Under the pieces are notes generated by a model that was given only the letters and a program-made list of their open reading frames with translations, did not search any database and was not told the origin of the DNA. From positions 1 to 64,000 of IMG/VR virus record IMGVR_UViG_3300042505_001173: a DNA stretch of 64,000 nucleotides. One strand, 5' to 3'. Below are positions 1 through 64,000 of this stretch, piece by piece. Every line of letters starts with the position of its first letter. Within the stretch, counting starts at the first letter, position 1. The position numbers and the translations under genes were made by a program. This DNA is from a virus.

Positions 1-2246
1 CATATCTTTGACGTTTTAATACCAAACCACAATCCAGTAGCACCTGTTGCAAATAATATCTGACTAGTAGCAGGTGAAGGAATATAAACCCAACATTCAA
101 TAGTAAAATCGCCAGTTCCAAAAGCCGTGTTAGCGTAATCTGTTGTAGATAAATAATCCCCAGTACCATCAAAGAACATACTACCAGTACCATTCTTCTT
201 AACATCAGTGCTAAGTTGAACGTTACCATAAGGTGTAAGAGTCAGGTTGTTCTGAGTACGGTCTTGGATTTTAAATGCTGGTAATGCTACCGTTGGAGGT
301 GTAAAATTAGCAGTGTATCTAGCTATACCCTTCGTAACACGAAAATCACTGGTATAACCGTTAAAATATTCACCTGCCGCGTGTGGCGATAAACCTAATT
401 GAGCTCCTGCGCCAGTAGAATTAACGGTTCCTGTAGCTCCAGTTAGTGTACTATTTAATTGACCATTAATAAACAATCTTGCTGTACTACCTGCACGGGT
501 TATTGCAACGTGTATCCAAGTAGTCAATGGAAAATTAGTAGTGTATGTTCCACTGAGCGTAAAAAAAGTACCATTAATACAACATACTGTTTGGTCACTA
601 GATCTCAACCAAATACCGTTGTTATATAACCCAACTGCAAGTAATGGACCCATTCCATAAGCATTTATATATACCCACGCTTCTACTGTAAAATCCCCGT
701 TAAATATAAGATTACTATTAGTTGAGGTGGTTAAATAATTACCGTTAGTTGATATACTACTAGTACCATATTTCTTGATTGCTGTACTTAGAGTAACAGT
801 TCCGGTATTAGTAACTGTACTATGCTGATTAGACCAATCAATAAAATCATTACCTGTTAGCATCAAACTAACATTCTGCCAATTCGGGTCATATGTGTCA
901 GTTGTATTCCCATCTAATAACAACGATACATTGCCCCACCAAGGGTCAGCTGCGATAGTTGGAGGTATTGTTGGTAATGCTGCGGTAGGTGGTGTAAAGT
1001 TAGAAGTGTACCGCGCGTAACCTTTAGTTATTCTAAAATCATCGATATATCCATTTAAGTTTGCTGATGGATCACAAAATGCACCCAGGTATAATATATT
1101 TGATGGGAACGATGTACTGTTAGTTGCAGTTGTACCTATTTGAATACCATTAACAAACAAATAAACGGACGACCCACTTCTTGATAATGCGAAATGGAAC
1201 CATGTATTTGCTGCTGGGTTGGCTCCGGTTATTATAACCGTACTAGATCCAACCGTTACGTTTATGGAGCTAGTCCCAACATTAACATATAGTAATATAC
1301 CTGAATATGTCCCCGCTACTCTAGCATCAAAAATAGTTGCATACCCAGATACATTACTATAGTAACACCAACCTTCTACTGTAAAATCACCGCTGAACCC
1401 AGTAGTTGTAGATGGTAAGGATAAATAATCCCCACTACCATCAAAATACATACTACCGGTACCAAATTTCTTAGTAGTGGTATCAATTCTGGTATTTCCG
1501 TATGTTGATACAGGTAACCTATAAACAGAACTATCTAATATAGTATGAGTAGGTAGCGCTTGTACTGACGGGGTAAAGTTAGATGTATAACGAACAACAC
1601 CATTTGTAAGTCTAATATCATCCATATAACCTTGAAACGTGTACGTTGCGTTATATGCACCAATTCTTGTCCAACTATATGTACCTGATTCTACAAGACT
1701 ACCAGTTGATGATTCTACACCATTAAAAAACACTCTAACGTTATTTGAAGCATCGCGTGTGACAGCAATATGCACCCATTGATTAATTAAATCTGGTACT
1801 GTAAATGATGAACTACCTACCCTAATCGTTGTACCAGCATTATAAAATGCAATACCGGTGCCTGAGGTACCAATGAAAAAGTTATAATTGCCACCAACTA
1901 CAGCAGCGGTACGGTAGAACCAACACTCAAAAGTAAATGCAGCAGTAGTTGATAATGATAAAGACAAGTAACTTGAACCATTAAAATATAAAGAGCCTGT
2001 ACCATATTTTTTAGTAGCATTTGAAACAGTAACAGTTGTATTAGTTAACGTTACAGGACTTAGTGATTTATCTAATAAGTCATTACCTGGTAATAACAGC
2101 GCTACACTTGAAAAGCTAGTATCGACATCAGTGTCACCAGTAAGCAACAATGTTACTTTATCGTAATACGCATCTGAAGCAACACTAACGACACTTGAAG
2201 TTGTACCACTAGAAGCAACAGCACTTAATATTTTACGAACTAACAT
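1..2246 (-). CDS. Multi-LamG (concanavalin A-like lectin) virion protein, runs off window edge
   Basis: Absent from the ORF track. ATG 2246 overlaps the upstream TAA; begins MLVRKILSAVASSG and is in the same frame at the window edge. Four KK(Y/F/N)GT.S motifs; FT.E.W, W.H.A..R and RYT.NFTP recur in the complete copies. Confidence 0.85.
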   Translation of the reverse strand, partial: MLVRKILSAVASSGTTSSVVSVASDAYYDKVTLLLTGDTDVDTSFSSVALLLPGNDLLDKSLSPVTLTNTTVTVSNATKKYGTGSLYFNGSSYLSLSLSTTAAFTFECWFYRTAAVVGGNYNFFIGTSGTGIAFYNAGTTIRVGSSSFTVPDLINQWVHIAVTRDASNNVRVFFNGVESSTGSLVESGTYSWTRIGAYNATYTFQGYMDDIRLTNGVVRYTSNFTPSVQALPTHTILDSSVYRLPVSTYGNTRIDTTTKKFGTGSMYFDGSGDYLSLPSTTTGFSGDFTVEGWCYYSNVSGYATIFDARVAGTYSGILLYVNVGTSSINVTVGSSTVIITGANPAANTWFHFALSRSGSSVYLFVNGIQIGTTATNSTSFPSNILYLGAFCDPSANLNGYIDDFRITKGYARYTSNFTPPTAALPTIPPTIAADPWWGNVSLLLDGNTTDTYDPNWQNVSLMLTGNDFIDWSNQHSTVTNTGTVTLSTAIKKYGTSSISTNGNYLTTSTNSNLIFNGDFTVEAWVYINAYGMGPLLAVGLYNNGIWLRSSDQTVCCINGTFFTLSGTYTTNFPLTTWIHVAITRAGSTARLFINGQLNSTLTGATGTVNSTGAGAQLGLSPHAAGEYFNGYTSDFRVTKGIARYTANFTPPTVALPAFKIQDRTQNNLTLTPYGNVQLSTDVKKNGTGSMFFDGTGDYLSTTDYANTAFGTGDFTIECWVYIPSPATSQILFATGATGLWFGIKTSKI

Positions 2247-3253
2247 TATTTTATGTCCTTACCTAGTACAAAACCTGTCCACGTTGCATCAGAATTTAGT
2301 ACAAATGCAAGAGAATCCGTACCAGATGAGGTTAATGTTGGTACAGTACCTCCTACCCATTTAACAGCTACGTTATTTACTTTAAACGTGATAATTGAAG
2401 CTCCACCATTTGTTAAATCTAATATAAACCCTGCGGCAGTAGTACTCGCAGTTGGTATATTTGTAACTAACATATTACTAAATGCTTCACCTGTTTTTGT
2501 AAACCACCCACCTGCGTTCAAGTTGATAGATATTGCGCCAGCGGATGCAGCAGCTACAGCTACACGGGTCTCAAAGACGTTCAATGCTGTTAATAATTTA
2601 TTTGTTAATGTTTGTGCATCTGTTGTACCAACGATCGTACCTGCTGGTGCTGTGACAGCGGATAATACACTACCGTTACCTGATAGTAGACCTGTTATGT
2701 TAGTAGCTGCACCATTATTTACGAATGCTGTATTTCCTGCAGATGGTGTTTCCAGTAGCTTCCAATTCGTTGTTGCTATATTATATACGAGAGATACATA
2801 TGTACCCGTTACATCTAACACCAAAGATGTACTATCTGATTCAATTGTTTTTCCAGTATTTGGTAATACGGTTAACGCATTGGTACCAAACATATTGCTC
2901 GTATCTAATACAGCAATCGTTGCTCCATCAGTAGGTGCAGCTGGTAATGTAACTGAGAATGAACCAGCTGTAGTATCACATCGAACTAATTCACTAATAG
3001 CTGCGGTATAGTTAGCTGTTTTAATGCTTGTAGCTGTTAGTCCTGCACCACCTCCCCCCGATATTACTAAATCACCAGAACCTAGCAAAGTGGTTCCATT
3101 AACAGTTTTAATAGTAGTTCCAGATACCAATGCAGCTTGTGCACCTAATGACGATAAAGCTTCTGCTACAGTTGTACCACCTGTGCCTCCGTTAACAATA
3201 GGTAAGGTACCATAATTAACACCTCTTAGAGTGGTGGATAAATTTTTAGACAT
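2246..3253 (-). CDS. Tail fibre adaptor-like structural protein
   Basis: N-terminal LPIxNGGTG/IKTxNG module shared with 15322 and 16454; central ELVRCDTT domain; C-terminal KWVGGTVPTLT...KDIK domain shared with 19092. Confidence 0.75.
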   Translation of the reverse strand: MSKNLSTTLRGVNYGTLPIVNGGTGGTTVAEALSSLGAQAALVSGTTIKTVNGTTLLGSGDLVISGGGGAGLTATSIKTANYTAAISELVRCDTTAGSFSVTLPAAPTDGATIAVLDTSNMFGTNALTVLPNTGKTIESDSTSLVLDVTGTYVSLVYNIATTNWKLLETPSAGNTAFVNNGAATNITGLLSGNGSVLSAVTAPAGTIVGTTDAQTLTNKLLTALNVFETRVAVAAASAGAISINLNAGGWFTKTGEAFSNMLVTNIPTASTTAAGFILDLTNGGASIITFKVNNVAVKWVGGTVPTLTSSGTDSLAFVLNSDATWTGFVLGKDIK

Positions 3254-3449
3254 CTAAAGGTTCCTCTTCTGTGGTCGGTTCTGGGATATTAAAGAAACTT
3301 TTAGCTTCTTCTAATGTATCAAACCAGTACCATCCTTCAACCGGAAAAGTATATTTATCTTTATGATCCTTGTTAAGATCATAACTAGGTCCGTGTACAA
3401 AACTTGGAGCTACAAATAATTCGTTATTATCAAATTTATAAAATGCCAT
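3246..3449 (-). CDS. Small hypothetical tail-associated protein
   Basis: Likely start MAFYKF at 3449 after a GGA-type RBS; YTFPVEGWYWFD motif; overlaps the next gene. Confidence 0.6.
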   Translation of the reverse strand: MAFYKFDNNELFVAPSFVHGPSYDLNKDHKDKYTFPVEGWYWFDTLEEAKSFFNIPEPTTEEEPLDV

Positions 3450-3460
3450 AAAAAATATCC

Positions 3461-6400
3461 TTAAATTGCAACTGTCCAACCTTTTAATAAGGCTTGTGTT
3501 ATATTTAATACTCTAAATGATAATGATGTTCCGCTTACGGTGGTTGCACATTTTCTATCAAGGGTAACAGATGTATTAGCTGTTATGCTAGCTATTTTTG
3601 CTGCATATTTTAATGTTCCAGAACCATCTGCAGTTATCGTAATAGCCGCACCTCCCGAGGTTGCTGAAACTTGGAATGTGTTTGCAGCTGAGCTGATAAC
3701 ATAATATATTGTATTAATCACAAGACCGGTTGGCGTTAATACTGACGTTAAAGATGAAAATGCAACTGTATCACCGTTAGATAACCCGTGCGCGGTAGAT
3801 GTAACTAAACTTCCAGATGCTGCAAATGTTACTGAGATACCCGTTGTAATTGCTGTACCGGTACCGTACACGTACATACCAACCGCCAAGCTTGATGTAT
3901 CGGTTATAGCAATAGTTACAGAACTTGCTGTCGTATTACCAGTTTTTGAAACAAGATCAAGACCTTGCACATTAGTAAGTGTTAATGTTTGACCGGTACC
4001 GATAGCCAGGTTAGCAAGCAGTGTAGCTAATGAGGTAGCTGATAGTTTAGCACCAGTAAAATCAACTGAAGTTTTATAACCTGTTGCTGTAATTTTAGAT
4101 AAACCGTAGCAGGAGTAGAACATGTTACTCATATTAGTAACAGCTGCTACGTTAAGTGCTGGAATCGAAGTTAAAGCACTGCAGGTGTAGAACATGTAAG
4201 ACATGTCAGTAACCGCAGAAGATACAAATAGTGGTACTGTAGTTAATGCATAGCAGCCGTAAAACATGTAAGACATATTTGTAACAGCTGCTGTATTAAA
4301 CAGTGGAACTGATGTTAGTGAATAACAGTTAACAAACATGTAATACATATTATTGACAGTTGCTGTATTGAACAATGGTACCGTTGTTAATGTTTGACAA
4401 AAGGAGAACATACCGCTCATATTAGTGCAAGCAGTTGTTACAAATAACGGTACTGAAGTTAATGCGTAGCAACTTTGGAACATGTAAGACATATCGATGC
4501 AAGCAGTTGTTACAAATAATGGCACGGTTGTTAATGAGGAGCAATTGTAAAACATGTAAGACATATTTGTAACAGCTGTAGTTACAAACAATGGTACAGT
4601 AGTTAACGAGTAGCACGTACTAAACATGCTAGTCATATTATTAACAGCTGTAGTTACAAACAACGGTACGGTAGTTAACGCTATGCAAGTATGGAACATG
4701 CTACTCATACTTTGACAAGCTGCTGTATTAAACAATGGTACCGATGTTAACGCGTAGCAATTTTGGAACATGTTATTCATATTAACGCAAGCTGACGTAT
4801 TAAACAATGGTACCGATGTTAACGCGTAGCAATTGCTGAACATATTAGCCATTTGGGTACAAACAGCCGTATTGAACAATGGTACCGTTGTTAACGAGTA
4901 GCACGTACTAAACATGCTAGTCATGTTCCAAACAGCTGCTGTATTTAATAATGGTACCGAAGATAATGAAAAGCAACTGGTGAACATATTTTGCATGTTT
5001 GTACAAGCTGCGGTATTAAATAACGGTACGGTTTTTAAACTGCGACAACTGGCGAACATGCTACTCATACTTTGACAAGCTGCTGTATTAAACAATGGTA
5101 CCGTGGTTAATGCGAAGCAACTGTTGAACATGCTACTCATATTAGTGCAAGCTGCAAGGTTGAACAACGGTACAGTAGTTAACGTAGAGCACGTACTAAA
5201 CATGCTTGTCATATTAATAACAGCTGATGTATTAAACAACGGTACTGTAGTTAATGAGGTGCACGTACTAAACATGCTACTCATATTAGTGCAAGCGGAG
5301 GTTTTAAACAATGGTACTGTAGTTAATGTGATACACCCTTGAAACATACTTGTCATATTAGTGCACACCGAAGTATTAAACAATGGTACCGATGTTAACG
5401 CGTAGCAATTTTGGAACATGTTATTCATATTAACGCAAGCTGCTGTATTAAACGGTGGTACAGTAGTTAATGTTTGACAATTGATGAACATATTAGACAT
5501 TTGGGTACAAACAGCCGTATTGAACAATGGTACAGCCCGCAACGAATAGCACCCGTTAAACATGTACGACATATTTTGACAAGCAGCAGTATTAAATAAC
5601 GGTACATTTTTTAAACTTCGACATGCTTGGAAAATGTAGGACATATTAGTAACAGCTGTAGTTACAAATAGTGGTACTGTAGTTAATTGATAGCAGTTGT
5701 TGAACATGTAGGACATATTAGTAACAGCTGTAGTAACAAATAACGGTACATACGATAACGTATTGCAGCTGCTAAACATGTTACTCATATTAGTAACAGC
5801 TGCTGTATTAAACAATGGTACAGTAGATAACGCGTAGCAATTTTGGAACATGGCACTCATATTAGTAACAGCTGCTGTATTAAACAATGGTACATACGTT
5901 AATGAAAAACAAGAACTAAACATGGTACCCATATCAAGACATGCTGCGGTATTAAATAACGGTACGGTTGTTAATGCTTGACAACTGGCGAACATACCAG
6001 CCATAATTTGACAAGCTGATGTTACAAATAGCGGCACATTTGTTAGCGCAAAACAACTGTTAAACATACCTTGCATGCTGGTACAAGCTGATGTATTAAA
6101 CAACGGTACGGTTGTTAACGCGTAGCAACCGTTGAACATGCTTTGCATGCTAGTGACATTGCTAGATGCACTAGGTAAACTAACACTTCGCAATGCAAGA
6201 CACATACTAAATTGATAAGCGTATGACGTTAATGTACTGCTATGACTACTAATAGATACTTGCTCTAACAACCTATGATAGCAGCCACCGCTACTACTTA
6301 TAGTAATTGATGTTAAGAAATCACCGTTTATAGCTATATCTAACCAAGGTGTTGTACTAGAACCCACCTGTAATGATGGATGAGCTACATTAATATTGAT

Positions 6401-6832
6401 ACCGGATAAATTACCAGATGTTGGTGTTACTGTAACAAGAACTTGTTTATATGTTAGCCCGTTATGCGTTATTGCTGTACCAGTTACACTTGAATACGTA
6501 TATTGGTAATTAGCTTGGGAACTTGACGCATAGGTTTGAGCTGCAGTACCATCACCCCAATTTACCGTAAACGTCGCAGCGGTATCTGTTGATGCACTCA
6601 ATGCCAGGTAATTAGATTCTTCAAAAATAGCTACCAGCCCAACGAATTTTTGTAAACCTGCAACACTAGGCAACGCAGTCCAATTTGCATCTCTAGTCCA
6701 AGAATTTGATGGAACTGTCGGAGCTGTTAATGATGGTTGTGTAGGTGTTGCAACAGTACTAATTACAGCTGTTGATTTACCACCTAAATTCTTCTTATTA
6801 ATATTTTTTGAAGAAATATTACCTGCGGACAT
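3461..6832 (-). CDS. BspA/DUF285-type leucine-rich-repeat virion protein
   Basis: 29 tandem 24-aa units LTTVPLFNTAA(V/C)TNMSxMFxxCxx; VNWGDG N-domain; C-terminal HGLSNGDTV beta-barrel typical of phage tail proteins. Confidence 0.85.
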   Translation of the reverse strand: MSAGNISSKNINKKNLGGKSTAVISTVATPTQPSLTAPTVPSNSWTRDANWTALPSVAGLQKFVGLVAIFEESNYLALSASTDTAATFTVNWGDGTAAQTYASSSQANYQYTYSSVTGTAITHNGLTYKQVLVTVTPTSGNLSGININVAHPSLQVGSSTTPWLDIAINGDFLTSITISSSGGCYHRLLEQVSISSHSSTLTSYAYQFSMCLALRSVSLPSASSNVTSMQSMFNGCYALTTVPLFNTSACTSMQGMFNSCFALTNVPLFVTSACQIMAGMFASCQALTTVPLFNTAACLDMGTMFSSCFSLTYVPLFNTAAVTNMSAMFQNCYALSTVPLFNTAAVTNMSNMFSSCNTLSYVPLFVTTAVTNMSYMFNNCYQLTTVPLFVTTAVTNMSYIFQACRSLKNVPLFNTAACQNMSYMFNGCYSLRAVPLFNTAVCTQMSNMFINCQTLTTVPPFNTAACVNMNNMFQNCYALTSVPLFNTSVCTNMTSMFQGCITLTTVPLFKTSACTNMSSMFSTCTSLTTVPLFNTSAVINMTSMFSTCSTLTTVPLFNLAACTNMSSMFNSCFALTTVPLFNTAACQSMSSMFASCRSLKTVPLFNTAACTNMQNMFTSCFSLSSVPLLNTAAVWNMTSMFSTCYSLTTVPLFNTAVCTQMANMFSNCYALTSVPLFNTSACVNMNNMFQNCYALTSVPLFNTAACQSMSSMFHTCIALTTVPLFVTTAVNNMTSMFSTCYSLTTVPLFVTTAVTNMSYMFYNCSSLTTVPLFVTTACIDMSYMFQSCYALTSVPLFVTTACTNMSGMFSFCQTLTTVPLFNTATVNNMYYMFVNCYSLTSVPLFNTAAVTNMSYMFYGCYALTTVPLFVSSAVTDMSYMFYTCSALTSIPALNVAAVTNMSNMFYSCYGLSKITATGYKTSVDFTGAKLSATSLATLLANLAIGTGQTLTLTNVQGLDLVSKTGNTTASSVTIAITDTSSLAVGMYVYGTGTAITTGISVTFAASGSLVTSTAHGLSNGDTVAFSSLTSVLTPTGLVINTIYYVISSAANTFQVSATSGGAAITITADGSGTLKYAAKIASITANTSVTLDRKCATTVSGTSLSFRVLNITQALLKGWTVAI
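4100..6190 (-). repeat. Coding tandem repeat, 72-bp unit, about 29 copies
   Basis: Identical blocks recur at multiples of 72 bp, e.g. ctactcatactttgacaagctgctgtattaaacaatggtacc at 4701 and 5061. Confidence 0.9.
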
Positions 6833-7161
6833 TACGCAATCTCCGTACCATATAATGAAAATGCAACGTTTGCTGAACCCGCATAAACTGTAATAACATC
6901 ACTAGCACCTAAGGTAATACCTAAAGTTAAAAATACAGAATCAAACTGGTTAACAGTTGAGTCGTAAATAATATAGTGTTGATTAGCTAAAGTAGTGCCA
7001 CCTGGTCTAACAGCTATTCTAAATGTTGTACTATCACTTAACGCACAAACAACTAAAGTACTGCATATTGTAGATGTTGACGCAGGTGCTGTGTACAGGG
7101 TTGTAAAAGTTGTTGCCGCTGGGTTAGATTGACCTAAGACCTTGTATGATGATGTTGCCAT
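6832..7161 (-). CDS. Small beta-rich structural protein (YKVLGQSNP family)
   Basis: 109 aa, MATSSYKVLGQSNPAATTFTTLYT...; abuts both neighbours. Confidence 0.7.
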   Translation of the reverse strand: MATSSYKVLGQSNPAATTFTTLYTAPASTSTICSTLVVCALSDSTTFRIAVRPGGTTLANQHYIIYDSTVNQFDSVFLTLGITLGASDVITVYAGSANVAFSLYGTEIA

Positions 7162-7800
7162 TTATGCACCCATGAATAGAAAATTAGTTTCGATACCTGC
7201 ACCTACACTGCTAACCCCGCTACTACCTGCATTACCACCTAGAGTCGTTACAGCAGACGGGGTTTGTAGTAACCGCCAATTTGTAGTACCAATATTATAC
7301 ACAAACGTAACAGCTGTACCGCTTATATCTAATATATATGAGGTTCCATCTGATTCTATGGTTTTTCCTGTATTTGGTAATAAAGTTAAATTATTGGTTC
7401 CAAAATAATTTGTAATATCGACAACACCTATCATTGCGCCATCGGTAGGGGATGCAGGGAACGTAATAGAGAAAGCGCCAGCTGTGGTATCGCACCGTAC
7501 CATTTCATTAACTACTGCAGTGTATGCAGATGTTTTAATGCTAGTAGGCGATAGGCCAGAACCACCACCTCCACTAATTGATACAGTACCAGATATCCAA
7601 TTAGACCCGTTACTAGTTAATACACTACCAGGTATACCAGGCGTTGGTAGAGGTGATATATCAGCCCAGCTTACAACACCATTAACAAGTGTTTGCTTGT
7701 ATAATTTACCGGTAGTGGAATTAAGCCATTCATCTCCAAGTACCGCTCCCGAAGGAGCGGTTTCAGAAACATACTGTTGAGTAAATAAATTCGATGGCAT
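7162..7800 (-). CDS. Tail fibre adaptor-like protein
   Basis: One EMVRCDTT domain like 2246 and 19092; ends FLFMGA. Confidence 0.7.
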   Translation of the reverse strand: MPSNLFTQQYVSETAPSGAVLGDEWLNSTTGKLYKQTLVNGVVSWADISPLPTPGIPGSVLTSNGSNWISGTVSISGGGGSGLSPTSIKTSAYTAVVNEMVRCDTTAGAFSITFPASPTDGAMIGVVDITNYFGTNNLTLLPNTGKTIESDGTSYILDISGTAVTFVYNIGTTNWRLLQTPSAVTTLGGNAGSSGVSSVGAGIETNFLFMGA

Positions 7801-7809
7801 TTTATTACC

Positions 7810-10659
7810 TTACGCTTGGGCTTCTGTCCACGATATACGTGCATTGATAACACCACTGTTAACTAATGGTGTACCAACAATTGTGATAACATCTGGACCG
7901 TCTGGAAATACATTTGCAGGGGTATTAGAACACGTCAATGTATTACCACCACCTAAAATACTGTTACCGATATCACGAACTAAATTCAAATCTTGCGTCG
8001 ATGCACCGTTAACATTTGTAAAGAACCCATAAATGCTTTCACCTCCTGAAATAGTAGTTGCGTTTGTATGTAAAGCAACTTGCGCTAAACTTGATCCACC
8101 TACCGGTGCAAACGTAACCGTACCACCAGATAATCTACCGTTCAATACTAATTCAATTCTAAATGAACCAGCACTAGATGTATAGCAACCCATACCGCGC
8201 AGTGTCAATTGCATACGATTGATGATTTCACGTACACCTAACAGTCCAGTGTTACCATTATCAACAGAAGGTCCTAATCTAATAGACATTAACGGGTATT
8301 TTACACCAGCTGTAGTAGCTGTATACGATGTTACCATACCGTAGTTGAATACGAATGATTTATCATCATCAAATCGTCCATCCATTATAACAGATGAACC
8401 CCAATGGCTGATAACACTCGCACATTGAGGTGAATACAATTCACATTGAATAGGAGCTGTAGCACTATATGTAAATGTTGTAGCACTTGCTGTACCACCG
8501 GTTGCGTTACGAGTTAAGCCGGTAAGTGAAGTCTGTGTTTTTCCGGTGTAAGTAATGTATTCAATAGCAGCTCCAGTATTACCAGCAGCTGTGACAATTA
8601 CGGTACCAGCATTTGGCCAACCAGTTGTATCAGCGACACCCATAGATGTGGTAGATCCTGACGCTAAAGTAGAAGTCAAGTATGACCAGGGCGCAATAGT
8701 ATTTGTTTCATAACGCGCTGGTAAATTACCAGACCGCATAAACGCTTCAGTGTTTACGTTATTATTAGGTATTCTATGGCAATAAATCACTTCACCGCGA
8801 TTATTTTTAAATCCAAATCTAATTGCACCCGCTCCATACCATGTATAGTCAGCATAGAACATTTGCATTTTTGTTAAATCTAAATTGAATTTACTCGCAC
8901 CTGTTCCATCACATTTATCGATATTCCATGTACTTTGTGGGTATCTTGTGTTGATAGTTTTGCTAACTACACATGCTGCAGCGGTAGTACCTCGATATTC
9001 AGGGTATATATACATTTGTGTGTCACTGGTAATAGTTTGTACCATATAGCTTTGACCACGTATAACAATGAAGTCTCCAGGTTTTAACTGTGTGCTATAT
9101 TTGGTATTAGTACCTATAACAAGATTAGATGCGTTAGTTACTGCTGATGAACCTGATATTTGTGTAGTACTATTACGTTTAACAACATATAATGTTTGAC
9201 CATCAAACTCAAAATAAAACCCATTTTGAGAATCAAACATACCGAGTCTATTAGATGATCCATACCAGCTATATGGCGATACAGTAATAGGGAAACCAGT
9301 AGCTGGTGAAGCGGTAGGTGTTGTTAACGCAGTATAAGTTAAAGTTGTTGGTGTTGGCGCAGTAGCAACAAGGAACACACCATTGTAAGCGGACTCAACA
9401 GCTCCTGAAACAACAATATACGCACCTGGTAGCATACCATGTGACAATTTTGTAGTAACGGTTACCGTAGTACCACTTGAGGAAAGATTATCAACCGATA
9501 ACGACGGTTTTAAAATTGAACCTGTTGAGAATTGAATACCTTTACCTGATTGGTATCTAAAATATCTGCGGGTTTGACGAATAACTTGATAACCTTGATA
9601 TGGTGAGTTATTTGTAAACTGTACACCACCGTCAAATGCGCGATGTACAACATAACCTAACTGTCTAGGGTAAATAGATGCATTAGAAACCGCTGTGATT
9701 GTTCCTGTTGCAGTGCACGCAAATGTAAATGTATTTGAGGTAGGTGTTGTTGCAACAACCCAGCTACTGTTTAATGTACCGGTTGCACCAGTAGTACCAA
9801 TCACGTAAATAGCGTTACCAGGTTGTAACCCGTGCGCATTTGTTGTAGTTACAGTTGCGACTGTTCCAGACAACGCTATTGCACTTGTACCAGCAGGAAT
9901 TGCTGAACCGGTGTAAAAGTAGCCAATATACAAATAAGTTTTAGTATCGTCAAATAACGTAGCAGCAGGTGTGGTCGTAACAGTGAACGTAATGCTTGTA
10001 TTAGCTGTTACGGACTCAACCACCCACCACCCATCGGCATTGCCAACGTCTAATGTACCTTGAATGAAAATAGGTGTACCGACGGTAATACCTGTAGTGT
10101 TAGTTATTGCAACAGTTACGACTTTTGCAGATGCGGTAACGTTTGTAATACGGTAAGTACTAGCATTGGACCCATTAAAAACAACGGTTGATGCAACGTT
10201 AGTGATCGGTTGCGTATAATCAACGAATGCACTTGGTCTGTTATTAAGTAATGCGACACTTTCCCATTTTGTTGGTTGTACACCGTACTCAAAGTCTGTA
10301 TCGATTAAAGCTTGAGGAGTACTAACGCGCATCTTATCAACAGGGTCACGCATTATTTCCGCAGGAATAATTTCCTGGTACGTTTCTTCAACAAGAATAG
10401 CTAATTTATCTGTACTAGACATTGCTGCAGTATTATATGCTAACACTATAGTAGTTGTTTCTTGACCTGTTACTGAATCAACAGCATTTACGAATGATGT
10501 CGAATTTAAAGATGGGTCAGAAAAATTATAAATTACGTTACCTGTAGATGTATTAGTAATTAGCAGCAATTGCTCTTTTCTAATATTTTTACCAGTTACG
10601 ACAATTGTTCTTGTCGCAGGGGTAAGAGCATAACTTTCTAATATAACATGTTTTGCCAT
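7810..10659 (-). CDS. Large virion structural protein (tail/baseplate associated)
   Basis: 949 aa; LLLITN...VIYNFSD N-terminus, MRVSTPQALIDTDFEYG, RYFRYQSGKG, repeated HG(L/M)xPG beta-barrels; resembles T4-like phage structural proteins. Confidence 0.7.
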   Translation of the reverse strand: MAKHVILESYALTPATRTIVVTGKNIRKEQLLLITNTSTGNVIYNFSDPSLNSTSFVNAVDSVTGQETTTIVLAYNTAAMSSTDKLAILVEETYQEIIPAEIMRDPVDKMRVSTPQALIDTDFEYGVQPTKWESVALLNNRPSAFVDYTQPITNVASTVVFNGSNASTYRITNVTASAKVVTVAITNTTGITVGTPIFIQGTLDVGNADGWWVVESVTANTSITFTVTTTPAATLFDDTKTYLYIGYFYTGSAIPAGTSAIALSGTVATVTTTNAHGLQPGNAIYVIGTTGATGTLNSSWVVATTPTSNTFTFACTATGTITAVSNASIYPRQLGYVVHRAFDGGVQFTNNSPYQGYQVIRQTRRYFRYQSGKGIQFSTGSILKPSLSVDNLSSSGTTVTVTTKLSHGMLPGAYIVVSGAVESAYNGVFLVATAPTPTTLTYTALTTPTASPATGFPITVSPYSWYGSSNRLGMFDSQNGFYFEFDGQTLYVVKRNSTTQISGSSAVTNASNLVIGTNTKYSTQLKPGDFIVIRGQSYMVQTITSDTQMYIYPEYRGTTAAACVVSKTINTRYPQSTWNIDKCDGTGASKFNLDLTKMQMFYADYTWYGAGAIRFGFKNNRGEVIYCHRIPNNNVNTEAFMRSGNLPARYETNTIAPWSYLTSTLASGSTTSMGVADTTGWPNAGTVIVTAAGNTGAAIEYITYTGKTQTSLTGLTRNATGGTASATTFTYSATAPIQCELYSPQCASVISHWGSSVIMDGRFDDDKSFVFNYGMVTSYTATTAGVKYPLMSIRLGPSVDNGNTGLLGVREIINRMQLTLRGMGCYTSSAGSFRIELVLNGRLSGGTVTFAPVGGSSLAQVALHTNATTISGGESIYGFFTNVNGASTQDLNLVRDIGNSILGGGNTLTCSNTPANVFPDGPDVITIVGTPLVNSGVINARISWTEAQA

Positions 10660-10664
10660 TGTAA

Positions 10665-11063
10665 TTAATCTCCTAATGCAATTGTCATTGCGTTAAATGG
10701 GTATCTTTGTGATTGTCTTGATGACGATGTAGATCTTACAACTAATGACACGTTACTACCAGTAAATGGCGGTTTGTAAATAATTAGTTGATTCGACTTC
10801 ACTCTAAACCCTGTAAATGAATCATATGGCGTAATCCACGGGTAAGTTACATTATCTACATATGGTGCTAGTTTTAAACCGTTTACAAATACATCTATAT
10901 CTTTGGAATCTATAGTACTAAACGCTACACTATTTATCGCTAAATTGAAAACGGATGTACTTCCGTTGCATTGATTTGAGATATCATCTAAAACAGATCC
11001 AGTGAGTGTGCTGCCAACTGTAGGTGTAGGAGCTCCAACTAAACTCGATAAGCTAACGGTCAT
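10665..11063 (-). CDS. Hypothetical structural protein
   Basis: 132 aa, LDDIS.Q.NG...FNL motif; ATAAATA upstream. Confidence 0.6.
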   Translation of the reverse strand: MTVSLSSLVGAPTPTVGSTLTGSVLDDISNQCNGSTSVFNLAINSVAFSTIDSKDIDVFVNGLKLAPYVDNVTYPWITPYDSFTGFRVKSNQLIIYKPPFTGSNVSLVVRSTSSSRQSQRYPFNAMTIALGD

Positions 11064-11107
11064 TTGTATATTTCCTTTTTTTACAACTGAAATATATATT
11101 TATTGAA

Positions 11108-11144
11108 GGGTATATACACTGTTTATTGAAAAGTGTATATACCC
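11108..11144 (-). terminator. Intergenic hairpin
   Basis: gggtatatacact / agtgtatataccc, 13-bp perfect stem after the 11152 gene. Confidence 0.65.
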
Positions 11145-11151
11145 ACGGTGA

Positions 11152-13023
11152 TTAAGCGTATGTAGTACCATATGTAAGTGTTGTTTCATTAGCAACAGTT
11201 ATATCAGTAGTAGCTACAAATGTTTCGGTCGGTATAGAACTTGTTGTTATACCAGCTACTCTTGTACGCGATGCGGTGGAATCACCGGTCGTAACTGTGT
11301 ATCCAGCCGGAGGTGTATACGCGTCATACGTAAATGTTGATTTAGTGAACGATCCTGACCCATCTGTCGGTACCCGTGCAACACCAAAGTAGTACGGTGG
11401 ACTGTAGTATGTACCATAATTAATATACATATAAGGTGAACCGGTATCGAACACCGTTGAATATGGATAAGTTCTCTGGTTTGTAGTAATGGAAAGCTTA
11501 AATTGATTAAGTACCGTAAAGGAGGTATCAAACTTAATCCACATTGCAGCAATATAATTTGGAGACCCAGCACCTGTTTCAACTTTTACAGATATGTATA
11601 ATTGATTTGAACTATTAATCGATAAATGGTCGTCAGAATACCAGGGTGCCGCGATACCTAATGTACCACCCAAATTATAACTCTTAACCCACAATAAAGT
11701 ACCAGAATTATCAATTTTAGCAATCTGTGAACCTCCAAGCGACACATAAACGTTATTAGAACTATCAAGAACCATACCGTATACATAGTCGTCGGATCCT
11801 GAATTATACTGGTAAGACCATAGTACGTTTCCTGATGAATCATATTTAACAACACCTAATGAAGAGTGTTGGTATGAAGTACTGTTGTAGTTAGCAAACG
11901 CATGGAATACATTGCCAACTGAATCTTCAACCATGCTACCGTCTCTGAAATATGTGTTTGCAGACCCTGCTTCTTGTCTTTGCCATATTATAGAATTACC
12001 GGAATCCATTGCAACAATTCTATGAGCGCCTGAATAGTTGTTACTAGCTACTGTACCATTCATATATATGTAGCGTCTACCTGTTGGGCCGACATACATT
12101 CTCCCGCGGAATTCATTCATAGGGCCAATAACTTTGTTATATTTAACCTGACTAGATAAATTACCGTTGAAGTCAATTTTGATCAAGTATGTATAATAAC
12201 TGCTCACTTGAGATTGCGCAAGCGCGATTAATATACCATCAGCAACAATAGCTTGGTCGTAGGCTTTACCATTGATTTGTTTCTTCCATTGTAAAGTACC
12301 AAATTGATCGTATTTAACTAATATAATAAAGCTACCGTTACTGTTAAACATCTGATATACATTCCCGCTTGAATCGGTAGTAGTATTATGGCCGTAATGA
12401 TTGTTAGGACTATCAGAAATCCGTGCATTTGCAATCCATTTTGCACTAGTAGGTGTAGCACTATTACTTGCTGCGCTTGCTGTACCGGTACCCGCTGCAC
12501 TCACCCCAGCTACGGTAAAGGTATATGCTGTACCCACTGTTAGACCTGTAACTATAATCGGTGAAGCTGCGCCCGTTCCGGTGAACCCACCTGGTGACGA
12601 GGTTACGGTATATGATGTAGTTGGTAGTGTACCTGCTGCTCCAGGTGTAAATGATACAGATACTTGGCTTGCTCCAGGTGTAGCTACTACAGATGTAGGC
12701 GCTGCTGGCAAAATTGCAGGGATAACACTATTACTTGGTACGCTAGCAGAACTTGTACCCGTTACACTTGTTGCTGTCACAGTAAAGGTGTATGCAGTAC
12801 CGTTTGTTAACCCGGGAACAACAATAGGTGATGTTGTACCAGATCCAGTAAACCCGCCCGGTGATGAGGTTACTGTATAACCGGTGATCGGGTTAGGAAC
12901 TGACGAACTCAAGGTAAATGACACTGAGGCCTGTCCAGGTGCCATTGTTGCAACTACAGATGTTGGTGAGTTTGGTACATATTTAAACGCAGAAACATGT
13001 GAGCCAATACGTGAAAAAATCAT
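11152..13023 (-). CDS. Two FN3 domains plus beta-propeller-like virion protein
   Basis: Two YTVTSSPGG...GLTxGTAYTFTV FN3 units followed by DSSGNVY-type blades; start MIFSRIG at 13023 overlaps the upstream stop (ATGA). Confidence 0.8.
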   Translation of the reverse strand: MIFSRIGSHVSAFKYVPNSPTSVVATMAPGQASVSFTLSSSVPNPITGYTVTSSPGGFTGSGTTSPIVVPGLTNGTAYTFTVTATSVTGTSSASVPSNSVIPAILPAAPTSVVATPGASQVSVSFTPGAAGTLPTTSYTVTSSPGGFTGTGAASPIIVTGLTVGTAYTFTVAGVSAAGTGTASAASNSATPTSAKWIANARISDSPNNHYGHNTTTDSSGNVYQMFNSNGSFIILVKYDQFGTLQWKKQINGKAYDQAIVADGILIALAQSQVSSYYTYLIKIDFNGNLSSQVKYNKVIGPMNEFRGRMYVGPTGRRYIYMNGTVASNNYSGAHRIVAMDSGNSIIWQRQEAGSANTYFRDGSMVEDSVGNVFHAFANYNSTSYQHSSLGVVKYDSSGNVLWSYQYNSGSDDYVYGMVLDSSNNVYVSLGGSQIAKIDNSGTLLWVKSYNLGGTLGIAAPWYSDDHLSINSSNQLYISVKVETGAGSPNYIAAMWIKFDTSFTVLNQFKLSITTNQRTYPYSTVFDTGSPYMYINYGTYYSPPYYFGVARVPTDGSGSFTKSTFTYDAYTPPAGYTVTTGDSTASRTRVAGITTSSIPTETFVATTDITVANETTLTYGTTYA

Positions 13024-14075
13024 GCGGAAAGATCCCCAATCAAATACCATTCATCGGTGCCACGCTTGATTAGCGAAGCTGAACTATATTGATTTGTTAA
13101 TTTTAAACGACTAGTTACACTTCGAATAGTTACACCTGCGGCTGCAGCGATTGTTGTTTGCCCGGTACCATATTGCACTATTATTATTTCTGTACCAATA
13201 GGGAAAGCTACTGATGAGTTTAATGGTATAGTTACTGTGTTAGCTGATGCAACATTTGTTTCAATTAATTTACCTGCATCGGCTAATACTAATGTATAGC
13301 TAGCAGTCTGTGTGTTAAACGATAGTGTAGCTTGTGCAACAGTAAGTGATTGCCAGGTTGGGGTGCTTGATCCGTTGGCTGACAATACGTAACCTACCGG
13401 TCCAACCGGGATAAATGAAGTTGTACTCACAGCTGATTGGTATGGTATCATACCAACGTTACCTCCAACTAGGTTCGGTACAGTCGTTCCAGCTCGTTTA
13501 TTATTAATAATCCATTTTGTACCGTCACAAACGATTTGCACACTATCTTTGTACGGTAGCGTAAATGTAGCGGCATTATCTATCAATTCACTCGCATTTG
13601 GATCGATAGTAATAGTATCAGAGCTAGTCGTAGATGAATTCCAAATTATAACAGAAAAGCCTGTACCTAATGTACCAGCTGATGTTAATGATATTGTAAA
13701 TGAGCCAGATGTACAGTTAATTACTTTACCAGCATCAGAAGCTACAACAGTGTATGCAGCTGTCTTATTATTAATAGATACAAATGACGGTGTTGTCCAT
13801 GTTGGAGCACCAGTACCGTTTGACGTTAACATTTGCCCTGCTGTACCATTTGTAACAAAAGCTGTTGTTCCGACCGCTGATTGATATGGAACCTGCCCTG
13901 CTGTCCCACCAATAATATTAGTTGAATTTGTAGCGTTCCCGTCAACTCCAGTAAACGTTAAATTACCTGAACCCACTAATGACTGACCATTAATAGTTTT
14001 AATATTGGTACCGGATACTAGTACAGCTTGCTTATCTGTGTCTCCGACCGCTCCTGTAGGAAATGTAACCGCCAT
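13020..14075 (-). CDS. Tail fibre adaptor-like protein
   Basis: LVSGTNIKTING module, YTVVASDAGK domain, C-terminal YTLVLADAGK...WYLIGDL domain. Confidence 0.75.
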   Translation of the reverse strand: MAVTFPTGAVGDTDKQAVLVSGTNIKTINGQSLVGSGNLTFTGVDGNATNSTNIIGGTAGQVPYQSAVGTTAFVTNGTAGQMLTSNGTGAPTWTTPSFVSINNKTAAYTVVASDAGKVINCTSGSFTISLTSAGTLGTGFSVIIWNSSTTSSDTITIDPNASELIDNAATFTLPYKDSVQIVCDGTKWIINNKRAGTTVPNLVGGNVGMIPYQSAVSTTSFIPVGPVGYVLSANGSSTPTWQSLTVAQATLSFNTQTASYTLVLADAGKLIETNVASANTVTIPLNSSVAFPIGTEIIIVQYGTGQTTIAAAAGVTIRSVTSRLKLTNQYSSASLIKRGTDEWYLIGDLSA

Positions 14076-14124
14076 GTGTAGCTCCTATAATTTTATGAAA
14101 TTTATAATGTCGTGAAAATTACGG

Positions 14125-15303
14125 TTACACACCACAATCCAAGAAAGACATTGTTAGTGTATCGGTAGCAGCATTGTTATTAGCAAAATACGGCGCATTA
14201 AACGGGTAATACGTATTTGTATCTTTTGGTACCCATGCTGTTGTGGTTAACGCAGGCATGGTACCGTTGAACGTAAACAGTACACCGGTTGAATCTTTTG
14301 AAGTGGCGTTACTATTTGTTACAACTCCACCCATCGTAATTGATATAGAAGCTGTTGCACTCGATGAGGATCTTATTAAAATACATTTACCTGTCGGAGC
14401 TCCAACAATAGTTGCTGAGGTGTCATTAGCAGCTTTGGTAACTGTTGTACATTTCGCTAATAAATTTGCATATGCTGTGGGATTAGCTCTCACTACGCTG
14501 ATGATGTTATATAATACATTGGATATTGCAACAATACCTTGTGTAAGCATAATATATAATGCTTTTTTAGCATCGGCATTTGCTGCTAAAAAGTTAGCTA
14601 ATAAATTATTATCAGTCATAAATGCACTAAACAATGACTCGTTTCTAGATGATATTGCCATTATAGTATTAATCAATAGCAATCTAGTACTTAATCCGGT
14701 AGCATTTGTTGCGATATCAGATAATATTAGTTGGAAATCATCAACAAACTTCACTTGTGACATGTATTGTAGTGTACCATTACTAATAGAAATATACATA
14801 TTTGTATACATTAAAATCATAATTTTATCTGTATACGACATCCCAGTAGTTAAACTGTCCCAAGTTGATTTTAAGGAAACTCCAGCTGATGGGTCTATAG
14901 CATTTGGTGAGTTGATCAACATACGCAAAACAGCCATACGTCTCGACTTCTGCGTCATTCCATTTTCAGCTGGTAACGCTAAAGCTGCGGTTGTATGTGC
15001 TGCAGTCCAAAACCCATACGGCATTGATGCAAACATGTTAGCGGACGTACCTAAAGCATGAGGTGTACCTGAATTACTGGACGTCAACCAATCAACTTGA
15101 TCTGCAATACTCCATGTAAGCAACACATCAAACTTATTGGTGGTAACAGGAACAGTTGCAAGGTTAGTAGATAGTAACCGATATGCTGCACCTGCATCCG
15201 CTGCATCTTGAGACGACAACCCAGCTGCAACATTGGTTGCAAACGTAAAGGTTTTTTCTGTTAAATTTTTATGCCCTAACGTTATAGTATTTGTAAAAGC
15301 CAT
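14125..15303 (-). CDS. Hypothetical protein in the tail locus
   Basis: 392-aa ORF with RBS; no recognised motif. Confidence 0.6.
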   Translation of the reverse strand: MAFTNTITLGHKNLTEKTFTFATNVAAGLSSQDAADAGAAYRLLSTNLATVPVTTNKFDVLLTWSIADQVDWLTSSNSGTPHALGTSANMFASMPYGFWTAAHTTAALALPAENGMTQKSRRMAVLRMLINSPNAIDPSAGVSLKSTWDSLTTGMSYTDKIMILMYTNMYISISNGTLQYMSQVKFVDDFQLILSDIATNATGLSTRLLLINTIMAISSRNESLFSAFMTDNNLLANFLAANADAKKALYIMLTQGIVAISNVLYNIISVVRANPTAYANLLAKCTTVTKAANDTSATIVGAPTGKCILIRSSSSATASISITMGGVVTNSNATSKDSTGVLFTFNGTMPALTTTAWVPKDTNTYYPFNAPYFANNNAATDTLTMSFLDCGV

Positions 15304-15321
15304 TGTAAGATCCTATTTAAA

Positions 15322-16119
15322 TTATACGGTTACAGCTGCGATATTAAAAGCGCGTCTACATTTAGCAACCGTTTCTACCATTGCTGCTTGTGTCGTTGTT
15401 GATGATAATGTACTCGTAGGTGTAAAAGAAACCAAATTAGCGCTAGTTGTAAAACCAATCGTTACAGCAACAATTTCAAACAATACAGATACTCCTGCAC
15501 TAACCCCGGTAGCTAAGGTGACGGTATTCGTATTTGTTTCTGTATACGTACCTGGGTATAGTTTAACACCATTAACAAAAACAGAAACACTATTAGTGCC
15601 GAGGATATACGAATTTGTTAAGGTGAAAACAGTTTGATTAGCTGTTGCAGTAATAACTTGTCGTGATATACTAGCAGTAGGGGTTGTTGAAATCGATGAT
15701 GAAATACCGATTTCAAAAAACACAATTGTACCTGCTGGTACACCTGACGATAAGGTTATAATATTGTTATCAGTTTCAGTATAGGTGTTTGGGAACTGTC
15801 GCACCCCATTAATATATACAGCAATATTATTAATACCTATGACATACCGGTTAGCTAATGTAAAAACAGTTTGATTAGCGGTTGCAGTAATAGATTGTCT
15901 AATGATGCTGGTATTAGCAACACTGGTAATAGATATATCACCTGAACCTAATAACGATGTACCGTTAATAGTTTTAATATTTGATCCAGGTACAAGTACA
16001 GCTTGTCCACCTAGTGCTGTTAATGCTGCACTTGACGTCGAAGAACCTGTCCCACCTGAGGTTATAGGTAGCGTACCAGTAAGTGTTCCGCGTAAGATTG
16101 TAGAGAGGTTCTTAGACAT
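15322..16119 (-). CDS. Tail fibre-like structural protein
   Basis: MSKNLST.LRG module; two TATANQTVFTL...V(Y/F).NGV...YTET repeats. Confidence 0.75.
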   Translation of the reverse strand: MSKNLSTILRGTLTGTLPITSGGTGSSTSSAALTALGGQAVLVPGSNIKTINGTSLLGSGDISITSVANTSIIRQSITATANQTVFTLANRYVIGINNIAVYINGVRQFPNTYTETDNNIITLSSGVPAGTIVFFEIGISSSISTTPTASISRQVITATANQTVFTLTNSYILGTNSVSVFVNGVKLYPGTYTETNTNTVTLATGVSAGVSVLFEIVAVTIGFTTSANLVSFTPTSTLSSTTTQAAMVETVAKCRRAFNIAAVTV

Positions 16120-16134
16120 CGTATTCCTTTATAA

Positions 16135-16428
16135 TTAAACTGCTACTGAACCGTTCATATCAGCTTGCGCTGACACCCAATTATAGCATTTCGATAAGAA
16201 GTTTTCACCTTCTTGAGCTTCAATTTCAGCTAAAGGAGTGTGATAACGTCTAAAATCGATGTCTTTTGTATCATCGTTACTTGGTTGTGTTGCATAACCG
16301 ACAACATCAATCATTACAGAAAATTGTGCTGCACGCTGTCTTGAAATACTCGCTGTAACGATCCGAAAATATGCACCTTGGAATGGAATTCCAAAGTTTG
16401 AGGTTTGTAAGTCTAATTGAATTGCCAT
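16135..16428 (-). CDS. Small tail-associated hypothetical protein
   Basis: 97 aa with RBS, directly after a fibre gene. Confidence 0.6.
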   Translation of the reverse strand: MAIQLDLQTSNFGIPFQGAYFRIVTASISRQRAAQFSVMIDVVGYATQPSNDDTKDIDFRRYHTPLAEIEAQEGENFLSKCYNWVSAQADMNGSVAV

Positions 16429-16453
16429 TTTTAGTTCCTAATTTGTTAATTGA

Positions 16454-17998
16454 TTATGCAAATATAACTTCACTTGTATTTAATGTTGCAACATATCTTG
16501 TTTGTGCTCCACTCGAACCTGACGTTATTTTAACGGCTTTATTTGTAGTGTCCAACGATATTGTTGGAGCTACTAAACCTATTGAATCTGTACCAATAAG
16601 TGTTAAAGCTAACCCAGTACTAGTTAATGTTCCACCGTTATTTGATACAGCTCCTGTAATATTCCATGCAGCTATATTACCATTTCCTGACTGTTTAGCA
16701 ATTAAAGTACCTTGGATAGCCATTGATTGACCTGTCGCTACGATAAGTTGGTTCGTAGTAGTAGCTGCTGCACCATCAGATGTAAGAACTACAGCAGGTG
16801 TTGATGTTTGCGCACGTAAAACAATTTTTCCAAATTGAGCGTCTCCTCTATCGTAGATAGGACCGGCCGAAAATGTATATTTACCAATCTGCGCAGCTAA
16901 CGATTGGTAACCAGCTGCAAATGAATATTGACCTGAAGCAATATTACTCCCACCTATTACTGATGAACCTGAACCTGAAGCTGTATTATCATTACCTAAA
17001 ATTGATGAATTATCACCGGAAGCAAAATTATTGCTACCTATAGCTATAGCGTTCGCGTTGATCGCCTGAGACATACCTAATGCTATTGCGGATGAATGGG
17101 TAGCTTTTGCACGGATACCTATAGTAATACTATTAGCACCGGTTGATCCATAAGTTCCCGTATTATCTTTACCGGCTGCTGCAAAACTATCTGCACCACT
17201 GGCATACGATCCACCTAATGCCATCGCTCCTGCACCTGTAGCTGTTACAGAACCTTGATAGTTGGAGTTACTTCCTATCGCTGCTGACACATCTGCACCT
17301 GCAGTGATGATACCAGCTGAACCGAGTGCGATGGAATTTGCACCTGATGCAGTAGCTCCATAAGCGCCAGCCGCAAATGACGTCGACCCTGTAGCAGTCA
17401 CGTTATGGCATCCAATAGCTACACTATTATTACCCGTTGCGACGGGTCTTGCATATGATCCTGCTAATTCTCGATTTTCAGCATAGCACTTCATTGGTTT
17501 CTTATTATCTATTTGCCAATTTGTACCATCACATACAATGTCTAAACCTTCACCGCGTCTTAATATAATTGTAGTTAACCCATCGATAGTTTCAGCTGCA
17601 TTTGGATCTATAGTGATTGCCTGGGTATACGTGGTGTTGGTATTCCAAATACTACAAGTAAACCCACTACCTAAAGTAGCGGCAGCAGTTAAGCTGACAG
17701 TAAATGCACCTCCAGTGCAATTTATTATTTTACCTAAATCACCTGCAACAACTGTATAAGCTGCTGTTTTATTTGATATGGTTTTAGTAGCACTTGATCC
17801 GCCTGAAATAGTAACATCGCCGGAACCTAATATTGAGGTACCGTTTATTGTTTTAACATTTGCGCCAGATACCAATGTCGCTTGTGCACCTAAAGCAGTT
17901 AACGCACCCAACGAGGATGTTTCACCTGTACCACCGTTGGAAATTGGTAGAGTGCCGTATGTGGTACCACGTAACACCGAAGATAAACTTTTTGTCAT
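16454..17998 (-). CDS. Tail fibre with YadA-head-like repeats
   Basis: About 14-aa periodic SVAIG/SFAAG/SIALG motifs; start MTKSLSSVLRG at 17998 overlaps the upstream TGA. Confidence 0.8.
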   Translation of the reverse strand: MTKSLSSVLRGTTYGTLPISNGGTGETSSLGALTALGAQATLVSGANVKTINGTSILGSGDVTISGGSSATKTISNKTAAYTVVAGDLGKIINCTGGAFTVSLTAAATLGSGFTCSIWNTNTTYTQAITIDPNAAETIDGLTTIILRRGEGLDIVCDGTNWQIDNKKPMKCYAENRELAGSYARPVATGNNSVAIGCHNVTATGSTSFAAGAYGATASGANSIALGSAGIITAGADVSAAIGSNSNYQGSVTATGAGAMALGGSYASGADSFAAAGKDNTGTYGSTGANSITIGIRAKATHSSAIALGMSQAINANAIAIGSNNFASGDNSSILGNDNTASGSGSSVIGGSNIASGQYSFAAGYQSLAAQIGKYTFSAGPIYDRGDAQFGKIVLRAQTSTPAVVLTSDGAAATTTNQLIVATGQSMAIQGTLIAKQSGNGNIAAWNITGAVSNNGGTLTSTGLALTLIGTDSIGLVAPTISLDTTNKAVKITSGSSGAQTRYVATLNTSEVIFA

Positions 17999-18450
17999 AA
18001 TACTATCTCTTGATTTGTTGGAGATATTGGCCAAGAGACGCTATATGGGAACCCATCTTGGTTAGTAATATCTCGAAGCTTTTGTCTATATTCAAGCCAC
18101 GCTACTTTATCAGTAGTTGCGTCAGGGATTTGAGTCCAATCTGATTCTAATAGTAGTATATTGCGCATTCTTCGTACTGTAGTCGATTCAAGTGTGGTAT
18201 CGGCCTGAATTTCATCTAGTGATTTATCTTGAATAATAATATTAAAAACCTGCCCACCTTCAATATACGGTTCAACCTGAATGAGTTTTTGTGTTGAACT
18301 ATGAGGTAAGGTAGTGGTTACAAATGTGCAACCCTGATTAATTAAATAATCTTCATCGGGTATACCGTTAGGAAAACTCACATTTGGAAACATACCTACG
18401 ACGGTGCTAACCGTTTCAATTTTATTGTTTGTTATTTTTGCGATCAACAT
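17995..18450 (-). CDS. Tail fibre assembly chaperone-like protein
   Basis: RNILLLESDWTQIPD...WLEYRQKLRDITNQDGFP...WP signature. Confidence 0.85.
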   Translation of the reverse strand: MLIAKITNNKIETVSTVVGMFPNVSFPNGIPDEDYLINQGCTFVTTTLPHSSTQKLIQVEPYIEGGQVFNIIIQDKSLDEIQADTTLESTTVRRMRNILLLESDWTQIPDATTDKVAWLEYRQKLRDITNQDGFPYSVSWPISPTNQEIVL

Positions 18451-18459
18451 TAATGCACC

Positions 18460-19095
18460 TTAAACGTAAAATAGTTTAAAATTATATAGTTCTACATAAC
18501 TCGCTGACGAGTACGATCCATCATTATATAGTCTTAATCTAATATATCTTGCTTGAACTGTTGTAAAATTAACAGCTATCCCTGTAGATGTAGGACTATT
18601 ATCCAAATAATTAAACCCGTGAACATTTGTCCAGTTAGCTGAGGTTCTTGTTTCAAGGTTACCGGACGATGATATATCTAAGGCTGCGTGTGTGGTTTTT
18701 CCATCGGAAAATGTTTGATAGTATCTCGCATGGTTAAAAGTTCTAAGCTGACCTAAATCGATTACTATACATGCTGGGTTTGCGCTAGTGATTACGGATC
18801 CTACAGAAAACGTAGACGCGTTGTTTGCAGATGCAGCCTTCGCTGTACGGTTAATAGTATTGGTTTCTGACCCTTGGGTATTTAAACAACCAAAAGGTGG
18901 CCATGAACCTGTAGCAACAGTACTAGAGATGTTGTACCCGTTAGGTCCATAATATGCATCTGTCGTAGGTGTTCCTGATCCAACAGTAGTCGTACCAATT
19001 GCTATACCAGCTATAGATGCATCAGCAAAATTTATCCCTGTTACGCCAGCTGGTCCACCGGAGGTTAGCATTTCCAATACCTGTAAGGAACTCAT
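18460..19095 (-). CDS. Discoidin / F5-8 type C-like carbohydrate-binding protein
   Basis: IVIDLG and ARYIRLRL motifs. Confidence 0.7.
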   Translation of the reverse strand: MSSLQVLEMLTSGGPAGVTGINFADASIAGIAIGTTTVGSGTPTTDAYYGPNGYNISSTVATGSWPPFGCLNTQGSETNTINRTAKAASANNASTFSVGSVITSANPACIVIDLGQLRTFNHARYYQTFSDGKTTHAALDISSSGNLETRTSANWTNVHGFNYLDNSPTSTGIAVNFTTVQARYIRLRLYNDGSYSSASYVELYNFKLFYV

Positions 19096-20711
19096 TTTAT
19101 GTCCTTAGCTATCAAACCAGTCCAAGATACACCTCCGTCATGGGTGTAAAAACCAATAGTATCTCTACCAGCAGCTGTTAAAGTTGGTACTGTTCCACCT
19201 ACCCATTTGATACCTGTCCACCATGTAACTATTGCTGAACCACCATTTGTCAATTCTAATATAAATGTTGCTAATGTATCTGTAACTGGTACATTACTAA
19301 CTGTTAGAGTTGTAGCTGCACTTATCGTTTTTGTAAAAGCGTTACCTAGCGATAAATTAATATCGTTTGCAGCTAATGTTATTTTTGTTTCTTTTAATCC
19401 TGCTATAGTAGGCGAGGTGTTAAACACTAATGAACCTGAGCCTGTTTCGTCTGTTATAGCTGCTATTAAGTTTGCACTGGATGGTGAAGTTAGCCAATTT
19501 GTTACGCCGGTACCGTAGGTAATAACCGAGGATGAACTACCAGAAGGTGTTTCTAATAGTTTCCAGTTTGCTGATAAACTATTATATACGAATGAAACGT
19601 ACGTGCCACTGACATCTAATATAAAGGCTGTATTATCTGACTCAATGGTTTTTCCTGTATTCGGTAACACTGTTACAGGGTTTGTTCTAAAGTTGTTGTT
19701 GATATCTAAAATCGCAACAGTAGCTCCATCGGTTGGAGAACCAGGAAATGTAACAGAGAACCCACCTAATGTTGTGTCGCATCGAACTAATTCATTAATA
19801 GCTGCAGTGTAGTTAGAGGTTTTAATACTTGATGCGGTTAAACCGGTACCACCTGAACCTGATGCTCCAGATGACGCTATGATGTTAGGAGTTTCTAATA
19901 CTTTCCAATTAGAATTTGCACCAATATACATGAGTGTAATATATGTGCTGTCAATATCTAAAATAACAGCGCCACTATCAAACTCAACCGTGTTTCCAGC
20001 GGCTGGAACTAATATTAAATTATTAGATCCAAATGTACCGTATACATCAACGATACCTACCATAGTTCCATCGGTCGGTAGCGTCGGTAATGTTACACTA
20101 AACATCCCTGCAGCGGTGTTACAGCGTACTAGTTCGTTGAAACCCGCTAAATAATTTGAAATTTTAATTGGCGTAGGTTTAAGTCCAGAAGCTGAGGTAT
20201 TTCCACTGAAAGTAAACGGAATAGTTAACAAACGCCAATTAGTTGTTGCTGCGTTATAAACAAATAACGCGTATGCTCCATTTACATCTAATGTTAATGA
20301 TATAGCATCACCTTCAATAGTTGCGCCTGATCCAGGTACTAATGTAACAGGATGAGAACTAAAGGTTTTAGCGACATCTAAAATTCCAACTTGTGTACCA
20401 TCTGTCGGTGATGAAGGGAACGTTATAGTAATTGGGGTTTCAGTGGTATCAGCACGTACTAAATCGTACATCTCCGCTGTATAGTTTGTGGTTTTAATAG
20501 GGGTTGCGAGTACACTACCCCCACCTCCCCCACCGGTATCCATAATTGATGCTACACCATTAGTGATTTTTAATACACCTGTTGTAGATGTCGACAATCC
20601 ACTAATTGAAGTTAGTAGACTATTAATGGTTTGAGGTGCAACACCATTAATAGTTAGGTTGCCGGTACTAGCTGATATATTATTATTAACGTGATCTAAA
20701 AAAATACTCAT
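19092..20711 (-). CDS. Tail fibre adaptor-like protein with three repeated domains
   Basis: Three IKT.NY.A...LVR.(D/N)T domains; C-terminal KWVGGTVPTLT...KDIK. Confidence 0.75.
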   Translation of the reverse strand: MSIFLDHVNNNISASTGNLTINGVAPQTINSLLTSISGLSTSTTGVLKITNGVASIMDTGGGGGGSVLATPIKTTNYTAEMYDLVRADTTETPITITFPSSPTDGTQVGILDVAKTFSSHPVTLVPGSGATIEGDAISLTLDVNGAYALFVYNAATTNWRLLTIPFTFSGNTSASGLKPTPIKISNYLAGFNELVRCNTAAGMFSVTLPTLPTDGTMVGIVDVYGTFGSNNLILVPAAGNTVEFDSGAVILDIDSTYITLMYIGANSNWKVLETPNIIASSGASGSGGTGLTASSIKTSNYTAAINELVRCDTTLGGFSVTFPGSPTDGATVAILDINNNFRTNPVTVLPNTGKTIESDNTAFILDVSGTYVSFVYNSLSANWKLLETPSGSSSSVITYGTGVTNWLTSPSSANLIAAITDETGSGSLVFNTSPTIAGLKETKITLAANDINLSLGNAFTKTISAATTLTVSNVPVTDTLATFILELTNGGSAIVTWWTGIKWVGGTVPTLTAAGRDTIGFYTHDGGVSWTGLIAKDIK

Positions 20712-21595
20712 CCTGTTACCTCAACCGTTTGAACCGTTGCGACCCATTTAATTGATTTTCCAGCTTCCCCAACTACAGATATTGATAATCCTCCGTATAC
20801 AGTATCAGCAACCAAATTTGCATCCCAAACCATGGTATCTTCAGCTAATAATTGTTTAGATGGTGCACCTATAAAAGATGTACTAGCTGGTGTCGAATTC
20901 CGGTCTATACAACCTTCAAAAATATATGCTGCGCTTTCATTATTGATGTCAGATCTTCTTGCTACAATATTAACCCTGAAAAAATAAGTACTATCATTTG
21001 GTAAAATAACCTGATTGTTTAAACTTGCTGCTTCAGCATCGCTTGTCAATACGGTGATAGTATCATCTGACGTTTGTGCTCGCAACACCATCATTCCAAA
21101 TTGAGCGTCACCAGCTGCGGTAAATTGTCCTGACGCGTAAGCATATTTACCGGTTATACTCGATGATGAATTTGTTCCAAGTGCTACTGAATTTGAACCT
21201 ACAGCGTATGGCCGTACTGAAGTAGGTGTTGAGTTTTCAGCATATAGTCTAGTGCTTCTATCTGAATTTACTTGCCAATTAGTACCATCGCACAATATTT
21301 GTAACCCTTCACCGCGATGTAGGGTTAAGCTGTCAACTCCGTCTATAGTCTCTAAACCGTTAGGGTCAACAGTAACAACATCTGTAGAGTTTGAAGAACT
21401 ATTCCAAAGCGTAATATAAAAACCAAGCCTAATTGTAATAGCTGGTGGTAACGATAATGTAAAAGAATTACCTGTACAATTAAGAATTTTACCACCGTCG
21501 GAAATATTTACCGAATAGGTGGAAGATAAATTGATGATAGGTATACTAGGAATATTGCTATTAACCGCACGTGAATAAACAGTGCTAAAACTCAT
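20708..21595 (-). CDS. Short tail fibre-like protein, paralog of 16454
   Basis: Shares IDG...L.RGEGL.I.CDGTNWQ and DAQFG..VLRAQTS domains. Confidence 0.75.
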   Translation of the reverse strand: MSFSTVYSRAVNSNIPSIPIINLSSTYSVNISDGGKILNCTGNSFTLSLPPAITIRLGFYITLWNSSSNSTDVVTVDPNGLETIDGVDSLTLHRGEGLQILCDGTNWQVNSDRSTRLYAENSTPTSVRPYAVGSNSVALGTNSSSSITGKYAYASGQFTAAGDAQFGMMVLRAQTSDDTITVLTSDAEAASLNNQVILPNDSTYFFRVNIVARRSDINNESAAYIFEGCIDRNSTPASTSFIGAPSKQLLAEDTMVWDANLVADTVYGGLSISVVGEAGKSIKWVATVQTVEVTG

Positions 21596-21756
21596 ACACT
21601 ATCTCCAATAATAAACAAAAAGAGTATTTACTCTTATTTTGCATACGCATATTTGTAACCGTTTTTAAGTACTAACGAATAATATTATTTATCACACATT
21701 GTGATATGTTAACTATACAAAACTCAATAGGTATTTTAAAATGATAGTTAGCAATA

Positions 21757-23883
21757 TTATAAAACGTTGCCCGATACTACAACCTCGAGTGTTTTTACAA
21801 ATCTAATAGTTGCTAATCCTCTTGCTGCAATAGTAATTGATGTTTTTACTCCGGTTTTACCTGCAACGTACATATACAGTACACCGGTTTTATTTAACGT
21901 AATAGTACTATCACTATCATTATAAATCGATACTGTATCACCTATTGAAAGCACATTTGGAGCGAGAACAACATCACTAAATGTATTAATTGTTTTACCT
22001 ACATCACTGACCATGATAGTATACATTGAAAAAACAGGTTTTAAAATGAACTTACGAACGTTTCCTAACCCGTCAGCCACTATACCGTCAGCAGATACGT
22101 TACCTTGTGTTGATATACTGGTATCAGCAGTAATTGTACCTGATGTAGATATATTACCAGTAAAGGTCGCACCCAATAAACTAGCTTTACCTGCTAACAC
22201 TAAATTAGTAGCAGTGCTAACAGGCTTATCTAAATCAGCAGTATTATCAACTTGGTCTAAACCAACATCAGCTTTTACTAATGTAACAATGCCTGTTTTA
22301 CCAGCTACGGTATCGACAGCACCGGAAGTAATATACACATATTGTGAACCTGACCAACGGTACGTTTTATTTGTATCAGTTTCAACATAAATTCTATTTG
22401 TGATTCCGGTTACCGGAAAAGCTGATAATGTTGCATACTCTTCTATTTGATCAACAAATGCTGGTAAATATTGTACATCGATCAATGTATTTGCATCAAG
22501 AGGACAATATCCATTTGGCGCACCTTTTTCAGATGATGCTTGATATACATCATCATGGTTATGATCACCCGCTGCGACATCTAACGAACTTGTACCTACT
22601 GGTAATCTAGCAACATCAATGGTATTGGCGGTAATGTTACTTGCATCTAAATTATTAATAAGGTGTCCGTCACCTGTAATACCGTCCCAAACATCAAGAC
22701 CGCCAACCACTAATAGATTACGACTGATGGTAGCGTCACGTGTCACTGACAAGTCCTGATTTATACTAACGTCTGTACTAACTACTAAATCACCGGAAAT
22801 ATTAGCTTGACCATTACTAACAGAAAACGCACCGGTTAATGCAAAATCTCCACCGACTGTTAAATCACCTGTAATAGTAGCGTTTTGACCAACTGTTAGA
22901 CCGAGACTGATTGAACCAGTTCCATTAATGCTATAATCACCTTGTACGATATTATTACTAATAGTAGTAATATCACCTGTAGAGCTTAACGATCCAGCTA
23001 CATTCACGTCACCGTTAATTGTAACCGTGTATGCACCTGGTGCACCAGTGCTTACAAAACTCAATGCAACATCGTCGGTAGTAGAAGCATCATTAAATTT
23101 TAGAACACAATCATACGTGTTATCAACGCTCCAAACCCATGATGATGGATCGGTTGTTAGATCTGTATTACCCCCGTGAGCTAAGACAACAGCTCCTCCT
23201 AACACCGGTGACGTTGCATGAGATTTTAAAGTATTAGCAATAAAATCTCCGGACGCTAATAATGAATCTAATGTATAATTATTTAATCTGAAGGTGTAAT
23301 CTTGTGAACCTGATTTATCACCATGAAAATCGATATATTGACCAATTTCCATTACACCTTGCTTATCTATAGATGGCGATGCTTTTGCCCACCATGAACC
23401 GTCGACAGCAGTTGCTAATGTTAATTTTACCCAGTTAATAGGAAGTCTTGCAGGTTCAACAGCTAGCATATAAGGTTGGTCGTTTACAACTGCTATTTCA
23501 CCTTTTTTAGCTGTTAAATGAGGTAACAATGTTGGCCAATCTAATCCAATATAAACATTACCAGATGTAATTTGAGGTGGCCAAGTAGCATCCATGACAC
23601 CGTTGCGTTCAATACCTACATAACCTACAGGTGCATCTCGACCTATCGTTGTAGCAATAAAGTCAAACGCAATAGTTTCATCTGCTGGCACCCATGCACC
23701 GTCCTGCTTAACGTACAGTCCAGGATTGATATCTGTTTGGTATGCAAAATCATAATTTTCGTCAGCTAAGACCGTGACCATTTCACTCGACGGTACATAA
23801 GCTACAATATGGTATTGTTTAGGTGTTGTTAATGATGAGTTTAGTTCATCGAGTAATGTGATCATTTTTAATCCTGTGGACAT
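21757..23883 (-). CDS. Tail fibre-like protein
   Basis: GVMEIGQYIDFH, KGAPNGYCPLD, YRWSGSQY and VGLDQVDNTADLDKPVS fibre motifs. Confidence 0.8.
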   Translation of the reverse strand: MSTGLKMITLLDELNSSLTTPKQYHIVAYVPSSEMVTVLADENYDFAYQTDINPGLYVKQDGAWVPADETIAFDFIATTIGRDAPVGYVGIERNGVMDATWPPQITSGNVYIGLDWPTLLPHLTAKKGEIAVVNDQPYMLAVEPARLPINWVKLTLATAVDGSWWAKASPSIDKQGVMEIGQYIDFHGDKSGSQDYTFRLNNYTLDSLLASGDFIANTLKSHATSPVLGGAVVLAHGGNTDLTTDPSSWVWSVDNTYDCVLKFNDASTTDDVALSFVSTGAPGAYTVTINGDVNVAGSLSSTGDITTISNNIVQGDYSINGTGSISLGLTVGQNATITGDLTVGGDFALTGAFSVSNGQANISGDLVVSTDVSINQDLSVTRDATISRNLLVVGGLDVWDGITGDGHLINNLDASNITANTIDVARLPVGTSSLDVAAGDHNHDDVYQASSEKGAPNGYCPLDANTLIDVQYLPAFVDQIEEYATLSAFPVTGITNRIYVETDTNKTYRWSGSQYVYITSGAVDTVAGKTGIVTLVKADVGLDQVDNTADLDKPVSTATNLVLAGKASLLGATFTGNISTSGTITADTSISTQGNVSADGIVADGLGNVRKFILKPVFSMYTIMVSDVGKTINTFSDVVLAPNVLSIGDTVSIYNDSDSTITLNKTGVLYMYVAGKTGVKTSITIAARGLATIRFVKTLEVVVSGNVL

Positions 23884-23909
23884 AGTTCCAATAAATATAT
23901 ATTATTTAT

Positions 23910-23938
23910 TTGATTTTTTACGAAAAAGTCTATATAAT
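23910..23938 (+). promoter_or_regulatory. Sigma70-type promoter
   Basis: TTGATT-N17-TATAAT upstream of small plus-strand ORFs. Confidence 0.7.
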
Positions 23939-23968
23939 ATTAAAGATTGTTAATGAAGAGGGTTTGCA

Positions 23969-24076
23969 ATGACTGAAGAGCAATATAAAAAGATGTTAGA
24001 GCTCATTACGGCGATGAGTAAACGGTTAGGATATATGGAAGATAAATTAGATAGGTTGTTGAAAGACAAAAAATAA
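23969..24076 (+). CDS. 35-aa coiled-coil-like peptide
   Basis: MTEEQYKKMLELITAMSKRLGYMEDKLDRLLKDKK; GAGGG RBS; follows the promoter; below the ORF track cutoff. Confidence 0.6.
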   Translation: MTEEQYKKMLELITAMSKRLGYMEDKLDRLLKDKK

Positions 24077-24098
24077 ACTATTTTTGGTGGAGGGTTGT

Positions 24099-24404
24099 AT
24101 GGTATACGGTGGAATTTTTAGTTTAGTTATAATTTGTGGTATTTGGGTAATTATGTTTTTACGTGATGCAAAAAACTTATCATGCAAAGACTTAATAAAA
24201 TATATTGTAGTTGTTATCGCTATTATTTCAGGTATTGGATTTAAACTATACGGTAAATATGAAATTGAAAAATTTCAAGATGTTCATAACAATGACGTCG
24301 TTTTTACATATATAGATTCAATGAATATAGTAGATTTGCGTAATAAATTAAAAGCATGTCAAATTGATTCGAGCAATTGTACGATTGTGTTTCCGCAAAA
24401 ATAG
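24099..24404 (+). CDS. Small two-TM membrane protein
   Basis: GGAGGG RBS before ATG 24099; two hydrophobic segments. Confidence 0.65.
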   Translation: MVYGGIFSLVIICGIWVIMFLRDAKNLSCKDLIKYIVVVIAIISGIGFKLYGKYEIEKFQDVHNNDVVFTYIDSMNIVDLRNKLKACQIDSSNCTIVFPQK

Positions 24405-24414
24405 ATACACATAG

Positions 24415-24442
24415 AAAGAGCGCACAATGTGCGCTCTTTTTT
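24415..24442. terminator. Bidirectional terminator
   Basis: aaagagcgcac-aat-gtgcgctcttt plus T run, between convergent genes. Confidence 0.8.
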
Positions 24443-24698
24443 ATAATTCTTTTATATTATTAATAGCAAGAATTCTCTTCATTAACGATAGGGTCTGTCG
24501 ATTATAGTTCTTATCGATATACACTAACAAGTCCTCTTTTTCATCGATGATAAGTACTTTATCTTTGAACTTACTTACATCAAATAAACAATCATCCGTA
24601 AAAAAATCTGTAATAAAATTATAGAATGTGTATGTGAACGGTTTACCTAATTCACATAATCTCTTACGTCTTGCTAACCTATCGTAAACGGTATTCAT
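24441..24698 (-). CDS. Hypothetical protein
   Basis: 85 aa, ATGA-coupled to the upstream gene. Confidence 0.55.
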   Translation of the reverse strand: MNTVYDRLARRKRLCELGKPFTYTFYNFITDFFTDDCLFDVSKFKDKVLIIDEKEDLLVYIDKNYNRQTLSLMKRILAINNIKEL

Positions 24699-25177
24699 GG
24701 CTTTTTAATATAATAGAAATGTGACCTTACACCCATGAATGTAGCATCACCTTCACCTGCCATTTCCCACCCATAACGTGTTGTCATTTTTTTGGTAATC
24801 ATACCGTAAACCCGTACTCTAACAGGGTCGGTTTCATCACCACCGTAATACAAAACATCTACGGTATTAGCTTGAATAAATTTAACAGCGATATTAATTA
24901 CTGTAGAAATTAATTCAATTGGCTTGTTTGTAGGGAATCGTGTATTTACAGGTTGTCCAGTATTTGAGTCCATTGGTGCAAACGCATAATACCATGTATT
25001 ATTCGTTACAGGTGGTGCTGGGTTAAATTGTCTATAGATCATACTATCTTCTTCAATTTTACGCATTTGTACTGCGTATTCTTGACCATCGACAACAAAC
25101 GAACTATAGTACGCATCTCCGTGCCACTTCCAATTTAATCCATTTTCCTTATCGTCATATAACTCAAATAATCTCAT
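24695..25177 (-). CDS. Hypothetical protein, possible divergent GNAT-like fold
   Basis: MRLFEL leader; ISTV...F...RVRVY pattern recalled from jumbo phage proteins; fold is inference. Confidence 0.5.
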   Translation of the reverse strand: MRLFELYDDKENGLNWKWHGDAYYSSFVVDGQEYAVQMRKIEEDSMIYRQFNPAPPVTNNTWYYAFAPMDSNTGQPVNTRFPTNKPIELISTVINIAVKFIQANTVDVLYYGGDETDPVRVRVYGMITKKMTTRYGWEMAGEGDATFMGVRSHFYYIKKP

Positions 25178-25179
25178 GA

Positions 25180-26001
25180 TTATTTTGCGTAATAGTCGCG
25201 AATCAATGCTTCGAGGAAGCTACGATATTGAGGAATTGCACTCAAATACGAAATATCAGCTTTATTGACATCTTCATTCGATGAATTTTTGAATTCGTTA
25301 TTTTCCATATGGATTTGATATTTGCGAACTCCACCGCGAGCTTGAGGATCATTAGGACCTGACGGTTTCGTAAAGATAATATAAAGCTTACCTTGTGCAG
25401 AATATTCATTAAATTTGCAAGGTTTATCTGTATAAGCTGTACACCATGCTGTACCGCCGCCATACAATTGAGCTGCTGCTTCTGTTTTTGGAATAATTAC
25501 TGTAAAATCGTCAGATTTAAACCCGTTATAGATTTCAGCTCCTTCCAATTTAGTTTCAGCTTTTTGTTGTTTACCCGATTTAAGATCTTGAGCGACAACT
25601 GCATCAACAGCTGCAGCGAAACCATCATCACCGTTATAGATAGGGTAATTCATAACACTGTTAGAATGTCCAGCTGCAACTAATGCATTTTTAACAACAG
25701 GTTTTTCAAATGCTTCTAAACGTTCTTTAAGTTTTCCTAACTCAGCTAATTTAAATTGATTATTAGCGTACCATTGCATAACGCGTACAATCGATTTATT
25801 AGCTGGCATACCTAAAAATTTTGAAATTTCTTGTACGAGTGCTAATGCATTTTCAGCTTGTGGTTTATTTGGAGTATCATCAGCAGCGTATGCTTGTAAA
25901 ATAGCTTCCGAATTTTTAGCAGCTTCATCTTCACGAGCTTCATCAATTTGATAAGACTCATTAATACCTGCCAATGTAAGTAATCTGTCTAGATCTAACA
26001 T
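25180..26001 (-). CDS. GTxWCT-motif (PcfJ-like) jumbo phage protein
   Basis: PKTEAAAQLYGGGTAWCTA...LYII...KYQIH; GAGGTG RBS favours ATG 26001; LLTLAGINE leader. Confidence 0.65.
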   Translation of the reverse strand: MLDLDRLLTLAGINESYQIDEAREDEAAKNSEAILQAYAADDTPNKPQAENALALVQEISKFLGMPANKSIVRVMQWYANNQFKLAELGKLKERLEAFEKPVVKNALVAAGHSNSVMNYPIYNGDDGFAAAVDAVVAQDLKSGKQQKAETKLEGAEIYNGFKSDDFTVIIPKTEAAAQLYGGGTAWCTAYTDKPCKFNEYSAQGKLYIIFTKPSGPNDPQARGGVRKYQIHMENNEFKNSSNEDVNKADISYLSAIPQYRSFLEALIRDYYAK

Positions 26002-26075
26002 GGTTGTGTACACCTCATTTGTTAATTTGCTAATAATTATGTTATTGTATTTAGCTTTACTAAATACCTCAAGTG

Positions 26076-26113
26076 AAAAAAAACGTCCAGCTCCTGACGA
26101 ACTGGACGTTTTT
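26076..26113 (-). terminator. Intrinsic terminator
   Basis: aaaaacgtccag / ctggacgttttt stem, U8 tail on the minus strand. Confidence 0.75.
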
Positions 26114-26123
26114 AATTGATATT

Positions 26124-26222
26124 TTAAGCGTATACCATTGCGGTTATAGCCATAGCTATTAACAATGGATTATAGATAAAATAACCAAAGCATGAAAGCA
26201 AAGTAAGTAAGATGTATTTCAT
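26124..26222 (-). CDS. 32-aa hydrophobic peptide
   Basis: MKYILLTLLSCFGYFIYNPLLIAMAITAMVYA; lies between TATAAATA (26338-26345) and a terminator. Confidence 0.5.
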   Translation of the reverse strand: MKYILLTLLSCFGYFIYNPLLIAMAITAMVYA

Positions 26223-26370
26223 ATTTGTATCACTCATGGTTGAGTTTTAAATTAAAACTAGCCATTCTTATGGGTTGGCTAATTGTACGTGATATGTTAA
26301 ACCACACAACACGATGTATTATAATATATCGCTCATCTATTTATACAGTACTTTCATTGAAGATTATCTA

Positions 26371-26583
26371 TTATTCATTGATAATTAATTCATTAATCAT
26401 TAAGAATTCCACAAACCCTAATTTTTCACCAATCATTTTTTTGTAGATTCCAGTAATCAACGCATAATTATCAGCTTGTCCTTGTTTTTTAGCAATCGCT
26501 TTAGCTTTATTCCATCTACCTTCCGCTTCACTGGTAGATATATGATGTTTTTTAGCTGTCTTTTTAATATATGAAGTAGGCAT
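26371..26583 (-). CDS. Small basic protein, ChaB-like
   Basis: MPTSYIKK...EGRWNKAK...NYALITGIYKKM; ATAAATA upstream; family call tentative. Confidence 0.55.
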   Translation of the reverse strand: MPTSYIKKTAKKHHISTSEAEGRWNKAKAIAKKQGQADNYALITGIYKKMIGEKLGFVEFLMINELIINE

Positions 26584-26644
26584 TGTTTAAGTCCATTAAC
26601 AATTTTGCGGTAAGATAATATCGAATAAAAACATTTATTTATCA

Positions 26645-26673
26645 TTGATAATAAATTGAATTTATAATATAAT
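26645..26673 (+). promoter_or_regulatory. Sigma70-type promoter
   Basis: TTGATA-N17-TATAAT upstream of 26720. Confidence 0.7.
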
Positions 26674-26719
26674 ACATCCGTAGAGATATAGTTTTTAAAA
26701 AAACATAAAGGATGATAAT

Positions 26720-27556
26720 ATGGATTATAAATTAGTTTTTGCGAATGATATTAAGATTGAGTCACACGCAAAAGGGGTTGACGTAGTCATTAATAACGAA
26801 CATACAGCTTCATTTGCTGAACTATCTAACGTAGTGAAGTTATATCGGACAGATAAGGATGAATGTGTCAAGCGTCTAACAGGTGGTTCATTTTTCTTTA
26901 TAAACGGACAACTCATTGATCATAGAGATATAACATACCAAGGGTATATTATGACTGATTCAGATATTTCTGAATTAATGTCAAAGCTTGGCTATGTTAC
27001 AGGTGTACCAGTAAAAGATCTAAAAGGTCTACACTTAGTGAATAGCGGTCGCAGCGATTATACGTTAATTTCACCGTATAAGCGTAGAGGTCTAACTTTA
27101 GGTTCAGTTGAATTATATCATGTATGGAGTACGTTTTCAAGTAATATTAGATTTTCATATAAAATTACAGTAGAAGAAGGTGATGTAATTTTTAATAGAC
27201 CTCTATCGAACCATAAAGTATCAATTACATCAAAAAACTGGTATAATATACTATTAAGAGATAGTGAAGTATGTTTATCAAAAATAGTTAACATATTTGA
27301 AGCAAAATTTGTAAATCTATCAAACGAGAAATGTTTAGGTAAAGATGTAGCTAATATTAATGAACACGCTAATATTAGATTTGTTCAAGAAATCATAGAC
27401 GATACATCAAAAACATATGCTGATGATGAAGAAACACATTTAACAAAATTAAAAGCATGGCAATACGTCGTTGAATTAATTCAATATGATACAAACGATG
27501 GAAAATACATAGGTCAGTTGTATCAAATTGCAAACAACTTATTATGGGTAAAGTAA
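26720..27556 (+). CDS. Hypothetical protein
   Basis: 278 aa, AAGGA RBS. Confidence 0.7.
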   Translation: MDYKLVFANDIKIESHAKGVDVVINNEHTASFAELSNVVKLYRTDKDECVKRLTGGSFFFINGQLIDHRDITYQGYIMTDSDISELMSKLGYVTGVPVKDLKGLHLVNSGRSDYTLISPYKRRGLTLGSVELYHVWSTFSSNIRFSYKITVEEGDVIFNRPLSNHKVSITSKNWYNILLRDSEVCLSKIVNIFEAKFVNLSNEKCLGKDVANINEHANIRFVQEIIDDTSKTYADDEETHLTKLKAWQYVVELIQYDTNDGKYIGQLYQIANNLLWVK

Positions 27557-27972
27557 TGGATGAACAAAAAATAACCACATATCAAAAAACAATATTATTT
27601 CATTTCGCAAGTGTTGAATCTAAATTATTTCGAAACCGGTTTTTGTTGGTGTTTATAGCAGGTTTAATTTTAGCTTTATCAGCTTCGATCGGTACGTTAT
27701 GGTACAATAACGGGTTAATTCCATCGTTAGAGTCAAGTACAGTATTAGTTGTTAGTGTACTAATCATGATGTATTTGATTCAAATAAACAGATATTTAAC
27801 CGCAGCATCTGTATTTCTAATTGAACTTCATACTAGATTGTTTATGTTTATGAGAATTTTCAAACAGTTTGATTCAAGTGATGAAAATGTTGATTTTAAG
27901 ACAATTCTCGAAACTGAAATGGATCTATTAGAAAGTGAGATTAAACATCGGTTTAAACACACAATACGATAG
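27556..27972 (+). CDS. Two-TM membrane protein
   Basis: TAATG coupling at 27554-27558; two hydrophobic helices. Confidence 0.65.
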   Translation: MDEQKITTYQKTILFHFASVESKLFRNRFLLVFIAGLILALSASIGTLWYNNGLIPSLESSTVLVVSVLIMMYLIQINRYLTAASVFLIELHTRLFMFMRIFKQFDSSDENVDFKTILETEMDLLESEIKHRFKHTIR

Positions 27973-27991
27973 ATTCTTAAAACTCTAGTCT

Positions 27992-28022
27992 AAACCCCTA
28001 GTCTAAAACCCTAGGGGTTTTT
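27992..28022 (+). terminator. Intrinsic terminator
   Basis: aaacccctag / ctaggggttt plus T run. Confidence 0.8.
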
Positions 28023-28040
28023 ACTGTCTACTCGACTAGC

Positions 28041-28047
28041 ATAAATA
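28041..28047 (+). promoter_or_regulatory. T4-like late promoter motif
   Basis: ATAAATA about 35 nt before 28082; the same core precedes many structural genes here. Confidence 0.6.
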
Positions 28048-28081
28048 CGTAATCTATTTCACCAATTATTAGAATATAAAA

Positions 28082-29191
28082 ATGAGCACATTTTACCAAT
28101 TTTTAGTCGAGTCAGAAGTAGCAGATCAATGGCTATCAACTCACGTGAGACATACAGTTGATAAGTACCCAACCCAAGAAATTATTGATGGTTTAATCCA
28201 CTCATATCCATATACAAAAAAATTACCTGTATACAGAAGCGTTAATTTTGCTGATGAAGAACAGTATAGAACATTTTTAGAACAAACTGACCACGGTACT
28301 AAATTATCAACTAGTACTATTACATCGTGGTCACCTGATGCACATACTGCGCACCAATACGCTGTTACACGTCCAACGTTCTTCGACGGTGAAGGTAAGT
28401 TTGCACAACCTGAAGATAAGAAACGCAATGAACGCGATTTTCTAGTCGGTACAGCGGGAGTTGTATTAAAATTAAATGTACCTTCAAATTCAGCAATTGA
28501 TGTTTCACAATCAAAGTACACCCATGAAAGTGAGATCATCTTAGTACCTGGACATTATGATATATCTATCTACAAAACAACCATACCGTACGTTAGATCT
28601 ATTCACGATGAAAATTATGATGAAATTATCCAAGCGTTAGATGATTTAGATTCAGGCTTCAATAGACAAAAACTTGAACATGTTTTGTTTAGATTTGCTG
28701 ATTTATCAAATGAAGCTAAAACTAAAATTTGGGAACTATTTAAATTTAAAGATAAAATTGATACTTATGTAGATGTACAAGGTAGTGATCAATCTGAAGA
28801 TAATGTTATTCGTGTAGATTACGATATTCCAGACGGGTTATTGTACTGCTATAGAATTTTATTACCAGAACATCAACAATCGGTTAGGTTAGCTGTTAAA
28901 AATGCGTTGCAAGACATCAGTAATAAAATTGAAAAACTTGCAAAAGAAAAAGAAATCGATCTTAGAACGGTTCGTATTCATGCATCACCTACTATCGTAT
29001 TAGGTGAGTTAATTACCGGTATCAATGCATTTAGAAATATCGATAATGAATTGCAACAACGTTATAGAAGCGTTGAAAATGAAACTGATATTAAATCGAT
29101 TGAAAAATTACCACACGATGAAAAAATTCAAGCGATTAAACGTTTCAGTAATGATTTAATTCAAGTGATCAACAACCTACCTAAACAATAA
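28082..29191 (+). CDS. Putative ADP-ribosyltransferase (R-S-E type), probably capsid-packaged
   Basis: VYRSV, TSWS...A..YA, VVLKL, HESEIIL in canonical ART order; leader MSTFYQFLVE resembles the T4 capsid targeting sequence. Confidence 0.6.
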   Translation: MSTFYQFLVESEVADQWLSTHVRHTVDKYPTQEIIDGLIHSYPYTKKLPVYRSVNFADEEQYRTFLEQTDHGTKLSTSTITSWSPDAHTAHQYAVTRPTFFDGEGKFAQPEDKKRNERDFLVGTAGVVLKLNVPSNSAIDVSQSKYTHESEIILVPGHYDISIYKTTIPYVRSIHDENYDEIIQALDDLDSGFNRQKLEHVLFRFADLSNEAKTKIWELFKFKDKIDTYVDVQGSDQSEDNVIRVDYDIPDGLLYCYRILLPEHQQSVRLAVKNALQDISNKIEKLAKEKEIDLRTVRIHASPTIVLGELITGINAFRNIDNELQQRYRSVENETDIKSIEKLPHDEKIQAIKRFSNDLIQVINNLPKQ

Positions 29192-30111
29192 TGGATAATT
29201 ACAGAATTGAATTTTCTAACAAGTCAAAGACGCCGTTTGAGGTTGGATACCGATCATTCAATTCTCAAACATCCTTGACTTTACCAGGTAAGAATAGCGT
29301 TAATTATGGAAAAGACTTAAATTCATGTTTTTACCATTTATTAGAAAGCTTTAGTAACGATTTACCACCAGTTAATCCGATTGAAGGACAGACGTGGTAT
29401 GATTACGACAGTAAAGTCTTACGGATATACAATTTAGATCGATGGGAACGTGTCGGTTTAATGGATCCTCCAACAGTACCAAATGATGCTGTTGGACCAT
29501 CTGAAATGCAATCAATCATAAACCAATACCTTAAAACAGATATTGGTGAGATGGCTGGGCCATTATTGTTAAAAGAGACGTCTATTGGTGATTCTGACAA
29601 CGCTGCTGTAACGAAACGGTACGTAGATAATCAACAACCACCAACGATGAATGATTTGGTACCATTGAGTGGTAATCAAGTCGCGATAACAGATGGTATT
29701 ATAGTCGAAGATGTACCAATTAGAGAGACTTTACAAGCTGTTACCAAAATATACGCTGACGAAAACTCCCCATCAGTACAACGGGTTAAAGATAGTTTAG
29801 TATTAGTTAACGGTAATGCAGCAAAGAACATCATTAACGTTGTTAAGTTGGTACCCCATAACCAACTTTTTGTATTTGGTTGTATTAGTCTGTTAGGTTC
29901 AAATGCTTTTAGAGATGTACCGTTAGGTAATATAGGTGACATCATAAATGCCAGTTTAACAGTTACCAAAACTGGTACAGCTAATGCGGCTACTGTTAGT
30001 GCAAGATTCATTTCACGTGATGGTATAGTTGATACAATTAGAGTGATAAAACATGGTGATTTAACATTACCTGTGTCAGTATATTTTACTATAACAGGAA
30101 ACATAGCATGA
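29191..30111 (+). CDS. Short baseplate/fibre paralog 1
   Basis: TSLTLPGK...HLLESFS...PVNPIEGQTWYD N-domain; two AVTKxYxD motifs. Confidence 0.75.
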   Translation: MDNYRIEFSNKSKTPFEVGYRSFNSQTSLTLPGKNSVNYGKDLNSCFYHLLESFSNDLPPVNPIEGQTWYDYDSKVLRIYNLDRWERVGLMDPPTVPNDAVGPSEMQSIINQYLKTDIGEMAGPLLLKETSIGDSDNAAVTKRYVDNQQPPTMNDLVPLSGNQVAITDGIIVEDVPIRETLQAVTKIYADENSPSVQRVKDSLVLVNGNAAKNIINVVKLVPHNQLFVFGCISLLGSNAFRDVPLGNIGDIINASLTVTKTGTANAATVSARFISRDGIVDTIRVIKHGDLTLPVSVYFTITGNIA

Positions 30112-31109
30112 TAGATACATCCTTAATAATCTATTCTACAAACTCAATGTTACCAAAATCGATTACAGTTGCTCCGCGTACACGTGATACTAGTACATCA
30201 CTAGTACTACACGGAGATGGTACTTTTAACTATGGTCATGAACTGTTAACAAACCTGTTACATTTAGCTGAAAATTTTAGTAATAGTACACCACCTACTA
30301 ACCCAATATCTGGTCAAAAATTCTATAATAATGTTGAAAAACTGTTATATGTATACCACGATATATGGAATGAGAGTATAAGTTCATATGTCGGTGAGTG
30401 GACACCGATTACTATTGTAGAAAACTCAAGCACGTTAGATATAGTGTACGAGTCTGAAATCACGTCAAAGCATAGTGATCGAACACTATCACAGTATGTT
30501 AGTAAAATAATTCCATTGATTGGTAATAATTCGCCTGTAGAACTAACATTAATTGATGTTCCGCCGGAAATTGACAATCAAGCTGTTACCAAAAAATACG
30601 CTGATTCGATACTATCACGTCCTGTACCGTATGTACCTAAAACAGGTACAGTTACAATGACAGGACCATTGATATTACCTGATACTGCGAGAACAGACAA
30701 TGATAATACATTAGTAAATATTAAATACGTCTACGAATTAGGTAGGTTCGATATTAAAGATGAAATTTCATCACCGAACGAATATAATGTAATTACCTAC
30801 TCTGATGTTGGTCGGAAACAAGCTGATGGTACCGATGATGTATCACCTTGGTTCACAATGATATATTTTAATGAAACTATTGCAGACGGTTTAAACAATA
30901 AACAAATATCTTTACCGTTTACATTCTCAACTGCCGTGAACATAGATACATCGTACAACTATAGTATGGCTGTAACATGCAGTTCTGTGGGATCTAATGT
31001 TGTCTTACATGCAGTAGTAAATTCAGGTTCATCAATTACAATAACTAGACCGGGGACTACAGGAGAGTTAAAAATCTGTGGAACTGTGTACGGTTTCCGG
31101 AATAGATAG
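30108..31109 (+). CDS. Short baseplate/fibre paralog 2
   Basis: TSLVLHG...NLLHLAENFS...PTNPISGQ; AVTKKYAD. Confidence 0.75.
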   Translation: MIDTSLIIYSTNSMLPKSITVAPRTRDTSTSLVLHGDGTFNYGHELLTNLLHLAENFSNSTPPTNPISGQKFYNNVEKLLYVYHDIWNESISSYVGEWTPITIVENSSTLDIVYESEITSKHSDRTLSQYVSKIIPLIGNNSPVELTLIDVPPEIDNQAVTKKYADSILSRPVPYVPKTGTVTMTGPLILPDTARTDNDNTLVNIKYVYELGRFDIKDEISSPNEYNVITYSDVGRKQADGTDDVSPWFTMIYFNETIADGLNNKQISLPFTFSTAVNIDTSYNYSMAVTCSSVGSNVVLHAVVNSGSSITITRPGTTGELKICGTVYGFRNR

Positions 31110-31124
31110 CAGGTTAATTAAACA

Positions 31125-32126
31125 ATGACAACATCAGCATATACAGTTAATTTTTCTGATACAAATAAAGCACCAATTGTAATTGAACCAAGTGAGTTAA
31201 ATTATGATACAACACTAACCTTATTTGGTAGGGATTCTACCTCTTGGGGAGCTCACTTCAACAACAACTTAGTTAAAATACTCGAAAATTTCTGCAATGA
31301 TTATGTACCTGGATATACAGGTCAAGTATTAGAAGGTCAATTATGGTATGATTCTGGTAATAAGCAATTAAAACTATGTACCGATTCAACAAATGTAGAG
31401 TGGATGCCTCTAACACGGATACCATCTCCAGAGTTAACAGGTATAGTTACTACATCTATATTAGATATTCGTTTAGCTGATTATATTCCGTTATCAGGTA
31501 ATCGTATTGCCATGACCGGTGAATTGTTAGCTGTAGCAATTGATGAATATAGTAACCCGTTATCAGTAGCTACAAAAAAATATGTAGATTCAATAGTATG
31601 TAAATGTGCTACTAGTGATGGCAATTGGGTTAATAATTATTTGAGTGATACTGGAGGTATCATATCAACTACTATTATTTTACCAAACAACATTACCAAT
31701 TTTAGCTACGCAGCTACAAACCTGTACGTTACATCGAAAAATTTTATTACAGATACACTTGCACCAGAGATAACGGTTGCTAATAATACAGTTGATGTTA
31801 CTAACAACCTATCAGGTATGTTTACTGGGTGGCCACCAGCTGGTACTGGCATCTACAAATACTATGGAACGATTATAATTCCAGGTACCACAGCACTAAC
31901 TCCACATGTATGTGTATGTACATTTACTGATGCTCTAGCAACAACATACAATGTAAATGTTTCAGGTACTATACTGAACAATAAAGATGTTGCAGGTACA
32001 ATCGATACCGGTTCAGCTTGTGATGCTTATGTAGATATTATTTCAGGTACCGAATTTCAAATTAAATGTTCAGCTAGCACATTTGCTCAATTGATTTATG
32101 TAACAGTATTTGGACATAAAGCTTAA
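31125..32126 (+). CDS. Short baseplate/fibre paralog 3
   Basis: TLTLFG...NLVKILENFC...EGQLWYD; ATKKYVD. Confidence 0.75.
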   Translation: MTTSAYTVNFSDTNKAPIVIEPSELNYDTTLTLFGRDSTSWGAHFNNNLVKILENFCNDYVPGYTGQVLEGQLWYDSGNKQLKLCTDSTNVEWMPLTRIPSPELTGIVTTSILDIRLADYIPLSGNRIAMTGELLAVAIDEYSNPLSVATKKYVDSIVCKCATSDGNWVNNYLSDTGGIISTTIILPNNITNFSYAATNLYVTSKNFITDTLAPEITVANNTVDVTNNLSGMFTGWPPAGTGIYKYYGTIIIPGTTALTPHVCVCTFTDALATTYNVNVSGTILNNKDVAGTIDTGSACDAYVDIISGTEFQIKCSASTFAQLIYVTVFGHKA

Positions 32127-32134
32127 AAATATTA

Positions 32135-32163
32135 TTGAAATATAAATGTAGATAATATATAAT
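32135..32163 (+). promoter_or_regulatory. Sigma70-type promoter for the NAD operon
   Basis: TTGAAA-N17-TATAAT. Confidence 0.75.
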
Positions 32164-32165
32164 AC

Positions 32166-32202
32166 AGGTCGGTAAGATAGACTTACCGACCTTTTCATTT
32201 TT
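32166..32202 (+). terminator. Hairpin plus U-rich tail in the nadM leader
   Basis: aggtcggtaag-ataga-cttaccgacct, 11-bp perfect stem, then tttcattttt. Confidence 0.7.
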
Positions 32203-32218
32203 AAAGAGGATTTCTTTA

Positions 32219-33259
32219 ATGACAAAAAAATACGATGTACTCGTCTACATTGGACGTTTCAGTCCAATTCATAACGGCCATATTGAAACTATCAAAACAG
32301 CCGCTAAACTTTGTAAAAAACTAATCATTATTGTTGGTTCATCTCATGGTCCAAGGACTATTAAAAATCCATGGACGTATGATGAACGAAGAAACTTCAT
32401 TATTACATCACTTGAAAATATTGATGATCCTGATGTAAGAGCACTTGACGTAGATATTCAGTCAGTTGTTGATTATTTGTATAATGATGAACGATGGGCT
32501 ACTCATATTCAAAATATTGTAAATTGCAGCTCAAATAGCGATAATATCGGTATCATTGGACATGAAAAAGACGAATCAAGTTATTACATTCATATGTTCC
32601 CACAATGGAAAAAACATCTGATTAATGCTGTTGAGATTGATAGTAAAGTTATCAACGGTACTGATATTAGAAAAGCGTTCTTTAATTATACGATTGAAAA
32701 ATTTGTAGAGTATTTACCTTATTCAGTTTATATTGATTTGTATACAAAATCGTCACTACCACCCTTTGTAGAATTGCGAAAAGAAAAAGAATATATTGAT
32801 CAATATAAGCAATCTTTTTCAATGTTACCTTACCCACCTATCTTTGTTACAACTGATGCTGTAGTAATACAATCAGGGCATGTTTTAATGATTGAGAGAC
32901 GTTCGTACCCCGGTAAAGGACTATGGGCATTACCAGGTGGTTTTGTTAACGCTGAGACAGATCGATCATTACAAGATGCAATGTTGCGTGAATTACGTGA
33001 AGAAACAAAACTTAAAGTACCTGATAAAGTATTGAAAGGTAGTATAGTTGATAAACGTGTATTTGATGCTGTTGGACGTTCATTACGCGGTAGAACAATA
33101 ACACATGCGTATCATATCAGATTACATGATGGTGAATTACCGAAAGTTAAAGGTAGTGATGATGCAGCGAAAGCAAGATTTATTCCGTTAAATGAAGTTT
33201 CAAGGTCTAATTGCTTTGAAGATCATTTTGAAATTATTTCTTGGTTTACAGGAGTTTAA
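32219..33259 (+). CDS. nadM: Bifunctional NMN adenylyltransferase / Nudix ADP-ribose pyrophosphatase
   Basis: GRFSPIHNGH, KNPWT, IGHEKD.SSYY; Nudix box WALPGGF...RELREET; GSDDA, FEDH. Confidence 0.95.
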   Translation: MTKKYDVLVYIGRFSPIHNGHIETIKTAAKLCKKLIIIVGSSHGPRTIKNPWTYDERRNFIITSLENIDDPDVRALDVDIQSVVDYLYNDERWATHIQNIVNCSSNSDNIGIIGHEKDESSYYIHMFPQWKKHLINAVEIDSKVINGTDIRKAFFNYTIEKFVEYLPYSVYIDLYTKSSLPPFVELRKEKEYIDQYKQSFSMLPYPPIFVTTDAVVIQSGHVLMIERRSYPGKGLWALPGGFVNAETDRSLQDAMLRELREETKLKVPDKVLKGSIVDKRVFDAVGRSLRGRTITHAYHIRLHDGELPKVKGSDDAAKARFIPLNEVSRSNCFEDHFEIISWFTGV

Positions 33260-33260
33260 T

Positions 33261-33535
33261 ATGTATAAATCAAACGAGTATAGTGATGGTTTTTCTGGGT
33301 TGATATTTGTTATATTTCTTGGCATTATAATTATCGGCTTTGCATATTTTTTTTTTCACCTAATACATCATCAACACCCACACCAACGTCATTAGAAAGA
33401 ATTCATTATATTCAAAATCTTTCCCGCGAAGAAGCTATTGATTTGTTACTAGTTGTATCAACGTATAGTGATTGCTATAGCTGTACAAAAATAATCAATA
33501 AAGCCATGGTCACTAATACAGGTAAACAAAAATGA
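33261..33535 (+). pseudogene. Membrane protein interrupted by a frameshift at a T10 tract
   Basis: Zero frame stops at 33395; the -1 frame from T10 (33347-33356) is open to a TGA overlapping the next ATG and resembles the next gene. Confidence 0.65.
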
Positions 33536-33753
33536 AAACGATATTAATTTTATGTTTACTGTTAGTAGGTTGCGATTCATTGACAACCTCGCCAGGACCA
33601 GATAGAGAGGTCGTAAGAATATCTTACATCAATAGTTTATCACCAGAAAAAGCAAAGGGAATCTTAATCGCGTGTGCAGATGCGCAGTGGCGCTATAATG
33701 TCATTGAAAAACATATGAAGTATGAGCAATATACCTATGGAGTACAAAAATGA
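33532..33753 (+). CDS. Small lipoprotein
   Basis: MKTILILCLLLVGC lipobox; ATGA-coupled to nadV. Confidence 0.75.
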   Translation: MKTILILCLLLVGCDSLTTSPGPDREVVRISYINSLSPEKAKGILIACADAQWRYNVIEKHMKYEQYTYGVQK

Positions 33754-35120
33754 AAAATTTGTTATTAAATTCAGATAGTTACAAATATTCAATGCATGTT
33801 CAATACCCACCTGGAACTGATTACGTATATTCATACATTGAATCACGTGGTGGTATTTACGACACGGTAGTGTTTTTTGGACTTCAGATGTTTATCAAAG
33901 ATTATTTGATGAACCCTATTACGATTGAAGATATAGATGAAGCTGAAAAAGTATTATTACCTCATGTTGGAGTTTTTAACCGTGAAGGTTGGGAATATAT
34001 TATAAAACACCATAACGGTAGATTACCAGTTGAGATTAAAGCTGTTAAAGAAGGTACGAAAGTACCTGTTAGTAATGTATTAGTATCGATTATCAATACA
34101 GATCCAAATTGTTTTTGGTTAACGACGTTTCTCGAAACAGCATTATTGCGTGCTATTTGGTACCCAACTACAATTGCAACTCAAGGTTATTATACCAAGA
34201 AGAATATCAAAAAATATTTGGATATGACAAGCGGTATTATTGGTGGACTTGATTATATGTTAATCGATTTCGGAAGTCGTGGAGTTTCTAGTTTAGAAAG
34301 CTCAGAAATCGGTGGAACTGCTCATTTATTAAATTTCAAAGGGTCTGATAATGTTTTAGCTATTGCGTATGCAAAGAAATATTATGGGTGCACAACAGCT
34401 GGCTATAGTGTACCAGCTATGGAACACAGTACTGTTACCAGTTGGGGAAGAGAAAATGAATTTGATTCCTACAATAATATGGTTGAAAAATATAAGGATT
34501 TTCCAATCGTAAGTTGTGTTTCTGATAGTTATGATATCTTTGAAGCATGCCATTATGTTGGCAAACATTTAAAAGATAAAATTATTGCTAATAACCAGAC
34601 CTATGTTATTAGACCTGATTCAGGTGATCCGGAAAAAGTAATTGTTGAATGTTTAGAGATTCTAAGTGGTTATTTTGAATGCAAAGAAAACCTTCATGGG
34701 TATAAAGAGTTATCTAATGTCAAGATATTATGGGGTGATGGCATTAATCATGATAGTATTGAACAAATCATGTATGTAGTTGCCATGGCCGGGTATAGCA
34801 TTAATAATTTAGTTTTTGGTTCTGGTGGAGCATTATTGCAACAAATGAATCGCGATACATTAAAGTTTGCTATGAAATGTAGCGCTATTAGAGTGAACGG
34901 TGTATGGAGAGATGTTTTCAAAAATCCTGTAACTGATAGTGGTAAACAATCTAAACGTGGAGCTGTAAAATTATATCAACATAAAATTGATAAAAAATTC
35001 GTTACAGCTGTTGGTGCACCATCACCTGATTATGAAGATGTTATGGAATTAGTGTATACAAATAATAGATTACACCGCGATCAAACATTAGATGAAATCA
35101 GATGTTTAGTAAATATGTAA
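33750..35120 (+). CDS. nadV: Nicotinamide phosphoribosyltransferase
   Basis: DSYKYS, IESRGG, DFGSRG, F.GSDN, SVPAMEHS, VSDSYD, IRPDSGDP, GDGI, FGSGGALLQ..NRDT.KFAMK. Confidence 0.95.
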   Translation: MKNLLLNSDSYKYSMHVQYPPGTDYVYSYIESRGGIYDTVVFFGLQMFIKDYLMNPITIEDIDEAEKVLLPHVGVFNREGWEYIIKHHNGRLPVEIKAVKEGTKVPVSNVLVSIINTDPNCFWLTTFLETALLRAIWYPTTIATQGYYTKKNIKKYLDMTSGIIGGLDYMLIDFGSRGVSSLESSEIGGTAHLLNFKGSDNVLAIAYAKKYYGCTTAGYSVPAMEHSTVTSWGRENEFDSYNNMVEKYKDFPIVSCVSDSYDIFEACHYVGKHLKDKIIANNQTYVIRPDSGDPEKVIVECLEILSGYFECKENLHGYKELSNVKILWGDGINHDSIEQIMYVVAMAGYSINNLVFGSGGALLQQMNRDTLKFAMKCSAIRVNGVWRDVFKNPVTDSGKQSKRGAVKLYQHKIDKKFVTAVGAPSPDYEDVMELVYTNNRLHRDQTLDEIRCLVNM

Positions 35121-35155
35121 CATCTATTCTAATCTTTGTTCTCCTTTGATCTCCC

Positions 35156-35204
35156 AAATGACAATTAGAAAATAATACATAGATATATCTTTTAGTTGTC
35201 ATTT
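35156..35204. terminator. Hairpin between convergent genes
   Basis: aaatgacaatta / tagttgtcattt imperfect inverted repeat. Confidence 0.5.
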
Positions 35205-35212
35205 AATCTCCA

Positions 35213-35872
35213 CTATTCTCCTTTAAATTCCAAATAAAATTTTTCTATTCTTTTATTCAATTCAGAGATATAATTATTTCTATTTTTAATAAAGACTTGA
35301 GGGTTCATTTGTCTTTCGACAGCTATAATAGTAACAATTTGCTCAACATCGATACCTGTACCTTCAAGTAACGCAAGTGAATAGAAAGTTTCTTGTAAGA
35401 AATAATCATTGCACATTTCATCTGTTTTTACATTATTAGAAGTTTTAAAGTCAATAATAGAAAGAAGACCTTTGTATTCAGCGATACAATCAACACGTCC
35501 TGCAACTTTAAGAGCGTCACTATATAAGCCAGCTTCTTGTATGGCGATATTATTGATATTTCTAAGGACATATTTTAATTTTTTGAACAATTTTATATCA
35601 AACGGTGAATATTCACCAATCTCAGTATTGTTTAAGTAATTTTCACACATAGCATGAACAGCTGTTCCACGATCTGCGCATCGTTTTGTTTCAACATCAG
35701 CAGCTTCTTCACCTAAGCGTTCTCTCCACTCGATTAGAAACTCTTTTGGTCCGTACCCTAAAACGGAAGTAATAGACGGGTATTCATTACCATTACAATT
35801 ATAGTGTCTGATCCCATGTTTGATATCAGTTGTAATTTCAGGTATTTGTATCGGTTTGTGATTAAATTTCAT
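35213..35872 (-). CDS. PD-(D/E)XK exonuclease (T4-like phage type)
   Basis: YPSITSVL, RGTAVH, AGRVDCI, IIDFKTS, YFLQ motifs. Confidence 0.9.
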   Translation of the reverse strand: MKFNHKPIQIPEITTDIKHGIRHYNCNGNEYPSITSVLGYGPKEFLIEWRERLGEEAADVETKRCADRGTAVHAMCENYLNNTEIGEYSPFDIKLFKKLKYVLRNINNIAIQEAGLYSDALKVAGRVDCIAEYKGLLSIIDFKTSNNVKTDEMCNDYFLQETFYSLALLEGTGIDVEQIVTIIAVERQMNPQVFIKNRNNYISELNKRIEKFYLEFKGE

Positions 35873-36021
35873 ATAATACCAACTTAGTCAAAATTGGTAT
35901 AATATAGTATTAAATTAGATATTCATACCTGTAAATCTAATGAATACGATTTTTAATTAACATAATCATTATGTTATTGTAAGATCTAACTATAATATCA
36001 TTTAAATTATCGTTACCTATG

Positions 36022-37704
36022 TTATTTACGTACACGTGTCTTATAGCGAGGGTATACATTACCTGAAGTCGGTCTTAACTTGTAATTAACTTTTGGGTAT
36101 ACGGTATTAGTTACTGGTCGTTCAGGGTATACATACAAATGCAAATTGGGTGCACCTTGTAGTTCACACATCCATCCTCCCGGTATACTAGCTAGTTGTT
36201 CTGTATTAGCTAGTTGATCAGGAATTGCATGTTTAGTAATATAAGCTAATGCATCTGCCTGTGTCATATTTGGATACATCTCCAAGGCGCATGCCAAAAC
36301 TCCACAAACCTGTGGTGATGCCATCGACGTTCCAGTATCTATTGAGTTCCCATACAATGGATTTCGTGGATTAAATATCATAAGACTGCTACCTGAATTG
36401 TAAAACTCCCTGGAACTAATTATTGTGGCACCTGGCGCAAAAACGTTAACTTTTGGACCACAACAACTCATAGTCCATTTAATCTCTGTATTGGTCGCCG
36501 CAAACGGAACGGGTACATAAGAATCAGTAGCGCCTACGCAAATAGCGCTAGGTGACGCTGATGGTACATGACCTCTATTATAGTAAATCTGACTAGTCGT
36601 ACCATCCTGTATGATTTTAACATAATTGTTATAATCCACGCCACCCGGTATATCTATTTTGGCGCCAGTGTTTCCAGCTGCTCCGACAATGATAATTCCT
36701 TCAGATATTGCATCTTCGATATCAGCTATCTCATCCGTATTTGATATTTGGATTGATACCGTTCCGCTATCCATTAGTAACCCAGCGGATCTACTTTCAA
36801 TATCTGTAACTGGATCAAACCCATTACCGATTAGGGATCCACGATAATTAAACTGCGTTACACCATTTGTACGTAGAATCCTACCAAAACTACAATTGCA
36901 TATGGTCGGGTTTTTAATACCTGTTAACGGATTGACTGGCTTTGAAGTATGAAACGCTCTAATGTAATCCCACATATGACTTCGGAGTGCAGGAAAGGTA
37001 TCATCGTTTGAGTTTGAATACGGACAAATATTAAAAATATTTGCATCTCTTGCCCACCCGTTTTCATTACCAGCTGCGATACCAGCGACATGACTCCCGT
37101 GACCTGAATTCACATCCCTTGAATAATTATAAGCTGTTGAGGTATTACCAGTTGGTTGAACTATTGGGTCTAGATTAAACCAATTAAAATGGTTAACTCG
37201 TGTACCACCGGTACCATCATTATTAATGCTGAATGATGGGTGGTTTGGTTCAAACAGTCCATCAACAATAATAACATCAACGTGTTTTCCACTTAAACTG
37301 CAAGAAACAGTTCCAACTATATCTTCTACTGCCCCGCCTGAGCGCCACTGCGGGGTTTGGTGTTCTTCTGTGCACCGTTTCAGCCCCCAGTTATACAACT
37401 GTTCGGTTGGAGTTACTTGATACCGTTTACTAAATTTTATTGATGGGGTCGTCCAGAGCGGGGTATCAGCAGGTATCATACTAACTGCTATTACGTCTAG
37501 CACTCTAGGATCTTTTTTAATCTCCTCTGCTTCAGCTGCCGTTAACATATAATGAGTATTCCGGCTAATTGGTCTCTTATGCGCTACAACTACTGCTCTG
37601 TCAGGAGTATACAGATTACCGCCTGGAGTTTCCATATCACTATAGAAACCCTCAAGGTCATCAAAGTTCTTTAATGTAACGACGTACTCTTCTAACTCTA
37701 CCAT
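36022..37704 (-). CDS. Subtilisin-like S8 serine peptidase, probably virion-associated
   Basis: VIIVDG (Asp), HGSHVAGIAAG (His), GAAGN, GTSMASPQV (Ser); coupled to a fibre gene. Confidence 0.9.
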   Translation of the reverse strand: MVELEEYVVTLKNFDDLEGFYSDMETPGGNLYTPDRAVVVAHKRPISRNTHYMLTAAEAEEIKKDPRVLDVIAVSMIPADTPLWTTPSIKFSKRYQVTPTEQLYNWGLKRCTEEHQTPQWRSGGAVEDIVGTVSCSLSGKHVDVIIVDGLFEPNHPSFSINNDGTGGTRVNHFNWFNLDPIVQPTGNTSTAYNYSRDVNSGHGSHVAGIAAGNENGWARDANIFNICPYSNSNDDTFPALRSHMWDYIRAFHTSKPVNPLTGIKNPTICNCSFGRILRTNGVTQFNYRGSLIGNGFDPVTDIESRSAGLLMDSGTVSIQISNTDEIADIEDAISEGIIIVGAAGNTGAKIDIPGGVDYNNYVKIIQDGTTSQIYYNRGHVPSASPSAICVGATDSYVPVPFAATNTEIKWTMSCCGPKVNVFAPGATIISSREFYNSGSSLMIFNPRNPLYGNSIDTGTSMASPQVCGVLACALEMYPNMTQADALAYITKHAIPDQLANTEQLASIPGGWMCELQGAPNLHLYVYPERPVTNTVYPKVNYKLRPTSGNVYPRYKTRVRK

Positions 37705-37705
37705 G

Positions 37706-40700
37706 TTAGCTTTCCAATTTAACTAAAGTTAAATACACTGTGAATGATCCTGAGGTGGTATTCGTGTTCGTAACAGCAAGTTCTATATCAGTTGTAGGTG
37801 TAGTCTCATCGTTAAACCCGACCACCCCTGGTGAAATCAACACTGGGGTATTTGATGTTGTAATCACTTCCGCTATAACACCGGGTGTCGATGGATCCAC
37901 TGTCAGGGCCCTGCTAGCATCTGCGGCTCTCGCTGACTTACTAGAGTAGATACGAACCCAAGCACCACCTACAGTGGAATTAGTACTAACTTTATATAGA
38001 GCATATCCTTTAAAGCCTACTAATGTTAAATTTGCAATTGCTCCAGCAGCGATTGTACCTGTGGTACCTTGAATAGTAGTTCTACTTGACGTACTTCCCC
38101 CACCACTACCAACTAGCGTTGATGGGTTAACCCATGTTAGACTTGTTCCTGTACTAGCTAACAAATAGTTATTAGCACCTAACGCAGTACCAGCTAATGA
38201 GGTACCGTTACTCGTAACAATACCTGCTGTAGGAGCTGTTAATCCACTACCAACCAACGTTGATTTATCAATCCAAGTGTAACCTGTATTAGTTGAATTT
38301 ATAGCTAATAATTGATCAGCGATACCGTTTGTACTTGATAAAACAGTTCCATTACTCGTAACAATACCTGCTGTAGGAGCTGTTAGTCCACCACTACTTG
38401 TTCCTGATCCTGAGGTAGCTGTAGCTGTAAGATAGTTATTTCGGTAAGTAATACTACCTGCACCTGTACCAGCCATTGTGATCGTGACCGGTACAGTTGA
38501 TACAGTCACCCTACCTGCACCTGACCATCCACTACCGGAGCTGTTAATATTACCTTCTGCTATTACTTCTGTACCGTTTTTAATCGTAAGAGATGCAATA
38601 CTCCAGGCCTGTGGTGTGGTAGACGCTGAACCGGTGCCGCCAGTTATCCAATAATCTACTGGTGTACCCGTAAGTGAAGCTGGAATTGTAATAGTAGCAA
38701 TAGTGGCAAGTGCAGTGTTTGTTTTTGTTGCAACGGTACTTTGAACCATCACTACAGCGCTCGCCCCCCCACTACCGCCACCACTACTGATACCAGTTAA
38801 AGTACCACCGACCGCTAATACCTCTATAAACATATCGGATACAGTCGCAACAGCTGTTGAAATACCACTTAACGCGCAGGTGTACTGTCCAGATAGATTC
38901 ATTGTATATGATGCCCCAGCTCGTAACGTTGTCATAAACGTTTCACTTGAACCTACTCTACGTATGGACGTTCCATTAATATCGACATATATGTAATGGA
39001 CACATATTGGTGCTGAACCTGTAAACTTTGTTTTAAAACCTACTGTAATACTTACCATAGTATCTACTGTTACCGCAGGTATCTGTAGCGATATCAATTG
39101 TGTAGGTGCACTCAGACTTGCATATGAAGAATTTGATCCATCATGTAGCAGCCATTGCGATCCAGTTTTTTCTGTCGTTTGTGTCGCAGGTAACGTTTTT
39201 GTACCTGGATCATGAACAGCAATAGCGTTAGAATTAATCATCGAAGATGATCCACCACCTAACTTAGATGGGTCAACCCATCTTAGACCTGCTCCTGTAC
39301 TAGCTAACAAATAGTTATTAGCACCATACGCAGTACCATTTAACGTAGTTCCTGTACTAGTTACAATACCTGCAGCGGGTGCGGTAAGACCCCCTACACC
39401 ACCCCCACCACCCGAGGATATCGGAATATCTGCAGCCAACGCTTTACCGTACACCAACCAATAAAAACCCGCTTCCCTCCCGTCATACCCACTCAAATCC
39501 TGTCTAAAATATTTTACCCCTGTGATATTCCCGTTCGTATCTGTGATTTCATCACATATCTGAAACTCTGAATCCCCGTAAATACTACCGGTCGTCGTTG
39601 TGGATGGCATGCGAACCGATGATGACCAACCATACAGACTATTAGCACTCATAGGTTTTGGTAGGGTTAACGTACGAACAATGTATGCAGTGTTGGGGGC
39701 CACCATCGCTACATAACCCCATTGCATTATAAACCCATTTGGAAAAATTTGATAACCTGGACTTTGCATTAACGAATTTAATCCTGATGGGCCAGAACCA
39801 GTTCCTGGAACCGCAACATGGTACTCTGACCATAATCTAATTTCACCGTTAGTGGCCGTGGCGTTTGGGTTCTCATACTTGTACGTTCCACCTGGGGGGA
39901 CAACAAACGTAATATTTTCTAACGCTTCGTTACTCGTCTCACCTACGTTGATACCATCGACAGTAACTTTATACCGGTTCGGAGTCGAATTTCCTAGTAC
40001 GATATTAACAATTCTATCACCGGTATCGTTGTTAGTATACGGTGTATTAGGGGTGCGAGAACTCATAACATTGACCCAAGAACCAACACCAACAACATTT
40101 GGAGTGCCACCACTCCCGCTTCCCACCAACGATGATTTAGCTACCCACTCAGGAACCCCGGTTGAATTTATTGTTAAAACCGTATCGTTATTTCCATTAG
40201 ACGAGGATATTGCTGTACCGCTACTATACAAGAACCCTTTTGGGTTAGATGTAGTTGTTACGAGTCCTAAACCACTCAACGAATTCCATTCATAGCTTAC
40301 CGTTGTACCCGTCAACTTCGTAGATAAAAGTTGTTTGTCAGACGCTCCAGCTAACCCAGAAACTGTGGTACCATTACCAACCAACACTCCCGTTGGGGTG
40401 GTTGACAACCAGCTCGGTAAATTATTTGGAACAGGTGGTGTGATCCATTCAAAACCATCTTTGCTTGAATTTATAGCTAATACCTGCCCGCTAGTATTTG
40501 AAGCATCAATTGGAATGCTACTTATTGGGTTTGTACCATCGCTCCATAAAACACCTAGACTGGGTTGAGTAGATACATTTAACCAAGCTGGTGTAGAACT
40601 AACTGTTGATACCTGACTAGTAACATAATCAGTCATGAATTTTTTATGAACTAACGTATAGTCATCACCACTAGCAGCATATATTGCATCAGAGGTGTAT

Positions 40701-41509
40701 TGAATTTTTGAAACTGAAATTCTGCGGTTATCATTATCAAAAACACCTTCACGTAAATATCTTTGATCAGCATAACCTCTCGTTACAAAATAATTATCAA
40801 ATGCAGGTGTATTACCACTAGGTACGTTACCTGCAGCAGGTATAAAATTATCCAACGAACCAAGTAATGGTTTTGTTGCTATCATACTACCATCAACTTG
40901 AACATCTATACTTAATGTATCAACAATACCTACGAGATCATCTACATATTTTTTAGTTACTAAAGCAGTTGTATCACCTGAGACGAAAGTAACATCTGTA
41001 CTATATTTCAATTTATATTTTGATAATGCATCTGTACCAGCAACAAAATTACCACGTGGTAAATAATGACTATCAGAATAGCCTTTTGTCACAAAATAAT
41101 TATCGAACGCACTCGTATCACCAGTAATATTATTATCTGCTAATGAGGTGATTAGAGGAACAGTTAAACTGCTTGAACCGTTAAATGGACTAACTAACGC
41201 CCATTCAGGACTATATGGAGCTGCACTTGAAAGTCTACGAACTTTTAACGATTGCGACGTAGTATCAAACCATAATTGACCTAACGTGCTATGAGTTGGT
41301 CCTTGTGCACTACAGAAATTTTCAAGCATATGTACTAAATTAGTCCATAAAGCTTCACCGAACGGTGCAGTATTCATACCATGTATCGTTAACGTGGTTG
41401 ATGTAGTGTCTATAGTTGTAGGACCAACAGTAAATTGTGGTTTTACAATAGCTCCAGTTATACCTGTATCGGCGTCTGAACTAAATTTAATTGTATACGT
41501 ATCTGTCAT
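37706..41509 (-). CDS. Mosaic long tail fibre protein
   Basis: ENFC...GQLWFD N-domain, YFVTxGY repeats, PGYQIFPNGFIMQWG module, three GLTAP.AGIVTS repeats, C-terminal AWVRIY...GVIAEVITT domain. Confidence 0.8.
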   Translation of the reverse strand: MTDTYTIKFSSDADTGITGAIVKPQFTVGPTTIDTTSTTLTIHGMNTAPFGEALWTNLVHMLENFCSAQGPTHSTLGQLWFDTTSQSLKVRRLSSAAPYSPEWALVSPFNGSSSLTVPLITSLADNNITGDTSAFDNYFVTKGYSDSHYLPRGNFVAGTDALSKYKLKYSTDVTFVSGDTTALVTKKYVDDLVGIVDTLSIDVQVDGSMIATKPLLGSLDNFIPAAGNVPSGNTPAFDNYFVTRGYADQRYLREGVFDNDNRRISVSKIQYTSDAIYAASGDDYTLVHKKFMTDYVTSQVSTVSSTPAWLNVSTQPSLGVLWSDGTNPISSIPIDASNTSGQVLAINSSKDGFEWITPPVPNNLPSWLSTTPTGVLVGNGTTVSGLAGASDKQLLSTKLTGTTVSYEWNSLSGLGLVTTTSNPKGFLYSSGTAISSSNGNNDTVLTINSTGVPEWVAKSSLVGSGSGGTPNVVGVGSWVNVMSSRTPNTPYTNNDTGDRIVNIVLGNSTPNRYKVTVDGINVGETSNEALENITFVVPPGGTYKYENPNATATNGEIRLWSEYHVAVPGTGSGPSGLNSLMQSPGYQIFPNGFIMQWGYVAMVAPNTAYIVRTLTLPKPMSANSLYGWSSSVRMPSTTTTGSIYGDSEFQICDEITDTNGNITGVKYFRQDLSGYDGREAGFYWLVYGKALAADIPISSGGGGGVGGLTAPAAGIVTSTGTTLNGTAYGANNYLLASTGAGLRWVDPSKLGGGSSSMINSNAIAVHDPGTKTLPATQTTEKTGSQWLLHDGSNSSYASLSAPTQLISLQIPAVTVDTMVSITVGFKTKFTGSAPICVHYIYVDINGTSIRRVGSSETFMTTLRAGASYTMNLSGQYTCALSGISTAVATVSDMFIEVLAVGGTLTGISSGGGSGGASAVVMVQSTVATKTNTALATIATITIPASLTGTPVDYWITGGTGSASTTPQAWSIASLTIKNGTEVIAEGNINSSGSGWSGAGRVTVSTVPVTITMAGTGAGSITYRNNYLTATATSGSGTSSGGLTAPTAGIVTSNGTVLSSTNGIADQLLAINSTNTGYTWIDKSTLVGSGLTAPTAGIVTSNGTSLAGTALGANNYLLASTGTSLTWVNPSTLVGSGGGSTSSRTTIQGTTGTIAAGAIANLTLVGFKGYALYKVSTNSTVGGAWVRIYSSKSARAADASRALTVDPSTPGVIAEVITTSNTPVLISPGVVGFNDETTPTTDIELAVTNTNTTSGSFTVYLTLVKLES

Positions 41510-41519
41510 TTGTTATTCC

Positions 41520-44500
41520 TTAGTAATTAATATCGCCATATACAGTAGACGGGTTTTCAATAGTTAAACTAGCAGTAATGTTTGTTGCATCAATTGCGGG
41601 ACCACCCTGTCCACCAACACCTCCGGGTATAATAGTCGCACCGTTGGCAGGAGCATCAAAGCATGCATCGCCGTCACCTCCCCATCCGGATATACCACCT
41701 CCCCCACCACCGACACAACCCCATAGAGTATTACCTTCGACGGGTTTATCAACTCCACCCAATCCTGCTCCCGGACCTGTACCGTCACCTCCACTACCAC
41801 TTTTACCTCCAATATCTAACGTAACTCTTGTATCTAAGCTAGCTACCGGTAAATTGTTAGGGAATCCTGCATCTATAAAATCTTGAGCTGTTGGATCAGT
41901 TATTGATGGTATGATATGTGAACCGCCATTTGGACTAGTACCTCCGTTAGCTCCAGTTACAGAGCCCCCTGCTCCCGCGCCCGCACCCCCGCTAGCGCCA
42001 GCTACCGTATAAACTTGTAGTGAACCTGTCGATTGTTGGTTACTAGGTGTAGGTGCAGGAAAAAAGTTATCATAATCTGGACTGTACCGGTATACGATAT
42101 TAAATGGTGTTGGGTACGGGTGAGGGGAAGGATCATCATACTGATCTCTAAACGATACGTACAATTCACGGTAAGCAGAATCAAACACGTACATATATTC
42201 AGTTAAATCAAACTGAATAGACGTCTGGTATGTCCCGTCAGAGTACTGATACCAAATAACCGGTATAGTTTGACGTTGTAGATATCTAAAAGCTTTTGCA
42301 GTAGAGTATGATAACCACATAGTGCCACCTGCACCACCTCCCCCACCACCTCCCCCGATCATACCTCCAGTACCAGGTAATATATTAACCGGTATTGCAC
42401 CCGTTAGTAGTTTTAGACCCGGTCCACCATTTTTACCATTTCTAGATGATTCGATTGTGCTAGCGTTACCACCCGCTCCGCCCGCTCCAACAATACTACT
42501 ATTCATAATTAGGTTAATTTTAGAGCTTCCAGCTAACCCAGCCATCTCAATAGTTAGAGCAGCTCGACTTGCTAGAGCTGATGTAATATTTCCATTGACG
42601 TAAATGTTTACTGTTACAGGAGTATACGCTAGTATAGCTTGTGATAAGTTTGCTGCGGTAGAAACATCGTCTAATCCGACAGTCTTAGCATTCGATGAAG
42701 GTAAATATATATTTGCTACTTTATTAATAATCATAAGGTTTAGTGCGACTTGTGTACTAGCATTATACACTGTATCACCGATTCTAATAAAAAATGTAGC
42801 CATTTGTGCCACCACTAACGGAGTTCCTGAAAGTGTCCCAGTTGAACTTAAAGCTAAACCTAACGGAAGTGCTGGAATTATACTAATTACTTCGTACGAT
42901 CCTGACCCTCCGGTAACAGATATGACGTCTGATGATACAGCAGAACTAACTTCTAGCATAGACGATTCAATAAGAACAGTAACTTTAAACTCTGCTACTG
43001 TTTGTAGAATAAACGTTTCGTTGCTACCTATTGTAACACCTGTGAATACGTCAGTTACATTAACTCTAAAATGTACCTCAAAAACATTGGAAACCATCGT
43101 TCTTGCGGTACCTGTGACAGGATCATTTGATAATGAAACAACACCACTCGTACTGTTAATTTTTAAATATTGCTGAAACATTTCCATCGTTGTTGCACCA
43201 ATAGGTTCAACAGAATACAAATATCTTCCTGACCCGTTCACACCTCTAACGAGCATGAAACCCTGCATAGGTGAATTCGTAAACCATGACATATAGGATG
43301 ACGGAGCAGAACCATCTATATTTGTGAACGCTTGACTATTATCTACAGATACGACTGTAAGTTCATCGTAAACTGTTAAAAATATTTTTGATGCGGTAGC
43401 CTTCATTGGAATTGTATCTGAAACACAACAGTAAATTGCCGTTCTGGCTAAAGGTAAAGTAGATGTAGCATACCCTGTCATGACACCTGTGTTGCCATCA
43501 ATATAAAAATTCCGAGGTAATTTGGATGCAATACTATTACCGCTAACATCGGATTCAAAAAACGTGTACGATGGTTTACCATATTGAACATTAGTGTAAA
43601 ATGGTATATTTAACTCAGTTGTAACCTCTGTAATACTACCTGCTTTATATTCGTATACGTTTGATCCTACCACACACATCACTTCACGTATCGCTGAGAT
43701 CGTTGTTGCTGTTATCGGGTCTACGATATTGAAATCAACTGCAACATCATCTGTTCGACCTTTTGCTGAATCAGTAATATAATAATATAATGTACCAGTA
43801 AATGCTCTATTCGCTTTACCTGATATTATATTGGGTGCTGTTAATGTTAAACCTATAGACGGTAATGTTTCTAGTACTCCAGTAACAGAGTTAATTTTTG
43901 ATTTTACCGCATTTATTTTATAGGGAGGTACACCGTTCAATGGTACAATAGGTGTTATATTAATTTCATCAACGTTAGCTACACCTGTAACCATGTAATA
44001 CTGAGATGTCCAGGTAAGCTTATCGTAAATATTGAAAGTAAGTGATGACATGTTCGAACTAAATTCACGATTAACATCCTGAACAAGATATGTAATTGTA
44101 CTTGAACCTGAATACAACCATGTTTTGTTTGTACCTAGCGTTTTACCGTGTACAGGATCGTATCCCCAATTATTTGCCCACAGCTTAATATGTTTCTCAG
44201 TTGTATACGTATCTGATGTACTATTATAATAAGTATACCCGTTCGCTGGATCTAGCGGTAAATCAGAATCGTAACCAGTATTAATTAGTTCAAGCTCAGG
44301 TCTCAATGTACCGGAATTTCTAATAACACTATAAGGCATAAACCCATCGGATATCGTATCAAACACTAGTATCGGTTCAATCTCATCTCCAACAAATGCG
44401 ACAATTTCTTTAATATCGTTTGATGAACTAATATGTTTTTTAACGTTAAAATCTATAGTAACAGTCTCAGGTGCAACCGAACCGAGGCTATCTGTAACAG

Positions 44501-46100
44501 AAACAACAACCGTGGTTTTATTTGGTGCCGTGATTGGACCTTTGATTTGATATTTTGTGTTACCGTAGTATACGTCTGGTACCGTTGCAAAAGACATACC
44601 AGCAGGTAAACCTGGAGCTGCAACATATGAGTACGGTGGTGTACCTAATTCAGCGGTAATAACATCTGTAAACGTGTCAAGTATCGACGACTGGTTAACA
44701 TACATTTTAAATGTATTAGTTGTTAATAGTGGTATACCTACCACGGAATCTCGAATTGATAATATTATTTCAGGGATATTTTGTGCTTCGTGCCCAGTAT
44801 TGTCGTGCGCACCGTAATGAAGCTTGTAAACACCTGCTGGTATTCCACCACTAGCTACATTTAATGTACCATCTGCTGGAACAATTGATGCACCTGCTGG
44901 TAATTCAGTTAGTGTCGCAGTGTTGTTAGCTCCGTCGGTATATACGTAATCAATTAACCTATACACATAAGGTTTAACACCGTTGCTACCAATCAAAGGT
45001 TTAAATGAAAACGATTTTGTCGCTAATTTGGTTATTGAATTTTGACCTGGTGTGGTTAAACCTACCTCAAATACAACGTAAGCATTAATATCAACTTCTG
45101 ATATGGTTGATGCTAAGTTACCCACAGAATCTCGTACCCCAACCTTTAATGTCCCGACATACGGAATATACGTCTCAACAACTTCACCATCTATTATCTG
45201 TGTAGATAGCCCGGTATAAGTACCTGATACAACTCCTGTTACAGAGTTAACTGTAACACCGGTTGGATATGAACCGGATTGAGAGCTAGGTATAAAGTAA
45301 GTATATGGGGGCACACCTGCGGTTACGCTTGTGAAACTATTGAAATATATATTAATAGGTAATGGTCCAACTATTGCAACATTAGGTGATGCAGTCGCTG
45401 TAACAGTTTCCTCAATATTAAAGTGGAAGTCAGCCGTTAAAACACTTTGTGTGTTATAAAAGTCCCGAACTCGTATTGATACGGCTGGGGTTAGTGGAAT
45501 AACACTAGTTTGTGATTGGTCAGTATATGTACGCTTTACACTAGTTGGTGCACCTATTATCCGTCCTGTTGATTGATTTATAGACATTCCATTTGGTAAA
45601 GCTCCGTTAACTATATAATACACGTAAGGTGGCCGCCCACCTGTAACGGAATCATATATCGAATTATTAAATGTAGTCTGTCCTATAAAACCTGTTAGAT
45701 ATGTATTGCCAGATGTAGTCGCTACAAACGGTACAGTAATAATAAAAGTGATTGCACTCTTTTTATATGCGACAAATCCTCTAGAATCTCGAGCTGCAAT
45801 ATATGATGTTGTACTGAATTGTGATTCTGAAACAACCGTAGATACTGTTGGTGTTCCTGATATCACACCAGTAGTTGTGTTTATAGTTATTCCTGTAGGT
45901 AATGGATCACCACTTGTATGCACAAAATACTCATAATATTCACCAACCTCAAGATTTATAAACGGTACACCTCTTGATGCTGTTATGGGTGATAACGGTG
46001 TAATAGGCGTGTTTATGGAATATTGTAATGTAGCGTCGGTACTTGTCGCATATAGTGGTTTTTTTCCGGGTCTACGGTTTCGAATTGATGATATCGGCAT
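41520..46100 (-). CDS. Ig-like (He_PIG) repeat protein with Gly-rich adhesin-like tip, copy B
   Basis: Repeated LP.G..I...TG.I.G.P and G.PPY.Y motifs; C-terminal polyglycine tracts like T-even gp38. Confidence 0.8.
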   Translation of the reverse strand: MPISSIRNRRPGKKPLYATSTDATLQYSINTPITPLSPITASRGVPFINLEVGEYYEYFVHTSGDPLPTGITINTTTGVISGTPTVSTVVSESQFSTTSYIAARDSRGFVAYKKSAITFIITVPFVATTSGNTYLTGFIGQTTFNNSIYDSVTGGRPPYVYYIVNGALPNGMSINQSTGRIIGAPTSVKRTYTDQSQTSVIPLTPAVSIRVRDFYNTQSVLTADFHFNIEETVTATASPNVAIVGPLPINIYFNSFTSVTAGVPPYTYFIPSSQSGSYPTGVTVNSVTGVVSGTYTGLSTQIIDGEVVETYIPYVGTLKVGVRDSVGNLASTISEVDINAYVVFEVGLTTPGQNSITKLATKSFSFKPLIGSNGVKPYVYRLIDYVYTDGANNTATLTELPAGASIVPADGTLNVASGGIPAGVYKLHYGAHDNTGHEAQNIPEIILSIRDSVVGIPLLTTNTFKMYVNQSSILDTFTDVITAELGTPPYSYVAAPGLPAGMSFATVPDVYYGNTKYQIKGPITAPNKTTVVVSVTDSLGSVAPETVTIDFNVKKHISSSNDIKEIVAFVGDEIEPILVFDTISDGFMPYSVIRNSGTLRPELELINTGYDSDLPLDPANGYTYYNSTSDTYTTEKHIKLWANNWGYDPVHGKTLGTNKTWLYSGSSTITYLVQDVNREFSSNMSSLTFNIYDKLTWTSQYYMVTGVANVDEINITPIVPLNGVPPYKINAVKSKINSVTGVLETLPSIGLTLTAPNIISGKANRAFTGTLYYYITDSAKGRTDDVAVDFNIVDPITATTISAIREVMCVVGSNVYEYKAGSITEVTTELNIPFYTNVQYGKPSYTFFESDVSGNSIASKLPRNFYIDGNTGVMTGYATSTLPLARTAIYCCVSDTIPMKATASKIFLTVYDELTVVSVDNSQAFTNIDGSAPSSYMSWFTNSPMQGFMLVRGVNGSGRYLYSVEPIGATTMEMFQQYLKINSTSGVVSLSNDPVTGTARTMVSNVFEVHFRVNVTDVFTGVTIGSNETFILQTVAEFKVTVLIESSMLEVSSAVSSDVISVTGGSGSYEVISIIPALPLGLALSSTGTLSGTPLVVAQMATFFIRIGDTVYNASTQVALNLMIINKVANIYLPSSNAKTVGLDDVSTAANLSQAILAYTPVTVNIYVNGNITSALASRAALTIEMAGLAGSSKINLIMNSSIVGAGGAGGNASTIESSRNGKNGGPGLKLLTGAIPVNILPGTGGMIGGGGGGGGAGGTMWLSYSTAKAFRYLQRQTIPVIWYQYSDGTYQTSIQFDLTEYMYVFDSAYRELYVSFRDQYDDPSPHPYPTPFNIVYRYSPDYDNFFPAPTPSNQQSTGSLQVYTVAGASGGAGAGAGGSVTGANGGTSPNGGSHIIPSITDPTAQDFIDAGFPNNLPVASLDTRVTLDIGGKSGSGGDGTGPGAGLGGVDKPVEGNTLWGCVGGGGGGISGWGGDGDACFDAPANGATIIPGGVGGQGGPAIDATNITASLTIENPSTVYGDINY

Positions 46101-46124
46101 ATTTTAACTTGAGTTGGATATTAC

Positions 46125-46147
46125 CTAAATAGTAAATTGTATTTATA
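46125..46147. promoter_or_regulatory. Face-to-face late promoter motifs
   Basis: CTAAATA (+, 46125-46131) and TATAAATA (-, 46140-46147) in a 58-bp gap between divergent genes. Confidence 0.55.
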
Positions 46148-46158
46148 TGAGGTGATGA

Positions 46159-46815
46159 ATGGATCATACAGAATTATTTATCGAACCTGAATCACGTATA
46201 CAGGTTTATTGCACCGAAGACACGCGAAACAATTTTCAACGAATCGCTATAGGTACTACAATATTTCAAACTGATGGTGATTCTGGGCAATACACGTACG
46301 ATGGGACACAATGGGTTAAACATTCATCTCCTGAACCTGAACCAATATTCACAGATTCAGATATAGCTAATATAAAAAAAATACCTGAACTATGCACCTT
46401 AAACGATGTTGTTCAGTATATTACAGACCATAAAGATGTGTTTGAAACAATGTCATCATTGAATGCAAAAATTGATTCAAAATCTGATATTGCGGAAGTT
46501 TATACGAAGCCAGAAATTGATCGAAAGCTTTTAGCACTATCAAACACTCCATCTACAGCTTTAAAAACATCAGCGGGTTCAATTAGTGTTCGCGCTGCAA
46601 AACCACCATTTGCAAACCAAGTGTTAACCGCAATCAACAAAGAGCAAGCTGTGTGGATAGACCCTGTAGTACCGGTTACCTACGTAATGTACTTACAAAT
46701 TGTAGCACGCTTAGATGAGTTAGAGCGGTATCAGCGTGAGAATGAAGCTAAGAAACGTGTAGCATCAAAACCGAAAACGGTATCCAACTCACAAAATCGA
46801 ATAATTTTCAAATAA
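46159..46815 (+). CDS. Hypothetical protein with fibre-like motifs
   Basis: GAGGTG RBS; YTYDGTQW and VYTKPEID motifs. Confidence 0.65.
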   Translation: MDHTELFIEPESRIQVYCTEDTRNNFQRIAIGTTIFQTDGDSGQYTYDGTQWVKHSSPEPEPIFTDSDIANIKKIPELCTLNDVVQYITDHKDVFETMSSLNAKIDSKSDIAEVYTKPEIDRKLLALSNTPSTALKTSAGSISVRAAKPPFANQVLTAINKEQAVWIDPVVPVTYVMYLQIVARLDELERYQRENEAKKRVASKPKTVSNSQNRIIFK

Positions 46816-46825
46816 TAGGTATCCA

Positions 46826-47176
46826 ATGTCACACAATGTTACTTCAAAATTAGTATTAGACGTACAAGCTTCTATAGTTACCGATGTCTTAGATATGCAT
46901 GTTGTTGAAAAAATAACTAAACATAAAGCTGAATACGACTTTAAAACTTATTCAACAGGTTCAGTATTAGTTCCAGCAAATACCTATGAACGTTCATTAG
47001 GTGTAAGTTCAGCTGTATTAGCTACAAGTTCTAAAGTATTTGGAATTCGATTATCTTCAATGTCATCTCCAGTTGACACATCTATATTCTCATACAGCGG
47101 GACATCAGTGGAAATAATACTGTCAAACACTTCAAGTGAAGATGTGATTGTTGAGTATATTCTTGCGAGTGTATAA
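46826..47176 (+). CDS. Hypothetical beta-rich protein
   Basis: 116 aa, AGGT RBS. Confidence 0.6.
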   Translation: MSHNVTSKLVLDVQASIVTDVLDMHVVEKITKHKAEYDFKTYSTGSVLVPANTYERSLGVSSAVLATSSKVFGIRLSSMSSPVDTSIFSYSGTSVEIILSNTSSEDVIVEYILASV

Positions 47177-47186
47177 AATATACAGT

Positions 47187-47211
47187 GACGTCAATTAGCA
47201 TGATTGACGTC
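47187..47211. terminator. Hairpin between convergent genes
   Basis: gacgtcaat / attgacgtc. Confidence 0.6.
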
Positions 47212-47217
47212 CCATCT

Positions 47218-50200
47218 TTAGGTATAAGCTTGCCCAGATACAACCCCGTATATTTTATCTCCATCACCGAAGAACGAAAATATATCAGTTAGATTTGCAA
47301 CAGAAGATGTAACAGGAACTTGATCTTCAGACCAGTTGATTGTTCCTCCGGACCATGTAATACTGTGAGTTCCAGTATATTTTATCACAAGTGTTATACT
47401 TTTACCTGTCATTGATATGATCGACGGCATAGAAATAATTGTATCACCGGATGTTGTAATTTTCTGTAACGAACCTGAATTAGGATTCAAGGTAATGTTA
47501 GTGCCTGTTGGTGCCGCAATAGTTTCAATAACGCACTGAGCGATCTGTATAGATTTATCATTATTGATAGTTAGCGCTACGGACGGATCTACAGAACCGT
47601 TTGAGGTAACACTAAACAGGATTTTAGATCCGTGGTTAGTGGATGACCACATTTCAGTACAATATGCGCTAATAGTTGCAGATCGATACGATTCTTCGGA
47701 ATCCCAACCACCGAACATAATGTTACCTAGTAACGTACCTGAATTTACCGCTGGTGGAACCGACGGAGGTGTTTGACCTGCAGGGTAAATAACAGGAGCT
47801 TCACTCGCAAACAACCCTACGCTTGCGCCGATGGTCGAGTCAGCGTTTGGACTGTATACCGATACTACTGATGTTTTTTCATCTACTGGATCATTTACAA
47901 ACACACCGTTCAGGGTTTTAAGAGTGCCTGTACTTGTATCAAATGTTAGGTTTGAACTCTCACTAAACTTACCACCGTTTGCGAACAACACTGATTTATC
48001 GCTCATATTCAAGTTGGTAGTTGGACCTATGGTTATTCCATCTACATATTGTTTAGTAACGAGAGCGTTGTCATACCCATTGAAATCCGTTAATTCGAAC
48101 CCAGTTGCATATTCAATAAAGTACTGTGATTTACTAGTTTTTGTTTTTGAAAACGCAGCACCCGTTTGAATATAATTGGTATCAGTATAGTGTTTTGTAG
48201 TGAAATAGTAATCATACACTGATGCAGAGGTGTTTGGATTTTTAAAAATATAATTATCGATATCAACACTATAACTTTCTAACGCTGCTCGTATTTTAGC
48301 TGCAAAACTATATTCATTTTGTACTAAATCGTGGGTAATATTTGGTAACGATAATACACCGGTTAAAGCATTGATAGATAGTGGTTGTCCAACTTTAATA
48401 CTTCCTAGACTATTAGAAGTAGCAATATTATTGATACCCTCTTCAATACCTGTAAAATGCTCTTCAACGTATTTTTTTGTTACGAAATAATTATCATACT
48501 CGGACAGCTGTTTATCAATATCTGAACCAATAAAATTGTAGGTATCAGTACTGTACGCATCCTTTTGCATTTTTAAAAACGCGCCAGCAGTGTATTCGGT
48601 AATATCACTATCAAATGTAATATACGGTAAGGTTAAAACACCAGTTTCACTTATTTCAAACGGTACACCAACTTTAATACCACCCAACACGGTATCAGAT
48701 GATGTAGGCAACACATACGAATCTTCAACTAACACGTAGTGTTGATCCGCAAAATATTTGGTCACATAATATGTGTCATAATATTGAACAGGTTTAGTAG
48801 CATCTTTATAGATGTTGTTATTGTTATCAGAGCTATACAAATCCGCTGATGTTTTTACTGATGCAGCAAAATCATACAGTTTTTTATTACTATCATACGC
48901 AAGTTGTGGTAGGGATAATACACCGGTAGCACTAATCTCAAACGGTTTACCTAATTTAATACCACCTAATGTGAATGCTGATGCAGCTGGTAACACATAC
49001 GGACTAGTTGATCCTCCTCCCCCAAATTCTGATGAGTAGTAATGATCATCAGCGTATTTCTTTGTGATGAAATACCCGTCGTAATTTTTTTCAGGGTCTA
49101 GTCCAATAGTATTAGTAATATCATCACTGTATAACCAAACAGATGATTTAATAGCTGCTGATACCTCATATTCTGAAGGAATTGCGGGATCTGTTTCAGT
49201 CGCTTCGACTGCTTCTGTGTATACTACATCTTTTAATGATAGAGTACCTGTTTGTGATACATCAAACGGTTTTGCTACCTTGACACCGCCAACAGTGGTA
49301 CTCGATGCGACAGGTACAGTACCTCCACCGGTTCCTGTACCGTCATTCGCTGCGTAATGACCATCAGCATATTTTTTTGTTACAAAAAATTTATCGTAAT
49401 ATCCATCTGGAGCTGTATTATCACTACCGATAGTATTGTTATCATCTACGGATTTTGTTCCCGCATCTACCGTATATTCATTACTATCTTCATCGTATGC
49501 TACACCTTGCAAAGAAAGAGTACCGTCAGCTGCTACTGCAAATGGACCACCAACTTTAACACCCCCTTTTGTCGATGACGATGCAGCTGGTAAGTTTTTT
49601 AATACGTCATAATTTTCATCAGCAAAATGTTTTGTAATGAAGTGATTATCGTAATCTGAGGGAGATTTCTCAGCGTCGGAGAAAATATGATTATCTGGAT
49701 CACCACTAACAAGTTCATTTTCAACAGTAACATCAGCAGCTATACCATATTCATTAGCTGATTCGTCAAATGTCATGTTCTTTAACGATATTTTACCTTC
49801 AGGTGTATACTTAAATGGTTCTCCTACTATCACCCCACCTACCGCTGTAGATGTAGCAGGTGGTAGTGTAGTTAACCCTCCAATTGAACCTGATGCTGCG
49901 TAGTGATCATCAGCGTATTTCTTTGTGATGAAATATTTGTTAAATGTTGGTGCGGGGGAGCTGGCTGTAGGAGCAATAAAATTATTGTCATCAGCGCTAT
50001 AAACACCTTTTGAGAAGTTAGCGTTAGCTTGAAAACTATATTCGGATTCCGGAACTGAATCTTTTGTTACGGTTGCGTATGTTAAGTCCGGTAACGATAA
50101 TTTTCCGCTAGAGTCGACGGTAAAAGGTGAAGCAACAGCTACAAGACCTGGACTAGATTCAGATGCGACAGGTATATCAAATACGCTACCACCTACCGGT

Positions 50201-50505
50201 TTCCAAAAACCGCCAGCTGGAGATGAGGTTAACACCTGTAATTCATTGGATATAGTATCAAACCATAGTTGACCAACTGTCGGATTCTCAGGTGGTTTAT
50301 CTCTGCTAAAATTTTCTAGCATCCGCACTAAATTTGTTTGCAACCCTTCACCGAAATCAATACTATATTTGCCAAACAATGTCAACGGTGTTTGTGCTGT
50401 ATTAGTGGTTTTTTCGCCTACTACAATCGGTGGTTTATAAAATGAACTAGGTATATTTTCATCATCGTTTGAACTAAACTTAATTGTATAATCGGTTAGT
50501 GCCAT
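47218..50505 (-). CDS. Long repeat fibre protein, copy B
   Basis: LTLFGKY...ENFSR...GQLWFD; seven ~100-aa units ending YFITKKYAD-like; C-terminal TDIFSFFGDG domain. Confidence 0.8.
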   Translation of the reverse strand: MALTDYTIKFSSNDDENIPSSFYKPPIVVGEKTTNTAQTPLTLFGKYSIDFGEGLQTNLVRMLENFSRDKPPENPTVGQLWFDTISNELQVLTSSPAGGFWKPVGGSVFDIPVASESSPGLVAVASPFTVDSSGKLSLPDLTYATVTKDSVPESEYSFQANANFSKGVYSADDNNFIAPTASSPAPTFNKYFITKKYADDHYAASGSIGGLTTLPPATSTAVGGVIVGEPFKYTPEGKISLKNMTFDESANEYGIAADVTVENELVSGDPDNHIFSDAEKSPSDYDNHFITKHFADENYDVLKNLPAASSSTKGGVKVGGPFAVAADGTLSLQGVAYDEDSNEYTVDAGTKSVDDNNTIGSDNTAPDGYYDKFFVTKKYADGHYAANDGTGTGGGTVPVASSTTVGGVKVAKPFDVSQTGTLSLKDVVYTEAVEATETDPAIPSEYEVSAAIKSSVWLYSDDITNTIGLDPEKNYDGYFITKKYADDHYYSSEFGGGGSTSPYVLPAASAFTLGGIKLGKPFEISATGVLSLPQLAYDSNKKLYDFAASVKTSADLYSSDNNNNIYKDATKPVQYYDTYYVTKYFADQHYVLVEDSYVLPTSSDTVLGGIKVGVPFEISETGVLTLPYITFDSDITEYTAGAFLKMQKDAYSTDTYNFIGSDIDKQLSEYDNYFVTKKYVEEHFTGIEEGINNIATSNSLGSIKVGQPLSINALTGVLSLPNITHDLVQNEYSFAAKIRAALESYSVDIDNYIFKNPNTSASVYDYYFTTKHYTDTNYIQTGAAFSKTKTSKSQYFIEYATGFELTDFNGYDNALVTKQYVDGITIGPTTNLNMSDKSVLFANGGKFSESSNLTFDTSTGTLKTLNGVFVNDPVDEKTSVVSVYSPNADSTIGASVGLFASEAPVIYPAGQTPPSVPPAVNSGTLLGNIMFGGWDSEESYRSATISAYCTEMWSSTNHGSKILFSVTSNGSVDPSVALTINNDKSIQIAQCVIETIAAPTGTNITLNPNSGSLQKITTSGDTIISMPSIISMTGKSITLVIKYTGTHSITWSGGTINWSEDQVPVTSSVANLTDIFSFFGDGDKIYGVVSGQAYT

Positions 50506-50539
50506 GGTACCATTGTATAGTATTTGGTGAATAATATAT

Positions 50540-50547
50540 TATTTATA
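50540..50547 (-). promoter_or_regulatory. T4-type late promoter
   Basis: Exact TATAAATA about 35 nt upstream of ATG 50505. Confidence 0.7.
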
Positions 50548-50576
50548 CGTTTTGGTCAAATCATTATCACAGAGAA

Positions 50577-50608
50577 AGAGTTTAGGTCGAATAATCAACC
50601 TAAACTCT
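50577..50608 (-). terminator. Intergenic hairpin
   Basis: agagtttaggt / acctaaactct. Confidence 0.65.
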
Positions 50609-50620
50609 GCGTTGTTAGTG

Positions 50621-53600
50621 TTAGTACACGTCACCGTAAACCAACGATGGTGTCACTAAGGTTGGGATATCTGTTGCAGCTGTAGTTAGAATTGCTGGAC
50701 CTGACACCCCACCTAATCCACCGTTTCCTAAATATGTGACACCTCCTGGAACTACTACACCTTCAGGTAAAGATGAAGCTGAACCACCGTTGCCACCTGT
50801 ACCACCCATACCGCCACCTCCCCCACCACCTAAACCAGCAGCGTACCGGTACGGTTTTGTTAGTGTAGTTACATCTGGACTAGTACCTGGGTTACCCGGG
50901 GTAGCTTCGGATCCTGGCGTCGCAGGAGTAATCTCATGATACGATACCGCATCCATTATCAATACACCATCGCCTACTATAGCGGGTGATTGAGAGATTA
51001 GAGCACTCCATTCAGACGCTAACATGCGGGTAAGATTATTAGTTGGTAGTGATTCAACTATCGGTGCTGCAGAAGCGGTACTTACTGTACCTGGAGCACC
51101 GTTATTTGAATTAGCAGTAGGATGTCCAAAACCATTACCACCTGCGCTACCTTGCCAAATAACTAGTTTAGTTTTACGTGTTTGTGGTGTGAACCCTGTA
51201 CCACCTTCAAAATCCCACGTTTTTGCTGGGTACGCATACATGTCGTAGTACAATCTATAGTTTGGATCAGTTGGACGGTTTGGATCTGGTAATATATAAC
51301 TTTCTTTTCCAAATTGACCTAAGTATGCTAGACTGTTTTGGTTAACACGTCTTTCATATTGCACATCAATATACTGCGAAATACGGTTTTGATCATTTGC
51401 CCAACCTTGTGGACTCCAAATTTGTGTACTACCAGATGCTATAAGCTTTTGAATCTGAGCTACACCTGACTCCAATTGATACACACTCATGGTTTGACCT
51501 TCGACTAACGTCCAGCCATCTCCCCCTGCTCCACCACCACCACCGCCACCAGATATAAATGTACCTGGTAGTGATTCAACTTCAACAACAAGATCACCTG
51601 TATTGAGCTTCAAAGCAACACCACCGCCTTCACCATTTAACAAGGCTGAGTTAGTAGATGATCTTATACCTCCTTTACCGCCGCAACCTATAATATTACC
51701 GGATTTTGTAAAAACCTTAATTGTTGTAGCACTGTTTAAACCAGATGCTAAATTAATAGTTAGAGCAGGAGCATTGACAGATGTTGATCGTACCTCACCT
51801 TCAATATCAATACGAATTTTAATAGGTGTACTCAGTAGCTGTGCATACGATAACGCAGATGCTATCTGAATATTAGCTAACGTAATTGTTTTACCGGATG
51901 TAGATACCGATCTTGCAACAGGAATAATAACATAATCAGACGTAATTGAGAAACGTACAGTAGCAGACATTATAGTGTTATATACTCTATCTTTATACTT
52001 CACCACATAATCTTTAGCCTCAGCTATTGCATCTGCCGAACCGGTTAAACAACCAGCAGGTGTTGTAGCGGAAGTGTTAGTAAAGGTAAGCGACCCAGGT
52101 AATACTGTTTCATTAGCGGGACCTTTTATTGAAACAAAATCGTACTCACCTGATCCACCAGATAGTGCAAATACAGGATCATTTGTATGAATACTGTCTT
52201 TTTCGTAACTAACTGTAGTACTAATTACCGACATTGTCATAGGATTAATAACTTTTAACCGTAACACGTTAGATACGACTTTAACTATTTCAGTAAACGT
52301 GTCAGTTACTTTAATTCCCATGGTAACGTCAAGTGTATTGGCAAATGACGAACCACCTGCTGAAGGTTTTAAATTTATAGCACCTGTAGATCCATTGATT
52401 TGAAAATAATCTAGTACGTTATCTACAGACGGAGTTGTTAAATCGAACATATACGAATATCTTCCAGACCCGTTTTTACCGCGCACTAATGAGAACCTGT
52501 TAAAAACCCCACCTGTTAAAAACACTACAGATGAATTTGATTTGTTCAAATTGAAGCTAGTTACTGCAGCGGCATTTTCTGATAAATTATCTACTAATGT
52601 AGTGGAAAACTCGTCACATATTGTCAATTTGATAGCACTAGCCTCACCGCCAGATACTAAATTGTTATCTGCTACACTACAATATACCGTATTTGTTGCA
52701 TATACAGCTGGTCTCGATGAGCTATCTCCGTTTAAGTTACCAAAAGTGTCAATAAACAGTCCAGTCGGTAATGATGATGTTGGAGCTGCAACACCGGTTG
52801 AATTAGATTCAAAATACACATACGGTACCGCACCACCTGTTACAGATTTAAAGAATGGAATCTTTAGTACTGTATCAGTCGTTACTACTGGCGAAGCTCC
52901 TGTTTTGTCAGTAATTTCAAACTTATCAAATCCACGAACATACAGTACTTCAAGAGGCGCGCTATACGCTACCGCTGAGATTTTGGGTGTAATATTAAAT
53001 TTAACCGGTATATTATCTGTGCGACTACCAACACTATCCGACATATAATAATATAGTGTACCTTTATAACCTGCACTTGGAACACCAGCAATTGTACCAG
53101 GTTGGATCGTTTTTAACCCTAATTTAGGTAATGTTGTTTTTATTGGTGGTTTTTTAGTAAAATCGGTAATCGATGGAGTAAAATTTATCGTATACGGTGG
53201 TATACCTCCAACTGGTACAACTGGATTAAATGATACGTTCGTAAATTGAGCTATACCTGTTACGATAGGAGGTATGCGGGTAGCAGTACCTCTTAATTTT
53301 TTGTATATTTTGTAGTTAATTGTTACAATATTCGGGCTTTCATTACCTCTAGAATCTGTAATTTTAAACGTGTATGTATCCGTACTTGCATACCCGTACT
53401 TATGGAAAGATCCTAAAATTGGAATTGCAGTACCTGCACCTGTAACCATAATATTACCCCATATCTGTGGGACAGTGGTTGTAATATTTTTACTTTGCGC
53501 TGTATCGTAATATTGGTACCCCATCGGTACAATTGTTAATTCAGGTCTAAGTGTCCCTGATAACAATGTAGCGGTATACGGAGGGTAACCACCTGTTATA

Positions 53601-55354
53601 TTATCAAAAATATCTATAGGTTTCACTACATCATCGATAAATGCTTCGACATCCGTGACATTAGCGGTAGATGTAAAATGATCTACGATTTTTAATGTAA
53701 TAGTTTCTGTAACTTTTGCAGATGTACCAGTACTATCTTTTACTGAAAACACATACGGTTTATCAGTAGCAGCAGTAGCTGTACCAATTAAGGAGCATTT
53801 GGTAGCTGTAGTTGCTAATGATAACCCCGGTGGTAATAACGGATCAACAAAAAATGTATATGGTGGAATTCCTAATTCAGCACTTAAAATTTCTACACCA
53901 GTTGTAAGCGCTGAAGTATCACCTACATACATTTCATATGATTTAAGTGTAGCGAGAGATGTAGCTGCTACTGCATCTGATACATTAAATGTAATTGGAA
54001 CGAAACCGTTCGCAACCGTATTTGTTGTATCAATTGCATCAAGTGTAAATTCATGAGCACCAATTGGTAAACCGGTAGTGGTACCTATCTGACCTGTTGC
54101 AGCTGTTAATGTTACACCAGTAGGTAAAGATGTGCTAGTTGTTATTACTCCTGCACCGTTTGTGTATTGATATTGTACCAATCTAAATGTATATGGTGGT
54201 ACACCGTACACACCTTTAAACGGTGTGCGTGAAATCGGTTTAAGTTGAACCGCATCGTACGAGGTTTGAGGTAACCCAGTTGATAGCGTATCTAGTGGTT
54301 CTACAGCAAAATGTAAATATGCATTTATCTTAACATTAGCTATTTTAGATGCAATCGCATCAGTTGAATCTTTAACTGAAACTTTAAGTGTACCAGAATA
54401 TTCTTTTAAATCGGGTACCGGTACCCCACCCACCAATTTTGTTGCAGTACCACCCACGTATGTACCGGATATGCTACCTGTCGTAGCGTTTAGTGCAAGT
54501 CCTTCTGGTGTTGTATCTTTTTGCGCTTCCGGAGTGAAAAAAGTGTAAGGTGGTGTACCTGCGACCACACTTGAAAAGGACTGAAAGTTTACAGATAGCG
54601 GTATCACACCTGTAATAGTATAATCAGCTGATTCAGACGGCACTGCAATGATTAAATCAATGATATCAAAATTAACGATAGTATGGTTAGCTACTTTAGT
54701 ACCATAAAAATCTTCAACTGCTATTTCAACTGGTGATGTAATCGGTAAAACTTCTGTCTGTGAAGCATCAGTAAATGTTCTTTTTGTATCTGTAGCGATC
54801 CCTGTTAGTGTTCCAGTCGTTTGGTCAAGAATAACACCAGGGGGTAAAGTTCCAGCAGCTACCGAATATACATACGGTGGTCTACCACCGGTTATACTCG
54901 TAAATAAAGAAACATTAGCTGAAACACTATTTACAACACCTACAACTTTATTATTTGCAGTGTTCACAGCAACTAAATCATTAAGAACAATAAAAGTTAA
55001 AGTACTTTTTTTATAAGCTTTTCTATTTCTTGAATCACGTACAGCGATTCTACATACAACACTAAAAATTAATGCACTTACAACAGTTGTAGCTGTAGGT
55101 GTCCCTGTAATTTGACCTGTTGTTTGGTTAAGTGATAACCCAGCTGGTAATGGCGCGCCAGTAGGGTCAACAAAATACTCATAATATGTAGCTCCTGTTT
55201 CAGAATCTCTAAATGGTATACCGTTAAGACCTGTAACAGGTGTAAACGGTGTAATAGGAGTATTTGTTTTACATGTTACTGTATTGTCTGTTATTATGGC
55301 ATATGTTGCCTTAATATTTTTATTTCGAAACTTTAATGCGGATGGTAGTGGCAT
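50621..55354 (-). CDS. Ig-like (He_PIG) repeat protein with Gly-rich adhesin-like tip, copy A
   Basis: Collinear paralog of 41520 (YYEYFV, AYKKS, GSGRY.Y, VYGD.. end). Confidence 0.8.
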   Translation of the reverse strand: MPLPSALKFRNKNIKATYAIITDNTVTCKTNTPITPFTPVTGLNGIPFRDSETGATYYEYFVDPTGAPLPAGLSLNQTTGQITGTPTATTVVSALIFSVVCRIAVRDSRNRKAYKKSTLTFIVLNDLVAVNTANNKVVGVVNSVSANVSLFTSITGGRPPYVYSVAAGTLPPGVILDQTTGTLTGIATDTKRTFTDASQTEVLPITSPVEIAVEDFYGTKVANHTIVNFDIIDLIIAVPSESADYTITGVIPLSVNFQSFSSVVAGTPPYTFFTPEAQKDTTPEGLALNATTGSISGTYVGGTATKLVGGVPVPDLKEYSGTLKVSVKDSTDAIASKIANVKINAYLHFAVEPLDTLSTGLPQTSYDAVQLKPISRTPFKGVYGVPPYTFRLVQYQYTNGAGVITTSTSLPTGVTLTAATGQIGTTTGLPIGAHEFTLDAIDTTNTVANGFVPITFNVSDAVAATSLATLKSYEMYVGDTSALTTGVEILSAELGIPPYTFFVDPLLPPGLSLATTATKCSLIGTATAATDKPYVFSVKDSTGTSAKVTETITLKIVDHFTSTANVTDVEAFIDDVVKPIDIFDNITGGYPPYTATLLSGTLRPELTIVPMGYQYYDTAQSKNITTTVPQIWGNIMVTGAGTAIPILGSFHKYGYASTDTYTFKITDSRGNESPNIVTINYKIYKKLRGTATRIPPIVTGIAQFTNVSFNPVVPVGGIPPYTINFTPSITDFTKKPPIKTTLPKLGLKTIQPGTIAGVPSAGYKGTLYYYMSDSVGSRTDNIPVKFNITPKISAVAYSAPLEVLYVRGFDKFEITDKTGASPVVTTDTVLKIPFFKSVTGGAVPYVYFESNSTGVAAPTSSLPTGLFIDTFGNLNGDSSSRPAVYATNTVYCSVADNNLVSGGEASAIKLTICDEFSTTLVDNLSENAAAVTSFNLNKSNSSVVFLTGGVFNRFSLVRGKNGSGRYSYMFDLTTPSVDNVLDYFQINGSTGAINLKPSAGGSSFANTLDVTMGIKVTDTFTEIVKVVSNVLRLKVINPMTMSVISTTVSYEKDSIHTNDPVFALSGGSGEYDFVSIKGPANETVLPGSLTFTNTSATTPAGCLTGSADAIAEAKDYVVKYKDRVYNTIMSATVRFSITSDYVIIPVARSVSTSGKTITLANIQIASALSYAQLLSTPIKIRIDIEGEVRSTSVNAPALTINLASGLNSATTIKVFTKSGNIIGCGGKGGIRSSTNSALLNGEGGGVALKLNTGDLVVEVESLPGTFISGGGGGGGAGGDGWTLVEGQTMSVYQLESGVAQIQKLIASGSTQIWSPQGWANDQNRISQYIDVQYERRVNQNSLAYLGQFGKESYILPDPNRPTDPNYRLYYDMYAYPAKTWDFEGGTGFTPQTRKTKLVIWQGSAGGNGFGHPTANSNNGAPGTVSTASAAPIVESLPTNNLTRMLASEWSALISQSPAIVGDGVLIMDAVSYHEITPATPGSEATPGNPGTSPDVTTLTKPYRYAAGLGGGGGGGMGGTGGNGGSASSLPEGVVVPGGVTYLGNGGLGGVSGPAILTTAATDIPTLVTPSLVYGDVY

Positions 55355-55409
55355 ATATTAACACCTAGGCAAAATAAATCATAAATTCAATCACTATATT
55401 TAATTATGT

Positions 55410-55435
55410 AGGGTACAGGTTTAAACCTGTACCCT
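55410..55435. terminator. Perfect 26-bp palindrome
   Basis: agggtacaggtttaaacctgtaccct, just after the 55444 stop. Confidence 0.65.
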
Positions 55436-55443
55436 CATTAACC

Positions 55444-58400
55444 TTAAGGGAATGCTTGACCGCTACATACACCATAAATTTTTGTACCATCTCCAAAAAA
55501 TGAGAAGATGTCAGTTGTACCAGCAAGTGATGTCGGTACAGGAACAATATTACTTTCCCAACTAATAGTACCACTCCAAGTAATCGTATGTGCACCTGAA
55601 TATTTCACAACAACTGATACACTTTTACCGGTAAATGCGCTAGCAGCAGGTAATGTGATAGTAACATTAGCCGTAGTTGATAATATTTGCATAGATCCTT
55701 GAGTTGGATCTAACGCCCATGTAGTTGAATTGGTATTGTATATATTTTCAACAATTCCACCTGGTATTACAACAGAATTATCACTCTGTACAATTAAAGC
55801 TGGTATAGGATCTTTAGCTCCATTTTTTGTAGAACTAATTACCAATCTACTACCGTGCGCTGTTACAGACCAATCTTCAGTACTGTAAGCTTCAATTAAT
55901 GTACTTACATATTCAGTAGCTCCATCCCACCCACCTAATTTAACAGATCCTAATAATGTACCAGTTGGGTTGGTTGGTTTAGTAGCTGCTGGAGTGACAG
56001 GCGAAGGACTTGAAAATAATTGAACACTTGCACCTGATGTCGCTGACGCTGTTGGGTTATACACTGTTAACGCAGCTGTAGTATTTGTTGTTACCGCTTC
56101 CAATACAACTTTTTCAGTTTTTAATGTGGAACTAGTTTTATCATATGTAAATTTAGTATCTTCAGATAATGTTCCACCTGATGAAATAATAACTGATTTA
56201 TCCGCAAATGTTGAAACCGTTGTAGGACCAACAGCTTTATCATCTACATATTTTTTTGTTACTAACGCTGCATCTTTTCCATTTAAATCTGTTAATGTGA
56301 AACCGGTAGCATACTCTAAAACTTGTTTAGGTTTAGATGTTGATGTATTATCAAATACAGTTCCTAATTGTAAGTAATTAGAATCAGCGTATTTTTTAGT
56401 AGTGTAATAATAATCAAAATCAGCAGCTGGTACACCTACTGCGCCAATATTATTGTTCAAGTCTGAACTATACGCACTACCTAATGTTTTTAAATTAGCT
56501 GAAATACGATATTCATTATGTGGAGTATCATATGTTACATTTCGTAACGATACAGCTGTACCAGTTAATAACAAAGGTTCAACAACTGTAAATCCAACAG
56601 GGGTACCACCCGTTGATCCAATTGAAGCGTAGTGCGTATCAGCAAAATGTTTAGTTACGAAATAATTATCGTAATCAGCTGGAACTTTACCAACCTCTTT
56701 ATTGATATTATTATCATTATCGGAACTTAAAATATGTTTTTTAGTTTGAATGTTTACATCAAAATCATATCTATCATTAGCGTTATCTAATGTAATGTGA
56801 GGTAACGTTAACACACCACTTGAATCTACATTGAAAGGTGCACTAACTTTAACACCTCCTAATACAGTAGGTGACGATACAGGTAACGTGTACGAACTAG
56901 AAGATTTGACATAATTAGCATCAGCGAAATGTTTAGTTATGAAATATTTGTCATAATCAGTTACAGCTTTTAATGGATCGCTAAAGATTTTATTATCAAT
57001 ATGATCACTGTACGAAAACTCACCAGATTTGATAGCTGCAGCAAATACATATTCAGCTGGGGCTGCTAATACAGGAGGTGTGGCCGTCGGGTTAGCAGTG
57101 ACAGGTGCAGTATATGTAATTTGAGGTAACGATAACACGCCTGTGTTACTCATATCAAATGGCGTACCCACTTTAATGCCACCTAACGTGGTATTGTTAG
57201 CTGCTAGTAATGCGTATGGGTTAGTACCACCTGCACCTCCCCCACCTATAGCTGCATAATGAGTGTCTGCAAATTTCTTGGTTATAAAATACTTGTCGTA
57301 ATTTTTAGATACGTCTAAACCGATAGTGTTGTTATCGTCGTCACTGTAAATCCACTTCAGTGATTTAATAGCTGCATCGACTGTATATTCAGCTGGAGCT
57401 GCTAATACAGGAGGTGTGGCCGTCGGGTTAGCAGTTACCTCACTAGTGAATGCAAATTTTTGCAATTGCAATACACCTGTAGCATCAACAGCAAACGGTT
57501 TCGCAATCATTATTCCACCGACAACCGTAGCGGTAGCTATTGAAGTAGATGAACCACCAGGTACACCTGGTGTACCAATTGCCGAGTAACGCGCATCTGC
57601 GTAATTTTTAGTGATGAAATAACCATCGTAAAAATTTGCTGGTTTAGTTGTATCAGCATCGACAGTATTGTGTACATCGGTACTATATAAAGCGTTACCT
57701 GATTTAATAGCAGCTGTAAAATTATATTCTGATTTAGCTGAATCGTAAGCAACCTTAGCTAAAGATAAAACACCTGTCGCTGAAATTGTTAATGGGTCAC
57801 CAACTTTAACACCGCCCATGGTACCAACTGAAGCTGTAGGTAAAACGTATGTACCTCCCCCACCGGAGCCCCCACTTAATTTCACGAATTTACTTTCTGC
57901 GTAATGTTTCGTAATATAATATGAATCGTAATATGTAGATGGTTTTGAGTTATCTGCATCCACCAAACCGTCTTGTTCAGAACTATACAATGATTTCTGG
58001 GTCAATAAGTTCGCATTTATTGTATATTCAACTTTAGATGAGTTGTATGTTTGCCCAGCTAATGATAATTCACCGGTTGTAGCATTTGTTGTAAACGGAG
58101 CACCAACTTTAATACCACCTAATACAGTACTTGTTGCGATAGCTAATGGTCCACTACTACCACCCGCACCTAACGACGCGTAATGATCATCTGCATATTT
58201 TTTTGTAACGAAATAGTTATCGTAATCAGTGATTGGTCTTGTGATATCTACACCAATATTATTATCAACAGTAGAGCTATATGCTTCACCGGTAACTTTT
58301 AGGTTTGTAGAAAAATCATATTGGGCAGGAATTGATGGATCCGTAGCAGTAGCAGGTACAAAAATTCTATACTCTACATCTTCCAATGATATATCACCTA

Positions 58401-59430
58401 ACCCGTTTACAATGAATGGACGTTGTGGTCTAAAGCCGCCTAATACTAAACTTGTTGCAACAGGTAATGGACCTCCACTACCGGTTATCGTCGACCATCC
58501 AATAGTACCATTACCATCAGTGCAGGTTAACACTTGGTTGATAGCACCTTTGCTCCAACTTGCAGAGGTTCCATCGTATGCCAATATACCTTTAGTAGGT
58601 GTTGCTGTTGGTACCCAGCTAGGTGAAGATCTATTGGTTTCCCAACTCAACGAACCAGCTGAATCAGTACAGGTTAATACTTGGTTAGCAGAACTGCTTT
58701 TACTCCATACGGTATTGGTTCCATCATATGCAAATACACCTTTAGTTGGTGAACTTGTTGGGAACCATACCGGTAGTGAACTACCACCGCTACCTCCGCT
58801 ACCTAACCCAGCATAATGTTCATCGGCGTATTTTTTAGTAATGAAATATTTGTTAAATGTAGTTGCTGGAACACTAGGTGTTGGAGCAATATAGTTATAA
58901 TCATCGTAGCTATAGATATCGCCAGACATCATTAAATTGGCATCAATGGTGTACCTTGCTGATGACGGTGGTGTCACAGCTGCAGGCGCATAAGTGACAC
59001 CCTTCATGGTTAATGCACCTGATGATGGAACCATAAATGCGCCACCGGTTTTAATGACGCCAGCGGTTGAATCAGTTGCTAACGAAAGTGTAGGTGTGCT
59101 TCCACTACCGCCTGAACCTACCGCTGTCCAAACGTTACCGGTTGATGAAGGTGTAAAAACTTTTAATAATCTGGTGCCTGTATCAAACCACAATTGACCT
59201 ACTGTTGGGTTAGTAGGTGGTACGTTTCTACTGAAATTTTCTAACAGTCTTACTAAATTTGTTTGAAGGTCCTCACCGTACGTTATACTATATTTGCCGA
59301 ATAGAGATAAAGAAGTGGAGGTTTTATTTGTGGATCTTTCACTAATTGCGAAAGGAGGCTTATAAAAATACCCTGCAGTGGTAGAGTCATCACTCGAACT
59401 AAATTTTATAATATAATCGTTTATTGCCAT
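55444..59430 (-). CDS. Long repeat fibre protein, copy A
   Basis: Start MAINDYIIKFSS (59430) matches paralog MALTDYTIKFSS; eight ~100-aa units; same C-domain as 47218; ATAAATA at 59463-59469. Confidence 0.8.
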   Translation of the reverse strand: MAINDYIIKFSSSDDSTTAGYFYKPPFAISERSTNKTSTSLSLFGKYSITYGEDLQTNLVRLLENFSRNVPPTNPTVGQLWFDTGTRLLKVFTPSSTGNVWTAVGSGGSGSTPTLSLATDSTAGVIKTGGAFMVPSSGALTMKGVTYAPAAVTPPSSARYTIDANLMMSGDIYSYDDYNYIAPTPSVPATTFNKYFITKKYADEHYAGLGSGGSGGSSLPVWFPTSSPTKGVFAYDGTNTVWSKSSSANQVLTCTDSAGSLSWETNRSSPSWVPTATPTKGILAYDGTSASWSKGAINQVLTCTDGNGTIGWSTITGSGGPLPVATSLVLGGFRPQRPFIVNGLGDISLEDVEYRIFVPATATDPSIPAQYDFSTNLKVTGEAYSSTVDNNIGVDITRPITDYDNYFVTKKYADDHYASLGAGGSSGPLAIATSTVLGGIKVGAPFTTNATTGELSLAGQTYNSSKVEYTINANLLTQKSLYSSEQDGLVDADNSKPSTYYDSYYITKHYAESKFVKLSGGSGGGGTYVLPTASVGTMGGVKVGDPLTISATGVLSLAKVAYDSAKSEYNFTAAIKSGNALYSTDVHNTVDADTTKPANFYDGYFITKNYADARYSAIGTPGVPGGSSTSIATATVVGGIMIAKPFAVDATGVLQLQKFAFTSEVTANPTATPPVLAAPAEYTVDAAIKSLKWIYSDDDNNTIGLDVSKNYDKYFITKKFADTHYAAIGGGGAGGTNPYALLAANNTTLGGIKVGTPFDMSNTGVLSLPQITYTAPVTANPTATPPVLAAPAEYVFAAAIKSGEFSYSDHIDNKIFSDPLKAVTDYDKYFITKHFADANYVKSSSSYTLPVSSPTVLGGVKVSAPFNVDSSGVLTLPHITLDNANDRYDFDVNIQTKKHILSSDNDNNINKEVGKVPADYDNYFVTKHFADTHYASIGSTGGTPVGFTVVEPLLLTGTAVSLRNVTYDTPHNEYRISANLKTLGSAYSSDLNNNIGAVGVPAADFDYYYTTKKYADSNYLQLGTVFDNTSTSKPKQVLEYATGFTLTDLNGKDAALVTKKYVDDKAVGPTTVSTFADKSVIISSGGTLSEDTKFTYDKTSSTLKTEKVVLEAVTTNTTAALTVYNPTASATSGASVQLFSSPSPVTPAATKPTNPTGTLLGSVKLGGWDGATEYVSTLIEAYSTEDWSVTAHGSRLVISSTKNGAKDPIPALIVQSDNSVVIPGGIVENIYNTNSTTWALDPTQGSMQILSTTANVTITLPAASAFTGKSVSVVVKYSGAHTITWSGTISWESNIVPVPTSLAGTTDIFSFFGDGTKIYGVCSGQAFP

Positions 59431-59503
59431 AGTATTGTTCGTATATGAGGTGAATAATACAGTATTTATGATGAGATATATTATATAACAATAGCACAAA
59501 GGT

Positions 59504-59531
59504 ATACCCAAGGTGTTGATTCCTTGGGTAT
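59504..59531 (-). terminator. Intergenic hairpin
   Basis: atacccaagg / ccttgggtat. Confidence 0.7.
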
Positions 59532-59536
59532 TTTAT

Positions 59537-59680
59537 TTACTTGTAAATAATTCGATAGTTAGATACTATCAATTTATAAGGTGCTGAAATTCCAATATTT
59601 GAACTGTTTAGCATCTTCCAATTATCGTATTTACCTTGTATCTTTGATTTATATTTTGGTAACCACGTAACTGAATACAT
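59537..59680 (-). CDS. 47-aa basic hypothetical peptide
   Basis: MYSVTWLPKYKSK...; ATG overlaps the GroES stop and the ORF ends just before the hairpin. Confidence 0.45.
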   Translation of the reverse strand: MYSVTWLPKYKSKIQGKYDNWKMLNSSNIGISAPYKLIVSNYRIIYK

Positions 59681-59973
59681 CATTCTGGCTTTTCCACGAG
59701 CATTACTTGATCTTCAGTAGTCATCCAGAACTCTACACCTTCGTGTTTATGACCTTCAGTCCATCGTAACGCTTCAATCAAGATTCTATCACCTACCTCA
59801 ATGTATTTTACTCCATCGCCAATGGACATCACTTTGCCCCATCTAGGAGACTCTAAATCATGGTGTAGACTAGTAAAAACAATACCACCTGCTGATACGT
59901 TGTTAAAACCTACTTTACCGTGGTCATCATCAAATGCAAATAATATTTTATCGTGAATAGTTCTAACCTTCAT
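59680..59973 (-). CDS. groES: GroES-like co-chaperonin
   Basis: MKVRTIHDKIL...SAGGIV...PRWGKVMSIGDGV..IEVGDRIL; start at 59973. Confidence 0.8.
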   Translation of the reverse strand: MKVRTIHDKILFAFDDDHGKVGFNNVSAGGIVFTSLHHDLESPRWGKVMSIGDGVKYIEVGDRILIEALRWTEGHKHEGVEFWMTTEDQVMLVEKPE

Positions 59974-60286
59974 TTTTAGCTCCTTTTTTAGCAGGTTTAG
60001 TTGTTTCTTCAACTGTTTCAGGTGTCGCAATCGTAATTTTGGGTGCTGTAGCAACTTTTGTATCTAATGATGTAGGTATTGTAACCGTAGTATTTGTATA
60101 TTCAGGTGTCCGCATAATACTCACATGAGATGGTATAGGGTCTCTAACTAGTATATTTGGATTGACAACTGTATTAGCGCTATCATTTGTCGTTACAGCT
60201 GCGGGCTGAACAGTTCCATAATCAGCCATAATTTTCATCATTTCAAAATCTACAAACTCACCTAATGCTGATTTTACCTTTGACAT
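59963..60286 (-). CDS. Hypothetical protein
   Basis: 107 aa, KSALGEFVDF start, low-complexity tail. Confidence 0.65.
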   Translation of the reverse strand: MSKVKSALGEFVDFEMMKIMADYGTVQPAAVTTNDSANTVVNPNILVRDPIPSHVSIMRTPEYTNTTVTIPTSLDTKVATAPKITIATPETVEETTKPAKKGAKNEG

Positions 60287-60288
60287 AT

Positions 60289-60819
60289 CTAATTCCTTAA
60301 AAACTCATTAAAATCTAATTCGTACGTAACACTATCGATATCGTGAACACCGAGCAAATATAATATATAACTCGATACAGAACTACCTCGTCCAACTCCC
60401 CACACCACTTGTTTTTCTATAAAGTTATCAATGATATATACTAAGGTCTTCAATAGTGGTACTAACTCTAATTGGCTAAAAACTTTAAATTCAAATTGTA
60501 CACGTCTATGTCGTTCAACAAATTCAACTTCTGTTAAACTATCATCGACACCTGCTTGAACAAGTTTATCTGTTATATATTGTTTAATATCCATCGTATG
60601 ATACTTTGGTGGTATGTTCCACTCTAAATCAAAAACATCTAACTCGCGTTTAAGTTTAATTTTTTGATCAGCTAACACATTCTTATTAAATTTAACGATA
60701 TCATCAGTCATCTCAGTGACTGATAGTTTCGAATATTTAACCCACTTTAACACATCCTTTGGATGTATTTCAATAGTCCCATCATACCAAAGATCCCGGC
60801 TATTTAACACTGATTTCAT
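60289..60819 (-). CDS. DNA polymerase III alpha (DnaE)-like fragment
   Basis: WGVGRGSSVSSYILYLLGVHDIDSVTYELDFNEFL matches the DnaE GRGS...F.RF region; only 176 aa. Confidence 0.85.
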   Translation of the reverse strand: MKSVLNSRDLWYDGTIEIHPKDVLKWVKYSKLSVTEMTDDIVKFNKNVLADQKIKLKRELDVFDLEWNIPPKYHTMDIKQYITDKLVQAGVDDSLTEVEFVERHRRVQFEFKVFSQLELVPLLKTLVYIIDNFIEKQVVWGVGRGSSVSSYILYLLGVHDIDSVTYELDFNEFLRN

Positions 60820-61181
60820 ATGAATTCTGCTGCTTCGCCTGATGAGTACGCAATGACATCATTTGTACTAAATTGAGGTGCTTCAAACTGCTGAGGTTCA
60901 TAATATGTAGGTTGTTGAGCTTGTTCTTGGTACGTGACTGGTGGTACTGGATACGGTAGCTGATGGTTTGGATAAATCTGTGGCTGTTGTAACACTTCAT
61001 GAGTACTATCAGATCTATCATTAGCTTCATCTGATAGTAGTGCAATTTTAGATCTAATTCGTTCCCACTGGGTTTTATTTGGTACCCAACCAGACTCTTG
61101 CATATCTTCTACACCTGACATCCAACTTTTAAATTCATTAACGCTAAGTTGTAGGTTATTTTTTTTAGTAGGTTTTTTCAT
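60816..61181 (-). CDS. Hypothetical protein
   Basis: EFKSWMSGVEDM...WVP..QW.RI; GAGG RBS. Confidence 0.7.
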   Translation of the reverse strand: MKKPTKKNNLQLSVNEFKSWMSGVEDMQESGWVPNKTQWERIRSKIALLSDEANDRSDSTHEVLQQPQIYPNHQLPYPVPPVTYQEQAQQPTYYEPQQFEAPQFSTNDVIAYSSGEAAEFI

Positions 61182-61209
61182 TTAACATCCTCAGTTAAAA
61201 ATATATGAT

Positions 61210-61238
61210 ATTATAATATTTAAATCATTATTTTTCAA
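61210..61238 (-). promoter_or_regulatory. Sigma70-type promoter
   Basis: TTGAAA-N17-TATAAT on the minus strand. Confidence 0.7.
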
Positions 61239-61245
61239 GGTATTT

Positions 61246-61737
61246 TTAATATCCTATTAAATCGCCTACGTTTTTATGCTTTAAGAATCTAGTATACGTA
61301 TCAGAAAAAGAGCACGATACCCATTTACCGTCACCTATATCAAGACACAACATAACGCCTCGTGAATGCGTTGGATATACATGAGTGCCTTGAGGCTTCC
61401 AATCAATTACATCTATTTTCATATATTCATGAGTACCTGCGCTAGCGCCGTAGCCAAGTGCATAAAAGGTGTTATTTGACAGATGACATACCTGAACCGT
61501 ATCAATTTGGGTTGTTTCGGGGTCACACACGAGTATATACCAATAGCTGGGAAGTTCAATGTACCGATTATTGATTCTAACGGTGAGAGTATTACATTTA
61601 CACTCTTCGACTACTTTAAACATGTTAATAGTAAAATCTTGCGATTTTAAGTCTAAGCACCACAAATAATTCGTATGTACTTTATCGTGTATACTATTGA
61701 TCGCTAATGGGTTACCGTTTTCTTCATGGAATATCAT
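61246..61737 (-). CDS. Hypothetical protein downstream of the helicase
   Basis: 163 aa, AAGGTG RBS. Confidence 0.7.
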   Translation of the reverse strand: MIFHEENGNPLAINSIHDKVHTNYLWCLDLKSQDFTINMFKVVEECKCNTLTVRINNRYIELPSYWYILVCDPETTQIDTVQVCHLSNNTFYALGYGASAGTHEYMKIDVIDWKPQGTHVYPTHSRGVMLCLDIGDGKWVSCSFSDTYTRFLKHKNVGDLIGY

Positions 61738-61769
61738 TTAACACCTTTAAAAACATTATTAGTAAATTT

Positions 61770-62675
61770 TTAACTATCGTCAACTATATCTTTATCATAA
61801 TTAACTTTAATTACTTTGTACGGGTATCGCGCATTTTTATAATGTGTTACACGTTTTTTCATCCTTGCATTTGCTGAATTAAAATTGCTACAAATATCTA
61901 GTACATTAACAGAATCTTTATCTTTGCCCTTTCTTAAACCTCTACCAATAGATTGTATAGTACCTACGAAAGATTTACCACTGTCTATGAAAAATAAAGC
62001 AAAAATTCTATCAATTGATAGACCGACTCCTGCAATTTGTTTAGTACATATAACAATCAAATCATTATTATGTTCAAATAAATCATACACTTCATCACGT
62101 TCCTTAACTTTATCACTACCGTGAAGGAAGTATGAATTAGGTATCAATTTTTGTAGTGTTCTACCGTACTTGATATTATTAACAAGAACTAACGTATTCC
62201 CGTGATGGTGTTTATCTCTATTAGCAACGATAAAATTAGCTATCCAGTTAGTACGAGTTTCATTTGTTTTGCAAAATTCTGTTTCTTCTTCGTACATTAT
62301 CTTATGGACGTCCTCTTCAGGAACACCATGATCGATTAAATAACGTGTATCGTTTAACTGTAAAATGTTAATATTCAGTTGAGCTAACCATCCCTTTTCA
62401 ATCAACTCATACGCAGGGTACTCACATAAAACTTTACCTAATGCGACGTGAACGTTTAACTTATCTGCAGCTGGTTCAGGTAATGTACCTGTTAGTCCGT
62501 ACCGGTGAACGAGATTTTTACCGTGCTCCGTTAACAATTGATATAATTTTGCTGCTTTACTACCATGACAATTACTAACAACTGCGCCATTAGCTACATA
62601 ATTGTGATTTTTTGAGACTTTTAAATTATAGACGATATTTGGTTTTTCAATTTCGGTACGTTTGACTAGTTTCAT
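61770..62675 (-). CDS. uvsW: UvsW-like SF2 helicase, C-terminal half, fused to split-intein IntC
   Basis: 35-aa IntC, then CHG, GLTGT (motif III), GVGLSI (V), QSIGRGLR (VI). Confidence 0.9.
   Translation of the reverse strand: MKLVKRTEIEKPNIVYNLKVSKNHNYVANGAVVSNCHGSKAAKLYQLLTEHGKNLVHRYGLTGTLPEPAADKLNVHVALGKVLCEYPAYELIEKGWLAQLNINILQLNDTRYLIDHGVPEEDVHKIMYEEETEFCKTNETRTNWIANFIVANRDKHHHGNTLVLVNNIKYGRTLQKLIPNSYFLHGSDKVKERDEVYDLFEHNNDLIVICTKQIAGVGLSIDRIFALFFIDSGKSFVGTIQSIGRGLRKGKDKDSVNVLDICSNFNSANARMKKRVTHYKNARYPYKVIKVNYDKDIVDDS
62571..62675 (-). mobile_element. Split intein C-fragment (35 aa)
   Basis: MKLVKRTEIEKPNIVYNLKVSKNHNYVANGAVVSN / C+1: blocks F and G. Confidence 0.92.
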
Positions 62676-62923
62676 GCGTATTTTTTAAATTTATTAGATA
62701 CTTTTGGTGATATTGTTTTTTCGCCGTTTATAGTAGATATTACATCTCCGTCACGGATAATATGTTTTTCACCGGATGTGTCAAATATATAAGGTACTAA
62801 CATTACTTTGGTACAACAATGAGGTTTATCTATATTTTTGTATTGTCTTAAATTACTAACTACCATAAACCCATCTTCCATACCCAATTCATATGTTTTA
62901 ATACTAATAATTGACCGTGACAT
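62672..62923 (-). CDS. 83-aa intervening gene, weakly PGDYG-like
   Basis: YELGMEDGF...VPYI...HII.DGDVI; GAGGT RBS overlaps the IntN stop; its TGA overlaps the IntC ATG. Confidence 0.65.
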   Translation of the reverse strand: MSRSIISIKTYELGMEDGFMVVSNLRQYKNIDKPHCCTKVMLVPYIFDTSGEKHIIRDGDVISTINGEKTISPKVSNKFKKYA

Positions 62924-62933
62924 TTAACTTACC

Positions 62934-64000
62934 TCAAAAATTAATTATTTCATGATCATCCGTGAGTTTATCCGCCCTAACATACCCATCAGTTGTTAAA
63001 AACAAATGATTACCCGTTACTTCAATTTTTACACCCGTATCAAACTCCAACTTATACATTTTTTCAGCGTTAGATTTAAGTAAGTTTTCATAAACGTTTT
63101 CTACAACATCTTCTTCGAAGATCTGACTAGCTTCGTTATATGATAATACATTTTCACCAATTTTAATATCTTTTAATATTTTTTTTGTCCCATCAACTAA
63201 TGTTATATTAGTCTCACCCGATAAACATTCATCAACTACCACCATTTGAAATTGATTTATGAGGAGTGGATAGTTTTGTAATGTTTGCCACGTTGTTACG
63301 ATATGATCATAATCAATGCTTGGGTTACCTGCATGGAAATGTGAAACATCTAATTGTAACGCTGTAAATTGCTTAATTGTTTGAGTTATTAACGATGTAG
63401 CTGGTACGATCGTTAACGTTTTACATCCTTGCTGTTTATATTTATCAACAAGAACGGCGTTCAAAATGGTGTTGTGTGTGATAATACACCCATCAGTTAC
63501 ATATAAATGATCAACATCATCAATGTATATGCATTTAGTACGCTCTTTACCCCAGTACTCTATTGATTTAACTCGTCTGTTTATTTTTTGGGTATGGTTT
63601 TGTATAGTGTGATGGTATTTGATATAATTTAACTTTTTTTCATGTGACGTGAAAAATATATCATGTATTCTGTGGGACATTGTCAATGAATGAGTTCTAC
63701 GATCCTCAGATAATTTATACCAGTTACTTAAAACACCTCCTTGCATAATTACCATTTCTGATACTTGTTCAACAAGCTTAGCGTTTTGTACAATATGAAC
63801 AGTAGTGCTACCTGAAGCTGATAGTGATCCAGTCACGTCACACATACCTTGTAAAAACGATAATCTATCTTTAGCAGCGCCGAACACATATTCTTTAGGT
63901 ATGCGGTAATCGTTGCGCATATTTTGCTCTAAAAAACTGACTAGTTTCTCACTCTGTTCAGTGGTCGGTGTTAAATACGCTCTTACCTTTAACCCGTGAG
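62934..64000 (-). CDS. uvsW: UvsW-like helicase, N-terminal half with intein and IntN (start outside window)
   Basis: Frame open to the window edge; extein TILNAVL...IVPATSLITQT...TTWQTL...VVVDE. Confidence 0.9.
   Translation of the reverse strand, partial: HGLKVRAYLTPTTEQSEKLVSFLEQNMRNDYRIPKEYVFGAAKDRLSFLQGMCDVTGSLSASGSTTVHIVQNAKLVEQVSEMVIMQGGVLSNWYKLSEDRRTHSLTMSHRIHDIFFTSHEKKLNYIKYHHTIQNHTQKINRRVKSIEYWGKERTKCIYIDDVDHLYVTDGCIITHNTILNAVLVDKYKQQGCKTLTIVPATSLITQTIKQFTALQLDVSHFHAGNPSIDYDHIVTTWQTLQNYPLLINQFQMVVVDECLSGETNITLVDGTKKILKDIKIGENVLSYNEASQIFEEDVVENVYENLLKSNAEKMYKLEFDTGVKIEVTGNHLFLTTDGYVRADKLTDDHEIINF
62937..63227 (-). mobile_element. Split intein N-fragment (97 aa)
   Basis: Block A CLSGETNI...DG, IKIGENVLSYN, block B VTGNHLFLT..G, then stop. 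Confidence 0.92.
63471..64000 (-). mobile_element. Intein with LAGLIDADG-like domain (C-terminal part)
   Basis: RIPKEY...RLSFLQGMCDVTG; ends CIYIDDVDHLYVTDGCIITHN / T+1. Confidence 0.88.

Follow-up and report, generated by a model that had tools for sequence, protein, structure and literature searches.

A fractured uvsW-like helicase gene of a large phage with a naturally split intein predicted to rejoin its halves

Results

Three co-directional genes encode a helicase in two parts

We analyzed a window of 64,000 nucleotides, the first part of a 147.6-kb IMG/VR virus contig (IMGVR_UViG_3300042505_001173) of a large phage, with a CheckV completeness of approximately 54%. As presented in Table 1, the region 61770..64000 carries three co-directional genes on the minus strand: gene 1, ORF83 and gene 2. 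The TGA stop of gene 1 (62934..62936) directly follows the N-terminal intein half (IntN), base 63227 being the first base of the IntN Cys1 codon, and the C-terminal intein half (IntC) has its own ATG start, that of gene 2. Genes 1 and 2 are in the same frame, and the stretch of 261 nt that begins with the gene 1 stop and ends just before the gene 2 ATG contains 14 in-frame stops, that of gene 1 included, so that read-through between the intein halves is excluded. An intron joining both halves was also considered and rejected, as no Rfam family was found in 61500..64000 at E-values up to 1.

The three genes are tightly packed. At its start, ORF83 has a GAGG Shine-Dalgarno sequence overlapping the gene 1 stop; at its end, its TGA overlaps the ATG of gene 2 (ATGA). 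No Shine-Dalgarno sequence was visible before the start of gene 2, which relies on the ATGA overlap. Since each stop overlaps or abuts the next ribosome-binding site or start, this co-directional arrangement would favor a balanced synthesis of the halves. A sigma-70-like site inside ORF83 (11/12 match) was not retained as a promoter: promoter-like matches in the region were not above those of shuffled sequences (38 vs 31.9 +/- 5.8), and its -35 element is not conserved in two related loci (L086 and L087).

Table 1. Features of the split helicase locus; positions beyond 64000 refer to the full record
Feature	Position	Strand	Length	Description
Gene 1, helicase N-half	62934..64955 in the record (window cuts at 64000)	-	673 aa	Extein 1-148 (ending AGTGFGK); intein-1 149-495; extein 496-576 (ending VVVDE); IntN 577-673
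Intein-1	63471..64511 in the record (C-terminal part in the window, 63471..64000)	-	347 aa	Between GK and T of Walker A
Middle extein (TILNAV...VVVDE)	63228..63470	-	81 aa	From Walker A Thr to D-E of motif II
IntN (CLSGETN...TGNH...EIINF)	62937..63227	-	97 aa	Cys1; block B TGNH; net charge -9
ORF83	62672..62923	-	83 aa	Between the intein halves, in a frame other than that of genes 1 and 2
Gene 2, helicase C-half	61770..62675	-	301 aa	
IntC (MKLVKR...NHNYVANGAVVSN)	62571..62675	-	35 aa	Net charge +4; penultimate Ser, terminal Asn
C-extein	61770..62570	-	266 aa + stop	Begins CHGSK (second half of motif II); holds the Helicase_C domain

The exteins form a UvsW-like SF2 helicase

Three domain models matched the exteins above their cut-offs: UvsW_N (PF21241; 27.7 bits, cut-off 25.3) and ResIII (23.0 bits, cut-off 22.5) on gene 1, and Helicase_C (34.6 bits, cut-off 23.5; E 2.5e-8) on gene 2. 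By these matches, the host protein is a UvsW-like SF2 repair helicase. The helicase also matched phrog_16 ("DNA helicase"), phrog_9690 matched gene 2 from residue 1, and two genes upstream is a RecA/UvsX-like gene. In alignments, the exteins proved colinear with the unsplit DECH helicases P0030 and P0031 (approximately 51% identity), and VVVDE plus CHGSK aligns to VVVDECHGAK in both of them. Because of this colinearity, the predicted +1 nucleophile of the intein is the native Cys of DECH. No second helicase copy was found in the 147.6-kb record, itself only about 54% complete.

The two intein halves carry the features of a class 1 split intein

The original prediction had placed a 97-aa IntN (Cys1, TGNH) between the ...VVVDE of gene 1 and its stop, and had read the start of gene 2 as a 35-aa IntC ending in SN and followed by CHGSK; our translations, in which gene 1 reads ...QMVVVDE before IntN, agreed with both to the residue. 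The residue counts behind its charge estimate were exact (19 D/E and 10 K/R in IntN; 2 D/E and 6 K/R in IntC), and the penultimate residue of IntC is indeed Ser (...AVVSN), as in Npu DnaE. The split-intein reading was upheld by NCBIfam models, by matches to solved inteins and by the colinearity of the exteins with unsplit DECH helicases. TIGR01445 (intein_Nterm) matched residues 577-654 of gene 1 (31.9 bits, cut-off 24.5) and TIGR01443 (Intein_Cterm) residues 15-36 of gene 2 (29.6 bits, cut-off 15.6). Pfam Hint exceeded its cut-off on the part of gene 1 inside the window as well as on the complete gene, and Intein_splicing on the complete gene only. The claim that Walker B exists only after trans-splicing needs a correction. 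Its D-E pair is already complete on the N half, and it is motif II, DE-CH, that splicing would restore, while also joining the second RecA-like domain covalently.

Against solved mini-inteins, the best match of IntN was Npu DnaB (4o1r, E 1.9e-8), followed by weak matches to Spl DnaX, NrdJ-1 and gp41-1 at E-values of about 1e-3 (5e-4 to 8e-4 for NrdJ-1 and gp41-1). IntC aligned with blocks F and G of Spl DnaX, and its residues 2-35 aligned end to end with residues 3-36 of the 36-aa Npu DnaE IntC chain, an alignment (E 0.4) that serves for comparing positions only. The matches of IntN to solved inteins, together with the end-to-end alignment of IntC with that of Npu DnaE, place the split at the canonical site. 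The class 1 features are present: Cys1 and the block B TGNH in IntN, and a terminal Asn followed by a +1 Cys after IntC (...AVVSN/CH; the slash marks the junction). The T, N and H of TGNH and Cys1 were invariant in 36 family members, and N35, the +1 Cys (C36) and the +2 His (H37) in 28. Position 4 of block F is Asn (VYNLKV) vs Asp in Spl DnaX (VYDIEV); most family members have Asn there, and the aligned mini-inteins have Asp. An Asn at this position and a penultimate Ser could both slow splicing. The charge asymmetry between the halves, strong here (-9/+4), is only a tendency across the family, with mean charges of -5.2 for IntN (range -13 to +3) and +1.0 for IntC (range -5 to +7).

A second intein interrupts the Walker A loop

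Two features of the locus, intein-1 and ORF83, were absent from the original prediction. Intein-1, whose insertion was placed by alignment with intein-less relatives, starts with Ala directly after GK, contains HLW, TKC and ITHN motifs and is followed by a Thr at +1. The HLW, TKC and THN motifs are conserved in at least ten relatives. Its best solved match was 6bs8 (E 1.4e-5), with the W, C and THN at aligned positions; we take this chain to be Msm DnaB intein 1, a class 3 intein. Intein-1 bears the hallmarks of this class, being without a position-1 nucleophile and having the block B Trp, the block F Cys and the block G Thr. With Pfam, intein-1 gave no intein match, and its central ~200 aa matched no endonuclease model. 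Compared with the class 3 P-loop inteins of phage and mycobacterial helicases, it is alike in the lack of a Cys or Ser at position 1, in the aligned Trp, Cys and Thr and in the Walker A insertion; its host differs, a UvsW-like SF2 helicase vs DnaB for the 6bs8 chain. As intein-1 and half of the split intein lie in the same N-half gene, the helicase would need one cis- and one trans-splicing event.

The arrangement is maintained under purifying selection

The same three-gene layout was present in three more independent assemblies whose DNA we examined (two Logan runs and one JGI metagenome), and two further relatives had a similar gene order, as read from gene listings alone. The arrangement is kept in independent assemblies at 65-89% protein identity. 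Pairwise dN/dS among four loci (the window and the three further assemblies) was 0.03-0.14 for the exteins (middle extein 0.03-0.14; C-extein 0.04-0.12), 0.07-0.50 for IntN, 0.03-0.22 for IntC and 0.10-0.26 for ORF83. Both intein halves, both exteins and ORF83 are therefore under purifying selection.

The split intein belongs to a large family

Among the gene 2 homologues listed, 70 of the 74 clusters shorter than 340 aa started with this IntC. In these 70, IntC is 34-36 aa long (up to 47 with a leader) and ends in (V/A)SN or AN, followed by CH. Of the 150 best representatives (50% identity) for the N-side query, 107 were N-halves ending in IntN right after DE/C, and about a dozen were contiguous mini-inteins at the same site. 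PHROGs holds the halves as separate families, phrog_16259 ending with IntN and phrog_9690 beginning with IntC. In Salmonella phage S16, IntN follows ..NDE at the end of gp114, an IntC with the end AHN precedes CH at the start of gp115, and a 291-aa ORF lies between the two genes; the records name these genes only "DNA helicase" and "hypothetical protein". Relatives of S16, Proteus phage PM2 and Lak megaphages also match the split-intein helicase, which is unannotated in S16 and PM2.

The novelty implied by the original prediction does not extend to the databases, where the same intein occupies the same site in more than 100 clusters and in the cultured phages S16 and PM2. It does hold for the literature as searched: no paper describing an intein in UvsW was found, in a search that for part of the papers covered title and abstract. 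Overall, the locus belongs to a large family that for the most part lacks annotation, is present in the databases and is not described in the literature as searched.

Related loci retain several stages of the split

The distance between IntN and IntC varied widely among relatives. It was 7-79 nt without a stop in contiguous mini-inteins (L008, L026 and L028), 59-70 nt with a stop and no ORF in L019 and L036, 298 nt without an ORF in L021, and 835-929 nt with an ORF of ~300 aa in S16, PM2, L009, L011-13, L015 and L045. The ~300-aa ORF had sub-threshold Pfam matches (TnsA-like and NUMOD3) and clear PHROG "endonuclease" matches; such an endonuclease gene between the intein halves was found in S16, PM2, L009 and L045. 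L019 and L021 retain the last ~40 nt of the endonuclease gene, including an AGGA-type ribosome site before the IntC ATG, and would be deletion derivatives because this 3' end is retained. Relatives thus show every stage: a contiguous mini-intein, a split with a ~300-aa endonuclease gene and a split with a remnant spacer. Because an endonuclease gene of this kind persists in relatives, the most likely origin of the break is the invasion of a mini-intein by a free-standing endonuclease gene. The series fits the invasion-then-decay model for split inteins, in which the direction of individual steps is what we infer from the present-day sequences.

ORF83 occupies the slot of the endonuclease gene

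In the window lineage, ORF83 holds the slot of the relatives' endonuclease gene. Its relatives form eight clusters (69-83 aa, 66-100% identity), seven of them at 82-83 aa and the eighth at 69 aa, without the first 14 residues. In the last 24 nt of ORF83, 22 positions are identical in the four loci, both differences being in L005. ORF83 had no match in Pfam, PHROG or NCBIfam. Its hhalign probability was 2.8% against the relatives' endonuclease and likewise 2.8% against IntN (Hint), and a search for longer ORF83 relatives found none. An AlphaFold2 model from an 8-sequence alignment had a mean pLDDT of 50, which is too low to support a comparison of folds, and the ESM Atlas gave weak PDZ-like leads only (0.86, within the chance range). 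The tail of ORF83, NKFKKYA, resembles the endonuclease tail NKIRKLY, a weak hint that ORF83 may have grown on the 3' end of an endonuclease gene.

The near-constant length in seven of the eight clusters, the purifying selection and the translational coupling to both halves are hints that ORF83 may be more than debris. That it is a new, very small split-intein partner, which replaced the ~300-aa endonuclease as a minimal mobility or maintenance factor or as a protein modulating either trans-splicing or the helicase, nevertheless seems unlikely to us. A further hint comes from synonymous sites. Between the window and L005, synonymous divergence was 0.43-0.79 in the middle extein, IntN and ORF83, and 1.2-1.7 in the rest of the gene; recent co-conversion would yield a lower synonymous divergence in those three segments.

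Discussion

A proposed trans-splicing route to an intact helicase

Very probably, the locus is a uvsW-like SF2 helicase gene that has been fractured in two, and a naturally split class 1 intein would rejoin its halves. We infer the association of the halves, their splicing and the order of the evolutionary events from sequence comparison. In the proposed route, the N-half would be synthesized with a C-terminal IntN of 97 aa, the C-half with an N-terminal IntC of 35 aa, and the acidic IntN and basic IntC would come together as a canonical Hint fold of class 1. Cys1 of IntN would then undergo an N-S acyl shift, the +1 Cys, the native C of DECH, would attack, and the terminal Asn of IntC would cyclise. 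Intein-1 (347 aa) would leave the Walker A loop of the N-half by cis-splicing. Splicing is predicted to yield a helicase of 495 aa (148+81+266) in which motif II again reads VVVDE-CHGSK.

Other readings of the locus have to be weighed against this route. The two intein halves could act as a non-covalent dimerisation module only, giving a two-chain helicase without ligation, as in intein-less "genes in pieces". The non-canonical Asn at block F position 4 and the penultimate Ser are in keeping with such a module, but the residues needed only for the chemistry (Cys1, the T..H of block B, the terminal Asn and the +1 Cys) are invariant across the family, and an unremoved intein inside motif II would be expected to block the ATPase cleft; we consider dimerisation without ligation decidedly unlikely. 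A decaying, insertion-inactivated helicase gene, whose function is supplied by another helicase, appears very improbable. The incomplete record leaves room for a helicase copy elsewhere, and ORF83 is not recognisable as an endonuclease; however, both exteins and both intein halves are under strong purifying selection, the arrangement is retained in independent assemblies despite their divergence, and the 147.6 kb hold no second copy.

It is extremely improbable that a continuous intein is hidden by an assembly or sequencing artefact, or produced by an RNA-level event such as an intron, a frameshift or read-through. The shared frame of genes 1 and 2 would suit such an event, but the spacer is filled with in-frame stops, matches no Rfam family at the threshold used and encodes a conserved protein with a low dN/dS, and four independent assemblies agree on the layout. 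Trans-splicing by a naturally split intein is the reading that we retain.

Relation to known split inteins and fractured genes

Fractured genes with split inteins were described by Dassa et al. (2009; PMC2677866) for gp41 (gp41-1 to -8), IMPDH (IMPDH-1), DnaE, NrdA, NrdJ (NrdJ-1), ligase and terminase; the UvsW host is absent from this set, and the eight host enzyme types named in the paper do not include a UvsW-like SF2 helicase (motif II, DE/CH). The locus resembles these fractured genes in that the break in a phage DNA-metabolism gene falls inside a mini-intein, at the canonical point of endonuclease insertion, and in that two neighboring, co-directional halves flank another gene. A PD-(D/E)XK-type (TnsA-like) free-standing endonuclease, as in those genes, also occurs in relatives of the window locus. 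The window locus itself differs, as ORF83 carries no endonuclease signature where those systems feature a free-standing homing endonuclease.

The closest cultured parallels are S16 (gp114/gp114.1/gp115) and PM2, T4-like phages of about 160 kb, with the same site (..NDE/C...HN/CH) and the same gene order; their IntN and IntC share 47-50% and 59% identity with those of the window. In contrast to the window locus, the halves of S16 are separated by an endonuclease-like gene of 291 aa, the penultimate residue is His and the P-loop is free of an intein. Npu and Ssp DnaE are alike in the canonical split position, an IntC of 35-36 aa, the penultimate Ser, the +1 Cys and the pairing of an acidic IntN with a basic IntC, whereas their sequence similarity to the window IntC is weak (E 0.4-1). 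Moreover, cyanobacteria encode the two parts of DnaE far apart in the genome, whereas the helicase halves studied here are adjacent.

Implications

Both ATP-site motifs of the helicase are interrupted by inteins of different mechanistic classes, so that helicase activity would depend on two splicing reactions. Naturally split inteins are the main protein-ligation tools, and fast orthogonal pairs are in demand. With more than 100 clusters at 50% identity, a canonical split (~97 + 35 aa), a native +1 Cys and no description in the literature as searched, the UvsW DE/CH family is a possible source of diverged pairs, and could supply many of them, possibly orthogonal, for ligation. A function for ORF83, or fast orthogonal ligation pairs obtained from the family, would add to the interest of the locus. 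Overall, the contiguous, endonuclease-bearing, remnant and ORF83 states found within this one family make it a good system in which to study the origin and persistence of split inteins.

Coding sequences accompanying the split helicase gene

Coordinates of the features analyzed are listed in the table below. The free-standing PolIII-alpha-like gene kept a constant position across all the related contigs, and relatives of its 176-aa product matched PF07733. A similar truncated PolIII-alpha-like protein of 172 aa has been described in the jumbo phage CBB (PMC5259590). The 1355-aa protein is probably a tail fibre or another structural repeat protein, and one relative's homologue of this protein carries FG-GAP_2.

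Features in the viral record and related loci
Feature	Locus	Position	Strand	Description
PolIII-alpha-like gene	window	60289-60819	minus	176 aa; DNA polymerase III alpha, PHP/N-terminal part only
Repeat protein	window	55444-59511	minus	1355 aa; many copies of a repeat unit ending ..YFITKKYAD.HY..
ORF83	window	62672-62923	minus	83 aa, between the intein halves
Sigma-70-like site	window	62757-62784	minus	TTGACA-16-TATTAT, 11/12 match, within ORF83
Second intein	window	63471-64000 (record to 64511; L004 2472-3512)		347 aa, same helicase gene as IntN
Contiguous mini-intein	L008	4216-4644		DE|CH site, common to the split form
Contiguous mini-intein	L026	242-703		DE|CH site, common to the split form

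ORF83 and its internal promoter-like site

We observed conservation and purifying selection for ORF83, and no family was recognisable for it. Between the window and the related locus L005, synonymous divergence was 0.43-0.79 in the middle extein (Walker A Thr to motif II D-E), IntN and ORF83, compared to higher values of 1.2-1.7 in the flanking gene parts. The sigma-70-like site precedes the IntC gene by about 80 nt; two relatives do not conserve its -35 element, and promoter-like matches across this region showed no excess over shuffles.

Additional inteins in the helicase

The second intein is inserted in Walker A, at the GK/T boundary. Its first residue is Ala, and the class 3 hallmarks Trp/Cys/Thr are present. 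Its central region matched none of the Pfam endonuclease models, although a LAGLIDADG-like LSFLQGMCDVTGS was discernible. At the motif II site, the mini-inteins of L008 and L026 each form a single reading frame in which the IntC start (MKL/TKL) and the IntN tail (..NTYS) are kept. The split form may have descended from these contiguous mini-inteins, or they may have arisen from it by re-fusion.
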